From assembly GCF_036365525.1 (NCBI RefSeq), contig NC_090404.1, positions 7,750,001 to 7,814,000 of the forward strand: a stretch of 64,000 nt of DNA, given 5' to 3'. Position 1 is the first letter of the stretch. The number at the start of each line of letters is the position of its first letter. Below, in pieces: positions 1-64,000 of the stretch. The position numbers were made by a program, and so were the translations under genes. Below the pieces are notes generated by a model. That model had not been told where the DNA came from. It saw only the letters and a program-made list of their open reading frames with translations, and did no database searches. The stretch comes from Heterodontus francisci. Taxonomy: Eukaryota.

Positions 1-780
1 TATAATTTTATACGCCTCAACTAAATCTCCGTCCAGTCTCCTCTGTTCCAAAGAAAACAAGCCCAGCCTATACAATCATTCCTCATTGCTAAAATTCTAC
101 AGCCTTGTCAACATCTTGTTAAATCTCCTCTGTATCCTCTCTGGTGCGATCGCACCTATCCTGTAATGCAGTGACCAGAACTCTACACAGTACAGCTACT
201 GTACACAGTAGTTACTGTGGTCTAACTAGTGTTTTATTCAGGTCTAGGATAACCTCCCTGCTCTTGTAATAAAAGATCAAATACTGGAAAAAAATACTTG
301 CTGCTCTTATAGACAAGGTTCGGCTAATAAAGGAAACTATCCCATATGCATTCTTAACCATCTTATCTCCCTGCCTTGCTGCCTTCAGGGATCTGTGAAC
401 AACTACTCCAAGGTCTCTCTACACTTCTCAGTATTCTACCAATAATATTGTATTCCCTTACCTTGTTAGCATTCCCCAAATGCATTACCTCAACTTGTCC
501 ATATTGAAATCCATTTGTCTCCTTTCCACTCACTTGACCAGTCCATTGATATCTTACTGCAGTTTACAGCTTTCTTCCTCACTGTCAACCACAAGGCTGC
601 AAACATCGTAATCACGACCCCTACATTAAAGTCTAAATTATTGATATATACTGTCATTGATAATGATATAATACTGAGTCATGCAGATCCCCACTGGAAA
701 CAGCCTTCCAGTCACAAACACCTCTTGACCATTACCCTTTGCTTCCTGCTGCTCCAGCTGACAACACTTCCTGCACATAT
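1..780 (-). mobile_element. CR1 LINE ORF2 (RT C-terminal) fragment, decayed
   Basis: Antisense sequence resembles CR1 RT 3' part and is similar to the RT region of the element at 37.7-38.6 kb; multiple stops. Confidence 0.7.
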
Positions 781-1169
781 GATTGAGAAGTGTCCTTGAG
801 TTCCCACATGGAACAGGATGTACACGCCACTGGACTGAGATGCTCTGCCATGCTTTTATTTATTAAACTTTTAATTGACTTAACCAGAAAAAAATTAAGA
901 TTAAAATAAAGATTGATCAGCTTTTGTTTCCTTTGTGCTGATGTCACTTTATTTCATAATGAGTTAAATGTTTTACTGAACTCTTATCTGTATAGCTCAG
1001 ATTTTAATTTACAGAAACATTCAAAACCATTTATTCTCATTATCCCTTGTTATTTAACTTTAGCCCCTTGATATGATTAACTGAACACTAACTGTAATTA
1101 TGATAAATTATCAAATTGGTTTGAGCTTTATGCTAATTAATTGAACTAGTCTTACTTTCTAGTTGATTA

Positions 1170-1670
1170 AATGTAGTGACCATATCTGTACACAGTTCTC
1201 TAACTATGGGGTGTCTGACGAGTGTTTTATACAGTTCTAGTATGATCTCCCTGCTCTTATGCTCTAGGCCTTGGCTAAGAAAGGAAAGTCTACTGTACGC
1301 CTTCTTGAGCACCTTATAAACCTGTCCTGCTACCCTCAGGTATCTGTGGACTTGCACTCCAAGGTTCCTCTGTTCCTCTACACTTTCCAGAATTCTCACT
1401 GTGCATTCCCTTGCCTTGTTTTCCCTCCCCAAATGCATTACCTCACACTTCTCCGGTTGAATTCCATTTGCCACTTTTTGCCCACCTGACAATGATATCT
1501 TCCTGCAGTTTATGGATTTCTTTCTTAATATCAACCGCACGACTAATCTTTGTATCATTTGCGAACTTCTTAATCATGGCCCCTACAGTTAAGTCTAAAT
1601 CGTTGATATATACCGTGAAAAGCAAGAGGCCTAATGCTGAGCTCTGGAAACAGGTTTCCAGTCAGGATTC
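1170..1670 (-). mobile_element. CR1 LINE RT fragment
   Basis: ORFs 1443-1625 (LFTVYINDLD...KFANDTK) and 1133-1558 (PEKCEVMHLG...LYKTLVR) carry CR1 RT motifs in shifted frames. Confidence 0.85.
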
Positions 1671-1689
1671 AGTTCTGGAAGTGATTAAT

Positions 1690-2960
1690 AGCAGCAATAT
1701 TAGCATCCAACCCCTGCAGTCACTTGTGAACTCGTTGGTGTTTCAGCAGGTTGCCTGACTGAGTTAATCTCTTCCCAGATGCAGAGCAGGTGAACGGTCT
1801 TTCCCCTGTGTGAACTCTCTGGTGTTTCAGAAGAGAGGATGAAGCAGTGAATTCTGCTCACATTCAGTGCAACTGAACGGCCTCTCCCCAGTGTGAGTAC
1901 GTTGGTGTTTTATCAGATCGTTTTTGCATTTAACTCTCTTCTCACAGTCAGAACATTTCAAAGGTCTCTTATCAGTGTGAACAAGTTGGTGCATCTGCAG
2001 GGTGGATGACTGAGTGAATCCCTTCCCATGCACAGAGCAGGTGAACGGCCTCTCCCCAGTGTGAGTACTTTGGTGCATCAGTAGATTGTTTTTGCATTTA
2101 AATCTCTTCTCAGTCAGAATATTAAAAGGGTCTCTTATCAGAATGAACCTGCTGGTGTGTCCGGAGGTGTGGTAAAGCATAAAATCCCTTCCCACATTCA
2201 AGGCAGATGAATGGCCTCTCTCCAGTATGAACTCGCTGATGTGTATAGAGGGTGGATGACTGAGTGAATCCCTTCCCACACACTGAGCAGGTGAACAGTC
2301 TCTCCCCTGTGTGAGTGCGTTGGTGGTTCAGTAAATCTTTTTTACTTTTAAAGGCCTTCTCACAGTCAGAACATTTAAAAGGTCTCTTATCAGTTTGAAC
2401 AATTTGGTGCGTCAGGAGGTGGGATGACTGTGTGAATCCCTTCCCACACACTGAGCAAGTGAATGGTCTCTCCCCTGTGAGAGTGTGTTGGTGTGTCAGT
2501 AGATTGTTCGAACTTTTAAAGTTCTTCTCACAGTCAGAACATTTAAATAGTCTCTTATCAGAGTGAACCCGCTGGTGTTTCTGGAGGGTTGATAAAACAT
2601 TAAATCCTTTCCCACATTTAAGGCTGGTGAATGGCTTCTCTCCAGTATGAACTCGCTGACGTATACAGAGACTGGGCGACAAAGTGAATCCTTCCCCCAT
2701 ACCCTGAACAGGTGAACGGCCTCTCCCCTGTGTAAGTGCGCCGATGAATTTCCAGTTCAGACGGGTAACTGAATCCCTTCCCAAGGTCTCCACATTTCCA
2801 TGGTTTCTCCGTGGTGTGGGGTGTCCTTGTGTCTTTCCAGGTTGAATGATCAGTTGAAGCCTCGTCCACACACAGAACACATGTACAGCTTCTCCCTGTT
2901 GTGAATAGTGTGATGTTTTTTCAGGCTGTGTAACTGGTTAAAGCTCTTTCCACAGTCAGT
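1690..2960 (-). pseudogene. Tandem C2H2 (Kruppel-type) zinc-finger gene, frameshifted
   Basis: Many CxxC..H..H fingers with HTGERPF/HTGEKPF linkers split over three frames (ORFs 2618-2869, 2122-2880, 1827-2279); several fingers lack ligands. Confidence 0.85.
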
Positions 2961-3379
2961 GCACTGGAACACTCTAACTCAGTTGTGTGTATCTCGGTGC
3001 TTTTCCAATCACACTGATGTTTGAAGTATTTTCCCACAGACAGAAAAGACAAACATTTCTCCTTCCACATTCAAAGGCTGATGATATTCGGATCCTGATG
3101 AATTGAGTGACTGTCAGATCTTAACCTGATGCTTGGTTTGAGCTTACCGTCTGCAAATCCTCCCCTTCTAATCCCCTATAAAAGGAGTTGACGCAGCACT
3201 ACTTGGAATATACAGAACACAAACAGGCCATTCAGCTGAACTAGTTTTTGTTGGAGCTTCTACCCCACATGCGTCTTCTCCCATTTCATCTACCTCCTCT
3301 CAGCCTTCAGTATATCTTTCTATTGCCTTTGCTCTCATATTCTCATCTAGTTTTCTTTTGAAAGTATCCAAGCTATTTT

Positions 3380-4297
3380 TGTCATGGTTTAGTTTTTTAC
3401 CACTGGGGAATATGTGATGTGTCTATAAGGCGGGAAAAGGAACCGTACTGCTTTAAGAACCAGCAAGTCTCAGGAGTTTGAGAAAATGCATTTTGGCTGC
3501 CGTTGGATACAGCCATTTGGAGACTGTGATTCAAAGGGTGCATTCTCGTTACCATGGATACAGCCACTTGGACTGAGCATCAAGCAATACATTTTTACAA
3601 TTTATATTGAACTGGCTTTTTAGTTGAAGACAGTCTGTTCTAACAGAACACAGACAGACAGCTGGTGTTAGCACCTGAAAAAAGAGCTGTCTGCCCTTTA
3701 AATTGAAGGAAGAGAATTTTGTTTAATTATTATTATCTTACAAAATTCTAAAAAAAGTCAAGTCAAAACAGAGATCTCTGTTAGTTAAACTGAAGGAAGG
3801 GAAGCTAGACTGTGACAATCTTTTATCCCTCAAAAACTCCAAAGTCATATTGATTCTATTGAAAATGTTTGCAAGTTGTTAATTGTTGAAATCCATTACT
3901 GAAGGAATTAGACTACGGGCCATTCTGCTGTGGAAGAACCTTGTTTTCCCCATCAGACAACTGTGAGGACTTCAAGCAACATTGGACTGTAAATTTGCAA
4001 GGACTTTATTTTTTTTTTCCATTTAATATGTTGTTTATATCTTCATAGTGATTAAGAATTTAGTTTTTTTAAATTAAAAAGTTAATTTGTTCGTTTAAAG
4101 ACACCTTGTTGGTTAGCCTCATTCGGGGGTTAATAGATGGTACAATTTGGCTGGGTCTCTCTTTAATTTGGAAGTTTTAAATGATATGTTATGCGATCTG
4201 TGGAGCGACGGGATTTAATTATCAGTGCGTTTCTCCCACCACATTCAGAATCGTATATTTTGATTGGGGGCTTTGACTGGAGCGGTCGGTCGTAACA
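3380..4297. mobile_element. Probable solo LTR inserted in a CR1 3' fragment
   Basis: Begins TGTCA, ends TAACA, near-matching flanks (atttt/atttc); CR1-like sequence on both sides reads as continuous once the insert is removed. Confidence 0.5.
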
Positions 4298-4974
4298 ATT
4301 TCCTCAACCACTTTCTGTGATACCGAGTTCCACATTTCATCCACTCTGAGTAAGGAAATCTGTCCTGTTGGATTTATAACTACCTATCTTGCCCCTAACT
4401 TTGGATTCTCCCACAAGAGGAAATATTCACTCCATATCTACCCTGTCCATATCATACATAATTTTAAAGAATTCCATCACATCACCTCTAAGTCTTCCCT
4501 TTTCTAACATGAAAAGACCCACCCTGTTTAACCTTTCTCAATAGCTGTAATTTAATAATTTACAAAAGGCATCACTGTCAGTCCAGGATGGAAATTCAGC
4601 AGAGACAAACATTTCTCTTGGTTTAAGATTCCTGTGTGTAAATCATCCCATTCTAAGCCCTGTAAAAGGAGTTTACAAAAGCCATCACTGTCAGTCCAGA
4701 ATAGAAATTCACAACATTCTCTCTTCCTGCTTCTTGGCCCAGGACGGCCGCACATGCGCTCTGCTGCACAATCCCCTCTATAAATATGGCGGCTGTTACC
4801 CTGGGCCTGTCACTGGGAGAAGTCCAGTAGCTGCCGCCCCGCTCGGTGCAAACACGGGACCAGTAACTTCTTATTCGGGGTGTTGAGGCCTACACTGGGT
4901 GTTTGTAAATTGGATAATGTTCCCAATTTTATATGGGGTCCTCGGGCTGCCCTTTTAACTCCTCCCGTCTCACT

Positions 4975-5295
4975 GTCCAAGGCCCCAAACACTCCCTCAA
5001 GGTGCAACAATGATTTACTTGTACTTCTTTCAATTTAGTATACTATATTTACTGCTCACAATGCATTTTCCTCTACACTGAGGAGACCAATCACAGATTG
5101 ATTGACCGCTTTGTGGAATACCTCCATTCAGTTCGCCAGCATGACTCTGAACTTCTCCGTTCCACTCCCACTCTGCCCTCAGCCTCCTACACTGTTCTAC
5201 TGAAGCTCAACAGAAGCTCGAGGAACAGCAGCTCATCTTTCAATTTGGCATTTCAGTCTTCTGGACTCAACACTGAGTTCAACAATTTCAGATCA
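4975..5295 (+). mobile_element. Penelope-like element GIY-YIG endonuclease fragment
   Basis: Degenerate translation FTCTSFNLVYYIYCSQC..LY.EET..RL.DRF.E.L.SVR typical of Penelope GIY-YIG. Confidence 0.7.
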
Positions 5296-5739
5296 TTTCT
5301 GTTACAATTCAGTGGGATGTAAACAGCAACCCTGGCACTTACCAGCACCTTCAGGAGAGATGGTGAGAAACCCCCTGTGTGCAGAGTGAGAATACAATCA
5401 TTGTCTGCAAATCCTCCCCTTCTAATATCCTGTAAAAGGAGTTGACAACATTCATCACCGTCAGTTCAGGATAGAAATTCAGAACAGACAATTCTAGTTT
5501 CTAAGGAACATTCTTTCCTCTCTTGTTCCCCCAAAGCTGTAAATATCTGCCCCACACACTCTCCCTCCTCCCTGTGCTGAAATCCAAAGCCATGGCACTA
5601 TCTGCACCATTTCTTTCCTCCACTGCCAGTTTTCTCCCTCCCTCTACTCTGACTGGGTTCAGTTCTCCAGCCCCTGTGTGCAGAGTGAGAATCAAATCAA
5701 CGAGTCAATGATTTTCACACCTGGCCACTGGGACCCTGA

Positions 5740-5880
5740 AGCTCCGCCCCAATCTCTGCCGTCACCAAGATGGCCGCGCATGCGCTCCGCTCCCCACTTA
5801 ACCAAGATAGCGGCCGTTATCCTGGGCCTGTTCCCAGGAAAAAGCCCCGGAGCTGCAATCGTGGGACCTGCAGGTTCTTA
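5740..5880 (-). promoter_or_regulatory. CpG-rich promoter-like region, probably of the ZNF gene (GC box, YY1-like and NRF1 motifs)
   Basis: CTCCGCCC, CAAGATGGCCGC overlapping GCGCATGCGC at 5766-5785; diverged second copy near 4740-4830. Confidence 0.5.
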
Positions 5881-6099
5881 AATAAGAGCAAAATTTGGAG
5901 TTTTTTATTCGAGGCTTGCGGCCTACACCAGGTTTTTCTGAAGTCTCCCCACCGACCCGCCGACTCCATTTCTCCCCTACACCCCGCCGATCGTCACCCC
6001 TGCAATGTTCACTGAGAGAGCCCGGAGGAGCAAGAGGGGAGAAACAGTGAGAATTTACCCAGACGAGGGGGATTTCCGCCACCGTTGTCAGGCGTTCAT

Positions 6100-6660
6100 T
6101 CGAGGTGCGACATCACAGGAAAGTCGGTAAGTGATTGGCTGCTGCGTATTTCTTGGTTATTTAACCAGGAAATAAATTGGTGTGTCTTTCCTTTTCAGCT
6201 GAGGTTTATTATTACTAAGATGGTATTAAGTATTAGCATTGTTTATTAGTTTTGATAAGGTTTATTAACATTGGTAAGATTTATTAGTGTTGGTAAGGAT
6301 TTATTAACAGTCACACGGTTATTAACTAACGAATAAACGAAGAGCAGGGCTGCTCCAACCTCCAAAGTGCACAGGATGTGTGCTATGTGGCAACTCCAGG
6401 ATTCCTCCATTGTCCTGGATAACCATATGTGTAGCAAGTGTTGTCAGTCGCAGCAGCTTAAGTTCCGAGATTTGGAATTTGAGCAGCACAGGAATCACTG
6501 CAGTGCATTCGTGAGGCTGAGCGCTACGTGGATAGCATGTTTATAGATGTGTTCAACCTGCAGCTTAAGAGTTGGCAGGGAGAGAGGGAATGGGTGACCG
6601 CCAGGCAGCCAAAAAGAAACAGTGCGGGAGACCCCGTATCACTCTCCAGCATGTATTCAT
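6100..6660 (+). mobile_element. CR1 5' UTR and ORF1 start fragment
   Basis: Short 19-bp GTTTATT repeats (6235-6310) followed by degenerate ORF1 (C..CAMWQL.D...NHMCSKCCQ), similar to 29948-30260. Confidence 0.7.
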
Positions 6661-7339
6661 GCCAGCATTGAGGGAGGAGGCAATGGGCGTGAGAAAACCT
6701 GCTTGATAATTACAGTAAATAGGCAGGAAGGTAACAGCTCGAGATGGAGTGTGAAATTGGGAATTTTGTAAGTATGGGAATTTTAAGGGTTAATTTTAAG
6801 GGTTAGTCTCTTTCTAAAAGCTAGTCAAGTTTGCATATGGCTTTTGACAACAATTCACTGTTGAAGTAGTTTAATTAAGTCTTGGGGATAAACAAGCTCC
6901 CTGCTGGAGAGGTAGCTACTGTTCTTTAATGAGGTAGCTAGTTGGAACTGGTTTCTCCAGCCAGCAGTACCTGACTCAGCTCTGTAGCGTTTCACCCAGA
7001 ATAAATACAGGTGGTTTGACTAAGCACAGAAAGTAAGCAGACATGCAGGTAGCAGCTCGAGACAGAGTGTGAGCTTGGAAATTCACTAAGGGTGGAAATT
7101 CGACCAGTGTGGAATTCGGGAGTAGTGTCATGGAGGACGTGTTGCTCTGACCCTTCGTAAAGACTGTGTGGTCTTAGCAGTGGTGATCAGCAGTGAGAAG
7201 AGAAAGCTGAAGGCTGGAAACATTAATTAGGTGACCAGTCAGGCGAGTGGCTGCAGAGTTTTAAGTTTTTTTTTCTCTAAATGGGGAGAGTAGTTTAATT
7301 AGTTTGTGAGTTATAAATGTTGCATTAAATTTATATCTA

Positions 7340-8075
7340 GAGCGGTGGATTAGAAAAGAGCAGGGTCAGTGAGGGAGCAGAGCCAAAGCAGTGGATTAGA
7401 AAAGAGCGGGGCTGGTGAGAGAGCAGAGTCAGAGTGGTGGATTAGAAAAGAGTAGGGCCTATGAGGGAGCAGAGTCAGAGCGGTGGATTAGAAAAGAGCG
7501 AGGTCAGTGAGGGAGCAGAGCCAAAGCAGTGGATTAGAAAAGAGCGGGGCCGGTGAGGGAGCAGAGTCAGAACGGATTAGAAAAGAGTGGGGTCGATGAG
7601 GGAGCAGACTCAGAGCGGTGGATTAGAAAAGAGCGAGGTCAGTGAGGGAGCAGAGCCAAAGCAGTGGATTAGAAAAGAGCGGGGCCGGTGAGGGAGCAGA
7701 GTCAGAGCGGTGGATTAGAAAAGATTGGGGTCAATGAGAGAGCAGAGTCAGAGCAGATTAGAAAAGAGCGGGGCCTGTGAGAGAGCAGAGTCAGAGTGGA
7801 TTAGAAAAGAGCGGGGCCGGTGAGAGCCGAGTCAGAGCAGTGGAGTAGAAAAGAGCGGAGCCAGTGCGGGAGCAGAGCCAGAGCGGTGGATTAGAAATGA
7901 GCGGGGCCAGTGAGGGAGCAGAGCTCGGGCAGTGGATTCGAGAAGAGCGGGGCCAGTTAGGGAGCCGATTCAGAGCGGTGGATTAGAAAAGAGTGACGCT
8001 GGTGATGGAGTCGGAGCCAGAGCAGTGGATTAGAAAATAGCAGGGCCGGTGATGGAGCAGCGCCAGAGGGGTGGA
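7340..8075. repeat. 46-bp GA-rich minisatellite, about 16 copies
   Basis: GATTAGAAAAGAG recurs at 7348, 7394, 7440, 7486 and onward. Confidence 0.95.
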
Positions 8076-8214
8076 TAGCTTCTGGTTTCAGAGCGGACCA
8101 GCTGTATTCTCAAGAAAATCAAGCGTGCTGTGACTGTGGAGCAGGTAAGTGATTGGTGAGTATATTTTTCTCTTTTTCTTACTTTTTAAAACCTCCTTTC
8201 TCTCTTGAAACGCA

Positions 8215-11200
8215 GGTAGTTATTAGTAGTGGTATAGTTTATTCATAGTAGCACAGTTTATTAGTAGTGGTAAGGTTTATTCGTAGTAGCACAGTTTATT
8301 AGTAGTGGTGAGGTTTATTTGTAGTAGCACAGTTTATTAGTAGTGGTGAGGTTTATTTGTAGTACCACAGTTTATTAGTAGTGGTGAGGTTTATTTGTAA
8401 TAGCACAGTTTATTAGTAGTGGTAAAGTTTATTCAGAGTAGCACAGTTTATTAGTAGTGGTAAGGTTTCGTTGTCGTAGCACAGTTTATTAGTAGTGGTA
8501 AGGTTTAGTTGTCATAGCACAGTTTATTAGTAGTGGTGAGGTTTATTTGTAATAGCACAGTTTATTAGTAGTGGTAAAGTTTATTCAGAGTAGCACAGTT
8601 TATTAGTAGTGGTAAGGTTTCGTTGTCGTAGCACAGTTTATTAGTAGTGGTAAGGTTTAGTTGTCATAGCACAGTTTATTAGTAGTGGTAAAGTTTATTC
8701 AGAGTAGCACAGTTTATTAGTAGTGGTAAGGTTTATTCGTAGTAGCACAGTTTATTAGTAGTGGTAAGGTATATTCGTAGTAGCACAGTTTATTAGTAGT
8801 GGTAAGGTTTATTTGTAGTAGCACAGTTTATTAGTAGTGGTAAGGTTTATTTGTAGTAGCACAGTTTATTAGTAGTGGTGAGGTTTATTTGTTGCAGCAC
8901 AGTTGATTAGTAGTGGTAAGGTTTATTCGGAGTAGGACAGTTTATTGGTAATAGTAAGGTTTATTCGTAGTAGCACAGTTTATTAGTAGTGGTCAGGTTT
9001 ATTTGGAGTAGCACAGTTTATTAGTAGTGGTAAGGTTTATTTGCAGTAGCACAGTTTATTAGTAGTGGTAAGGTTTATTCGTAGTAGCACAGTTTATTGG
9101 TAATAGTAAGGTTTATTTGCAGTAGCACAGTTTATTAGTAGTGGTCAGGTTTATTTGGAGTAGCACAGTTTATTAGTAGTGGTAAGGTTTATTTGCAGTA
9201 GCACAGTTTATTGGTAGTGGTAAGGTTTATTCGGAGTAGGACAGTTTATTGGTAATAGTAAGGTTTATTCGTAGTAGCACAGTTTATTAGTAGTGGTCAG
9301 GTTTATTTGGAGTAGCACAGTTTATTAGTAGTGGTAAGGTTTGTTTGCAGTAGCACAGTTTATTAGTAGTGGTAAGGTTTATTTGGAGTAGCACAGTTTA
9401 TTAGTAGTGGTCAGGTTTATTTGGAGTAGCACAGTTTATTAGTAGTGGTAAGGATTATTTGGAGTAGCACAGTTTATTAGTAGTGGTCAGGTTTATTTGG
9501 AGTAGCACAGTTTATTAGTAGTGGTAAGGTTTATTTGGAGTAGCACAGTTTATTAGTAGTGGTCAGGTTTATTTGGAGTAGCACAGTTTATTAGTAGTGG
9601 TCAGGTTTATTTGGAGTAGCACAGTTTATTAGTAGTGGTAAGGTTTATTTGGAGTAGCACAGTTTATTAGTAGTAGTAAGGTTTATTTGGAGTAGCACAG
9701 TTTATTATTAGTGGTCAGGATTATTTGGAGTAGCACAGTTTATTAGTAGTAGTAAGGTTTATTTGGAGTAGCACAGTTTATTAGTAGTGTTCAGGTTTAT
9801 TTGGAGTAGCACAGTTTATTAGTAGTGGTCAGGTTTATTTGGAGTAGCACAGTTTATTAGTAGTGGTAAGGTTTATTTGCAGTAGCACAGTTTATTAGTA
9901 GTGGTAAGGTTTATTTGGAGTAGCACAGTTTATTAGTAGTGGTCAGGTTTATTTGGAGTAGCACAGTTTATTAGTAGTGGTCAGGTTTATTTGGAGTAGC
10001 ACAGTTTATTAGTAGTGGTCAGGTTTATTTGGAGTAGCACAGTTTATTAGTAGTGGTAAGGTTTATTTGGAGTAGCACAGTTTATTAGTAGTGGTCAGGT
10101 TTATTTGGAGAAGCACAGTTTATTAGTAGTGGTCAGGTTTATTTGGAGTAGCACAGTTTATTAGTAGTGGTAAGGTTTATTTGGAGTAGCACAGTTTATT
10201 AGTAGGAGTAAGGTTTATTTGGAGTAGCACAGTTTATTAGTAGTGGTCAGGTTTATTTGGAGTAGCACAGTTTATTAGTAGTAGTAAGGTTTATTTGGAG
10301 TAGCACAGTTTATTAGTAGTGTTCAGGTTTATTTGGAGTAGCACAGTTTATTAGTAGTGGTAAGGTTTATTTGGAGTAGCACAGTTTATTAGTAGTAGTA
10401 AGGTTTATTTGGAGTAGCACAGTTTATTAGTAGTGGTCAGGTTTATTCGTAGTAGCACAGTTTATTAGTAGTGGTCAGGTTTATTCGTAGTAGCACAGTT
10501 TATTAGTAGTGGTAAGGTTTATTTGGAGTAGCACAGTTTATTAGTAGTGGTAAGGTTTATTTGGAGTAGCACAGTTTATTAGTAGTGTTCAGGTTTATTT
10601 GGAGTAGCACAGTTTATTAGTAGTGGTCAGGTTTATTTGGAGTAGCACAGTTTATTATTAGTGGTAAGGTTTATTTGGAGTAGCACAGTTTATTAGTAGT
10701 GTTCAGATTTATTTGGAGTAGCACAGTTTATTAGTAGTGGTCAGGTTTATTCGTAGTAGCACAGTTTATTAGTAGTGGTAAGGTTTATTTGGAGTAGCAC
10801 AGTTTATTAGTAGTAGTAAGGTTTATTTGGAGTAGCACAGTTTATTAGTAGTGTTCAGGTTTATTTGGAGCAGCACAGTTTATTAGTAGTGGTAAGGTTT
10901 ATTTGGAGTAGCACAGTTTATTAGTAGTGGTCAGGTTTATTTGGAGTAGCACAGTTTATTAGTAGTGGTAAGGTTTATTTGGAGTAGCACAGTTTATTAG
11001 TAGTGGTCAGGTTTATTTGGAGTAGCACAGTTTATTAGTAGTGGTCAGGTTTATTTGGAGTAGCACAGTTTATTAGTAGTGGTAAGGTTTATTTGGAGTA
11101 GCACAGTTTATTAGTAGTAGTAAGGTTTATTTGGAGTAGCACAGTTTATTAGTAGTGGTCAGGTTTATTTGGAGTAGCACAGTTTATTAGTAGTAGTAAG

Positions 11201-14200
11201 GTTTATTTGGAGTAGCACAGTTTATCAGTAGTGTTCAGGTTTATTTGGAGTAGCACAGTTTATTAGTAGTGGTAAGGTTTATTTGGAGTAGCACAGTTTA
11301 TTAGTAGTCGTAAGGTTTATTTGGAGTAGCACAGTTTATTAGTAGTGGTCAGGTTTATTCGTAGTAGCACAGTTTATTAGTAGTGGTCAGGTTTATTCGT
11401 AGTAGCACAGTTTATTAGTAGTGGTCAGGTTTATTCGTAGTAGCACAGTTTATTAGTAGTAGTAAGGTTTATTTGGAGTAGCACAGTTTATTAGTAGTGG
11501 TAAGGTTTATTTGGAGTAGCACAGTTTATTAGTAGTGGTCAGGTTTATTTGGAGTAGCACAGTTTATTAGTAGTGGTCAGGTTTATTTGGAGTAGCACAG
11601 TTTATTAGTAGTGGTCAGGTTTATTTGGAGTAGCACAGTTTATTAGTAGTGGTCAGGTTTATTTGGAGTAGCACAGTTTATTAGTAGTGGTAAGGTTTAT
11701 TTGGAGTAGCACAGTTTATTAGTAGTAGTAAGGTATATTTGGAGTAGCACAGTTTATTAGTAGTGGTCAGGTTTATTTGGAGTAGCACAATTTATTAGTA
11801 GTAGTAAGGTTTATTTGGAGTAGCACAGTTTATTAGTAGTGTTCAGGTTTATTTGGAGTAGCACAGTTTATTAGTAGTGGTCAGGTTTATTTGGAGTAGC
11901 ACAGTTTATTAGTAGTGGTAAGGTTTATTTGCAGTAGCACAGTTTATTAGTAGTGGTCAGGTTTATTTGGAGTAGCACAGTTTATTAGTAGTGGTCAGGT
12001 TTATTTGGAGTAGCACAGTTTATTAGTAGTAGTAAGGTTTATTTGGAGTAGCACAGTTTATTAGTAGTGTTCAGGTTTATTTGGAGTAGCACAGTTTATT
12101 AGTAGTGGTAAGGTTTATTTGGAGTAGCACAGTTTATTAGTAGTAGTAAGGTTTATTTGGAGTAGCACAGTTTATTAGTAGTGGTCAGGTTTATTCGTAG
12201 TAGCACAGTTTATTAGTAGTGGTCAGGTTTATTCGTAGTAGCACAGTTTATTAGTAGTGGTAAGGTTTATTTGGAGTAGCACAGTTTATTAGTAGTGGTA
12301 AGGTTTATTTGGAGTAGCACAGTTTATTAGTAGTGTTCAGGTTTATTTGGAGTAGCACAGTTTATTAGTAGTGGTCAGGTTTATTTGGAGTAGCACAGTT
12401 TATTATTAGTGGTAAGGTTTATTTGGAGTAGCACAGTTTATTAGTCGTGTTCAGATTTATTTGGAGTAGCACAGTTTATTAGTAGTGGTCAGGTTTATTC
12501 GTAGTAGCACAGTTTATTAGTAGTGGTAAGGTTTATTTGGAGTAGCACAGTTTATTAGTAGTAGTAAGGTTTATTTGGAGTAGCACAGTTTATTAGTAGT
12601 GGTAAGCTTTATTTGGAGTAGCACAGTTTATTAGTAGTGGTCAGGTTTATTTGGAGTAGCACAGTTTATTATTAGTGGTAAGGTTTATTTGGAGTCGCAC
12701 AGTTTATTAGTAGTGTTCAGGTTTATTTGGAGTAGCACAGTTTATTAGTAGTGGTAAGGTTTATTTGGAGTAGCACAGTTTATTAGTAGTGGTCAGGTTT
12801 ATTTGGAGTAGCACAGTTTATTAGTAGTGGTAAGGTTTATTTGGAGTAGCACAGTTTATTAGTAGTGGTCAGGTTTATTTGGAGTAGCACAGTTTATTAG
12901 TAGTGGTAAGGTTTATTTGGAGTAGCACAGTTTATTAGTAGTGTTCAGGTTTATTTGGAGTAGCACAGTTTATTAGTAGTAGTAAGGTTTATTTGGAGTA
13001 GCACAGTTTATTAGTAGTGGTCAGGTTTATTTGGAGTAGCACAGTTTATTCGTAGTGTTCAGATTTATTTGGAGAAGCACAGTTTATTAGTAGTGGTCAG
13101 GTTTATTTGGAGTAGCACAGTTTATTAGTAGTGGTAAGGTTTATTTGGAGTAGCACAGTTTATTAGTAGTAGTAAGGTTTATTTGGAGTAGCACAGTTTA
13201 TTAGTAGTGGTCAGGTTTATTTGGAGTAGCACAGTTTATTAGTAGTAGTAAGGTTTATTTGGAGTAGCACAGTTTATTAGTAGTGTTCAGGTTTATTTGG
13301 AGTAGCACAGTTTATTAGTAGTGGTAAGGTTTATTTGGAGTAGCACAGTTTATTAGTAGTAGTAAGGTTTATTTGGAGTAGCACAGTTTATTAGTAGTGG
13401 TCAGGTTTATTCGTAGTAGCACAGTTTATTAGTAGTGGTCAGGTTTATTCGTAGTAGCACAGTTTATTAGTAGTGGTAAGGTTTATTTGGAGTAGCACAG
13501 TTTATTAGTAGTGGTAAGGTTTATTTGGAGTAGCACAGTTTATTAGTAGTGTTCAGGTTTATTTGGAGTAGCACAGTTTATTAGTAGTGGTCAGGTTTAT
13601 TTGGAGTAGCACAGTTTATTATTAGTGGTAAGGTTTATTTGGAGTAGCACAGTTTATTAGTAGTGTTCAGATTTATTTGGAGTAGCACAGTTTATTAGTA
13701 GTGGTCAGGTTTATTCGTAGTAGCACAGTTTATTAGTAGTGGTAAGGTTTATTTGGAGTAGCACAGTTTATTAGTAGTAGTAAGGTTTATTTGGAGTAGC
13801 ACAGTTTATTAGTAGTGTTCAGGTTTATTTGGAGTAGCACAGTTTATTAGTAGTGGTAAGGTTTATTTGGAGTAGCACAGTTTATTAGTAGTGGTCAGGT
13901 TTATTTGGAGTAGCACAGTTTATTAGTAGTGGTAAGGTTTATTTGGAGTAGCACAGTTTATTAGTAGTGGTCAGGTTTATTTGGAGTAGCACAGTTTATT
14001 AGTAGTAGTAAGCTTTATTTGGAGTAGCACAGTTTATTAGTAGTGGTCAGGTTTATTTGGAGTAGCACAGTTTATTAGTAGTGGTAAGGTTTATTTGGAG
14101 TAGCACAGTTTATTAGTAGTAGTAAGGTTTATTTGGAGTAGCACAGTTTATTAGTAGTGGTCAGGTTTATTTGGAGTAGCACAGTTTATTAGTAGTAGTA

Positions 14201-17200
14201 AGGTTTATTTGGAGTAGCACAGTTTATCAGTAGTGTTCAGGTTTATCTGGAGTAGCACAGTTTATTAGTAGTGGTCAGGTTTATTTGGAGTAGCACAATT
14301 TATTAGTAGTAGTAAGGTTTATTTGGAGTAGCACAGTTTATTAGTAGTGTTCAGGTTTATTTGGAGTAGCACAGTTTATTAGTAGTGGTCAGGTTTATTT
14401 GGAGTAGCACAGTTTATTAGTAGTGGTAAGGTTTATTTGGAGTAGCACAGTTTATTAGTAGTGTTCAGATTTATTTGGAGTAGCACAGTTTATTAGTAGT
14501 GGTCAGGTTTATTTGGAGTAGCACAGTTTATTAGTAGTAGTAAGGTTTATTTGGAGTAGCACAGTTTATTAGTAGTGTTCAGGTTTATTTGGAGTAGCAC
14601 AGTTTATTAGTAGTGGTAAGGTTTATTTGGAGTAGCACAGTTTATTAGTAGTAGTAAGGTTTATTTGGAGTAGCACAGTTTATTAGTAGTGGTCAGGTTT
14701 ATTCGTAGTAGCACAGTTTATTAGTAGTGGTCAGGTTTATTCGTAGTAGCACAGTTTATTAGTAGTGGTAAGGTTTATTTGGAGTAGCACAGTTTATTAG
14801 TAGTGGTCAGGTTTATTTGGAGTAGCACAGTTTATTATTAGTGGTAAGGTTTATTTGGAGTAGCACAGTTTATTAGTAGTGGTCAGGTTTATTTGGAGTA
14901 GCACAGTTTATTATTAGTGGTAAGGTTTATTTGGAGTAGCACAGTTTATTAGTCGTGTTCAGATTTATTTGGAGTAGCACAGTTTATTAGTCGTGGTCAG
15001 GTTTATTCGTAGTAGCACAGTTTATTAGTAGTGGTAAGGTTTATTTGGAGTAGCACAGTTTATTAGTAGTAGTAAGGTTTATTTGGAGTAGCACAGTTTA
15101 TTAGTAGTGGTAAGCTTTATTTGGAGTAGCACAGTTTATTAGTAGTGTTCAGGTTTATTTGGAGTAGCACAGTTTATTAGTAGTGGTCAGGTTTATTTGG
15201 AGTAGCACAGTTTATTATTAGTGGTAAGGTTTATTTGGAGTAGCACAGTTTATTAGTAGTGTTCAGGTTTATTTGGAGTAGCACAGTTTATTAGTAGTGG
15301 TAAGGTTTATTTGGAGTAGCACAGTTTATTAGTAGTGGTCAGGTTTATTTGGAGTAGCACAGTTTATTAGTAGTGGTAAGGTTTATTTGGAGTAGCACAG
15401 TTTATTAGTAGTGGTCAGGTTTATTTGGAGTAGCACAGTTTATTAGTAGTGGTCAGGTTTATTTGGAGTAGCACAGTTTATTAGTAGTGGTAAGGTTTAT
15501 TTGGAGTAGCACAGTTTATTAGTAGTAGTAAGGTTTATTTGGAGTAGCACAGTTTATTAGTAGTGGTCAGGTTTATTTGGAGTAGCACAGTTTATTAGTA
15601 GTAGTAAGGTTTATTTGGAGTAGCACAGTTTATTAGTAGTGTTCAGGTTTATTTGGAGTAGCACAGTTTATTAGTAGTGGTAAGGTTTATTTGGAGTAGC
15701 ACAGTTTATTAGTAGTAGTAAGGTTTATTTGGAGTAGCACAGTTTATTAGTAGTGGTCAGGTTTATTCGTAGTAGCACAGTTTATTAGTAGTGGTCAGGT
15801 TTATTCGTAGTAGCACAGTTTATTAGTAGTGGTAAGGTTTATTTGGAGTAGCACAGTTTATTAGTAGTGGTAAGGTTTATTTGGAGTAGCACAGTTTATT
15901 AGTAGTGTTCAGGTTTATTTGGAGTAGCACAGTTTATTAGTAGTGGTCAGGTTTATTTGGAGTAGCACAGTTTATTATTAGTGGTAAGGTTTATTTGGAG
16001 TAGCACAGTTTATTAGTAGTGTTCAGATTTATTTGGAGTAGCACAGTTTATTAGTAGTGGTCAGGTTTATTCGTAGTAGCACAGTTTATTAGTAGTGGTA
16101 AGGTTTATTTGGAGTAGCACAGTTTATTAGTAGTAGTAAGGTTTATTTGGAGTAGCACAGTTTATTAGTAGTGGTAAGCTTTATTTGGAGTAGCACAGTT
16201 TATTAGTAGTGTTCAGGTTTATTTGGAGTAGCACAGTTTATTAGTAGTGGTCAGGTTTATTTGGAGTAGCACAGTTTATTATTAGTGGTAAGGTTTATTT
16301 GGAGTAGCACAGTTTATTAGTAGTGTTCAGGTTTATTTGGAGTAGCACAGTTTATTAGTCGTGGTAAGATTTATTTGGAGTAGCACAGTTTATTAGTAGT
16401 GGTCAGGTTTATTTGGAGTAGCACAGTTTATTAGTAGTGGTCAGGTTTATTTGGAGTAGCACAGTTTATTAGTAGTGGTAAGGTTTATTTGGAGTAGCAC
16501 AGTTTATTAGTCGTGTTCAGATTTATTTGGAGTAGCACAGTTTATTAGTAGTGGTCAGGTTTATTCGTAGTAGCACAGTTTATTACTAGTGGTAAGGTTT
16601 ATTTGGAGTGGCACAGTTTATTAGTAGTAGTAAGGTTTATTTGGAGTAGCACAGTTTATTAGTAGTGGTAAGCTTTATTTGGAGTAGCACAGTTTATTAG
16701 TAGTGTTCAGGTTTATTTTGGAGTAGCACAGTTTATTAGTAGTGGTCAGGTTTATTTGGAGTAGCACAGTTTATTATTAGTGGTAAGGTTTATTTGGAGT
16801 AGCACAGTTTATTAGTAGTGTTCAGGTTTATTTGGAGTAGCACAGTTTATTAGTAGTAGTAAGGTTTATTTGGAGTAGCACAGTTTATTAGTAGTAGTAA
16901 GGTTTATTTGGAGTAGCACAGTTTATTAGTAGTGGTCAGGTTTATTCGTAGTAGCACAGTTTATTAGTAGTGGTCAGGTTTATTCGTAGTAGCACAGTTT
17001 ATTAGTAGTGGTAAGGTTTATTTGGAGTAGCACAGTTTATTAGTAGTGGTAAGGTTTATTTGGAGTAGCACAGTTTATTAGCAGTGTTCAGGTTTATTTG
17101 GAGTAGCACAGTTTATTAGTAGTGGTCAGGTTTATTTGGAGTAGCACAGTTTATTATTAGTGGTAAGGTTTATTTGGAGCAGCACAGTTTATTAGTAGTG

Positions 17201-20200
17201 TTCAGATTTATTTGGAGTAGCACAGTTTATTAGTAGTGGTCAGGTTTATTCGTAGTAGCACAGTTTATTAGTAGTGGTAAGGGTTATTTGGAGTAGCACA
17301 GTTTATTAGTAGTAGTAAGGTTTATTTGGAGTAGCACAGTTTATTAGTAGTGGTAAGCGTTATTTGGAGTAGCACAGTTTATTAGTAGTGGTCAGGTTTA
17401 TTCGTAGTAGCACAGTTTATTAGCAGTGGTCAGGTTTATTCGTAGTAGCACAGTTTATTAGTAGTGGTCAGGTTTATTCGTAGAAGCACAGTTTATTGGT
17501 AATAGTAAGATTTATTCGTAGTAGCACAGTTTTAGTAGTGGTCAGGTTTATTTGGAGTAGCGCAGTTTATTAGTAGTGGTCAGATTTATTCGTAGTAGCA
17601 CAGTTTATTAGTAATAGTAAGGTTTATTCGTAGTAGCACAGTTTATTAGTAGTGGTCAGGTTTATTCGTAGTAGCACAGTTTATTGGTAATAGTAAGGTT
17701 TATTCGTTTAGCACAGTTTATTAGTAGTGGTCAGGTTTATTCGTAGTAGCACAATTTTAGTAGTGGTAAGGTTTATTTGCAGTAGCACAGTTTATTAGTA
17801 GTGTTCAGGTTTATTTGGAGTAGCACAGTTTATTAGTAGTGTTCAAGTTTATTTGGAGTAGCACAGTTTATTAGTAGTGTTCAGGTTTATTTGGAGTAGC
17901 ACAGTTTATTGGTAGTGGTAAGGTTTATTCGGAGTAGCACAGTTTATTGGTAGTGGTAAGGTTTATTCGGAGTAGCACAGTTTATTCGTAGTGTTCAAGT
18001 TTATTCGGAGTAGCACAGTTTATTAGTAGTGGTAAGGTTTATTCGTAGTAGCACAGTTTATTAGTAGTGTTCAGGTTTATTTGCAGTAGCACAGTTTATT
18101 AGTAGTGGTCAGGTTTATTCGTAGTAGCACAGTTTATTGGTAATAGTAAGGTTTATTCGTAGTAGCACAGTTTATTAGTAGTGGTCAGGTTTATTTGCAG
18201 TTGCACAGTTTATTAGTAGTGGTCAGGTTTATTCGGAGTAGGACAGTTTATTAGTAGTGGTCAGGTTTATTCGGAGTAGCACAGTTTATTAGTAGTGGTC
18301 AGGTTTATTTGCAGTCGCACAGTTTATTAGTAGTGGTCAGGTTTATTCGTAGTAGCACAGTTTATTGGTAATAGTAAGGTTTATTCGTAGTAGCACAGTT
18401 TATTGGTAGTGGTAAGGTTTATTCGGAGCAGCACAGTTTATTCATAGTGTTCAGGTTTATTCGGAGTAGCACAGTTTATTAGTAGTGTTCAGGTTTATTT
18501 TGGAGTAGCACAGTTTATTAGTAGTGGTCAGGTTTATTTGGAGTAGCACAGTTTATTATTAGTGGTAAGGTTTATTTGGAGTAGCACAGTTTATTAGTAG
18601 TGTTCAGGTTTATTTGGAGTAGCACAGTTTATTAGTAGTAGTAAGGTTTATTTGGAGTAGCACAGTTTATTAGTAGTGTTCAGGTTTATTTGGAGTAGCA
18701 CAGTTTATTAGTAGTGGTAAGGTTTATTTGGAGTAGCACAGTTTATTAGTAGTAGTAAGGTTTATTTGGAGTAGCACAGTTTATTAGTAGTGGTCAGGTT
18801 TATTCGTAGTAGCACAGTTTATTAGTAGTGGTCAGGTTTATTCGTAGTAGCACAGTTTATTAGTAGTGGTAAGGTTTATTTGGAGTAGCACAGTTTATTA
18901 GTAGTGGTAAGGTTTATTTGGAGTAGCACAGTTTATTAGCAGTGTTCAGGTTTATTTGGAGTAGCACAGTTTATTAGTAGTGGTCAGGTTTATTTGGAGT
19001 AGCACAGTTTATTATTAGTGGTAAGGTTTATTTGGAGCAGCACAGTTTATTAGTAGTGTTCAGATTTATTAGGAGTAGCACAGTTTATTAGTAGTGGTCA
19101 GGTTTATTCGTAGTAGCACAGTTTATTAGTAGTGGTAAGGTTTATTTGGAGTAGCACAGTTTATTAGTAGTAGTAAGGTTTATTTGGAGTAGCACAGTTT
19201 ATTAGTAGTGGTAAGCTTTATTTGGAGTAGCACAGTTTATTAGTAGTGGTCAGGTTTATTCGTAGTAGCACAGTTTATTAGTAGTGGTCAGGTTTATTCG
19301 TAGTAGCACAGTTTATTAGTAGTGGTCAGGTTTATTCGTAGAAGCACAGTTTATTGGTAATAGTAAGATTTATTCGTAGTAGCACAGTTTTAGTAGTGGT
19401 CAGGTTTATTTGGAGTAGCGCAGTTTATTAGTAGTGGTCAGGTTTATTCGTAGTAGCACAGTTTATTAGTAATAGTAAGGTTTATTCGTAGTAGCACAGT
19501 TTATTAGCAGTGGTCAGGTTTATTCGTAGTAGCACAGTTTATTGGTAATAGTAAGGTTTATTCGTTTAGCACAGTTTATTAGTAGTGGTCAGGTTTATTC
19601 GTAGTAGCACAATTTTAGTAGTGGTAAGGTTTATTTGCAGTAGCACAGTTTATTAGTAGTGTTCAGGTTTATTTGGTGTAGCACAGTTTATTAGTAGTGT
19701 TCAGGTTTATTTGGAGTAGCACAGTTTATTAGTAGTGGTCAGGTTTATTTGGAGTAGCACAGTTTATTGGTAGTGGTAAGGTTTATTCGGAGTAGCACAG
19801 TTTATTGGTAGTGGTAAGGTTTATTCGGAGTAGCACAGTTTATTCGTAGTGTTCAAGTTTATTCGGAGTAGCACAGTTTATTAGTAGTGGTAAGGTTTAT
19901 TCGTAGTAGCACAGTTTATTAGTAGTGTTCAGGTTTATTTGCAGTAGCACAGTTTATTAGTAGTGGTCAGGTTTATTCGTAGTAGCACAGTTTATTGGTA
20001 ATAGTAAGGTTTATTCGTAGTAGCACAGTTTATTAGTAGTGGTCAGGTTTATTTGCAGTAGCACAGTTTATTAGTAGTGGTCAGGTTTATTCGCAGTAGG
20101 ACAGTTTATTAGTAGTGGTCAGGTTTATTCGGAGTAGCACAGTTTATTAGTAGTGGTCAGGTTTATTTGCAGTCGCACAGTTTATTAGTAGTGGTCAGGT

Positions 20201-23200
20201 TTATTCGTAGTAGCACAGTTTATTGGTAATAGTAAGGTTTATTCGTAGTAGCACAGTTTATTGGTAGTGGTAAGGTTTATTCGGAGCAGCACAGTTTATT
20301 CATAGTGTTCAGGTTTATTCGGAGTAGCACAGTTTATTGGTAATAGTAAGGTTTATTCGTAGTAGCACAGTTTATTAGTAGTGTTCAGGTTTATTCGGAG
20401 TAGCACAGTTTGTTAGTAGTGGTCAGGTTTATTTGCAGTAGCACAGTTTATTAGTAGTGGTCAGGTTTATTCGTAGTAGCACAGTTTATTGGTAATAGTA
20501 AGGTTTATTCGTAGTAGCACAGTTTATTGGTAGTGGTAAGGTTTATTCGGAGCAGCACAGTTTATTCATAGTGTTCAGGTTTATTCGGAGTAGCACAGTT
20601 TATTGGTAATAGTAAGGTTTATTCGTAGTAGCACAGTTTATTAGTAGTGGTCAGGTTTATTCGTACTAGCACAGTTTATTAGTAGTGGTCAGGTTTATTC
20701 GGAGTAGCACAGTTTATTAGTAGTGGTCAGGTTTATTTGCAGTAGCACAGTTTATTAGTAGTGGTCAGGTTTATTCGGAGTAGCACAGTTTATTGGTAGT
20801 GGTAAGGTTTATTCGGAGTAGCACAGTTTATTCGTAGTGTTCAAGTTTATTCGGAGTAGCACAGTTTATTAGTAGTGGTAAGGTTTATTCGGAGCAGCAC
20901 AGTTTATTCATAGTGTTCACGTTTATTCGGAGTAGCACAGTTTATTAGTTGTGGTAAGGATTATTTGGAGTAGCACAGTTTATTCATAGTGTTCAGGTTT
21001 ATTCGGAGCAGCACAGTTTATTGGTAGTGTTAAGGTTTATTCGGAGTAGCACAGTTTATTAGTAGTGGTCAGGTTTATTTGGAGTAGCACAGTTTATTGG
21101 TATTGTTCAGGTTCATTTGGAGTAGCACAGTTTATTAGTAGTGGTCAGGTTTATTCGTAGTAGCAAAGTTTATTAGTGGTGGTCAGGTTTATTCGGAGTA
21201 GCACAGTTTATTGGTAATAGTAAGGTTTATTCGTAGTTGCACAGTTTATTAGTAGTGGTCAGGTTTATTCGTAGTAGCACAGTTTATTGGTAGTGGTAAG
21301 GTTTATTTGGAGTAGCACAGTTTATTAGTAGTGGTCAGGTTTATTCGTAGTAGCACAGTTTATTAGTAGTGGTCAGGTTTATTCGGAGTAGCACAGTTTA
21401 TTAGTAGTGGTAAATTTTATTTGGAGTAGCACAGTTTATTAGTAGTGGTCAGGTTTATTCGTAGTAGCACAGTTTATTAGTAGTGGTCAGGTTTATTCGG
21501 AGTAGCACAGTTTATTAGTCGTGGTAAATTTTATTTGGAGTAGCACAGTTTATTAGTAGTGGTCAGGTTTATTCGTAGTAGTACAGTTTATTAGTAGTGG
21601 TCAGGTTTATTCGTAGTAGCACAGTTTATTGGTAATAGTAAGGTTTATTCGTAGTAGCACAGTTTATTAGTAGTGGTCAGGTTTATTCGGAGTAGCACAG
21701 TTTATTAGTAGTGGTCAGGTTTATTTGCAGTAGCACAGTTTATTAGTAGTGGTCAGGTTTATTCGTAGTAGCACAGTTTATTGGTAATAGTAAGGTTTAT
21801 TCGTAGTCGCACAGTTTATTAGTAGTGGTCAGGTTTATTCGGAGTAGCACAGTTTATTAGTAGTGGTCAGGTTTATTCGTAGTAGCACAGTTTATTAGCA
21901 GTGGTCAGGTTTATTCGTAGTAGCACAGTTTATTAGTAGTGGTCAGGTTTATTCGTAGAAGCACAGTTTATTGGTAATAGTAAGATTTATTCGTAGTAGC
22001 ACAGTTTTAGTAGTGGTCAGGTTTATTTGGAGTAGCGCAGTTTATTAGTAGTGGTCAGGTTTATTCGTAGTAGCACAGTTTATTAGTAATAGTAAGTTTT
22101 ATTCGTAGTAGCACAGTTTATTAGTAGTGGTCAGGTTTATTCGTAGTAGCACAGTTTATTGGTAATAGTAATGTTTATTCGTAGTAGCACAATTTATTAG
22201 TAGTGGTAAGGTTTATTTGCAGTAGCACAGTTTATTAGTAGTGGTCAGGTTTATTCGTAGTAGCACAATTTATTAGTAGTGGTAAGGTTTATTTGCAGTA
22301 GCACAGTTTATTAGTCGTGGTCAGGTTTATTCGTAGTAGCACAGTATATTAGTAGTGGTCAGGTTTATTCGAAGTAGCACAGTTTATTAGTAGTGGTCAG
22401 GTTTGTTAGTAGTAGCACAGTTTATTAGTAGTGGTAAGGTTTATTTGCAGTAGCACAGTTTATTAGTAGTGGTCAGGTTTATTCGTAGTAGCACAGTTTA
22501 TTAGTAGTGTTCAGGTTTATTCGTAGTAGCACAGTTTATTAGTAATAGTAAGGTTTATTCGTTGTAGCACAGTTTATTGGTAATGGTAAGGTTTATTCGT
22601 AGTAGCACAGTTTATTAGTAGTGGTCAGGTTTATTCGTAGTAGCACAATTTATTAGTAGTGGTAAGGTTTATTTGCAGTAGCACAGTTTATTAGTCGTGG
22701 TCAGGTTTATTCGTAGTAGCACAGTATATTAGTAGTGGTCAGGTTTATTCGAAGTAGCACAGTTTATTAGTAGTGGTCAGGTTTGTTCGTAGTAGCACTG
22801 TTTATTAGTAGTGGTAAGGTTTATTCGTAGTAGCACAGTTTATTAGTAGTGGTCAGGTTTATTCGTAGTAGCACAGTTTATTAGTAGTGTTCAGGTTTAT
22901 TCGTAGTAGCACAGTTTATTAGTAACAGTAAGGTTTATTCGTTGTAGCACAGTTTATTGGTAATGGTAAGGTTTATTCGTAGTAGCACAGTTTATTAGTA
23001 GTGGTCAGGTTTATTCGTAGTAGCACAGTTTATTCGTAGTGGTAAGGTTTATTTGCAGTAGCACAGTTTATTAGTAGTGGTCAGGTTTATTCGTAGTAGC
23101 ACAGTATATTAGTAGTGGTCAGGTTTATTCGTAGTAGCACAGTTTATTAGTAGTGGTAAGGTTTATTTGCAGGAGCACAGTTTATTAGTAGTGGTAAGGT

Positions 23201-26200
23201 ATATTTGCCATTGCACAGTTTATTAGTAGTGGTAAGGTTTATTTGGAGTAGCACAGTTTATTAGTAGTGGTAAGGTTTATTCGTAGTAGCACAGTTTATT
23301 AGTAGTGGTAAGGTTTATTTGGAGTAGCACAGTTTATTACTAGTGGTAAGGTTTATTTGGAGTAGCACAGTTTATTAGTTGTGGTAAGGTTTATTTGGAG
23401 TAGCACAGTTTATTAGTAGTGGTAAGGTTTATTTGGAGTAGCACAGTTTATTAGTAGTGGACAGGTTTATTTGGAGTAGCACAGTTTATTAGTAGTGGTA
23501 AGGTATATTTGCCCTTGCACAGTTTATTAGTAGTGGTAAGGTTTATTTGCAGTAGCACAATTTATTAGTAGTGGTAAGGTTTATTCGTAGTAGCACAGTT
23601 TATTACTAGTGGTAAGGTTTATTTGCAGTAGCACAGTTTATTAGTAGTGGTAAGGTTTATTTGCAGCAGCACAGTTAATTAGTAGTGGTCAGGTCTATTT
23701 GGAGTAGCACAGTTTATTAGTAGTGGTAAGGTTTATTTGCAGTAGCACAGTTTATTAGTAGTGGTAAGGTTTATTTGGAGTAGCACAGTTTATTAGTAGT
23801 GGTAAGGTTTATTCGGAGTAGCACAGTTTATTGGTAATAGTAAGGTTTATTCGTAGTAGCACAGTTTATTAGTAGTGGTCAGGTTTATTCGGAGTAGCAC
23901 AGTTTATTAGTAGTTGTCAGGTTTATTCGTAGTAGCACAGTTTATTAGTAGTGTTCAGGTTTATTTGGAGTAGCACAGTTTATTAGTAGTGGTAAGGTTT
24001 ATTCGGAGTAGCACAGTTTATTGGTAATAGTAAGGTTTATTCGTAGTAGCACAGTTTATTAGTAGTGGTCAGGTTTATTCGTAGTAGCACAGTTTATTAG
24101 TAGTGTTCAGGTTTATTCGTAGTAGCACAGTTTATTAGTAGTTGTAAGGTTTATTCGTAGTAGCACAGTTTATTGGTAATAGTAAGGTTTATTCGTAGTA
24201 GCACAGTTTATTAGTAGTGTTCAGGTTTATTTGGAGTAGCACAGTTTATTAGTAGTGGTCAGGTTTATTCGGAGTAGCACATTTTATTGGTAGTGTTCAG
24301 GCTTATTCGTAGTAGCACAGTTTATTAGTAGTTGTAAGGTTTATTCATAGTAGCACAGTTTATTAGTAGTGGTCAGGTTTATTCGGAGTAGCACAGTTTA
24401 TTGGTAATAGTAAGGTTTATTCGTAGTAGCACAGTTTATTAGTAGTGTTCAGGTTTAGTCGGAGTAGCACAGTTTATTAGTAGTGTTCAGGTTTATTCGT
24501 AGTAGCACAGTTTATTAGCAGTGGTAAGGTTTATTCGTAGTAGCACAGTTTATTAGTAGTGGTCAGGTTTATTCGGAGTAGCACAGTTTATTGGTAATAG
24601 TAAGGTTTATTCGTAGTAGCACAGTTTATTAGTAGTGTTCAGGTTTAGTCGGAGTAGCACAGTTTATTAGTAGTGTTCAGGTTTAGTCGGAGTAGCACAG
24701 TTTATTAGTAGTGTTCAGGTTTATTCGGAGTAGCACAGTTTATTAGTAGTGTTCAGGTTTATTCGTAGTAGCACAGTTTATTAGTAGTGGTCAGGTTTAT
24801 TCGGAGTAGCACAGTTTATTGGTAATAGTAAGGTTTATTCGTAGTAGCACAGTTTATTAGTAGTGGTCAGGTTTATTCGTAGTAGCACAGTTTATTAGTA
24901 GTGTTCAGGTTTATTCGTAGTAGCACAGTTTATTAGTAACAGTAAGGTTTATTCGTTGTAGCACAGTTTATTGGTAATGGTAAGGTTTATTCGTAGTAGC
25001 ACAGTTTATTAGTAGTGGTCAGGTTTATTCGTAGTAGCACAGTTTATTCGTAGTGGTAAGGTTTATTTGCAGTAGCACAGTTTATTAGTAGTGGTCAGGT
25101 TTATTCGTAGTAGCACAGTATATTAGTAGTGGTCAGGTTTATTCGTAGTAGCACAGTTTATTAGTAGTGGTAAGGTTTATTTGCAGGAGCACAGTTTATT
25201 AGTAGTGGTAAGGTATATTTGCCATTGCACAGTTTATTAGTAGTGGTAAGGTTTATTTGGAGTAGCACAGTTTATTAGTAGTGGTAAGGTTTATTCGTAG
25301 TAGCACAGTTTATTAGTAGTGGTAAGGTTTATTTGGAGTAGCACAGTTTATTACTAGTGGTAAGGTTTATTTGGAGTAGCACAGTTTATTAGTTGTGGTA
25401 AGGTTTATTTGGAGTAGCACAGTTTATTAGTAGTGGTAAGGTTTATTTGGAGTAGCACAGTTTATTAGTAGTGGACAGGTTTATTTGGAGTAGCACAGTT
25501 TATTAGTAGTGGTAAGGTATATTTGCCCTTGCACAGTTTATTAGTAGTGGTAAGGTTTATTTGCAGTAGCACAATTTATTAGTAGTGGTAAGGTTTATTC
25601 GTAGTAGCACAGTTTATTACTAGTGGTAAGGTTTATTTGCAGTAGCACAGTTTATTAGTAGTGGTAAGGTTTATTTGCAGCAGCACAGTTAATTAGTAGT
25701 GGTCAGGTCTATTTGGAGTAGCACAGTTTATTAGTAGTGGTAAGGTTTATTTGCAGTAGCACAGTTTATTAGTAGTGGTAAGGTTTATTTGGAGTAGCAC
25801 AGTTTATTAGTAGTGGTAAGGTTTATTCGGAGTAGCACAGTTTATTGGTAATAGTAAGGTTTATTCGTAGTAGCACAGTTTATTAGTAGTGGTCAGGTTT
25901 ATTCGGAGTAGCACAGTTTATTAGTAGTTGTCAGGTTTATTCGTAGTAGCACAGTTTATTAGTAGTGTTCAGGTTTATTTGGAGTAGCACAGTTTATTAG
26001 TAGTGGTAAGGTTTATTCGGAGTAGCACAGTTTATTGGTAATAGTAAGGTTTATTCGTAGTAGCACAGTTTATTAGTAGTGGTCAGGTTTATTCGTAGTA
26101 GCACAGTTTATTAGTAGTGTTCAGGTTTATTCGTAGTAGCACAGTTTATTAGTAGTTGTAAGGTTTATTCGTAGTAGCACAGTTTATTGGTAATAGTAAG

Positions 26201-29200
26201 GTTTATTCGTAGTAGCACAGTTTATTAGTAGTGTTCAGGTTTATTTGGAGTAGCACAGTTTATTAGTAGTGGTCAGGTTTATTCGGAGTAGCACATTTTA
26301 TTGGTAGTGTTCAGGCTTATTCGTAGTAGCACAGTTTATTAGTAGTTGTAAGGTTTATTCATAGTAGCACAGTTTATTAGTAGTGGTCAGGTTTATTCGG
26401 AGTAGCACAGTTTATTGGTAATAGTAAGGTTTATTCGTAGTAGCACAGTTTATTAGTAGTGTTCAGGTTTAGTCGGAGTAGCACAGTTTATTAGTAGTGT
26501 TCAGGTTTATTCGTAGTAGCACAGTTTATTAGCAGTGGTAAGGTTTATTCGTAGTAGCACAGTTTATTAGTAGTGGTCAGGTTTATTCGGAGTAGCACAG
26601 TTTATTGGTAATAGTAAGGTTTATTCGTAGTAGCACAGTTTATTAGTAGTGTTCAGGTTTAGTCGGAGTAGCACAGTTTATTAGTAGTGTTCAGGTTTAG
26701 TCGGAGTAGCACAGTTTATTAGTAGTGTTCAGGTTTATTCGTAGTAGCACAGTTTATTAGTAGTGGTCAGGTTTATTCGGAGTAGCACAGTTTATTGGTA
26801 ATAGTAAGGTTTATTCGTAGTAGCACAGTTTATTAGTAGTGTTCAGGTTTATTCGGAGTAGCACAGTTTATTAGTAGTGTTCAGGTTTATTCGTAGTAGC
26901 ACAGTTTATTAGTAGTGGTAAGGGTTATTCGTAGTAGCACAGTTTATTAGTAGTGTTCAGGTTTATTCGGAGTAGCACAGTTTATTGGTAATAGTAAGGT
27001 TTATTCGTAGTAGCACAGTTTATTAGTAGTGATAAGGTTTATTCGTAGTAGCACAGTTTATTAGTAGTGGTCAGGTTTATTCGGAGTAGCACAGTTTATT
27101 GGTAATAGTAAGGTTTATTCGTAGTAGCACAGTTTATTTGTAGTGGTCAGGTTTATTCGTAGTGGCACAGTTTATTAGTAGTGGTAAGGTTTATTCGTAG
27201 TAGCACAGTTTATTAGTAGTGGTAAGGTTTATTTGGAGTAGCACAGTTTATTAGTAGTGGTCAGGTTTATTCGGAGTAGCACAGTTTATTGGTAATAGTA
27301 AGGTTTATTCGTAGTAGCACAGTTTATTTGTAGTGGTCAGGTTTATTCGTAGTAGCACAGTTTATTAGTAGTGGTAAGGTTTATTCGTAGTAGCACAGTT
27401 TATTAGTAGTGGTCAGGTTTATTCGGAGTAGCACAGTTTATTGGTAATAGTAAGGTTTATTCGTAGTAGCACAGTTTATTAGTAGCGGTAAGGTTTATTC
27501 GTAGTAGCACAGTTTATTAGTAGTGGTAAGGTTTATTTGGAGTAGCACAGTTTATTAGTAGTGGTCAGGTTTATTCGGAGTAGCACAGTTTATTGGTAAT
27601 AGTAAGGTTTATTCGTAGTAGCACAGTTTATTAATAGTGGTCAGGTTTATTTGGAGTAGCACAGTTTATTAGTAGTGGTAAGGTTTATTCGGAGTAGCAC
27701 AGTTTATTGGTAATAGTAAGGTTTATTCGTAGTAGCACAGTTTATTAGTAGTGGTCAGGTTTATTCGTAGTAGCACAGTTTATTAGTAGTGTTCAGGTTT
27801 ATTCGTAGTAGCACAGTTTATTAGTAGTTGTAAGGTTTATTCGTAGTAGCACAGTTTATTGGTAATAGTAAGGTTTATTCGTAGTAGCACAGTTTATTAG
27901 TAGTGTTCAGGTTTATTTGGAGTAGCACAGTTTATTAGTAGTGGTCAGGTTTATTCGGAGTAGCACATTTTATTGGTAGTGTTCAGGCTTATTCGTAGTA
28001 GCACAGTTTATTAGTAGTTGTAAGGTTTATTCATAGTAGCACAGTTTATTAGTAGTGGTCAGGTTTATTCGGAGTAGCACAGTTTATTGGTAATAGTAAG
28101 GTTTATTCGTAGTAGCACAGTTTATTAGTAGTGTTCAGGTTTAGTCGGAGTAGCACAGTTTATTAGTAGTGTTCAGGTTTATTCGTAGTAGCACAGTTTA
28201 TTAGCAGTGGTAAGGTTTATTCGTAGTAGCACAGTTTATTAGTAGTGGTCAGGTTTATTCGGAGTAGCACAGTTTATTGGTAATAGTAAGGTTTATTCGT
28301 AGTAGCACAGTTTATTAGTAGTGTTCAGGTTTAGTCGGAGTAGCACAGTTTATTAGTAGTGTTCAGGTTTAGTCGGAGTAGCACAGTTTATTAGTAGTGT
28401 TCAGGTTTATTCGGAGTAGCACAGTTTATTAGTAGTGTTCAGGTTTATTCGTAGTAGCACAGTTTATTAGTAGTGGTCAGGTTTATTCGGAGTAGCACAG
28501 TTTATTGGTAATAGTAAGGTTTATTCGTAGTAGCACAGTTTATTAGTAGTGTTCAGGTTTATTCGGAGTAGCACAGTTTATTAGTAGTGTTCAGGTTTAT
28601 TCGTAGTAGCACAGTTTATTAGTAGTGGTAAGGGTTATTCGTAGTAGCACAGTTTATTAGTAGTGTTCAGGTTTATTCGGAGTAGCACAGTTTATTGGTA
28701 ATAGTAAGGTTTATTCGTAGTAGCACAGTTTATTAGTAGTGATAAGGTTTATTCGTAGTAGCACAGTTTATTAGTAGTGGTCAGGTTTATTCGGAGTAGC
28801 ACAGTTTATTGGTAATAGTAAGGTTTATTCGTAGTAGCACAGTTTATTTGTAGTGGTCAGGTTTATTCGTAGTGGCACAGTTTATTAGTAGTGGTAAGGT
28901 TTATTCGTAGTAGCACAGTTTATTAGTAGTGGTAAGGTTTATTTGGAGTAGCACAGTTTATTAGTAGTGGTCAGGTTTATTCGGAGTAGCACAGTTTATT
29001 GGTAATAGTAAGGTTTATTCGTAGTAGCACAGTTTATTTGTAGTGGTCAGGTTTATTCGTAGTAGCACAGTTTATTAGTAGTGGTAAGGTTTATTCGTAG
29101 TAGCACAGTTTATTAGTAGTGGTCAGGTTTATTCGGAGTAGCACAGTTTATTGGTAATAGTAAGGTTTATTCGTAGTAGCACAGTTTATTAGTAGCGGTA

Positions 29201-29900
29201 AGGTTTATTCGTAGTAGCACAGTTTATTAGTAGTGGTAAGGTTTATTTGGAGTAGCACAGTTTATTAGTAGTGGTCAGGTTTATTCGGAGTAGCACAGTT
29301 TATTGGTAATAGTAAGGTTTATTCGTAGTAGCACAGTTTATTAATAGTGGTCAGGTTTATTCGTAGTAGCACAGTTTATTGGTAATAGTAAGGTTTATTC
29401 GTAGTAGCACAGATTATTCGTAGTAGCACAGTTTATTAGTAGTGGTCAGGTTTATTCGTAGTAGCACAGTTTATTAGTAGTGGTAAAGTTTATTCGTAGT
29501 AGCGCAGTTAATTAGTAGTGGTAAGGTTTATTCATAGTAGCGCAGTTTATTTGTAGTGGTAAGGTTTATTCATAGCACAGTTTATTAGTAGTGGTAAGGT
29601 TTATTCGTAGTAGCAGTTTATTAGCAGTGGTAAGGTTTTTTCCTAGTAGCACAGTTTATTAGTAGTGGTAAGTTTTATTCGTCGTAGTAGTTTATTAGTA
29701 GTGGTAAGGTTTATTCGTAGTAGCACAATTTATTAGTAGTGGTCAGGTTTATTCGTAGTAGCAGTTTATTCGCAGTGGTAAGGTTTTTTTGTAGTAGCAG
29801 TTTATTAGTAGTGGTAAAGTTTATTCGTAGTAGCACAGTTTATTAGTAGTGGTAAGGTTTATTCGTAGTAGCAGTTTATTAGTAGTGGTAAGGTTTATTA
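8215..29900. repeat. 38-bp tandem satellite (dimer of 19-mers), about 570 copies
   Basis: Unit AGTAGCACAGTTTATTAGTAGTGGT(A/C)AGGTTTATT(TGG/CGT/CGG); period 38 verified (9541 to 9579); no ORFs. Confidence 0.99.
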
Positions 29901-29947
29901 GTCATGATAAGCTTTTTTAGTCTTGGTGAGGTTTATTATCTAGAGGA

Positions 29948-30600
29948 ATGGCAGGGCTGCTGAGACCTCTGGAGTGCACATCCTTTGCTATGTGGGAGTT
30001 CCGGATGCTTCCTCTATGCTGGATAACCATATCTGCAGGAATTGTTGTCAGTTGCAGCAGTTTGAGTTCCAGGTTTCTGAATTTGAACAGCTCTCATTAC
30101 TGTGGTGCATCCATGAGGTTGGGAGCTTTGTGGATAGCACGTTTATAGATGTTGTCACCCCGCAGCTTAAGAATATGCAGGGAGAGAGGGAATGGGTGTC
30201 TGCCAGGCAGCCAAGAAGAAACAGGCAGGTAGTGCAGGAGTGCCCTGAGTCCGTCTCACACTTGGGATTTGGGAAAGACCTATTTACCTTAGCAGTGGGG
30301 AGAGTAACTAGGGGGCACAGATTTAAAGTGATTGGTAGAAGGATTAGAGGGGAGATGAGGGACGTGTTTCACCCAGAGCGTGGTGGGGCTCCGGAGCTCA
30401 CTTCTTGAAAAGGTGGTAAAGGCAGAAAACTTCATCTCATTGAAAAGTGCCTGGACGTGCACGTGATGTGCCGTAACCTGCAGGGCTCCGGACCAAATGC
30501 TGTAGAGAGGGATTAGACTGGGTGGCACTTTCCTTTTCTATCTGGTGCAGACACAATGTGTCAAGTGGCCTCTTTCTGTGTCATAAACTTTCTATGATTA
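29948..30600 (+). mobile_element. Internally deleted CR1: ORF1 N-terminus joined to ORF2 3' end
   Basis: MAGLLRPLECTSFAMWE / NHICRNCCQLQQ (ORF1) switches near 30260 to LFTLAVGRVTRGHRFKVIGRRIRGEMR (ORF2 tail). Confidence 0.8.
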
Positions 30601-31091
30601 TGTATCTCTCTGCTCAGAACTATCATCTCCCACCTCTGGTTCTTTCTCAATCTCTCCCGCACCCTGTCCTGACTTTAACATGATCCTGAAGAAGATTCAA
30701 AAACCTGCTCCAAATATTCTAGCTGTTGCCTGAACAATGATTTGTGCAGGTTTATTATCGTCTCTATGTGTTTTGAAATCTTTGTCCCTGTTTACAACTC
30801 TTGGATTATTTAACCCTTTCACAATATCAGCAACTTGTTCTCCAATTTGTGCACCTAAACTCCAATTTTTTCTCCTCCTTTACTCATTTAAATCAGTATT
30901 TAGTTCATATTTCCTTTCATTATTCTTCCACTTTACATTTATTATGACGTTCGTCAGGTCTCTATGGTTTTTTTTGGTATGCGACAAAGAGAAACAACAA
31001 TTTTTGATTGTATTTTGCACCATTCACTTTGCTGTGGTTCTTACGGTTTTTGATCGTCATTTCCCCTGTTAATATTCCTGATGGGGCAGAC

Positions 31092-31105
31092 GCGCCACCT
31101 AGTGG
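31092..31105 (-). promoter_or_regulatory. CTCF motif
   Basis: Reverse complement CCACTAGGTGGCGC matches the CTCF core consensus. Confidence 0.65.
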
Positions 31106-31991
31106 TGTAATTCGGATAAACTTAGTTTGTCCAGTGTGTCATGGAGTCACCCAAATTGATATTCAGTCCCTGAACTGTTGTACTCTTCCTATTTATTTTA
31201 CTGCGGTGGAGCTATTTTCTATGGGGTAAATTAGCCCTCCACGATTGTAAATATTATGGACGCTTCCATTTTTATTTATTTGACTTGAAGTGACACTAAA
31301 TAATAAAGGAGACATGCCATAAATAGTTGCAGAATTTTAAAAAATGCTTATACTATCAGGAGCTGGGCGTGACTGGCAGATCTGGGACTTACTGTCCATC
31401 TTTAATTTGGCCCCACGAATGTCTGGGCCTCCCTAAGTGAAAATTTAATCATACGACCCACCATTGTTGCTGTATCCCACTAAACTCACGTCCCATATGG
31501 GCTGGGAATGCAGTAGAGAAGTCATCAACACCAACAGGATGTTTAACATCGAGGTAACAAGGAGTCGAGTCAAAAGGAATCCTGATCGAACAGTGCAGAG
31601 CTCTGGTCAGAACACACCGTGGGCACTGTCTTTAGTTTTGGTCACCAAGTAACAAGGGAGACATTCAAGCATGGGGATACAGCTGAGGTGGTCCAGGAGG
31701 CTGACTCTTCAGCTCGAGAGGCCTCAGTTAAGAAAAAATGAAATTAGTGTTTTGGGACTGAGATCAACTAATTGTTGGTCACATAGAGAGTGGTTGACAG
31801 TTGGAATTGTCTCCACACAGTTTTACAGAGTCCAGATCCGGAATTATCTTTGCAATAACTGGAGGAAAATGTAGGGGTGTGTGGTTTCACGAAGGACGAA
31901 TTAAGATGAGAAAAACGGCCTCCCTCATCCGGCAATACTTTATGCATTTAACACCAATCTCCTGCCATGAAAACGTACGCACGATGAGTGA

Positions 31992-32005
31992 GGGCCCTCT
32001 AGTGG
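31992..32005 (-). promoter_or_regulatory. CTCF motif
   Basis: Reverse complement CCACTAGAGGGCCC. Confidence 0.55.
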
Positions 32006-32387
32006 TGATGTGAAGTTAATTGCGCTCTCATACATTCTGCTGCTTTAAAAAAAGCTTCTAAAACATTTTGTGTGTTTATCGACTGTGCTTATCTGTCTGT
32101 AGATGTGTGCATGTGTGTATGCGTGTGGATGTTTATCAGTGTCTGTTTCCATGTGTGCGCATTTCCAATGTTCTATGCGAGGCTTGTACTGTCCACGGGA
32201 GGGCGCTCTCTGATCACTTGATCAAGATCATGATCCCCAGCTGCAGGAAGCGGCTGCTCAGAGAAACAAATGGGCGGGGAGAAGACACCCGATCTGATGA
32301 GATCTCGGCGCTGTTTGAGATTTTGCCATTGCAGGTCCGGTAAAGGGAGTGATCACAGTCTCTGTTTCTGGAGTTCATTCTGGAACC

Positions 32388-32909
32388 ATGGAGGTGAAAC
32401 TCTGTCTGACTCTGATTATTGTCCTGATTATAGGTCAGTGATATTGGGACCTTTCTATAATATTCCCAGTTCTCAAACAATTTCACATCTCTATCTCCGA
32501 GTGATTATTCTTTTCCTGTTACTCCGTCTAACCTTCCGTGTTTCTGCTGTTTATTTTCAGAGATGAATAATGGAGACCCAGTGTCCCAGTCAGAACAAGG
32601 GGTCAGATCAGAAGAGGGTGCAGATTCAGCAATAAACTGCAGTTACTCCGTATCGGATTCAGCTGCAAGCTATTATCTGTTCTGGTATCGCCAGTATCCA
32701 CACCAAGCCCCTCAGTATATGCTCAGAGCCGATAGTTTTGGGTATAATGAGACTGTTCCAGGTTTTGAACACTTCAGCGCGAATCTCAACCAAAAACAAG
32801 GCACTTTTCACTTGTCCATGAAAGACTTGAAGATCACAGACAGCGCCGTGTATTACTGTGCCCAGAGACCCACAGTGAATGAGACTGCCTTGGGCCTCAT
32901 ACAAAAATT
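32388..32909 (+). CDS. TCR V alpha/delta gene segment, apparently functional (leader 32388-32433, V exon 32561-32870, 23-RSS 32871-32909)
   Basis: Leader MEVKLCLTLIIVLII, GT/AG phase-1 intron, DPVSQS..INCSYS..YYLFWYRQYP..DSAVYYCA; CACAGTG-23-ACAAAAATT. Confidence 0.93.
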
Positions 32910-33374
32910 AGGTACAGCTCGGCATCGAGGATGGTGCTGGTGGTGGGTGAGGGGGCGGGGCGTGTTGGGGGAGCGGGCGGCACCTCAGGAAAATACCAAG
33001 AATTGACTCCGCGACAGTTTGCACAAAAAATGAGAGAATAAACTTCCCGATCCGATCGGGTTTTTCCAGCTGAAGCCATTGCTGTCAGTGTTGCGATAAC
33101 TGACATTTCTCAACCATTTTAAGCCAGAGTCAAATTCAAATATTTTCACCCCCAGTGTCGGCTCAAACCTACAGCCTTCTAGGATAACTAGTAGAAACCA
33201 TTTCTGCAAATAAAATATTGACTGTGTTGAGTTCAGTCTCACCAGTGCTAAGTGGTGTCCACTATATTATATCCCTCATAATCTTCAGACTATGAACGGT
33301 AATGGGGTCATTGGCTGGCAGTGATGACCGGGATTGAGATTGATTTCGATAATTTTCTACTTCTCATGTCACTA

Positions 33375-34090
33375 AGAGGGACAGAGACAGACAGACAGAC
33401 AGACAGACCGCAGACAGAGAGACAGAGGGCGCGAGAAAGATAGCGAATTAAACAGACAGAGTGAGACTGAGTTTTTAAAAAGTCAGTAAGTGGGGAAGAG
33501 GGAGCGAGAGATGGAGAAAGATGCCGAATTAAACAAAGTGAGAGAGATCGAGACAGAGAGAGAGAGACAGACAGACAAACACACAAAAAGGGGGAGAGGG
33601 AGACAGGCAGACACACACACAAACATACACACAGAGAAAGAGAGAAAAAGAGACAGGGGGCGAGAAAGATAGTGAGTTAAACAGACAGAGTGAGACTGAG
33701 TTTAAAAAGAGAGGGAGGAAGGAAGGAGATGGAGAGAGAGATGGAGAGAGACGCCGAGTTAAGCAAAGTGAGTGAGTCCAAGACAGAGAGAGAGAGACAA
33801 AAGGACAAGCAGAGACAAAGAAACAAAGATAAACAGTTACCGAGTTAAGCAGATTGATTGATACCGAGACAGAGATGCGGAGAGAGAGGAACAGACAGAA
33901 AACCCACACACATGCTCATGCATACGCACACACGGAGAGGGGGAGAGGGAGACAGACAGACGCACGCACGCACACACATACAAACACACAACAGAGCGAC
34001 CGAGAGACAGACAGATAGACACACATACACACACACACAGACTGAGACATAGACAGAAAGAGACAACCAAAGTGTGTTTGTATGTGTGTG
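33375..34090. repeat. (GA)n/(GACA)n/(CA)n low-complexity region with an internal ~250-bp duplication
   Basis: Simple repeats; GGGCGCGAGAAAGATAG...GAGTGAGACTGAGTTT block occurs near 33427 and 33657. Confidence 0.85.
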
Positions 34091-34309
34091 AGATAGGGTT
34101 AGTTCGAAGACATCAGTAGTTGATCCACAGCTCACAGTGGTTGGGGCACATCTGGTGTCAGTTCAGCCGATCCTGTCCCCGGGGGACGCTCCACAATCTC
34201 ACAGTGAATCCAGCCCCGATTACCTGAACTTAATTTTTGATGTCAGACGAGAAGGGTAAACATATTTAAAACATTTTGTTATTTTCTGTCGAAATCTAAA
34301 CCAGACGCC

Positions 34310-34743
34310 ATGTGTTCCCCATATTCCTTACTGGTAATAATGGTTTAGCTGCCCCATGAGTCTGTGATTAAATGATCAGTCTGTGTTCTAGGGGTTATGA
34401 TTACTCCCAGACTTTTGACACTTTCTGTATTTTGTTACAGCAACGAGTGGTAAAGATTCAGTGTCTCAGGATCCGTGTGAATTAACGGTTCAAGAAGGAC
34501 TGACTATAATACTAAACTGCAGTTACTCCACACCCAGTGACTTTCCCAACCTCGACCAGTATTCTGGGGAAGTTCCGAGATATTTACTGAGGAGATACAG
34601 CAATGGACAGGGAGATAAGTCTCCAGCTTTCCCAGACCTGCTGTCCTAGACTAAAAAAAGATAATGATTCATTTAAATGCCACCGGGGCTCTTGTCTCTG
34701 ACTCTGCCGTGCATCACTGCCCAGTCTGTCCGTACAAAAAGAA
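34310..34743 (+). pseudogene. TCR V alpha/delta pseudogene
   Basis: Leader with stop; exon from 34441 DSVSQDP..ILNCSYS; Trp region deleted, in-frame stop, DSAVHHC; heptamer missing but nonamer-like ACAAAAAGA remains. Confidence 0.8.
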
Positions 34744-35242
34744 CGGAAACCAAACTACAGAGATTAGTTTTGCCGAATGGCATATTTCTGCGCTACAGAC
34801 TCTGTGTCAATTTGCGTAATAAGCCCCATAATATCAACTGTGGATAGTTCCCAGTGTCCCTGAGCAGCTTTTATGGCTCCGTCATTGACACCAGTGCAAA
34901 ATTAATAATTTCCCTTCATTCCCATCTCACCGACTGACCCTATTAAAGGGCCAACATTGGATTTGATCCCCGTCCTGTTCTCTATTGTGAGCAGAACAAT
35001 GTTACTCTGTTCCCTGCTCCTTGCTCTGTTGTTAAGAATTGGTGAACAAAGGATCTGTGAACAGATTGGATGAATTTGAGAACAAAGGAGCTGTGAGCTG
35101 ATTGGATGTGACCTGTTCACTCTTCCAAGAAGGGACCAATCGGAAGAGGGACCGGATATTACTCAACATCTTCCCAGCGCTGAATTAAACAATTACAGAT
35201 TCAACCCGTTCTGTTCAAATCCGCCATCAACTCACCGCAAAC

Positions 35243-35793
35243 ATGTTGGTTGTTGCTTTGTATTCATTCCTCACAGCTGCAGCTCTCTTAACTGGTAAAG
35301 TTTACAAGTTTTTTCTTTCCCTTTGAAGGTGTCACTGACATAGAAAATCTACCTGTTAGCTATTTGCAACACATTCTGTCACATTTATATTCGTTGTAAC
35401 AAAGTGATAATAAAAGCTTAAAGTTCTGTATTTCTAAATTTCTGCAGGTGTTACTGGTGCAGACTCGGTCTCACAGGGGCCGGCTACAGCGATACAGTTT
35501 GAAGGAGACTTGGTGACCATTAATTACAACTATTCGACTACTGTTGATTCATATTCCTTACAACTGTACCGTCAGGACCGGGAGAAAGCCCCCACATTCC
35601 TCATCTACATCCCTAAATATGGAGATGTTTTCAGAGCAGAGGGCGTGGGCAATCGATTTTCCGCATCTCTCGACACTTCGAAAAGTGAGGGGAATTTCAC
35701 CATCCGCGACCTGCGGCTGTCTGACAGCGCGATGTATTACTGCGGGCTGAGACACACAGTGACAGGAACCAGAGGGAGCCTCGTACAAAAACA
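35243..35793 (+). CDS. TCR V alpha/delta ORF lacking Cys23 and Trp41 (leader 35243-35294, V exon 35448-35754, 23-RSS 35755-35793)
   Basis: Leader MLVVALYSFLTAAALLT; DSVSQGP..INYNYS..LQLYRQ..DSAMYYCG; CACAGTG-23-ACAAAAACA. Confidence 0.85.
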
Positions 35794-36674
35794 CTGCCTC
35801 AGTGTGACAAGATGAACGCAGCAGCGGGCCCTGTGAGGTGAAAGGGGAGAGTCAGTACTTATCACAGGAGAGCGTTAGTGTAAAAGCAGCCAAATCAACA
35901 GCTGTTCAACTAACAATACAGCACAGAAACAATGTTTATTATTAATAAAATAATCTTGAAGTTAATTTCATAATACGATGTCTGAATGGACTGCTCTTCC
36001 AATCTCGGTTTATTTCCTGGGCACCTTAAATTTCAACCTTACTGAAACAATTATAAAACTACTTCTCATTCTGCGCCAGAGTCTCATAAAAGACCTGGCG
36101 CTTCAGTTGGCTGGAAATGAACTGAAAGGAGGGTTTACATTCAGTCATTACTTAATAGACCATAGAGGAATAACCTTCAGAACAATGAAGTCTCCTCTGA
36201 ACTGAGAGACTGAGAGACTCAGGTCCTAAACTGTGGCGGAATCACGGGATGCTGACTGTACCAGTTGAGAATATTTACTGAGAAGCGATATAATAAGGAG
36301 CGGTGCGACCCGGTTCCACATGATACTCCGTGAGTCTGTCACTCCGCCGTGCGGGAGCTCTGTCCGAGCAGAAATACAGATCCCCGCCCCACTGCACTAC
36401 TGATCCAACCAATACCAAACAGGGAACAGCAGCAGCAATCTCCCCAGTAACACAGGGCAGGCAAGGCGGGTCAGAGTGAGAACAATAAACGGAAGCTGTG
36501 GGCGGGGCTACCGCAGAAACAAATTGAGTGAATTGAAAACTCTGTGTAAGGGCAGAGGGTGCGGGACGCCGCTCAGCTGCACTGGGAGCTGATGGAGCGG
36601 AAATGGCGATGTTTCCATCTCTAGATGCCTCTGGATAAACTATTGCTGCTCACTGATCAAGTGACTGCAACAAG

Positions 36675-37070
36675 TGGCAGTTCGACGCACAGTGGCAGCG
36701 GTGTGTACCATCTACAAGACGCAATGCAGCAATGCACCAAGGCTCCTCAGACAGCACCTTCCAAATACGCGACCTCTACCAACGAGAAGGAGAAGGGCAG
36801 CACAGACATGGGAACACCACCACCTGCAAGTTCCCCTCCAAGTCACACACCATCATGACTTGGAACTATATCGCCGTTCCTTCACTGTCGCTGGGTCAAA
36901 ATCCTGGAACTCCCATCCTAACAGCATTGTGGGTATACCTACCCCACATGGACTGCAGCGGTTCAAGAAGGCAGCTCACCACCACCTTCTCAAGGGCAAT
37001 TAGGGATGGGCAATAAATGCTGGCCTGGCCAGTGACGCCCACATCCCTGAATGAATAAAAAAAACAAAAA
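36675..37070 (+). mobile_element. LINE (CR1/L2-group) 3' end with A-rich tail
   Basis: RRSFTVAGSKSWNS...LQRFKKAAHHHLLKGN then A tail; second copy at about 51.3-51.8 kb. Confidence 0.75.
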
Positions 37071-37390
37071 GAGTGGGAGCGAAAAGAGGAGATTGTGCGG
37101 GAAGGAGAAACAGTGACGCTGAATTGTAGTTTTACAGCAAAAAATACTGTCGCTGATCTTTTCTGGTGCCAGCAGGTTCCCCATCGGGCTCGGGAAAACG
37201 TATTTCTTATCACCAAATAAGGCACGTTCTCAGCCGACTTCGTGAAGCACCGTTTTCCAGCAGAGCTGAGCACAGCGGAGAGCACGGTTCAGCTGAGAGT
37301 TTATGGGGCGAAGCTGTCAGACAGCGTCGTGTATGACTGTGGTCTGAAACCCACAGCTGTATAGTTCTGTGACCAACAGAAAATAAAACT
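37071..37390 (+). pseudogene. TCR V alpha/delta pseudogene
   Basis: REGETVTLNCSF..LFWCQQVP..ITK*..ADFVKHRF..LSDSVVYDCG; degenerate RSS CACAGCT at 37352. Confidence 0.8.
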
Positions 37391-37449
37391 GCAGCAAACT
37401 GTGTGTAAATAGAACAATGTGTGTCCGGACTACCAGCCGTGTGAATGTC

Positions 37450-40400
37450 TGAATAGAACAAAGAACAGTACAGCACAGGAACAGGCCATTCGGCCCTCCA
37501 AGCCTGCGCCGATCTTGATGCCTGCCTAAACTAAAACCTTCTGCACTTCCGGGGACCGTATCCCTCTACTCACATCCTATTCATGTATTTGTCAAGATGC
37601 CTCTTAAACGTCGCTTTCGTACCTGCTTCCACCACCTCCCCCGGCAGCATGTTCCAGGTACTCACCACCCTCTGTGTAAAGAACTTGCCTCGCACATCCC
37701 CTCTAAACTTTGCCCCTCTCACCTTAAACCTATGTCACCTAGTAACTGACTCCTCCACCCTGGGTAAAAGCTTCTGACTATCCACTCTGTCCACGCCGCT
37801 CATAACTTTGTAAACCTCTATCATGTCTCCCCTCCACCTCTGTCGTTCCAGTGAAAACAATCCGAGTTTATCCAACCTCTCCTCATAGCTAATGCCCTCA
37901 AGACCAGGCAACATTCTGGTAAACCTTTTCTGTACCCTCTCCAAAGCCTCCACGTCCTTGTGGTAGTGTGGCAAGCAGATTTGCACGCAATATTCTAAGT
38001 GTGGCCTAACTAAAGTTCTGTACAGCTGCAGCATAACTTGCCATTTTTATATTCTATGCCCCGAACGCTGAAGGCAAGTATGCCGAATGCCTTCTTGACT
38101 ACCTTATCCACCTGCGTTGCCACTTTCAGTGACCTGTGGACCTGTGCGCCCAGATCTCTCTGCCTGTCAATACTCCTAAGGGTTCTGCCATTTACTGTAT
38201 ACCTCCCACCTGCATTAGACCTTCCAAAATGCATTACCTCACATTTGTCCGGATTAAACTCCATCTGCCATTTCTCCGCCCAAGTCTCCAACCGATCTAT
38301 ATCCTGCTGTATCCTCTGACAATCGTCATCACTATCCACAACTCCACCAACCTTTGCGCCGTCTGCAAACTTACTAATCAGACCAGCTACATTTTCCTCC
38401 AAATCATTCATATATACTCCAAAGAGCAAAGGTCCCAGCACGGATCCCTGTGGAACACCACTAGTCACATCCCTCCATTGAGAAAAGCACCCTTCCACTG
38501 ATACCCTCTGTCTTCTATGACCGAGCCAGTTCTGTATCCATCTTGCCAGCTCACCTCTGATCCCGTGTGACTTCACCTTTTGTACCAGTCTGCCATGAGG
38601 GACCTTGTCAAAGGCTTTACTGAAGTCCATATAGATAACACCCACTGCCCTTCCTTCACAATCATCTTCGTCATTTCCTCAAAAAACTCAATCAAATTCG
38701 TGAGACACGACCTCCCCTTCACAAAACCATGCTGCCTCTCGCTAATACGTTCGTTTGTTTCCAAATGGGAGCAAATCCTGTCCCGAAGAATCCTCTCTAA
38801 TAATTTCCCTACCACTGACGTAAGGCTCACCGGCCTATAATTTCCTGGATTATCCTTGCTACCCTTCTGAAACAAAGGAACAGCATTGGCTATTCTCCAG
38901 TCCTCTGGGACCTCAACTGTAGCCAACGAGGATGCAAAGATTTCTGTCAAGGCCCCAGCAATTGCTTCCCTTGCCTCTCTCAGTATTCTGGGGTAGATCC
39001 CATCAGGCCCTGGGACTGATCTACCTTAATGCTTTGCAAGACACCCGACACCTCCTCCTTTTTGATAATGAGATGACTGAGACTATCTACACTCCCTTCC
39101 CTAGGCTCATCATCCACCAAGTCCTTCTCTTTGGTGAATACTGATGCAAAGTACTCATTCAGTACCTCGCCCATTTCCTCTGGCTCCACACATAGATTCC
39201 CTTCTCTGTCCTTGAGTGGGCCTAAACTTTCCCGAGTTACCCTCTTGCTCTTTATATACGTATAAAAAGCCTTGGGATTTTCCTTAATCCTGTTTGCCAA
39301 TGACTTTTCATGACCCCTTTTAGCCCTCCTGACCCCTTGCTTAAGTTCCTTCCTACTGTCTTTATATTCCTCAAGGGATTCGTCTGTTCCTAGCCTTCCA
39401 GCCCTTACGAATGCTTCCGTTTTCTTTTTGACTTGGCTCACAATATCCCGCGTTATCCAAGGTTCCCGAAACTTGCCAAACTTATCCTTCTTCCTTACAG
39501 GAACATGCTAGTCCTGGATGCTGATCAACTGACGTTTGAAAGACTCCCACACGTCAGATGTTGATTTACCCTCAAACAGCCGCCCCCAATCTAAATTCTT
39601 CAGTTCCTGCCTAATATTGTTATAATTAGCCTTCCCCCAACTTAGCACCTTCGCCCGAGGACTACTCTTATCCTTATCCACAAGTACCTTAAAACTTATG
39701 TAATTATGGTCACTGTTGCCGAAATGCTTCCCTACTGAAACTTCGACCACCTGGCCGGGCTCATTCCCCAATACCAGGTCCAGTACGGCCCCATCCCGAG
39801 TTGAACTATCTACATATTGTTTCAAGAAGCCCTTCTGGATGCTCCTTACAAATTCTGCCCCATCCAAGCCTCTAGCACTAAATGAGTCCCAGTCAATATC
39901 GGGGAAGTTAAAATCACCCACCACTACAACCCTGTTACCTTTACATCTTTCCAAAATCTGTCTACATATCTGCTCCTCTACCTCCCTCTGGTTGTTGGGA
40001 GGCCTGTAGAAAACCCCCAACATCGTGACTGCACCCTTCCTATTCCTGAGCTCCACCCATATTGCCTCGCAGCATGACACCCCCCCCCCCACCCCCGAGG
40101 TGTCCTCCCGCAGTACAGCTGTGATATTCTCCTTAACCAGTAATACAGTTCCCCCACCCCTTTTACATCCCCCTCACCTGAAGATTCTAAATCCTGGAAC
40201 ATTTAGCTGCAATCCTATCCTTCCGTCAACCAAGTCTCTGTAATAGCAACAACATCATAGTTCCAAGTACTAATCCAAGCTCTAAATTCATCTGCCTTAC
40301 CTGTTATACTTCTCGCATTGAAACAAATGCACTTCAGACCACCAGTCCCGCTGTGCTCCGCAACATCTCCCTGCCTGCTCTTCCTCTTAGTCTTACTGGC

Positions 40401-42640
40401 CTTATTTACTAGCTCCCCCTCATTTATTTCACTTGCTGTCCTACTGCTCTGGTTCCCACCCCCCTGCCACACTAGTTTAAACCTTCCCGAGTGACGCTAG
40501 CAAACCTCGCAGCCAGGATATTTGTGCCCCTCTAGTTTAGATGCAACCCGTCCTTCTTGTACAGGTCCCATCTGTCCCTGAAGAGATCCCAATGGTCCAG
40601 ATATCTGAAACCCTCCCTTCTACACCAGCTGTTCAGCCACGTGTTTCGCTGCACTCTCTTCCTATTTCTAGCATCACTGGCACGTGGCACAGGGAGTAAT
40701 CCCGAGATTACAACCCTAGAAGTCCTGTCTTTTAACTTACTACCTAACTCCCTGAACTCCCCCTGCAGGGCCTCGTCACTCTTCCTGCCTATGTCGTTGG
40801 TACCAACGTGTACCACAACCTCTGGCTGTTCACCCTCCCCCTTCAGAATGCCCCCTGTCCGTTCAGAGACATCCTTGACCCTGGCACCAGGGAGACAACA
40901 TACCTTGCTGGAGTCTCTTTCACGTCCACAGAAGCGCCTATCTGTGCCCCTGACTACAGAGTCCCCTATAACTCTTATATAAAAACAAGAAATGCTGGAA
41001 CCCCTCAGCAGGTCTGGAAGCATCTGCGGAAAGAGAAGCAGAGTTAACGTTTCGGGTCAGTGACCCTTCTTCGGAACTGAACTTCGGAGTTCCAAAGAAG
41101 GGTCACTGACCTGAAACGTTAACTCTACTCCTCTTTCCACAGATGCTGCCAGACCTGCTGAGTGGTTCCAGCATTTCTTGTTTTTATTTCAGATTTCCAG
41201 CATCCGCAGTATTTTGCTTTTATCCCCTATAACTCTTGCTCTTCTGCGCTTTGTCCCTCCCTGCTGAACAACAGTGCCAGCCGTGGTGCCACTGCTCTGG
41301 TTGCTGCTGTTTTCCCCTGATAGCCCACCACCACCACCACCACCCCCCCAACCCACCGAACTGTATCCAAAGCAGTATACTTGTTAGAGAGGGGGATAGC
41401 CACAGCAGATTCCTGCACTGACTGCCTGCCCCTTCTAGTGGTCAGCCATCTATCTGCTTGCACCTTGGGTGTAACCATTTCTCTAAAACCCCTGTCTGTG
41501 ACACTTTCTGCCACCTGTATGCTCCTAAGTGCATCCAGTTGCCGCTGCAACCGATCCATGTGGTCTGTGAGGGGCTGCAACTGGGTGCACTTACTGCAGA
41601 TGCAGTCGTCCGGAACGCTGGAAGCCTCACAGACCTCCCACATCTCACAGGTGAAGCACTTCACCCCTCTAACTGACATTTCTAGCACTAATTAGTTAAT
41701 TAATATAAAATAATAAATACTTATTAAATCCTTACTAAATTGTTATAATTAACTATATGGTCCCTAGTGCTAGATTCTTAATATAAATATTAAATGCCAA
41801 CTAAATACAGTAATCTCCTCCCTCTGGTTTAGTTACTCTACTTATTAATTAGTTAATTAGGGTTTTAATCAATTTTTATCGATGCTTTATTTTCAAATTC
41901 AGTAAAAATTCCCTACCAGCCAATCAGGTCACAGCTTTCCTGTGACGTCACTTTCAGTTTTTTTTACCAGAGGTAAGTTCTTTATACTTAGCGGTCTGGA
42001 ACGCCGCCCTCCGAGTCTTCTCCCTGGATGCAGGCCACAAAGCCCCGAGGTACATTTTTTATACTTACCAGTCCGGAACTCTGCCCCCCGAGTCTTCTCC
42101 CTGGATGCAGGCCGCGAATCCCCGAGGTAAGTTTTTTATACTTACCAGTCTGGAACTCCGCCCTCTGAGTCTTCTTCCAGTCAGCTGAGCTCTTTGGAAG
42201 CTCTCCGCCCCCCTCACTCTGAGGACAGGTAGGAAATGAAAGGAGCTCCTCGCTCCCTCCTCACCGAACTTCCACAGTTACCAAACTTCCACGATAGCAC
42301 TCTAATGCAACCCACTTCAGCAGTCTAGTGCAAACGAAGTCAGCACTGTAAGATGGCTCAATTTTATATTGACTGACTCTAGCCCCTAAAACTGGTTTCA
42401 GCCAATTCTCTAATTAACAGTGTACAGCTGCACCAGAGCCTGAGTGAACCCTGTTTAAATCTGGTCTAAAACTCACCTTCTCCAACCCAAACAGCAACTG
42501 TTAAGTTAATCTGCTAAATAAAAGACAGATTAGATTTAAGATAAAAATAACCCTTAATTATCCTCAGTTACCAAACTTCCACTATAACACTCTGATGCAA
42601 CCCAAGTCAGCACTCCAGTGCAAATAGGACAAATACTGCT
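37450..42640 (-). mobile_element. Near full-length CR1 LINE (ORF1 with SGNH esterase; ORF2 APE + RT), frameshifted
   Basis: RT motifs (YMDFSKAFDKVPH, GVPQGSVLGP, KFADG), APE motifs (FNARSI, ITETWL, VGDFNFP, SDHN), esterase motifs (VIGDS, HVGTND, DGLHLN); ~77-bp repeats in the 5' UTR at 41960-42180. Confidence 0.95.
40977..41222. mobile_element. Palindromic Penelope-like insertion with 15-bp target-site duplication
   Basis: ~100-bp inverted arms (about 40979-41078 and 41088-41187); TCCCCTATAACTCTT at 40962 and 41223; one-arm copy at 52525-52650. Confidence 0.75.
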
Positions 42641-43082
42641 CGGATAGAATATTCCCGCAGGACAGGTCCCAACAGCTCTGAGTACAGATTGTAGATTCCA
42701 TTCATTCTATAATGAGGGATGAACAGGAGAAACCCGTGCAGGTTTAAGAGGCCAACTGACCGTGTATAGTGTGTGTTCCAGTTCAGGTTTCTCCTCTTCA
42801 CTGCCGATGTATTATTTTTCTGTTTCACTTAAACAAACACAGAAATGTCCAGCTTTGCTGAGGATTGGGATTATATTCAAAGGGCTCTAAACCGTCCCTT
42901 TACAGAGTGTTAGATTTATTTCTGTTTGATGACGACTCACTGACATCATTAATTTCATTCTCCTGCAACATTGGAGTTTACACTGAACAATCCACTCAGT
43001 CAGGTAGATTTCTTCAGGTCCCTATAGCTAGAGACATAGTGAACACGCTCCAAACTAATGAGGAACTATTCCGCTGAACTGG

Positions 43083-43095
43083 CCAGCAGATGGCA
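43083..43095 (+). promoter_or_regulatory. CTCF-like motif
   Basis: CCAGCAGATGGCA. Confidence 0.45.
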
Positions 43096-43534
43096 TTTTC
43101 CATTCAGTTTGTGATGTCACTAATACAGAGAGACCAGAGGAAATCTCCCCCTTTGTGCCTCTCCTGCGAAAGGTTAAGGAAAGCCGAACCCCGCCCCCGT
43201 CCCCTTTACCATCACCACCCACCCTCCACCTCCGCCCCGCTGCCCCCCACACCATCACCACCCGCCCTCCGGTCAATAGGCTCATTGTGAAATACTGTTC
43301 CGGAAGAGGGAGAGAAAAAAACTGAACAACATCATTTACATTCAACACCTGTCATTGTTTTTTGAGATGATTTCCTTCAGGCCAATTCAAAATCAACCTA
43401 TTGCACAGTTCAGTTACAGGTCAAACTGACTCTCAGATCAATGTCCGATCCAGATGATTATTTTTATTGGTCTTTCTCTCTGATGAGCAGAAGGCGATGT
43501 TAATGTCTCCGTTCTCCGGAAAAGAAGCAAATAT

Positions 43535-43685
43535 TGTGGTTAAGGAAGTGACATCAGTTTTTCTGTTGGCACAGACACGAATGGGCCAAGTGACCTCCTT
43601 CTGTGCCTGTAACTTTCTATCAGACCAGTCAGAGCCAACGCTCTCAGCTTCCATCTATTTGATGTCTTGCAGGAAGTGACATCAG
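43535..43685 (+). promoter_or_regulatory. TCR V promoter elements (Runx site, two Ets/CRE-decamer composites)
   Basis: TGTGGTT at 43535; AGGAAGTGACATCAG at 43543 and 43671, upstream of the leader ATG at 43767. Confidence 0.55.
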
Positions 43686-43766
43686 CCCAACATGAGGTTG
43701 TTCCTGTTCGATGCTCCACACGTTCCGGAAACACAAAAACGGCCCTCAAATTCCGGAGCAGCTGTA

Positions 43767-44890
43767 ATGCGGCTCCCCGCTCTCGCCGTTTTCTGGGTGA
43801 CATTCATTCTCGGTAAGAAATTTAACATTTTTAAAAGGGATTAATTTCCAGAGGAATAAATTTTCAGAACAGCGCTTTCATGTCAAACTTGTATCCAACC
43901 TGTTTAGACCACAATTGGGTTATTGTGAGCAGTTCTGGTCTCCAGATTGCAACAAGGATATCGGGACACAGGAGAAAGTACAAGAACGATTTGCAAGACT
44001 GATACCAGAATTGAGAGATAATTTAGCAGACACCATTGTCAGGCCGAGGCTCTTTTCTCTAATAAAGAGAAATCTGAAGGGTAACCTGAGAGATATCTTT
44101 AAAATGTGATGGAGTTCGTTAGGACAGAGGGAGTGAAAATGTTTCCACTTGTGGAGAATTCCAAGTCTATGTGTCATAAATATAAGAGTCACCAAAAACT
44201 CCAGTAGGGAATTCAGGAGAAACTTCTTTACCCAGAGAGTGGTGAGAATGTGGAACTCGCTACCACAAGGAGGGGTAGAGATGAATAGCATTGATACATT
44301 TAAGCGGAAGCTGGATAACCAGAGGATGGAGAAAGGGCTGGAAGGATATGGTGACAGAGTGAGATAAAGAGGGCTGGAGGATGCTCCTGCGGAGTGTGAA
44401 CCCTGGTATGGACCAGTTGGGCCGAATGACCTTTTCTGTTTTCTAAATTCTATTAACATTTATGAAACACTGACTGCGAATTTCCACCGTAGGTTCGGTT
44501 CAGGTGAAGTTTTAATCGATGATTTCTGCTTTCTTTAACCGTGTGTTCCAGACCTGAGCGATGGAGATTCTGTTACTCGGCGGGACTCCTCGCTCACACA
44601 GAGGGAGAAGTTGTCACTTTAACCTGCACCTATCCCGGCGATGGTTATTACTTATTCTGGTACCGCCAATACCCAGGCAGACAGACCGAGTTTGCAGTCC
44701 GGAGGTACAAGAGCGGCGGTGATGAATTGAAGGCGGATTTCGCTCAGAACCGGTTTTCTGATACAGTCCAGCAGTCAGACAAGTTGTACCAATTGACCAT
44801 CTCGGAGCTGCGGCTGTCTGACACCGCGGTCTGTTACTGTGCACTGAGTCTCACAGTGATGGGAACGTGCTACAGCCTCATACAATAACT
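43767..44890 (+). pseudogene. TCR V alpha/delta pseudogene with FR1 frameshift (leader 43767-43812, V exon 44552-44851, 23-RSS 44852-44890)
   Basis: Leader MRLPALAVFWVTFIL; spliced frame DSVTRRDSSLTQREKLSL* is out of frame with TEGEVVTLTC..YYLFWYRQYP..DTAVCYCA; CACAGTG-23-ACAATAACT. Confidence 0.85.
43880..44460 (+). mobile_element. CR1 3' fragment within the leader intron
   Basis: YCEQFWSP..KVQERFARLIP; FRRNFFTQRVVRMWNSLP. Confidence 0.85.
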
Positions 44891-45299
44891 GCCGCAGGTT
44901 TCTGGGACACAGCTGCTGTCTGCTGAGGGCTGTTTATAACAGCGGATCACACACTGACACGTGAATACATTCCTGTGCGGGCAGAACCCGAGCACAATCC
45001 ACATAAACACCATCTAAAATCATTCACATCGAACACTGATTCAGTCTGATTATCACATTAACTGTGTGAGGGCAGAATTGGCTGCTGTTTATTTGTTTAT
45101 CTGTGGGAATTCGCCATTCACACTGAGAATACAAACTCCAGCAGGTGACCTGGAACTAGTTATATCCGTGTACCGCTGCCTCCGATATAACTCACTGTAA
45201 ATGGGCAAAAAATGTTTGGTTCAAAATATCAGTCTATAATGTGTGTATAATGACACATGGGAAAGATCCTAATAATTAAAGTATCTTAATTAAACATAC

Positions 45300-45820
45300 G
45301 AACATACGAATTAAGAGTAAATGTAGGCCATTCGGCCCCTTTGACCCGCTCCGCCATTCAATCAGATCATGGCTGATCTGTTTTTGTTTGGAATTCCACA
45401 TTCCCATCTACCCCCTATAACCTTTGATTCCCTTGCCTAACAAGAATCTATCCACCGCTTACCTTAAAATTATTCAGTGACTCCCGCCTCCACCAGCTTC
45501 TCAGGCAGAGAGTTCCAAAGTCGCAAAACCCTCAGAGAGAAAACATTTCTCCTCATCTCTGTCCTAAAAAGACGACCCCAAATTTTAAAACAGTGCCCCC
45601 TAGTTCTGGCCTCCCCCACATCCTTTGCACATCCACCTTGTCAGCAACGTTCATGAATTTATATGTTTCAATCAAATCTCCCCTCACCCTTCAAATCTCC
45701 AGTGTAAACAAGCCCAGTTTTTCCAACCTTTCCTAAAAAGGCAACCAGATCATTCCAGGTATCAATTTAGTAAACCTCCTCTGAACCGCTTCCAACGTAT
45801 TTACACCGTTCCTTCAATAT
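45300..45820 (-). mobile_element. CR1 3' fragment
   Basis: Antisense CR1 3' tail and ORF2 end. Confidence 0.7.
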
Positions 45821-45833
45821 CAAGACTAGGCAG

Positions 45834-45847
45834 CCACTAGGTGGCGC
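45834..45847 (+). promoter_or_regulatory. CTCF motif
   Basis: CCACTAGGTGGCGC, identical to the 31092 site but in opposite orientation. Confidence 0.65.
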
Positions 45848-48359
45848 TGCACTGGCACATGTTGCCTGTTCAGAGGGGATGTCTGAAGATTTCGAAGGGA
45901 ATTGGGGAGATGGGGAGAAAGGAGCAAAAGGAAAAGACAGAAAGATGGGGTTAAATAGAGGTGAAAAAACTCTAGACATGGAGCATAAAATTGAACGACA
46001 GCTTAATGTTATGAAATAGTACAATGAACTGAAGATCTGAGCAATGTGCCAGTGTGAGTGAGGCCCACACAGACGATCAGTCCTCTACTTGTATGTTTAA
46101 AATCACTTGTGCAGGCGAATGAGGCCCTCTCTGTGCATCAACCCAGATACTGTCTGTATTGAATGGTTAAAAATCTTGACAATGTAACTGCAGATGACCG
46201 AGGCTCCCCGAGGTATGTCAGCTCAGTATCTCTCCATATTCAATGGTTAACGTTATGAGCAATGTACCTGTACAGGTGGGTGAGTGCGGCCCCCTATCTG
46301 CATCAGCTCCATGCATGTCTGTTCTCAATTTTTCAAGTTTTTATCAATGTCCCTGTGCAGATGATTCAGGCTTCAAGTGCTGGATCAGCTCAGTGTCTGT
46401 CTGCTTTCAATGGTTAAAAATTTGATCAATGGGGCTGTGCTGCTGAGTGACTCCCTCCTCCATAGATCAGTCCTGTGCCTGTCTGTTTACTTTGAGAGAG
46501 CTGCCAAATGTGCAACGTAGATAAAGGTGAGACTGAGTACAGTGATACAGAGAGACACCAACAAAGGGAGATAGATAAAGGTGAGACTGAGTACGGTGAG
46601 TGTTACAGAAAGACACTAACAGAGGGAGATAGATGAAGGTGAGACTTAGTAGAATGAATGATATCGAGACACACGAATAGAGCGAGGCAGATAAAGGTGA
46701 GACTGAGTGCAATGATACAACTTGCACTGATGAAGCAGCTCATCACCCTGTGCGGGAAATCCCAGCTTATTTAAAATGTAACTAATTAGAGATGAACGTG
46801 GCCAATTTGCGCACATAATTATCAACAATAAAGCTTAGCTGTCAATTCCGGTCAATATATTTTTGGTGTTCTCGGTTAAAGGAAGGAATGTTGACCAGGA
46901 AACGGCCTGGGGCAATGGGAGCTTTAATGTCCACTCAACAGACAAGGGGTGGGGGAGAGATTATTGGTTCAGATTGTCCCCGGAAAGATAGTGCCCTTTC
47001 AGCGCCGTACCGATTGGAAGCCTGGTTCTGAATATACTTAGGTTCTGAATATGAGGTGAAATCCACAATCTACTGATTCGGAAATTAGAGTCACGTCACT
47101 TTGCCCAAGCTGCTACTAAAATGCTTAATATGTTCAGGTGACATTTTATATCTACAATTTTACTGTAACATTATATAACGTCGTTACTGTTAAGCTGTTA
47201 AAGCATAATGTCACCAATAGCAACTTCAGGAATGCAATTACAAAACTGTTGATGGATGCAATTGAAGTTCATTGAATCGTGGAATTTGACAGCATAGAAG
47301 AAGGCTATTTGGCCCATCGTACCGGCTCTTTGAAAGAGCTATCCAGACAGGTCCACTCTCCAGACCTTCTCCAAAGCTTTGAAAATCTTTCCTTTTCAAA
47401 TAATTATCAAATTTCCGTTTGAAAATTACTATGGAATCTGCTTCCATAGGTAATTCATTCCAGCTCATATCAACTCGCTGAACAAAAGAAATCTCCTCAT
47501 CTTACCCACACCCCCACCTTCTTCCTTTACCAATTATCTTCAATCTGCGCCTTGACATCCTCCCTGAAGTATGGATTGAAATAAACTCAATCATTATTTC
47601 TCCTTCAGATTATTTTTAAGGATTTGTGATCTCTTAAGATTGGCCTGTGCAGAAATCTGAGCATTGTTAATATGGAGAACAATAGTGCAGCCAGTGCTTT
47701 ATGTGCTCGGCAGCATTGGCATCTGCACGAGTCATGTTTCAATAGGGTCACCAGCGTTAGGTGATGAGGGCAACATTCGTTACGTTAAAGGTGTGACATA
47801 AATACAAGTTGTTGCTGCAGCAGACATAAGAAAAACATTTTTATGCAACGGGATTTTATGCTTTGGAATACACTGCCTGACGGCTCAGTGTGAGCAGATT
47901 CAAAGGTTACATTCAAAAGTAAAAGGAAATTGAATAAATACTGATGTGCAAAAATGATGCATCAACCAGGTGCTGGCCGTTCAGACAAACCCAAACCCAG
48001 TCTCCATATAAGCAATCATTTTCCTCCTTTTCCGTCCCCGGACTGAAATGTGGAAGTTTCCAAATGTCGAGACTTCTCCATATTGAATGACGATGTTTGA
48101 GAGATCGGATTGCAGTAATTTATCTGTCTTCCTGGTAACTGTTGACTGAAACAGCAGTGGAGAGTGAGGTATTAATCTTCTCATAAAGGACAAGAGGAGT
48201 ACCCGAGTGAACTGGAGGGAAGTCCATTTGGAACCAACAAGAAATTATTCGCCGAAAAGGAGAGCAATATTGGCCGATCTCTCGCCGTTCAAAGTACAAT
48301 CCGCCATCAGAGTGGAGGTGAGGCTTATTGAGGGAAGGACTGCGATGGACACTGGTGTG

Positions 48360-49715
48360 GAATGTTGTGCACAGTTTTGATCTCCCCGCTTAAGGAAGGA
48401 TCTACTTGCTTTGGAAGAAGTGCAACAAAGGCTCACTGGATGATTCCTGAGGGTAAAGGATGGTCCTGGGCGGGGAGTTTAACTAGAGTATGTCTATATT
48501 TCCTAAATTTTTGTAAAATGAGTAGTGACATAATTAAAACGTGAAAAATTATGAAAGGCCTTAACAGGGTAGATGTTGAGGCGGTGTTTCCTCAGGCTGG
48601 GAAGTCTCGAACTGAGGGTTGCAATCTCAGAATAAGGGGTAGGAAATTTAGAACTGAGATGAGGAGAAATGCCTTCAGTCAAATATTTGTTGTGAATCTG
48701 TGGAATTCTATACCTCAGGGAGCTGTGGATGCTCAGTGATTGAGTATATTCCAGGCAATGTTGACTAGATTTTTTGGATATCAAAGGAATAAAGGGATAT
48801 GGGGAGAGTGCGGGAAGGTGATGTTGCCGTAGATCAGCCATGATCTTATTGAATGGCAGAGCAGGCTGGATGATTGAAATGGCCTCCTCCAGCTCCTACT
48901 TCTTACTTTATCAGCCTTAACTACTTGCACTCCCGAGAAAAGGCATCAGCGGCATTCACACGAATCTGGATATTTTCAACAGACTGGGCCTCTTTTCTCA
49001 GGAAAATAGAGAACCAATTGGAAACTTCATCGAAGTCTTTTCAATTATAAATGGATTCAATGGGTGGATGTGGGTGAATTCAGAACAAGGAGCAATTGAT
49101 ACAGAGTAGTCACTAACAGAACAAATAAATTAATTCAGAAGAATATATTGCCAAAGAGACGCATCGGCAGAATGTTGAACTCGCTGCCACATGGAGTGGT
49201 TGGAGCATTGATGCATCGATGGGGGGGCTTGAAAAATGCAGGAGGGAGAATGGAATAGAGAGACACTGGGCTCAGTGTGGTAATCCATTATAAGTTTGGA
49301 AGTGTTGCTGCAGCTGTACAGAGCATTAGTTAGGCCACATCTGGAATACTGTGTATCCTTTTGGTTTCCATACTTGTGAAAGGATATAATTGCAGTAGCA
49401 GCAGTTCAGAGAAGGTTCACTCGACTGATTCCTGGGGTTATCTTATGAGGAAAGGTTGAGCAGGTTGGGTCTATATCCACTGGAATGTAGAAGATTGAAA
49501 GGTGATCTTATTCAAACACATAAAATCCTGAGGGACAGGGTGGATGCTGACAGGATGTTTCCAGTTGTGGGAGATTCTCGAACTAAGGGTCACAGTTTTA
49601 AAAATAGTGGCCTTCCATTTAATAGTGAGATGAGGAGATTTTTTTTTTGTCTATATAGTATAAATGGGTGGTTAATGGGCGGCACAGGCTCGAGAGACCA
49701 AATGGCCTACTCCTA
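48360..49715 (+). mobile_element. Cluster of CR1 3' fragments
   Basis: FRTEMRRNAFSQ..VNLWNSIPQ; RLGLYPLECRRLKGDLIQT. Confidence 0.75.
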
Positions 49716-49719
49716 ATTT

Positions 49720-50056
49720 AGAAATATAACACTAAAACAGGCACTTCGACCAACCAACCGAGTCTGTGCCGACCATTAACCACCCATTTATACTAATCCT
49801 ACACTAATCCCATATTCCTACCACATCCTCATCTGTCCCTATATTTATTTCCCTGCCACCTACCTAAACTAGGGGCAATTTATAATGGCCAATTTACCTA
49901 TCAACCTGCAAGTCTTTTGGCTGTGGGAGGACCCGGAGAAAACCCAAGCAGACACAGGGAGAACTTACAAACTCCACACAGGCAGTACCCAGAATTGAGC
50001 CCGGGTCGCTGAAGTTGTGAGGCTGCGGTGCTAACCACTGCGCCACTGTGCCGCCT
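49720..50056 (-). mobile_element. tRNA-derived shark SINE (HE1-like)
   Basis: Minus strand starts GGCGGCACAGTGGCGCAGTGGTTAGCACCGCAGCCTCACA with A and B boxes; CR1-like 3' tail; short CCTAATT flanks. Confidence 0.8.
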
Positions 50057-51009
50057 AATTGTTGTGCTGTTGTGGACGAATTAGTGTCTGGGACGAGGTG
50101 GGGTGGGGTGGGTGTATCGGGGCTGGTGGTGGAGAGTCCAGTGGAGTACGAATGCAGGCATAGACCAGTTGGGCCAAATAGCGTTTCCTGTTCCGCAGCT
50201 TCAGGATAAATTAAAATTCAGAAAACACCTCCCGGAGAACACAGGAGAGAATCAACCAATGGGCTGAAGGAATTGAAATTCTCAGTGAGCCGGAGGAGCC
50301 AGTTCCCAGTGAGTAACAGTAAAACCACTGCGGAAACGGCACAGACTGAAACCGAACAGACAACTGAGAGAGGTTGGCATAGACTCCGATGATGGAAAAA
50401 ACCACAAACAGCGCAAAGTAGATGTAGAAATAAAATGAAACTAACTGTAACTATTTCAAATTAAAGAGAAATGGAGAAAATGGGCCCAATTGACGGAACA
50501 AAATAGACAGAGACCGATCAGTATAAAGGAGCTCCGGTGAAGTGTTTCAACTGCGGTAAAAGATTGACCGTTGACGACCGACATTCCTGTCAGTTTCGCT
50601 CAATCTGTGCTGATGAATTTCATTGCTGCCTGTTGGATCTTGCAGTGCGCAGTGATATCACACAGTTATTTTTCGGACCAACCGTTTTGCAAAGTCATTG
50701 TCTCACTGAATTGAAATATTTCCTCGGGTTTGCCTTTCAGCAAAACAAAAGAAACGGGAACTAAATAGAAATTATAGACGGATGCAGCACGGAAGGCGGC
50801 CATTAGGCCCATGTTGCGGGTACCGACTCCTTGAAGATGCAGTCCAATTGTTCTCACTCCCCCTGTTTTCCCCAGAGCCCGGCAATTACCTGTTCCAGTA
50901 TTTATCCAATTCCAGCTTGAAAGTTGCCATTGAATCTGCTGCCACCACCCACTGTGACAGGGCACTTCACCTCGTAATAATTCGCTGAATCCCCCACTAT
51001 CAACATCCT

Positions 51010-52420
51010 TATGTCACCATTGACAAGAAACAAAACGACGAGCCACATAAATGCTGTGGCTGCAAGAGCAAGTCAGAGGCTGTGGAATTCAATGGCAAAT
51101 AACTCACCTCCTTACTCCCCAGTGGCTGTCACAAGAACACAAGAAATAGGAGCAGAAGTAGACCATACGGCCCATCGAGACTACTCCGCCATTCAATACA
51201 ATAATGGCTGATCTTGGATTTCAATTCTATTTTCCCACCCGATCATCTTGTCCCCCATCGACAAAGCACAAGTCAGGAGTGATGGAATAATCTCCACTTG
51301 CCTGGATGAGTGCAAGTCCAACAACACTCAAACAGCTCGACACCATCCAGGACAAAGCAGCCTGCTTGATTTTCACCCCATCCACAAAGATTCACTCCCT
51401 ACAGGACCGATGCAGTGGTAGTAGTGTGTATCGTCTACAAGATGCACTGCAGCAATGCACCAAGGTTCCTTCAAAAGTACCTTCCAAACCAGCGAACTCC
51501 ACCACCTAGAATGACAAAGGTAGCAAATGCATGGGAACACCATGACTTGCAAGTTATTCTCCAAGCCACACACCATCCTGACTTAGAACTATATTGCCGT
51601 TGCTTGACTGTCGCTGGGTCAAAACCTGGAACTCCTTTCCCAGTGGTACTGTCGGTGTACCTACACCCTAAGGACTGCAGTGGTTCAAGAGGCAGCTCAA
51701 CATCACCTTCTCAAGTGCTAATAGGGATGGGCAACAAATGCTGGCCTAGTCAGTGACGCCCACATCCTACGAATGAATCAAAAAAAACACCACCCTTATC
51801 TCAGCTTATCGATTGCTAAAATCCTCATTCCGGTCCTCGTTACCTCTAGCTTTGACTATTCTAATGCGCTCCATGCCGGCCTTCCACATTCTATCCTTTA
51901 TAAACTTGAAGTCATGCAAACCTCTGCTACCTTCACCCTAACTTGCACCATGTCCCGTTCACCCAACACTCCTCTGCTCGCTGGCCCATATTCTCTGCTA
52001 GATAAATAATGCGTTGATGCTAAAAATTTCATCATTGTTTTCAAACTGTACCACGTCTTCGCATCTTCCTATCATTGTAACATCCTCCAGTCGTACAACC
52101 ATACTTGAAATCTGTGCTCCTCCAATTCTGGCCTCTTGCACATCCCTGATATTAATCGCTGCACATTTGACAGTGTTGCGTTCAGTTGGCAAGACCTCAA
52201 AACCTGGAATTCCCTCCCGAAATCTCTTCGCCTAATTAGCTCTCTACATTTGTCCCTTTTCCTCACTAAGACGCTACATCAAACCGAACTCTTTGACCAA
52301 GCTGTTTGTAATCTGCCTGAATATCTCCTTTCTGGTTCGGTTTCCACTTTTGCTCGTGTGAAGCCTTTGGGAGGTTTAACTCCGTCAAAGGCGCTATACA
52401 AACACATTGTGTTGTTGTTG
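51010..52420 (+). mobile_element. LINE fragments (CR1/L2-group 3' end followed by L2-like RT tail)
   Basis: SASPTTLKQLDTIQDKAACL; LVTSSFDYSNALHAGLP..KLEVMQ. Confidence 0.7.
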
Positions 52421-52764
52421 CTTCACCTATCATTCAGGGATAGATTTGAAAATGTCTGAGACCAATGTGCACAGTTGGTTGCAGGTTGTGTGATAAACGG
52501 ACAAAATCCAATATTATATAATATAAATGCAAAATGCTGCAGATGCCGGAAATCTGAAATAAAAACAAGAAATGCTGGAAACACTCAGCAGGTCTGGCAG
52601 CATCTGTGGAGAGAGAAGCAGAGTTAATGTTTCAGATCAGTGACCCTTCATCATATTATGTTCTTTTTATTTAAGCGCAGTGTGTGAGTTGTGCTCGAGT
52701 TGTCGAATATATATTTTGTTCATGATCCACCCGCTTAAAGTGTCTGTAATCCCCACTATGTTCA

Positions 52765-52929
52765 GGTTTTTGTACATCTCTCTCCGTGCTCTGTATCACT
52801 GTGTGTCTGTAATATCTACCATGCTCAGGTTTTTGTACAGCTCTCTCCCTGTTCTGTATCACTGTGTATCTGTAATCTCCACCACGTTGAGGTTTTTGTA
52901 CAGCTCTCTCCGTGTTCTGTATCACTGTG
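52765..52929 (-). other. Three tandem consensus 23-RSSs (63-bp period)
   Basis: Heptamers at 52923-29, 52860-66, 52797-803; nonamers ACAAAAACC at 52891-99, 52828-36, 52765-73; all spacers 23 bp. Confidence 0.97.
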
Positions 52930-53235
52930 CTGTGCGCCGACTCAGTGCACAATAATACACAGCGGAGTCGCTCAGTTGGAGGTTGTAGATTTCTAACCGG
53001 CTGATTTTCTCGGCAGTATCGATAGAAGCAGAAATGCGTCCCCCGGCTGCGTTTTCCTTGTTTTGATCTCCTGAAGTGTGTCTCTGAAGCAGGTATTTCG
53101 GAGCCTGCCCTGGGGACTGACGGTACCAGTGTACTGTGTATTGACAGAGCCCTGAATATTCGCAACTTACAGTAACGATGTCACCGACAGCAGAGGTTTG
53201 TAGAGGCGGACTCCGGGACACCAGGGAACTGGGAT
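52930..53235 (-). CDS. NAR-TCR supporting V delta segment (leaderless, CDR1 Cys)
   Basis: Phase-1 acceptor then (D)PSSLVSRSPP..VSCEYSGLCQYTVHWYRQSP..DSAVYYCAL; no leader found upstream; extra CDR1 Cys is characteristic of supporting V delta. Confidence 0.92.
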
Positions 53236-56200
53236 CTGCAGTATGAAAATGAATATTATTGTGTCTTTAGTTGCTGTTTAGGCTGAAACACCTATCAATC
53301 ACAGGCATAACTCAGACTTCCGCGGGAGTGCTGCTTTGTTTATTTCTTTCAGGGGATATGGGCGTGGCTGGCCAGGATAACATTTATTGCCCATCCCTAA
53401 TTGCCCTTGGGAAGGCGGTTCTTCATTTGAAGCCCGGTTGAAGTTTTTTCACTTTAATTGGCAAAAGAACCAGCTCGGAGCTGTGGTGAGATTTCTGATC
53501 TGGGATGCACTGCCTGAAAAAGCGGTGGAAGCAGATTCAATAAAAGCTTTCAACAGGAAATTGGATAGATACTGGAGAAGGAAGAATTGGTTGGGCTGTG
53601 AAGAAAGAGCAGGGAGAGTGGGACTAATTGAACAGCTCGATCACAGACAAGATGGGCTGAATGATTTCATTCTGTGTTGTATCATTCTATAATTACTATT
53701 ACATTTCTGGTTCTATTTTTCTTGGTGAAAGACAAACAGTGGAAACGTTTTAATAGTCTATTCTCCTCACGGAGACAATCACCTTCCAAAAAGAAATGTT
53801 TGACCGAGCGTAGCGCCGTTGTGTTGTGTTTAACTGAGCAGTGAAAATGCAACATAATGCAGTGAGATACATGAGAACGATTGAGCCAAGTGACGCTTAA
53901 CATCTTTGCTTTGAAGATCAGAGTTTAACTACAGGTTCACGCTTCAAAGGAGTTCCTGTCTGCCTCAAGCTCTTATTATATATTTTATACCCATTACGGA
54001 GCCCGTTTTGTTCAACTTCACTTTAATCTCGGATTTATATGGGTACTTTCATTTTATTTCTAAGTCTGGATCACTCATTTTGTACTAGTTTCGCTTTTTG
54101 CCATCATGGGAACTTGTCCCAAAGTCTCTCAGTTGTCGGTTGGTTTCAGTTTGTGCAGTTTCCGCAGTGGTTTAACTGTTACTAACTGGGAACAGGTTCT
54201 TCCGGCTCTCTGATAATTTCAGTTCTTGCAGCCACTGGCTGAGTATCTACCCTGTTCTCAAAGCGATGAAAATTGAATATGATCATTAATCTGCAGAACC
54301 GGAATTGGCCATTCGGCCCTACTGGTCTATGCGGGATTTTATACTCCACAGGAGTCACCTCCCGCTTTAATAACCTCTTCCCGTCCTGACCTCTTTGTCC
54401 CTTTATTCCTTTCTCCCTCCTGTATTTTCAAGCCTCCCCTAAAGTACATCAATGGCATATTCTCCAACTCCCCCTCTCTGCCAGGGTGTTCCAAGTTCTG
54501 ACTTGTCTCTATGTAAATAAATTCTTCCTAATGTCTTTATTTTTCGATCAGTGACTATCTTATATTTATGGCTCTTTGTTCTGAACTCACTGATAATTGA
54601 AAGCATTATCTCCACCTATATCCTTTCCAACAATTTTTGCATTTTAATGATGTCGACCAGTTCTCCTCGCTGTCTTCTCTTTTCCGGATATAAGAGCCTG
54701 GGGCTGTTCAATCTTTCCAGATAGGTGTGGATTGCTGTTGATGTCTTTTCTCAGGTATATTAGAAATCCAAAAGTGAGAGAAAGTCCAGAATCTAATCGC
54801 AGCCCGTCACTCCAGTGAATCTCACTTCCGGGTATTGGGTTGTGTTTGAACAGCCCTGAGACCGGAATCTCCAGACACCCGCCTGGCCAATGAAGTCTGG
54901 TATGTCTCACCCTTTCGATTAATTATTTCTAGCTGGTATTAAATGGACTTTCTGCCAGTCTGCAATCGTTCCCTAGGCTATTCCCTGTGCCCTTTTTATA
55001 AGAACACGAATTCCTCGCTCTCACTTATTCACTGCTCACTGTTACTTCAACTGACAGTAACCAAGGATGCAGATCCATTTCTGCAAACCTATCTCTCATA
55101 CATGAAGAATACCTATGACCTAGAATGTCACAGAATGTATAGCACAGAACTAGTCCATTCGGCCCAAATGGTCCATGCCGAACATCGATACCCGCTGCTC
55201 CATGTCACCTTGACATGATATCATTCTATTTTTTTCTCCCTCAAATGTTACGGGAGCTCCCCCTTGGATGCACTGATTCTTTTCTCCTCAACTGCTCCAC
55301 ATTCCAACCACTGCCTGAGGGATCACATTTCCACTGAATGGTTTTGTGGTGTTATTAAGAACATAATGACCATGAGAGATGAGCAATAGTCAGCCACACA
55401 GCCGATGTGGAAAGCCTGGAACTAAGAGTCAAAGTCCGAGGACAAAGAGTGACTTATTTATGACTTTGGTCAGTAGACATGTCATCACTCAGACAGTTGT
55501 GAAACTTTGGGCCTGTCTAACCCAGACGGCTTTAAATGTTCAGTCAATTACTACACCAGGTTGGGACACAGCAACGCTCTGGAGAATTGCTGCAAGACCT
55601 CTGCACTCATATACTCCAAGGGACTTGCAATAAAGGCTAACATAATAATCCCCTTCCTAATTGCTTGCTGTACCTGCATTTCAACGTTCTGTGACTGTGA
55701 TTCATGCTCATGTTACACCAAATCCCTCTGAATGACAATATTTTCAACTCTCGCACCTTTTACAAATATTCTTCATATCAAACTGAACAGGATTATTGAA
55801 TTTTTGAGGAGGTAACAGAGAGAGTAAACAATGGCAATGCAGTTGATGTAATTTATCTGGATTTTCAAAAGGTCTTCGATAAGGTATCCCATAATAGACT
55901 AAAGAATAAGGTCAGAGAATGCGAAGTCAAGGAACTGATCCACAGGCTTGACTTATCATTTCAAATTTACTAAATTAACATTGGGATTAGATTGTATCCC
56001 TTATTTAACTGTCGGTATTGGATAGGCCGCAGCAGGTATCGAAGGGGTCACTTTCGGGTTAGGTTCACTCTCCCGGTACCTCATTCACACTGTCCGGCCT
56101 GGAATGGAATATTCTTCCGAAGAGAGAGAGAGCTCTGACACCCTGCCCGCGCTCAAAGGGACAGGCAGAGCTTCCTCAGTGACAGTGAACAGCGGGAGCG

Positions 56201-56561
56201 GAGGCCGGAGTCTCGACTAGCTGCGCTCATTTAAACCAACTGTGGATCAGAGTGAGAAGGAGTTTGGGATGTTTTGGGGATTCTGCGAGGTCCACGTTCA
56301 ACCGCTGATGTTCCAGATGGGGTCAACACCCCGCAGACTGCCTTCTCTGTGGGGATCTCACCTCATCTCTCCAGACTCAAACCTGGACCGTATTCCCCGT
56401 TCACAATTTAGTCCGAATCACAAATTGCATTGAAAACGTTCCATTAGGGAACTGCTCTGTTTTATTTTTAAGGGAGTGAGGTGATATTGATCGCGATTAC
56501 AAACTGAGGGTGAACATTTACTCTGACAGTCTGTAACACGGCGGGTTTTGCAGTCACTTAC

Positions 56562-56658
56562 CGGCTGTGATAGTCACCACCGTCCCGGATCCATCCACGT
56601 ATCTAGTCTCGTAATTGCCACCCCAGTAAACACAGTGTTTCAAGTCAGCATCAAATCC
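56562..56658 (-). CDS. Germline-joined NAR-TCR D-J (unit B) with 5' 12-RSS
   Basis: 12-RSS at 56631-56658; D TTTACTGGGGTGGC (56617-30) + AA + J (56562-614) encoding YWGGNYETRYVDGSGTVVTITA; GTAAGT donor. Confidence 0.93.
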
Positions 56659-56982
56659 CCCGTTACTTGGTGAGATGTGGAGATATTAGTTAAACGCGAG
56701 GACTGCGGCTTCCGGTTCCAGCTGTTAGATCAGGATATCATCTGGTGTCAGGGGCTATTAACTGGGATCAGTCATTTCGAAACAGCATTCACTGACACGG
56801 TTCCAGGGAAAGAAATCGTCATCCGCGCACACTGGGCATTTATAAAATTCAAGATGTTAACGGCAATAGTCCAATCTCATTATAAACTAGATTGTCGAGC
56901 AGACGGTTGGAGGTGGAACTGTGGGGTTTAATGACAGATTCACTCCACTTTTTCATTTGTTTCTGTGATAATCGACAGCGAG

Positions 56983-57308
56983 AGTTTTTGTACCGCGGGA
57001 ATCCGAGGCCCATCACTGTGTGTTGTTTCTGTACTCAGCTTTACAGTAATAGGTGGCGCTGTCTTCAACTCTCACATCTCCAATTTTCAGGGAAAATGTC
57101 TTTTCTGCCTTATTCACCGACACAACAAATCGCCCTCCGTCGGAGATCCGCTCCCGCTCCGTCCCCGTCTGGGTTTGTCTGAAGAAATGTCCATTTTTGA
57201 AATAATGGCATGAATTACCAGAGTCAAAAACACAGGTGATGGTGAGAGACTGACACTCCTTCCTGGTCACCGCTGCCGGGGTCTGTGTCACTGGCTCACT
57301 GGAAGAGC
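56983..57308 (-). CDS. NAR-TCR (IgNAR-like) V segment, unit B, leaderless (exon 57021-57308; RSS 56983-57020)
   Basis: VTQTPAAVTRKECQSLTITCVFDSGNSCHY..ERISDGGRFVVSVNKAEKTFSLKI..EDSATYYCK; short VNAR-like domain without CDR2; CACAGTG-22-ACAAAAACT. Confidence 0.92.
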
Positions 57309-58093
57309 CTGGAAATTAAACAGAGTGAGTTGAATTTGCTATCAGAGCCGAACCACACAACGGGTTAAAACCCCAGATTTAGCCTTCGTCTTCATGTCCG
57401 ACTACCGTTATTAAACCATCTGTCCCTTCCTGACTCAAACTGCTGGATTTTATCCTGGTCGGCACTCAGCTCTACAACCTTGACTTATCTTTTCAAATTT
57501 ACTAAATTAACATTGGGATTATATTGTATCCCCTATTTAACTGTCGGAATCAGTTAGCCTGCTGCAGGTATCAAAGGGACCGGTATAGTGTTGGGTTAAT
57601 TCTCCCGGTACCTCATTCACACTGCCCGGCCCGGAATGGAATATTCTGCCTGAGAGAGAGAAAGAGAGCTCTGTCACCCTCTCCCGTGCTCAAAAGTACA
57701 GAGCTTCCTGAGTCACAGTGACCAACGGGAGCGGAGGCCAGAGTCTCGACAATCTGCGCTCATTTAAACCAACTGTGGATCAGAGTGAGAAAGAGTTTGG
57801 GATGTTTTGGGGATTTCCCGAGGTCCACGTTAAAACGTTGATGTTCCAGATGGGGTCAACACCCCGCCGTCCGCCTTCTCTGTGGGGATCTCACCTCATC
57901 TCTCCACTCTCAAACCTGGACCTCCTCCCCGTTCACAATTTAGTCCGAATCACACACTGTAATGAATACGTTCCATTAGGGAACCGGTATGTTTTATTTT
58001 TAAGGGATTGAGGTGATATTGATCGCGATTATAAACTGACGGTGAACATTCACTCTGATAGTCTGTAACACGGCGGGTTTTGCAGTCACTTAC

Positions 58094-58185
58094 CGACTGT
58101 GATAGTCACCACCGTCCCGGATCCATCCTTGTATCTAGTCTTGTAACACAGTGATACCGTTCTCAGTCAGCCCGGTACAAGAACT
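58094..58185 (-). CDS. NAR-TCR J segment, unit A (coding 58094-58146; 23-RSS 58147-58185)
   Basis: YKTRYKDGSGTVVTITV then GTAAGT donor; CACAGTG-23-ACAAGAACT. Confidence 0.93.
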
Positions 58186-58508
58186 ACCGACACCTGAAAC
58201 TGCCGGTCACACATCATCAGACATTCGACGCTGCACAGTTATTCCAGGGAAATCAGATCAATAAATAATATTCCATGTTTCACATTCCCTGTCGGTTCAA
58301 ACTGTTCTTTGTGAGATTCTGAGCTCTTCGTAAAATGGCCAAGGAACACGGGTCGGAGATGGACGCTTCACAGAACGGGAGAAAAATGTCAGACAAAGAA
58401 ATTAGAAAGGCGGAAATTACAATAACCTTAAACCATATTGCAGTGAAAATAACATCAAACCTACAATTCAGGATTCGCTCCCAGTAGTTTCTATTTTAAT
58501 TGTACAGT

Positions 58509-58578
58509 GGTATTTGTTCAGGTCTGTCCCGTCGTGGCCACCCCAGTAAACACAGTGTTTCAAGTCAGCAGCAAATCC
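58509..58578 (-). CDS. NAR-TCR D segment, unit A (coding 58537-58550), 12/12 RSS
   Basis: V-side CACAGTG-12-AGCAAATCC; J-side CACGACG-12-ACAAATACC; core TTTACTGGGGTGGC. Confidence 0.88.
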
Positions 58579-58896
58579 CCCGGTACCTGGTGAGATCTGG
58601 AGATATTAATTAAAAGGCGGGGTTGCTGTTCCCGGATCCAACTGCGAGATCAGGATCCCATCTGGTGTCAGGGGCTTGTAACTGGGATTATTTATTCCCA
58701 ATCGCCATTCACTGACACCAATCCTGGGAAAGATGTCACCATCCGCACACACTCGGCATTTATAAAACTCAAGATGTTAACGGCAATAATCCAATCTATA
58801 AACTAGACTGTGGCGCAGACGGTGCGAGGCGGAACTGTGGGGTTTAAGGGCAGATTAAAGCCGCTTTTTGATTTGTTTCTTTGTTAATCTGCAGTG

Positions 58897-59407
58897 AGTT
58901 TTTGTACCGCGGGAAGCCGAGGCCCATCACTGTGTGTCTCTGTACTCAGCTTGACAGTAATAGGTGGCCGTGTCTTCAACTCTCACATTTCGAATTTTCA
59001 GGGAAAATGTCTTTTCTGCCTTATTCACAGACACAGCAAACCGCCCTCCGCTGGAGATCCGCTCCCGCTCTGCCCCGGTCTGGGTTTGTCTGAAGAAATG
59101 TCCATTTTTGAAATAATGCCTTGAAGCACCAGAGAAAACACAGTTGATGGTGAGAGACTGACACTCCATCCTGGTCACCGCTGCCGGGGTCTGTGTCACT
59201 GACTGACTGAAAGAGCCTGGAAATTAAACAGACAGAGTTTAATGGGCCATCAGAGCCGAAACACACAACAAGGCTAAAACCTCAGACAGTGTCTGTAATT
59301 CGGATGGACTCGGGCAGCTTTATATTAAATCCACACAATGTCGGTTTGTTTGATCGGTACTCACGGGGTAAAAAGACACACAGGGTGAAAACAAGGAGGA
59401 TTCCCAT
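58897..59407 (-). CDS. NAR-TCR (IgNAR-like) V segment, unit A, with leader (leader 59365-59407; exon 58935-59216; RSS 58897-58934)
   Basis: Leader MGILLVFTLCVFLP, GTGAGT donor; SVTQTPAAVTRMECQSLTINC..EDTATYYCQ; CACAGTG-22-ACAAAAACT; TATA-like CATATAAA about 25 nt upstream of the ATG. Confidence 0.94.
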
Positions 59408-61009
59408 CGTTCTGCTGCCTGGAGCTGATGGTTTATATGACGGGGAGCTGGAGACTGCAGTCCTGGACTGCTCTGGGAGAGTGGACCTCAGAGCTGGACT
59501 GAAATACTTCACGGGGATCGGTTTGCAGAGGGCAGTGCACCGGAGATCCCTGATGGGTCGCACGGTTCCCGGGTCTCTGACTGTGTTGTGTGAATAAGCG
59601 GCAGATTTAAAGAGGGAACCTGCAGTTTTCTTTTGCGTGATTAGGTCTGTGAACCTAATGTGAAATCCCTTCCCACATTAGTCTGATGTACAGGGGGTGG
59701 GGCTGGGGGAGTTGTTCTGTCAGTCGAAGCTGCCGCCCTCCTTTCACCCACAATAATGAGCTGGGAGGTCGCTCCATGTGTTTTTATTGGGTGGTGTTTG
59801 TTGAGGGTGGAATGTGGGCCCAGGACACCGGGAGAATCCCCCCTCCCCGCTCTTATTACAATAGTGCCGGGGATTCTTTAACATCTCCCTGAACGGGCTG
59901 GCGGGGCCTCGGTTAAACGTTTGATCTGAAGGACGGCGCCTCAGACCCGGCAGCTTCCATCAGTCCAACAACTGAGGGTCAGGTTACAATATCAGACAGT
60001 CCAGTGACATTGTCAATCCAGTCAGATCAACACAATGTACACAAAAATATATTCTCCCTGTCATTTAAACAAATGTTTCCTGCGCCCTTCCCTTCTGTGG
60101 TCTGTGTTTAAAATGTTTCAATTCAGTAATGATTGCTCTCCAGGTCTGTATTCATCAGAGTTTCCAGTTGCAGAGACAGAGAATGAAGAGACACTCGGAA
60201 AGTCATTGGGGGAACTCTGTGCTTAGTGCTTGTAAAGACCACAGTCATGACCTTGTGTAATCTGTACATTGTGTATAAACTGTGCGTGACCGGGCAACAT
60301 AGTCTGATCAAATGAACCCTGTGAATAGGACGCCGTCGAAGACTCCAGGAAACTGACAGAGGATATGAGGAAAGGACTGCTTAATATTGCAGGCAGGCAC
60401 GGAAGAGGCAGCAAAGGACAAAAGGGTACTTCAGGATCATCACACGTAACACAAACATGGCCGACCGTACGTCGCCCGAAGATGGTCGATGGTTTAAATG
60501 CACCGCCGGATGGACGGCCGCGGGTCCTAATGTCCAGCCAGATGCAACACTCTTCTGATTGATCAGAAACAAGTTTAAAAAGCGCACACAAACTGTTTGC
60601 TTAAAACATAATGTTTGCACAAGTATTTATCCAATTCCCATCTGCTTTTGAATGTTACTGTTGAATCTGCTTCTACAGCCCTGTCAGGCATTGCATTCTC
60701 GATCATAAACCGGTTGTTGGCTCAGATGGTGTGCCTCAAGGAGACAACAAGACTTGTATTTATGAAGCGCTGTTGACGGAATGAAGCGTTCCCACAGCAG
60801 CAGGTAACGACAGTGATCTGATTAAAACATGAATTCTGCAAGATGTGGATGTTGTTGAGAACATAATTCACCGTCTGCACTGTCTGAACAAGGCAGTGTT
60901 ACTCAGATTACTGCATAGCTCAATTTTAAGAGACAACAAATCCTTAGAAATAATCGGAAGGAGAAATAATGATTGAATTTCTTTCAATCCACACTTCCGG
61001 GAGGATTTC

Positions 61010-61480
61010 AAGGCCTTGGAGAGGGGGCAGAGGGGATTTATAGAATGGGAGCAGGGTTTTGGGGCTTCAGTTCTGCAAAGAGATTAGAGAAGCTGGGATC
61101 GTTCTCCTTAAAGCAGAGGGGTCGAAAGGGAGATTTGTTAATAAATGTGATGGATTATAAAGTGTTTTGATAGTGTTGATAGTGAGATACTGTTTCCACT
61201 GGTCGGAATGTCAATAACCAGAGGACACAGATTTAAGATAATTGGTAAAGGAAGAAGGGAGGAGATGAGGAGGTTTTTTATGCAGCGAGTTATTCTGAGC
61301 TGGAATGAAGTACCTGAAAGAGCGGTGGAAGCAGATTTCAAAAGGGAATTGGATAATTACTTGAAAAGGAAAGATTTTCAGAGCTAAACAGAAAACCCCC
61401 GATGGTGGAACTGAATGGATAGTTCTTTCAAAGAGCAGCTGCAAAGGGCCGAAGGGCCTCCTTCTGTCTTGACAGATTCT
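61010..61480 (+). mobile_element. CR1 3' fragment
   Basis: RLEKLGSFSLKQRG.KGDL; TRGHRFKIIGK. Confidence 0.75.
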
Positions 61481-64000
61481 AGAATTCAATAAATTTCAAT
61501 TGCATCAATCAACAGTTTTATAATGGTGCTCCTGAAATTGGTATTTGTGATATTAGTATATGAAAGCTTAACAGCAATTGTATTAACTGTTATGGTTAAA
61601 TTGTAGATACAAAATGTCACCTTAGTTCATTAAACATTTTCATAGTAATTTCGTTAACGCAACTAGATTCCGATATCAAAATCAGTAGATTGTGGATTGA
61701 ACTCAACTTCAGAACCTGAGCATATTAACCAGGCTTCAATCGGTGCAGTACTGAATATGCACTATCTTTCTGAGGACAATCTGAACGAATAATTTCTCTC
61801 TCGGCATCTACACGGATCGAGCAGGCAGTAGGACTGACTAAATAGCTCGCTGGAGAGCCAGCATGGATTTGATGGGTTAAATGGCCTCCTCCTGTGCCGG
61901 ACGTCACTCTCTGATTCCATGACTCTATGTTTGTTGATGTGGAGATTAAAACTGCCATTGTTCCACACTGTACCCTGGTCAAAATATTTTCCTCGAACAG
62001 AGATCAACACATACATATTCACAGGAATTGAGCCACTTTGCTCTATTGCTGATATTTATGCGCACAAATCGGCCACATTCATCTAACATTAGCTGCACTT
62101 TAAATATTTTGCGACCTCCTGCAGAGAGTGATGAGATGGTATATCAACACAAGTTGTATTACTGTACTTAGTCTCACCTTTATCTGTCGCCCTCTATTGG
62201 TGTCTCTCTTTATCACTGTGCTGAGTCTCACTTTTATCTATCTCTCTGTTGTTATCTCCGTGCATCACTCACTGTACTCAGTTTCATATTTATCTAACCC
62301 CCTCTGTTGGTGTCTCTCTGTATCGCACATTTTACTCAGTGTCACCTTTATTGATGTTCCTCATTTGGCAGCACTCTCTACGTGTTAAGACAGACACAGG
62401 ATCTATGGAGGAGGGACTCATTCAGCTGCTCAGCTCCAGTGATCGAATATTCAACCACTGAGAGCAGACAGGCACTGAACTGATGCACCGTGGGTGCGAG
62501 GTGATGGGGGGCGGGGGTGCTCACTCAGCCTTCTGCGCAGGACAATTGCTCAGGTATTCAATCAGAGATAGGATAGGCCCACTGAGGAGATTCTCACTTA
62601 CCTCCACATGCAAAAATCTCAGATCGCTAATGATTAAGACCAGGCAGGCACGACGTTGATCCACTGCCCCGAGCCTCACTCATCTGCACAGGGACACTGA
62701 TCAAAACTTTAACGATTGAGAGCAGACATGCTCTGAGCTGATGTACAGAGAGGGCAGCATTCACCCACCTGCACAGATACATTGCTCGTATCGTTAACCA
62801 TTGATTATAAAGAGACAGTGAGCTGATCTACTGTGGGCAAACTCAGCCATCTGCATAGATACATTGTTAAGATTTTTTTTACCATTGAATACAGACAGTA
62901 TCTGGGTTGATGCACAGAGAGGGGCTTGCTCATCTGCATCGGAATTATGCTCAGATTTTAAAGTCTGAGTACTTCCACCGTTGGGGTCACACTCACTCCC
63001 ACTGGTACATTGCTCAGATCCATCTTTCATTTTACGATTTCATGGTTTTAACTCGCTGTTTAATTTTCTGCTCCCTGTCTAGGGCATTTTTAACCTCCAT
63101 TTGTCCCCATATTTCTGTTTTTCCCCTTTAGCTCGTTTCTCCCCATTTCCAGAATTCCATTCAGTATCCCCAGAGGCTGCCATTGGCATAAACATATGGA
63201 AACAATCATTTCAAAGAGATGTTGAAAAAACAGACAGGTAAGAGAAAATAACAAAGAACAGGTTAAAATTAAACAAATATTTGCATGAAATAGCATAATT
63301 CAAGTGATTGAATGAAAGGAAGATCTGATCAATGACCCTGTGCAGCTGATTTCAATTTACCGTGTAGATTTGCAATCTTAACATTTTGATCCATGCAGAC
63401 AAGAACTCTGTCCCGTTCCAGCTGGGTTACATGGATGGTATCCAACTGGCAGCTAGCTGAACCAACATCTGTAAACCACGAGGAAGAGGAGTTTCCTCTG
63501 TGGATCAGCTCAGTGTGTCTTCATGCTCAGTTGTCAGAAGATGATCCCATATCACAGCTTTAGACTCAGTTTCCAGTGGCAGAGAGCTTACAGAGGTCCA
63601 GGAAGGAACTGTTCGGGACGCTTGCACAGGGAAGAAGCCACCGCCCATCACCACCCTGGATACACACAATTCCTCTTGGGCTCTTCCACACCTGGGGCAG
63701 GGGTCTGTGATGCAGAAAGCTGTGACGTGGTAGGTGAGGGGCTCTGGACTGGCAGAGTCACTGACCTGCAGTCAGGTTGATAACTGTCTCTGTATCGTGA
63801 AACGTCCTGACTGTGCACAGATACTGAAAAGTGTATTGTACTGAATTGTAGGACTGGAGATTATAAAAACAGGCATGGTATGGTGAATTAATAACTGAGA
63901 TAGGGCCTAACGTGTTGTAAAAAGAAAGAGTATAGTGTAGTATAAACAGAGGCAAAGTCGAGCGTAATATAAAGAGAGAGATGGCCTCGTGTAACATAAA

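Follow-up and report, generated by a model that had tools for sequence, protein, structure and literature searches.

The accessible parts of three reports (PMC6795676, PMC3457774, PMC12227049) describe a three-domain NAR-TCR chain with a supporting V-delta. In shark Ig genes, RAG-type joining in germ cells, with P regions, precise loss of RSS-bounded DNA and trimming, is documented in the available passages of PMC2193156 and PMC2193153. In the present study a window of 64,000 nucleotides from Heterodontus francisci (contig NC_090404.1, positions 7,750,001 to 7,814,000) was analyzed. It contains a gene resembling the supporting V-delta, with an array of tandem signals behind it.

The supporting V-delta gene and its signals

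The gene and its array were located on the minus strand of the window as follows:

52930..53235, minus strand: exon fitting the supporting V-delta of a NAR-TCR cassette, open V domain, extra CDR1 Cys
52891..52929, minus strand: RSS1 (heptamer 52929-52923, 23-bp spacer, nonamer 52899-52891)
52867..52890, minus strand: linker of unit 1, 24 bp
52828..52866, minus strand: RSS2, perfect heptamer, 23-bp spacer and nonamer
52804..52827, minus strand: linker of unit 2, 24 bp
52765..52803, minus strand: RSS3, perfect heptamer, 23-bp spacer and nonamer
52741..52764, minus strand: linker of unit 3, 24 bp, end of the array

The exon carries the canonical Cys, Trp and YYC of a TCR-type V, has a splice acceptor at 53240-53236, and lies on the same strand as, and downstream of, a set of IgNAR-like V, D and J segments. 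The extra CDR1 Cys, which also appeared in the translations of paralogs, is a defining feature of a NAR-TCR supporting V-delta, and we take the absence of an own leader exon, with entry by splicing from the NAR J, to be a further feature of such genes. In gene models of homologous genes from other sharks, the NAR J is spliced straight onto the supporting V-delta exon. Nearly all of the 64 longer homologs came from cartilaginous fish (sharks, rays and chimaera), and the closest (92%) was labelled Heterodontus francisci. With this cassette position, these homologs and these splicing models, the exon at 53235-52930 fits the supporting V-delta as outlined in the accessible parts of PMC6795676, PMC3457774 and PMC12227049. 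The first-pass annotation had given the gene this identity, which held up.

The pattern CACAGTG-N23-ACAAAAACC was matched three times on the minus strand (52929-52891, 52866-52828 and 52803-52765), all three units having the canonical form of a 23-RSS (CACAGTG, 23-bp spacer, ACAAAAACC), and none of 100 shuffled sequences had any match. Tandem Repeats Finder reported 52740-52929 with a period of 63, 3.0 copies, 88% matches and no indels. Pairwise differences among the units were 7, 7 and 8 per 63 bases. The 11 variable columns were distributed over spacer (3) and linker (8), and the 16 heptamer and nonamer columns were free of variation (P = 0.028, for this single array). A TGA at 52924-52922, made up of heptamer bases 6-7 and the first spacer base, lies in the V frame. 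The earlier description of this stretch, namely three perfect tandem 23-RSSs in a 63-bp unit, with intact heptamers, nonamers and spacer lengths, diverged spacers and linkers, and an in-frame TGA overlapping the first heptamer, was borne out on all of these points. Beyond its end, the array shares its flank with two paralogs, L002 and L003, and with the distal portion of the array of L016.

The plus strand, opposite to the NAR cassette, carries three conventional TCR V exons (32590-32909, 35460-35793 and 44580-44890 of the window), which belong to different families and have one 23-RSS apiece. About 560 copies of a 38-bp satellite, 21 kb in all, occupy 8220-29900, inside the TCR V region.

Arrays across the V-delta family and other sharks

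Genome matches to the supporting V-delta at 77% identity or more numbered at least 26; the 25 besides the window gene lay at 77-92% amino-acid identity. Of the 26, 25 were parsed, L026 being dropped for an internal deletion. The first-pass annotation had proposed checking other copies of the gene, and the array was found to be general among them: the 25 paralogs held 100 RSS units in total, with 1-14 per gene (L006 and L010 were under-counted by the parser, and their later decayed units are visible in an indel alignment). A second heptamer-bearing unit was present in 24 of the 25, at least two full units in 20 of the 25 and at least three in 13, and unit spacing was 63 in 56 of 75 intervals. 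The window array is the sole all-perfect one among 13 arrays with at least three full units, and its perfection is not typical of the family.

The array is closely tied to this family. The 6-Gb genome yielded 19 perfect tandem pairs of 23-RSSs, every one with the spacer of the supporting V-delta family, and a control pattern gave none. The DNA matches to the array, 49 as a lower bound, all fell on contig C34, and with none of the 49 elsewhere a dispersed repeat of outside origin was rejected. For comparison, 64 of 124 V matches outside the family were examined, and 12 of the 64 were excluded as having no detected RSS. No short-period array was found behind any of the remaining 52, and a lenient search gave a farther RSS-like match at 13 loci (11 with a weak 24-spacer motif and 2 about 460 bp off). 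In L111 (C34:3,393,517-3,394,607), a V of another family, the RSS is followed after 353 bp by one RSS-like copy that agrees at 31 of 39 bases.

Two other proposals for the unit were rejected. The idea that the linker is a captured D-delta fell because its closest match across 140 kb of D-J-C DNA had mismatches at 6 of 24 bases, and because the two D segments differ. The idea that the 63-bp period keeps the frame fell because the V frame is stopped in 24 of the 25 genes, and because every unit of protein P0049 brings a frame shift.

Array copy number was compared among paralogs of one assembly, and mis-assembly of short tandem arrays can occur. However, the window units differ from each other at 7-8 of 63 bases, arrays with shared diagnostic units occur at 24 of 25 paralogs, and contigs from two other organisms (C and E) run across from V to array. 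An assembly artefact or a slippage event private to one allele is accordingly hardly credible.

Protein read-through tails contain at least two units in Hemiscyllium, Rhincodon and Stegostoma, and five in P0049. Since carpet sharks carry multiple units, the first duplication of the unit is likely older than the split between horn and carpet sharks, for which an age of 180 million years is assumed in PMC2193156. In the Rhincodon, Stegostoma and Hemiscyllium tails Gln replaces the CAC codon of the second unit, and the second heptamer is probably dead in these three carpet-shark genera, as judged from protein.

Arrays are in places interrupted by repeat elements, and some persist without a V:

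L036:5964, plus strand: V-less array
L037:7416, plus strand: V-less array
L037:8923, minus strand: V-less array

One of these arrays goes back to a deletion that fused an intronic CACAG with a heptamer, one is what lies beyond a repeat element inserted into the L016 array, and one is inverted. Within-array distance was 0.086, compared with 0.110 between arrays. With the 14-unit array (C34:10,434,650-10,435,509) excluded the within-array value was 0.118, which is not below that between arrays. Because the drop in distance vanishes in this way, homogenisation within arrays is not general.

A literature search, mostly at the level of abstracts (its scope including PMC9248892), gave no account of tandem RSSs behind a supporting V-delta. 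The figures and supplements of the primary NAR-TCR papers could show the array, and its novelty is provisional. As a practical matter, V prediction based on RSSs would call false segments at such arrays.

Conservation and possible use of the first and distal signals

Changes were counted against the family consensus. Of the 75 distal units 60 were full; the 15 partial ones and the last three linker columns were dropped. First units showed changes at 1/175 heptamer, 4/225 nonamer, 35/575 spacer and 26/523 linker positions, and the full distal units at 26/420, 23/539, 87/1380 and 107/1209, respectively. Heptamer change differed between first and distal units (Fisher p = 0.0017), and distal heptamers changed at about the rate of distal spacers. 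The distinct substitution types in distal heptamers and nonamers numbered 24 of 91, with 24.3 expected. The CAC was broken in 7 of the 60 distal units and in none of the 25 first units, and the signal was perfect in 20 of the 25 first units and in 27 of the 60 full distal units. The 18 intact genes alone, where "intact" is a crude label from frame and Cys, gave the same outcome (15/301 against 55/989; 21/78 against 20.8), and conservation of the first unit only persisted after sister copies were collapsed. On these substitution counts, selection on the first signal only appears to be the best reading.

No decay gradient with rank was observed among distal units (rho 0.06, p = 0.67), and hence the birth order of units is not evident. 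Array length was the same in intact and defective genes (p = 0.93), and three intact genes (L005, L009 and L015) have one full unit. None of the 60 full distal units had a spacer indel; spacer deletions of 2 bases occurred in one dropped partial unit and in one V-less array. A raw count of cells gave changes at 49/959 distal heptamer and nonamer positions and at 194/2589 spacer and linker positions, a ratio of 0.68 (p = 0.013) in which the cells are not independent.

Taken together, it is fairly probable, though well short of certain, that the window signals belong to an old, family-wide, RSS-containing minisatellite under turnover, in which one copy is selected. The 63-bp unit would consist of the supporting V-delta's own 23-RSS and 24 bp of flank. 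The array likely began with one old duplication, and units would have been gained and lost, most likely by unequal exchange. Fresh units would be copied from the selected first unit, giving a perfect heptamer and nonamer beside drifted spacer and linker. Because new units may copy the selected first unit, the window pattern can be explained without distal selection, as can the lean of the raw count towards conservation of distal signals. Several points stand on the other side. If selection acted on how many signals of a redundant array still work, it would leave no conservation of single copies; indels crowd at heptamer borders (see below) in a way that plain unequal exchange does not predict, and the raw ratio, the intact spacer lengths and the 27 perfect distal signals all lean away from it.

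If the minisatellite reading is true, the NAR-TCR locus would be a natural dose series of about 25 near-identical V genes with 1-14 signals, which would let the relation of RSS number to V usage, and the rescue of dead-end joins, be asked directly.

The use to which distal signals could be put depends on the reading frame. In the V frame a stop precedes the second heptamer in 24 of the 25 paralogs, so that a distal join is expected to be non-productive, and RSS1 is predicted to be the sole window signal able to give a productive join. The earlier view that distal joins would be non-productive and yet keep an inner RSS is consistent with these 24 genes. L024 (C34:13,659,152-13,659,611, plus strand) is the sole paralog in which the V frame is open through the first unit, its V end being four bases longer, and there a distal join could be in frame with a long CDR3. 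Carpet-shark paralogs are likewise open in frame.

Two D-J-C clusters are present on contig C34:

C34:3,303,000-3,344,000, minus strand: D-J-C cluster with one D and 19 J motifs
C34:3,443,000-3,461,000, plus strand: D-J-C cluster with one D and about 12 J motifs, one of them doubtful

Both were called delta from their 12/23 D segments and from a transmembrane motif that we take to mark them as such. Together the two oppositely oriented clusters suggest that the TCR-delta constant region is duplicated and has many J segments. The nearest D on the same strand as the window cassette is about 4.5 Mb away. As the same-strand cluster has 19 J-motif segments beyond its single D, a rescue is geometrically possible, in which RSS1 would survive a distal join and then be joined to a J further downstream at a D-less junction. 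In thymocytes, some cutting at intact distal signals is probable, leading to a dead-end join that RSS1 could repair with a downstream J, and this would be a tolerated side effect.

Read contigs from one run, which is RNA only by guess, extend over the V exon, and one of them runs unbroken through the second heptamer, as judged from contig-end distances; the depth of such contigs cannot rank parts of a gene. No joint at a distal heptamer was seen among the read-contig matches listed, which a repeat at 52560-52653 dominates, nor was a rearranged transcript of the gene seen, and these read contigs are not counted as evidence.

From the intactness of the distal signals the first-pass annotation had suggested a RAG-recruiting booster, a retry mechanism or decoys that lower NAR-TCR frequency. 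For a booster with rescue, extra signals would help to capture a promoter-less V that lies megabases from D-J-C; a distal join would carry the cassette up to the J segments, and RSS1 would then join a downstream J productively. The restriction of the array to the supporting V family, its occurrence in several shark lineages, the distant same-strand D together with its many J motifs, and the perfect distal signals with unchanged spacer lengths are consistent with such a role. However, distal heptamers and nonamers change at the spacer rate, also when intact genes alone are counted, some intact genes have just one full unit, array length is unrelated to intactness, and the second heptamer is apparently dead in three carpet-shark genera, which leaves a selected booster rather improbable. 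Retry would add no productive attempt, only RSS1 giving an open frame in 24 of the 25 genes.

Decoys would soak up RAG cuts as dead-end joins. They would lie on the D-facing side of the V, as the distal signals do, and distal joins keep the stop in 24 of the 25 genes. Against this, the distal signals lack conservation, the decoy would be leaky as RSS1 survives a distal join and many J remain, and a weaker RSS1 would be simpler, yet 20 of the 25 first signals are perfect. A decoy role is very improbable. There was no sign of a selected booster or decoy. The neutral alternative named beside these functions fits better than they do, but its further premise, that the array might be unique to one allele, fails, the array being family-wide and old.

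Unit borders, pre-joined segments and known systems

Indels between units were sorted into 15 types, shared events being collapsed by hand and post hoc, and alignments that run into foreign DNA at array ends being excluded. Seven of the 15 abut the heptamer on its coding side and leave it intact; 2 cut into the heptamer and 6 lie elsewhere. The seven border types are four deletions (1 base; 2 bases, together with a substitution; 3 bases; 7 bases), an insertion of 3 bases, and V-end insertions of 2 and 4 bases. The excess at borders had a binomial p of 1.7e-5 to 1.3e-3, depending on window size. With V ends excluded it was 5 of 13 (p 8.6e-4 to 0.018), and with a slippage-compatible case also dropped 4 of 12 (p 0.005 to 0.055). 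All three kinds of border insertion (L004 and L006/L010; L024; L022/L023) open with the dinucleotide expected of P nucleotides, although two may have arisen only once and the linker can serve as template for one. Length variants at the 52 other V ends and at 15 NAR V ends were, by eye, internal. A heptamer is the exact starting point of two of the three V-less arrays, in one case with 5 bp of microhomology.

Upstream of the supporting V-delta exon, the NAR segments of the window are arranged as follows:

58896..59407, minus strand: first NAR-TCR V (leader from 59407, V exon 59216-58935, RSS with 22-bp spacer from 58934)
58094..58550, minus strand: unjoined D and J of the first NAR V, 390 bp apart
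58550-58537, minus strand: D of the first NAR V, 3' heptamer mutated
58146 to about 58094, minus strand: J of the first NAR V, 23-RSS at 58147
56983..57308, minus strand: second NAR-TCR V, extra CDR1 Cys, RSS with 22-bp spacer from 57020
56562..56630, minus strand: pre-joined D-J (D end 56617, J start 56614)

In the pre-joined D-J at 56630-56562 the D and J ends are intact and the 390-bp interval from RSS to RSS is gone; the unjoined D/J copy 1.9 kb upstream retains this interval. Two added bases in the joint match P nucleotides of the J end. Among 40 matches, the sole one that spans the joint was the self-match. L043 (G000:C34:7,874,050-7,875,560, minus strand) carries two copies of one in-frame VDJ joint, and at L050:6686 (C34:about 11,269,680, minus strand) a NAR V is fused to a D that has kept its 3' 12-RSS, forming a pre-joined V-D. 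The L043 joint would be of germline origin because it is duplicated; for the window D-J and the L050 V-D, germline origin is inferred from their presence in the assembly.

No leader was found for the second NAR-TCR V of the window (56983..57308). Three NAR-TCR V exons in all (window 57308-56562 and L043) have an extra CDR1 Cys and no leader that was found. They sit between a leader-bearing NAR V and the supporting V-delta, and all three have a pre-joined DJ or VDJ, one of them with a stop. Such an exon could serve as a middle supporting domain in a chain with three V domains (NAR V, NAR V, V-delta, C), an arrangement that recalls marsupial TCR-mu with its germline-joined supporting V. These exons are possibly more novel than the RSS array. 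The signals of NAR-TCR V segments have a 22-bp spacer family-wide (including those at window positions 58934 and 57020, minus strand), and the V coding ends vary mostly by steps of three bases. The 3' heptamer of the first NAR D (window 58536, minus strand) has three mismatches to the consensus, and D-J joining in the first cassette may be impaired, given this mutation.

The crowding at unit borders raises the possibility that the repeat is driven by RAG, with germ-cell cuts at array heptamers followed by open-and-shut joints and by 23/23 hybrid joints of coding to signal ends, formed within one chromatid or between sisters, as the main route of scarring, loss and gain. Besides the border indels, the P-compatible insertions and the V-less arrays that begin at a heptamer, the pre-joined DJ, VDJ and VD segments in NAR cassettes beside arrays speak for it. 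There are also precedents, so far as the available parts of the sources go: germline-joined shark Ig (PMC2193156), open-and-shut joints on single-RSS and 23-23 substrates (PMC2213516), and 23/23 hybrid joints in mouse thymocytes, which are usually trimmed and N-bearing (PMC4315296). However, the tally was made post hoc and by hand and shrinks to 4 of 12 in its strictest form; an (AC)3 run straddles the unit border; the 3-base insertion can be copied from an earlier part of the linker; the 3-base deletion restores the V-end junction, which is also what a crossover would do; there is microhomology in one V-less array; and most distal unit junctions are exact, unlike the trimmed, N-bearing hybrid joints of the accessible part of PMC4315296. 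RAG as the main route is therefore unlikely.

The same points, the post hoc test, the (AC)3 run, the options of crossover and templating and the mostly exact junctions, make germline RAG a likely contributor of scars rather than a demonstrated driver. Within the favored minisatellite reading, some unit borders would have been scarred by germ-cell RAG. A broader proposal, of a recombinase-driven minisatellite in which germ-cell RAG cuts leave inherited open-and-shut scars with P nucleotides and change copy number through 23/23 hybrid joints, in the same cassettes as the pre-joined NAR D-J, V-D and V-D-J, is held only tentatively. If germline RAG is at work, the arrays would preserve heritable traces of RAG cuts made outside lymphocytes at a TCR locus, would be a repeat with an instability driven by the immune recombinase, and would bear on how RAG reshapes antigen-receptor loci.

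The described supporting TCR-delta V of cartilaginous fish NAR-TCR and the horn shark gene share a V-set exon that follows an IgNAR-like V-D-J, the extra CDR1 Cys and a 3' 23-RSS; the horn shark gene differs by its tandem RSS array. Compared with the described cassette, the window adds a second, apparently leaderless NAR V with a pre-joined DJ. With minisatellites (VNTRs) the array has in common a head-to-tail unit of 63 bp, a copy number of 1-14 among paralogs, and interruption by repeat elements. Unlike in these, the unit is a complete recombinase target, its first copy appears to be selected, and indels crowd at the cut site.

The DJ, VD and VDJ joints of NAR-TCR resemble germline-joined shark Ig, as far as the available passages of PMC2193156 and PMC2193153 describe it, in the precise loss of RSS-bounded DNA, the trimming and the P-type bases. 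The Ig reports concern Ig loci and 12/23 joins, whereas here a TCR-delta cassette is involved and single-RSS or 23/23 events would account for the scars in the array. The open-and-shut and equal-spacer hybrid joints of V(D)J recombination show coding-side changes at an intact heptamer and P-type additions, to which the border changes of the array may correspond. Those joints are somatic or made on substrates, whereas the present ones would be inherited, being shared by sister paralogs, and most junctions here are unprocessed. In sequential V-J rearrangement of TCR-alpha and in VH replacement, a retained signal permits a second join on the same allele. Those systems swap coding attempts, whereas in 24 of the 25 genes here a first join at a distal signal would be no coding attempt.

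What the first reader, a model, noticed from the sequence alone, without database searches (positions are those of the whole stretch)
56562..56658. Germline-joined D-J with a P-nucleotide footprint of RAG activity in a TCR locus
Seen: unit A has D and J 390 bp apart with intervening RSSs. In unit B the same 14-nt D abuts a 53-nt J, both untrimmed, separated only by AA, and both inner RSSs are precisely gone. AA is the reverse complement of the J's first bases (TT), as expected from hairpin opening. The fused frame is open (YWGGNYETRYVDGSG). Established: germline-joined segments occur in shark Ig clusters and in the supporting V of marsupial TCR mu. Inference: a germ-cell RAG event that removes one recombination step and fixes much of the middle domain's CDR3.
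Basis: partly seen in the sequence, partly recalled or inferred. Interest (0 to 1): 0.85.

Follow-up and report, generated by a model that had tools for sequence, protein, structure and literature searches.

The report
Germline-joined D-J in shark NAR-TCR
In a shark T-cell-receptor gene cassette, two of the three pieces that immune cells normally join are already joined in the assembled genome, with the footprint of the recombination enzyme; this habit is known from shark antibody genes and is seen here in a T-cell-receptor cassette.

Summary
On the minus strand lie two tandem NAR-TcR-type cassettes. Unit A is V / 12-D-12 / 23-J, with D and J 390 bp apart. Unit B has the same 14-nt D, then AA, then a full-length 53-nt J. 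Homology between the units breaks exactly at the D end and resumes at the J start. The join obeys the 12/23 rule, and AA+TT is palindromic, though two bases are weak evidence.

The best reading is an inherited RAG-type coding joint, which leaves V-B (23-RSS) one step from a 12-RSS-DJ. The remaining RSSs and D are far better conserved than the neutral flanks. An RNA-like run of the source sample shows J-B spliced to the leaderless supporting V-delta.

Reads also show a sister B-type cassette that is fully V-D-J-joined with a different D-J junction. It appears at about single-copy DNA depth and in a Heterodontus francisci RefSeq model, so germline joining recurred in this family. First readers of this scan noted such VDJ and VD joints elsewhere in this genome, but not this joint.

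Not shown: the joint in non-lymphoid DNA or in a second individual, and its use as a "middle domain". I found no published germline-joined NAR-TcR segment.

The parts
56631..56658 (-). Retained 5' 12-RSS of D-B (nonamer GGATTTGAT, 12-nt spacer, heptamer CACTGTG)
   Evidence: Read directly. 27/28 identical to unit A's 5' D-RSS, against 81% identity in the adjacent intergenic DNA.
56617..56630 (-). D-B, 14 nt, untrimmed, identical to D-A
   Evidence: Exact pattern match at two places in the window; alignment A1.
56615..56616 (-). AA between D and J; palindromic to the J's first TT (candidate P nucleotides)
   Evidence: Absent from unit A. Chance of such a palindrome is 1/16 to 1/8.
56562..56614 (-). 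J-B, 53 nt, untrimmed, ending one base into a codon (phase 1)
   Evidence: 49/53 identical to J-A. An RNA-like run shows a splice joint from 56562 to 53235.
56556..56561 (-). Splice donor gtaagt after J-B
   Evidence: The joint in run X5 has GT..AG ends on the minus strand, depth 113.6, 2 contigs.
57021..57308 (-). V-B exon: NAR-type V behind a splice acceptor, no leader of its own
   Evidence: Six-frame reading and tblastn; Pfam V-set. Homology to unit A starts only 70 nt into the leader intron.
56983..57020 (-). 23-RSS of V-B (CACAGTG, 22-nt spacer, ACAAAAACT)
   Evidence: 37/38 identical to V-A's RSS.
58509..58578 (-). Unit A: 12-RSS, D-A, 12-RSS (the unjoined counterpart)
   Evidence: 3' RSS is CACGACG, 12-nt spacer, ACAAATACC.
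58094..58185 (-). Unit A: 23-RSS (AGTTCTTGT, 23-nt spacer, CACTGTG) and J-A, followed by gtaagt
58897..59407 (-). Unit A: leader exon (59407-59365), intron, V-A exon (59216-58935), 23-RSS (58934-58897)
52930..53235 (-). Leaderless supporting TCR-delta-type V exon (phase 1 acceptor, Cys in CDR1), splice target of J-B
   Evidence: splice joint 53235/56562 in run X5.

Best explanation
Unit B of a tandem pair of NAR-TcR V-D-J mini-cassettes carries an inherited D-to-J coding joint made by the V(D)J recombinase in the germ line. The cassettes lie in a shark TCR alpha/delta-type V region, very probably of the horn shark Heterodontus francisci. RAG cut at the 3' 12-RSS of D and the 23-RSS of J. The roughly 390-bp signal-ended piece was lost. 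The hairpinned J end was opened two bases off centre, giving AA, and both coding ends were joined without trimming. What remains is a DJ segment with an intact 5' 12-RSS and an intact splice donor. A NAR V with a 23-RSS (V-B, possibly also V-A) now needs a single recombination to make a complete V exon. In that exon the C-terminal two thirds of CDR3 (YWGGNYETRYVD...) is germline-fixed, and only the V-D junction varies. The exon is then spliced to the leaderless supporting V-delta. Shown: the anatomy, the legality of the join, the conservation of the remaining signals, and J-B to supporting-V splicing in RNA. Inferred: the germ-line origin, RAG as the agent, and present-day use in V-to-DJ recombination.
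For: Breakpoints sit exactly at both coding/heptamer borders, with odds of about 5e-6 for a random deletion. Unit A shows D 3' 12-RSS and J 23-RSS, so the join obeys the 12/23 rule. AA+TT is palindromic. The units are old duplicates: V-D intergenic identity is 81.4% and J-downstream identity is 88%. Yet the V-B 23-RSS is 37/38, the D 5' 12-RSS is 27/28 and D is 14/14. P(at most 2 changes in 80 nt) is 1e-5 to 3e-3, which points to constraint on unit B's recombination signals. Run X5 has exon-restricted depth and a GT..AG joint from J-B (56562) to the supporting V (53235) at depth 113.6. A V-B-like/J-B-like V-D-J junction with different processing (V trimmed, 7 extra nt, D core CTGGGGTGG, AT, J trimmed by 7) appears in a DNA run of the same sample at depth 13.3, against about 10 for single-copy flanks. 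It also appears in RNA at depth 47. Its translation YYCKAEYDGTGVDTRYVDGSGTVVTITA occurs twice in a genome-derived RefSeq model of H. francisci. Germline joining therefore hit this cassette family at least twice, independently. Germline RAG joining with P-region footprints is established for shark Ig genes (PMC2193156, PMC4279169).
Against: No DNA from a second individual or from a defined non-lymphoid tissue covers the joint. Run X8 had zero depth there, and runs X1 and X2 are the source sample and look like one data set filed twice. The listed DNA contigs stop at 56621, at a k-mer branch shared with unit A, so no listed piece is shown bridging 56615. Two bases are thin evidence for a P region. 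They could be N bases, or ancestral bases of D-B or J-B. Transcripts carrying the exact GGC-AA-TTACGAG junction were not demonstrated. Depth over V-B and J-B in RNA is inflated by paralogues at least 95% alike. V-B has no leader, and an untrimmed V-B to DJ-B join would be out of frame, which is normal for V(D)J but means use is unproven.
Confidence: 0.75

Rival explanations
1. The joint is inherited and RAG-made, but unit B is a dead end: a leaderless duplicate that is no longer used, so the joint has no functional consequence.
For: V-B lacks a leader, because the duplication starts inside the leader intron. No transcript with the exact DJ-B junction and no V-B to DJ-B or J-A to V-B joint was listed. 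No in-frame ATG lies upstream of DJ-B.
Against: The V-B RSS, the D 5' RSS, D, the J splice donor and the V-B reading frame are all intact after about 12-19% neutral divergence. J-B to supporting-V splicing is seen in RNA. Phase-1 boundaries let either leader-A or J-A splice onto V-B.
Confidence: 0.15
2. The joint is a somatic D-J rearrangement of a lymphocyte that the assembly captured; the germ line is unjoined.
For: The tissue of the source sample is unknown to me. The joint has exactly the look of a lymphocyte coding joint. No independent individual could be checked.
Against: A consensus assembly needs most reads to agree, and any one DJ joint in a polyclonal tissue is rare. The joint has no N bases and no trimming, whereas the other junction in this family has both. 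The source DNA run showed no alternative letters, indels or joints at 56562-56658 (a missing row is not proof of absence). The same animal carries a fully joined VDJ relative at about single-copy DNA depth, which is also in the RefSeq annotation, so inherited joins exist in this family.
Confidence: 0.06
3. An ordinary deletion (replication slippage or end joining unrelated to RAG) removed the D-J spacer.
For: Deletions of a few hundred bases are common between old tandem duplicates.
Against: Both ends fall to the base on the coding/heptamer borders. There is no microhomology at the ends (GGC / TTA). The two added bases are palindromic to the J end.
Confidence: 0.02
4. Unit B keeps an ancestral unsplit DJ, and unit A was split later by insertion of an RSS-ended element.
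For: RAG can transpose signal-ended DNA (discussed in PMC2193156).
Against: No target-site duplication flanks the 390-bp piece in unit A. The extra AA is in B, not in A. A sister B-type cassette carries a different D-J junction, which needs an unjoined B-type ancestor. The NAR-TcR V domain is described as arising from its own V(D)J rearrangement (PMC1845163, PMC5931798).
Confidence: 0.02

Closest known systems
Germline-joined Ig clusters of cartilaginous fish (VJ light-chain genes of nurse shark; VD-J and VDJ heavy-chain clusters of horn shark), ascribed to RAG activity in germ cells (Lee et al. 2000, PMC2193156; review PMC4279169)
   Same: A closely related split counterpart sits alongside. 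The RSSs are completely excised. The junction has a possible P region that implies a hairpin intermediate. The flanking introns and signals are kept, and CDR3 diversity is reduced.
   Different: Here the joined segments belong to a NAR-TcR cassette inside a TCR V region, not to an Ig cluster. Only D-J is joined (V-DJ). The joints listed in PMC4279169 are VD-J, VDJ and VJ. In the library I could search I found no report of a joined NAR-TcR segment.
NAR-TcR, the doubly rearranging TCR delta chain of sharks and chimaeras (Criscitiello et al. 2006, as described in PMC1845163 and PMC5931798)
   Same: A NAR-type V with a Cys in the a-b loop and no Trp in the WYRQ motif. It has its own D and J, a J splice donor, and a leaderless supporting V-delta with a CDR1 Cys.
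   Different: The published description has each V domain made by a full V(D)J rearrangement. Here one cassette is pre-joined at D-J, lacks a leader, and stands in tandem behind another cassette.
Marsupial TCR mu V-mu-j (germline-joined supporting V)
   Same: A three-domain TCR chain analogous to NAR-TcR, in which one V domain has lost somatic recombination steps (PMC7615758).
   Different: V-mu-j is completely joined and is thought to come from retrotransposition (PMC7615758). Here only D-J is joined, flanking introns and RSSs are preserved, and it is the outer NAR-type V, not the supporting V, that is affected.
Partially germline-joined VH of the opossum (Wang and Miller 2012, cited in PMC7615758; not read here)
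   Same: A partial germline join that still recombines somatically.
   Different: By its title it concerns a VH gene in a mammal, whereas this is a D-J join in a shark TCR cassette. The details are from memory of the title only.

Membership tests
NAR-TcR cassette | V-set domain of NAR type: Cys in the a-b loop and no canonical Trp in the WYRQ motif (criteria in PMC1845163) | tested here: met
   V-A and V-B read ...TR(M/K)ECQSLTI(N/T)C... and ...GHFFRQTQ.... Pfam V-set E = 1e-9 and 2e-9.
NAR-TcR cassette | The NAR V has its own leader peptide | tested here: not met
   Met for unit A (leader exon 59407-59365). Not met for unit B: homology starts 70 nt upstream of the V-B exon and no leader-like exon is seen.
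NAR-TcR cassette | Own D and J with RSSs, and a J that ends in a splice donor in phase with the next exon | tested here: met
   Unit A is V-23 / 12-D-12 / 23-J. J-A and J-B end in phase 1 before gtaagt.
NAR-TcR cassette | Leaderless supporting TCR-delta V with a Cys in CDR1 downstream, spliced to the NAR J | tested here: met
   The exon at 53235-52930 starts at an acceptor in phase 1 and has CDR1 ...SGLCQY.... The RNA joint 56562 to 53235 has GT..AG ends.
NAR-TcR cassette | Expressed with TCR delta D, J and C | not testable with these tools
Germline-joined antigen-receptor segments made by RAG (criteria of Lee et al. 2000, PMC2193156) | A closely related split counterpart exists, and the joint holds nothing derived from the RSSs | tested here: met
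   Units A and B are 86-89% identical, and homology breaks exactly at the D end and J start.
Germline-joined antigen-receptor segments made by RAG (criteria of Lee et al. 2000, PMC2193156) | The joined signals form a legal 12/23 pair | tested here: met
   In unit A the D 3' RSS has a 12-nt spacer and the J RSS a 23-nt spacer.
Germline-joined antigen-receptor segments made by RAG (criteria of Lee et al. 2000, PMC2193156) | Junction processing typical of coding joints (P region, trimming or N) | tested here: inconclusive
   AA is palindromic to the J's TT, but the chance odds are 1/16 to 1/8. There is no trimming.
Germline-joined antigen-receptor segments made by RAG (criteria of Lee et al. 2000, PMC2193156) | Present in non-lymphoid or germ-line DNA and inherited | tested here: inconclusive
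   Only DNA contigs of the source sample cover the locus, and none is listed as bridging 56615. The run from another individual has no depth there.
Marsupial V-mu-j type (retrotransposed, fully joined V) | Complete VDJ join, ascribed to retrotransposition (PMC7615758) | tested here: not met
   The V-B RSS, the D 5' RSS, the V-DJ spacer and the J intron are all present.

The most novel reading that the evidence does not exclude
The horn-shark NAR-TcR family has been repeatedly remodelled by germ-line RAG activity. The result is a graded series of cassettes: unjoined, D-J-joined (this one), V-D-joined and fully V-D-J-joined. Several of these are leaderless and stand in tandem behind a rearranging cassette. 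The locus could then encode semi-invariant NAR domains and possibly TCR delta chains with more than two V domains. This would be the first germline-joined segments described in a cartilaginous-fish TCR locus.
Probability: 0.35. Interest if true: 0.75.

Novelty: new member of a known kind. Interest (0 to 1): 0.55.

Why it matters
Germline joining by RAG is the textbook oddity of shark antibody genes. It is the main evidence that the recombinase still edits the germ line of some vertebrates. Finding it in a T-cell-receptor cassette extends that process from Ig clusters to a TCR locus. A sister cassette joined independently and further strengthens this. It also gives a natural series of intermediates for dating such events. 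A NAR domain with a largely pre-set CDR3 points to a semi-invariant gamma/delta-type receptor, which parallels the pre-joined V of marsupial TCR mu. Practically, it warns annotators that NAR-TcR cassettes cannot be assumed to be uniformly V-D-J. Many RefSeq models of them read through RSS heptamers.

Tried and rejected
1. Independent individuals. The one reads call included a targeted-capture run of another animal (X8), which had no depth over 55,950-59,140.

I could therefore not fetch the DNA of paralogues or orthologues to date the join.

3. A scan of metagenome contigs for the conserved J core found nothing.

4. RefSeq-type models of L-NARV-J-supportingV from many elasmobranchs at first looked like widespread germline VDJ joins. 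I rejected that as general evidence. Many of their 'CDR3s' contain translated RSS heptamers (SLW and (V)TV for CACTGTG, THSD for CACAGTG), so they are cryptic-splice gene models. Only P0008 is corroborated by a DNA contig.

5. Triple-V use of unit B. No J-A to V-B splice joint was listed in the RNA-like run. This is no proof of absence.

6. A D-mu-like protein from DJ-B is excluded, because no in-frame ATG lies upstream.

7. Literature. Six searches found no germline-joined NAR-TcR report. The original NAR-TcR paper and the 2021 review were not held, so prior description cannot be excluded.

8. The search of earlier findings by sequence was blank, which means nothing here.

Full report
**What is there**

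Everything relevant lies on the minus strand. At 59407-59365 is a leader exon (MGILLVFTLCVFLP, phase 1). A 148-nt intron follows, then a V exon at 59216-58935 (V-A). V-A and a second copy at 57308-57021 (V-B) are V-set domains (Pfam). Both carry the two marks of the NAR-TcR V listed in PMC1845163:
- a cysteine in the a-b loop (…ECQSLTI…);
- FFRQ in place of WYRQ.

At 53235-52930 lies a leaderless V of TCR alpha/delta type. It has a phase-1 acceptor and a cysteine in CDR1 (…SGLCQY…), which makes it the 'supporting' V-delta. The region is therefore a NAR-TcR cassette of a cartilaginous fish. Other TCR-type V segments lie on the plus strand at 32.5, 35.4 and 44.6 kb.

**The observation**

Unit A is V-A with a 23-RSS (CACAGTG, 22-nt spacer, ACAAAAACT). 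It is followed by a 14-nt D (58550-58537) flanked by 12-RSSs on both sides. The J (58146-58094) sits behind a 23-RSS and ends in gtaagt. D and J are exactly 390 bp apart.

Unit B is V-B with the same 23-RSS (37/38 identical) and the same 5' 12-RSS (27/28). The identical D lies at 56630-56617, followed by AA (56616-56615) and then J-B (56614-56562) and gtaagt. J-B is 49/53 identical to J-A and starts at the same base.

blastn gives two HSPs: A 59286-58537 = B 57377-56617, and A 58146-57479 = B 56614-55947. They end and restart to the base at the D end and the J start. The fused segment is open in the J frame and reads YWGGNYETRYVDGSGTVVTITA.

**Is it more than chance?**

A random deletion with both ends exactly on the coding/heptamer borders has odds of about 5e-6. 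The two lost signals form a legal 12/23 pair. Nothing RSS-derived remains, and there is no microhomology. AA followed by TT is the palindrome expected from off-centre opening of the J hairpin. For two bases, however, the chance is 1/16 (or 1/8 for either end), so I give it little weight alone. These are the criteria Lee et al. used to ascribe germline-joined shark light-chain genes to RAG acting through hairpin intermediates (PMC2193156).

**Age and constraint**

The two units are old tandem duplicates. Segment identities between them are:

| Segment | Identity |
|---|---|
| V-D intergenic DNA | 81.4% |
| DNA downstream of J | 88% |
| V exons | 91.8% |
| V-B 23-RSS | 37/38 |
| D 5' 12-RSS | 27/28 |
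| D | 14/14 |

The two RSSs and D show 2 changes in 80 nt. At the neutral rates seen beside them, P is 1e-5 to 3e-3. The recombination signals that unit B still needs for a V-to-DJ join have therefore been kept, either by selection or by conversion from unit A. This argues against a decaying relic.

**Reads**

The one runs search found four DNA runs and small RNA-like runs of a single sample, plus capture and RAD runs of other animals. I laid X1 and X2 (DNA), X5 (RNA-like) and X8 (another animal) on 53150-59140.

- **X8** gave nothing over the cassette.
- **X1 and X2** have identical contig depths (about 10) and are probably one data set. They cover the region without alternative letters, indels or joints at 56562-56658.
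  - The listed contig (56621-56847) stops inside D, exactly where 31-mers become shared with unit A.
  - No listed piece is shown bridging the joint, so the DNA evidence is 'consistent', not proof.
- **X5** has exon-restricted depth: supporting V, J-B, V-B and V-A are high, introns about zero.
  - It has a GT..AG joint from 56562 to 53235 at depth 113.6, so J-B (or a near-identical paralogue) is spliced to the supporting V.
  - No J-A to V-B joint was listed.

**A second, independent germline join**

X5 (depth 47) and the DNA run X2 (depth 13.3, about single-copy level) both hold the same contig. It joins V-B-like sequence (to 57031) through 18 letters to J-B-like sequence (from 56607). Read on the minus strand, the 18 letters are GACGGCA + CTGGGGTGG (D core) + AT.

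Its translation, YYCKAEYDGTGVDTRYVDGSGTVVTITA, occurs twice in P0008. P0008 is a genome-derived RefSeq model of Heterodontus francisci on a 59.5-Mb record. Its V is 94.6% identical to V-B, and 100% over the last 33 residues. Three things follow:
1. The sample is very probably H. francisci.
2. A sister B-type cassette is fully V-D-J-joined in DNA.
3. Its D-J junction (GGTGG-AT-ACTAGA) cannot be derived from the window's (GGTGGC-AA-TTACGAG). The two joins are therefore independent, and the window's join is younger than the split of the two B-type cassettes (inference).

First-reader notes of this scan place 'leaderless germline-joined NAR-TCR VDJ exons' 54-60 kb beyond the window's end and a V-D joint 3.4 Mb away. 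I could not read that DNA, so these are leads. The first agrees with P0008.

**A caution on the annotation evidence**

The search with a basking-shark model (P0003) returned 75 models of leader-NAR V-J-supporting V from many elasmobranchs. Many of their 'CDR3s' contain translated heptamers: SLW or (V)TV for CACTGTG, and THSD for CACAGTG. They are gene models that splice cryptically from the V end into the J-RSS. They are not evidence of germline joins. I use only P0008, which a DNA contig corroborates.

**How it most likely works**

By the 12/23 rule V cannot join J directly, because both carry 23-RSSs. After the germline D-J join, a 23-RSS V needs only one recombination to the 12-RSS of DJ-B. 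This applies to V-B and, with deletion of D-A, J-A and V-B, also to V-A. CDR3 diversity is then confined to the V-D junction. An untrimmed join is out of frame, so normal junctional processing is required.

V-B has no leader. It must receive one by splicing, either from leader-A or from J-A, both of which are phase-compatible. Which route is used is unknown. The 'middle domain' wording of the finding rests on the J-A to V-B route, for which I found no read support.

**Comparison with what is known**

Partly or fully pre-joined Ig clusters (VD-J, VDJ, VJ), ascribed to RAG in germ cells, are a known peculiarity of cartilaginous fish (PMC4279169, PMC2193156). From my own memory, the horn shark is the classic case for heavy-chain clusters.

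NAR-TcR is described as two V domains, each made by its own V(D)J rearrangement (PMC1845163, PMC5931798). I found no report of a joined NAR-TcR segment. The original 2006 paper and a 2021 review were not available.

The marsupial V-mu-j is fully joined and probably retrotransposed (PMC7615758). This joint keeps its flanks and signals.

**Verdict**

This is a real, precisely RAG-shaped D-J joint. It is very probably inherited and plausibly still in use. It is a new member, located in a TCR-linked NAR cassette, of the known class of germline-joined shark antigen-receptor segments. Confidence is about 0.75 for the inherited-RAG-joint reading. Interest is moderate (0.55): the mechanism is known, the locus is new, and the family-wide pattern deserves a proper survey.

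Noticed in passing
reads laid on window 56607/57031; protein P0008: A fully V-D-J-joined B-type NAR exon exists elsewhere in the same animal. It was seen in DNA at depth 13.3 and in RNA at depth 47. It is present twice in tandem in a Heterodontus francisci RefSeq model, which chains J, a partial VDJ, a VDJ and the supporting V.
   Followed up: partly
window 57021-57308 and 58094-58146 (minus strand): V-B has an extra Cys in CDR1 (…SGNSCHY…), like the supporting V, as well as the a-b loop Cys. J-A ends and V-B starts in phase 1, so a J-A to V-B splice would be in frame. No such joint was listed in the RNA-like run. RefSeq models in Heterodontus (P0008) and Carcharodon (P0006) do chain a J onto a further NAR V.
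   Followed up: partly
window 52740-52929: Three tandem copies (63-nt period, 88% matches) of a complete 23-RSS stand behind the supporting V-delta. An ENA protein (P0073) reads through a similar array.
   Followed up: partly
window 8220-29899: A 38-bp satellite of about 560 copies (91% matches) with strong GC skew lies next to the TCR V region. A 46-bp repeat array lies at 7339-8076.
   Followed up: no
proteins P0003-P0070: Many RefSeq 'uncharacterized protein' models of NAR-TcR cassettes in sharks, rays and skates contain translated RSS heptamers (SLW, (V)TV, THSD). They join V to J by cryptic splices, which is an annotation artefact that mimics germline-joined genes.
   Followed up: partly
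window 58099-58676 (minus strand): Low-level RNA-like cover (depth 4-7) runs across unit A's D-J spacer, with a 99-nt skip (58365 to 58465). Similar cover lies at 56647-56863, upstream of DJ-B. These are possibly germline (sterile) transcripts or DNA carry-over.
   Followed up: no
window 32461-33003, 35438-35812, 44577-44849 (plus strand); 34458-34726, 37080-37346: TCR alpha/delta-type V segments lie in the opposite orientation to the NAR cassette. Two further copies have in-frame stops and are probably pseudogenes.
   Followed up: no
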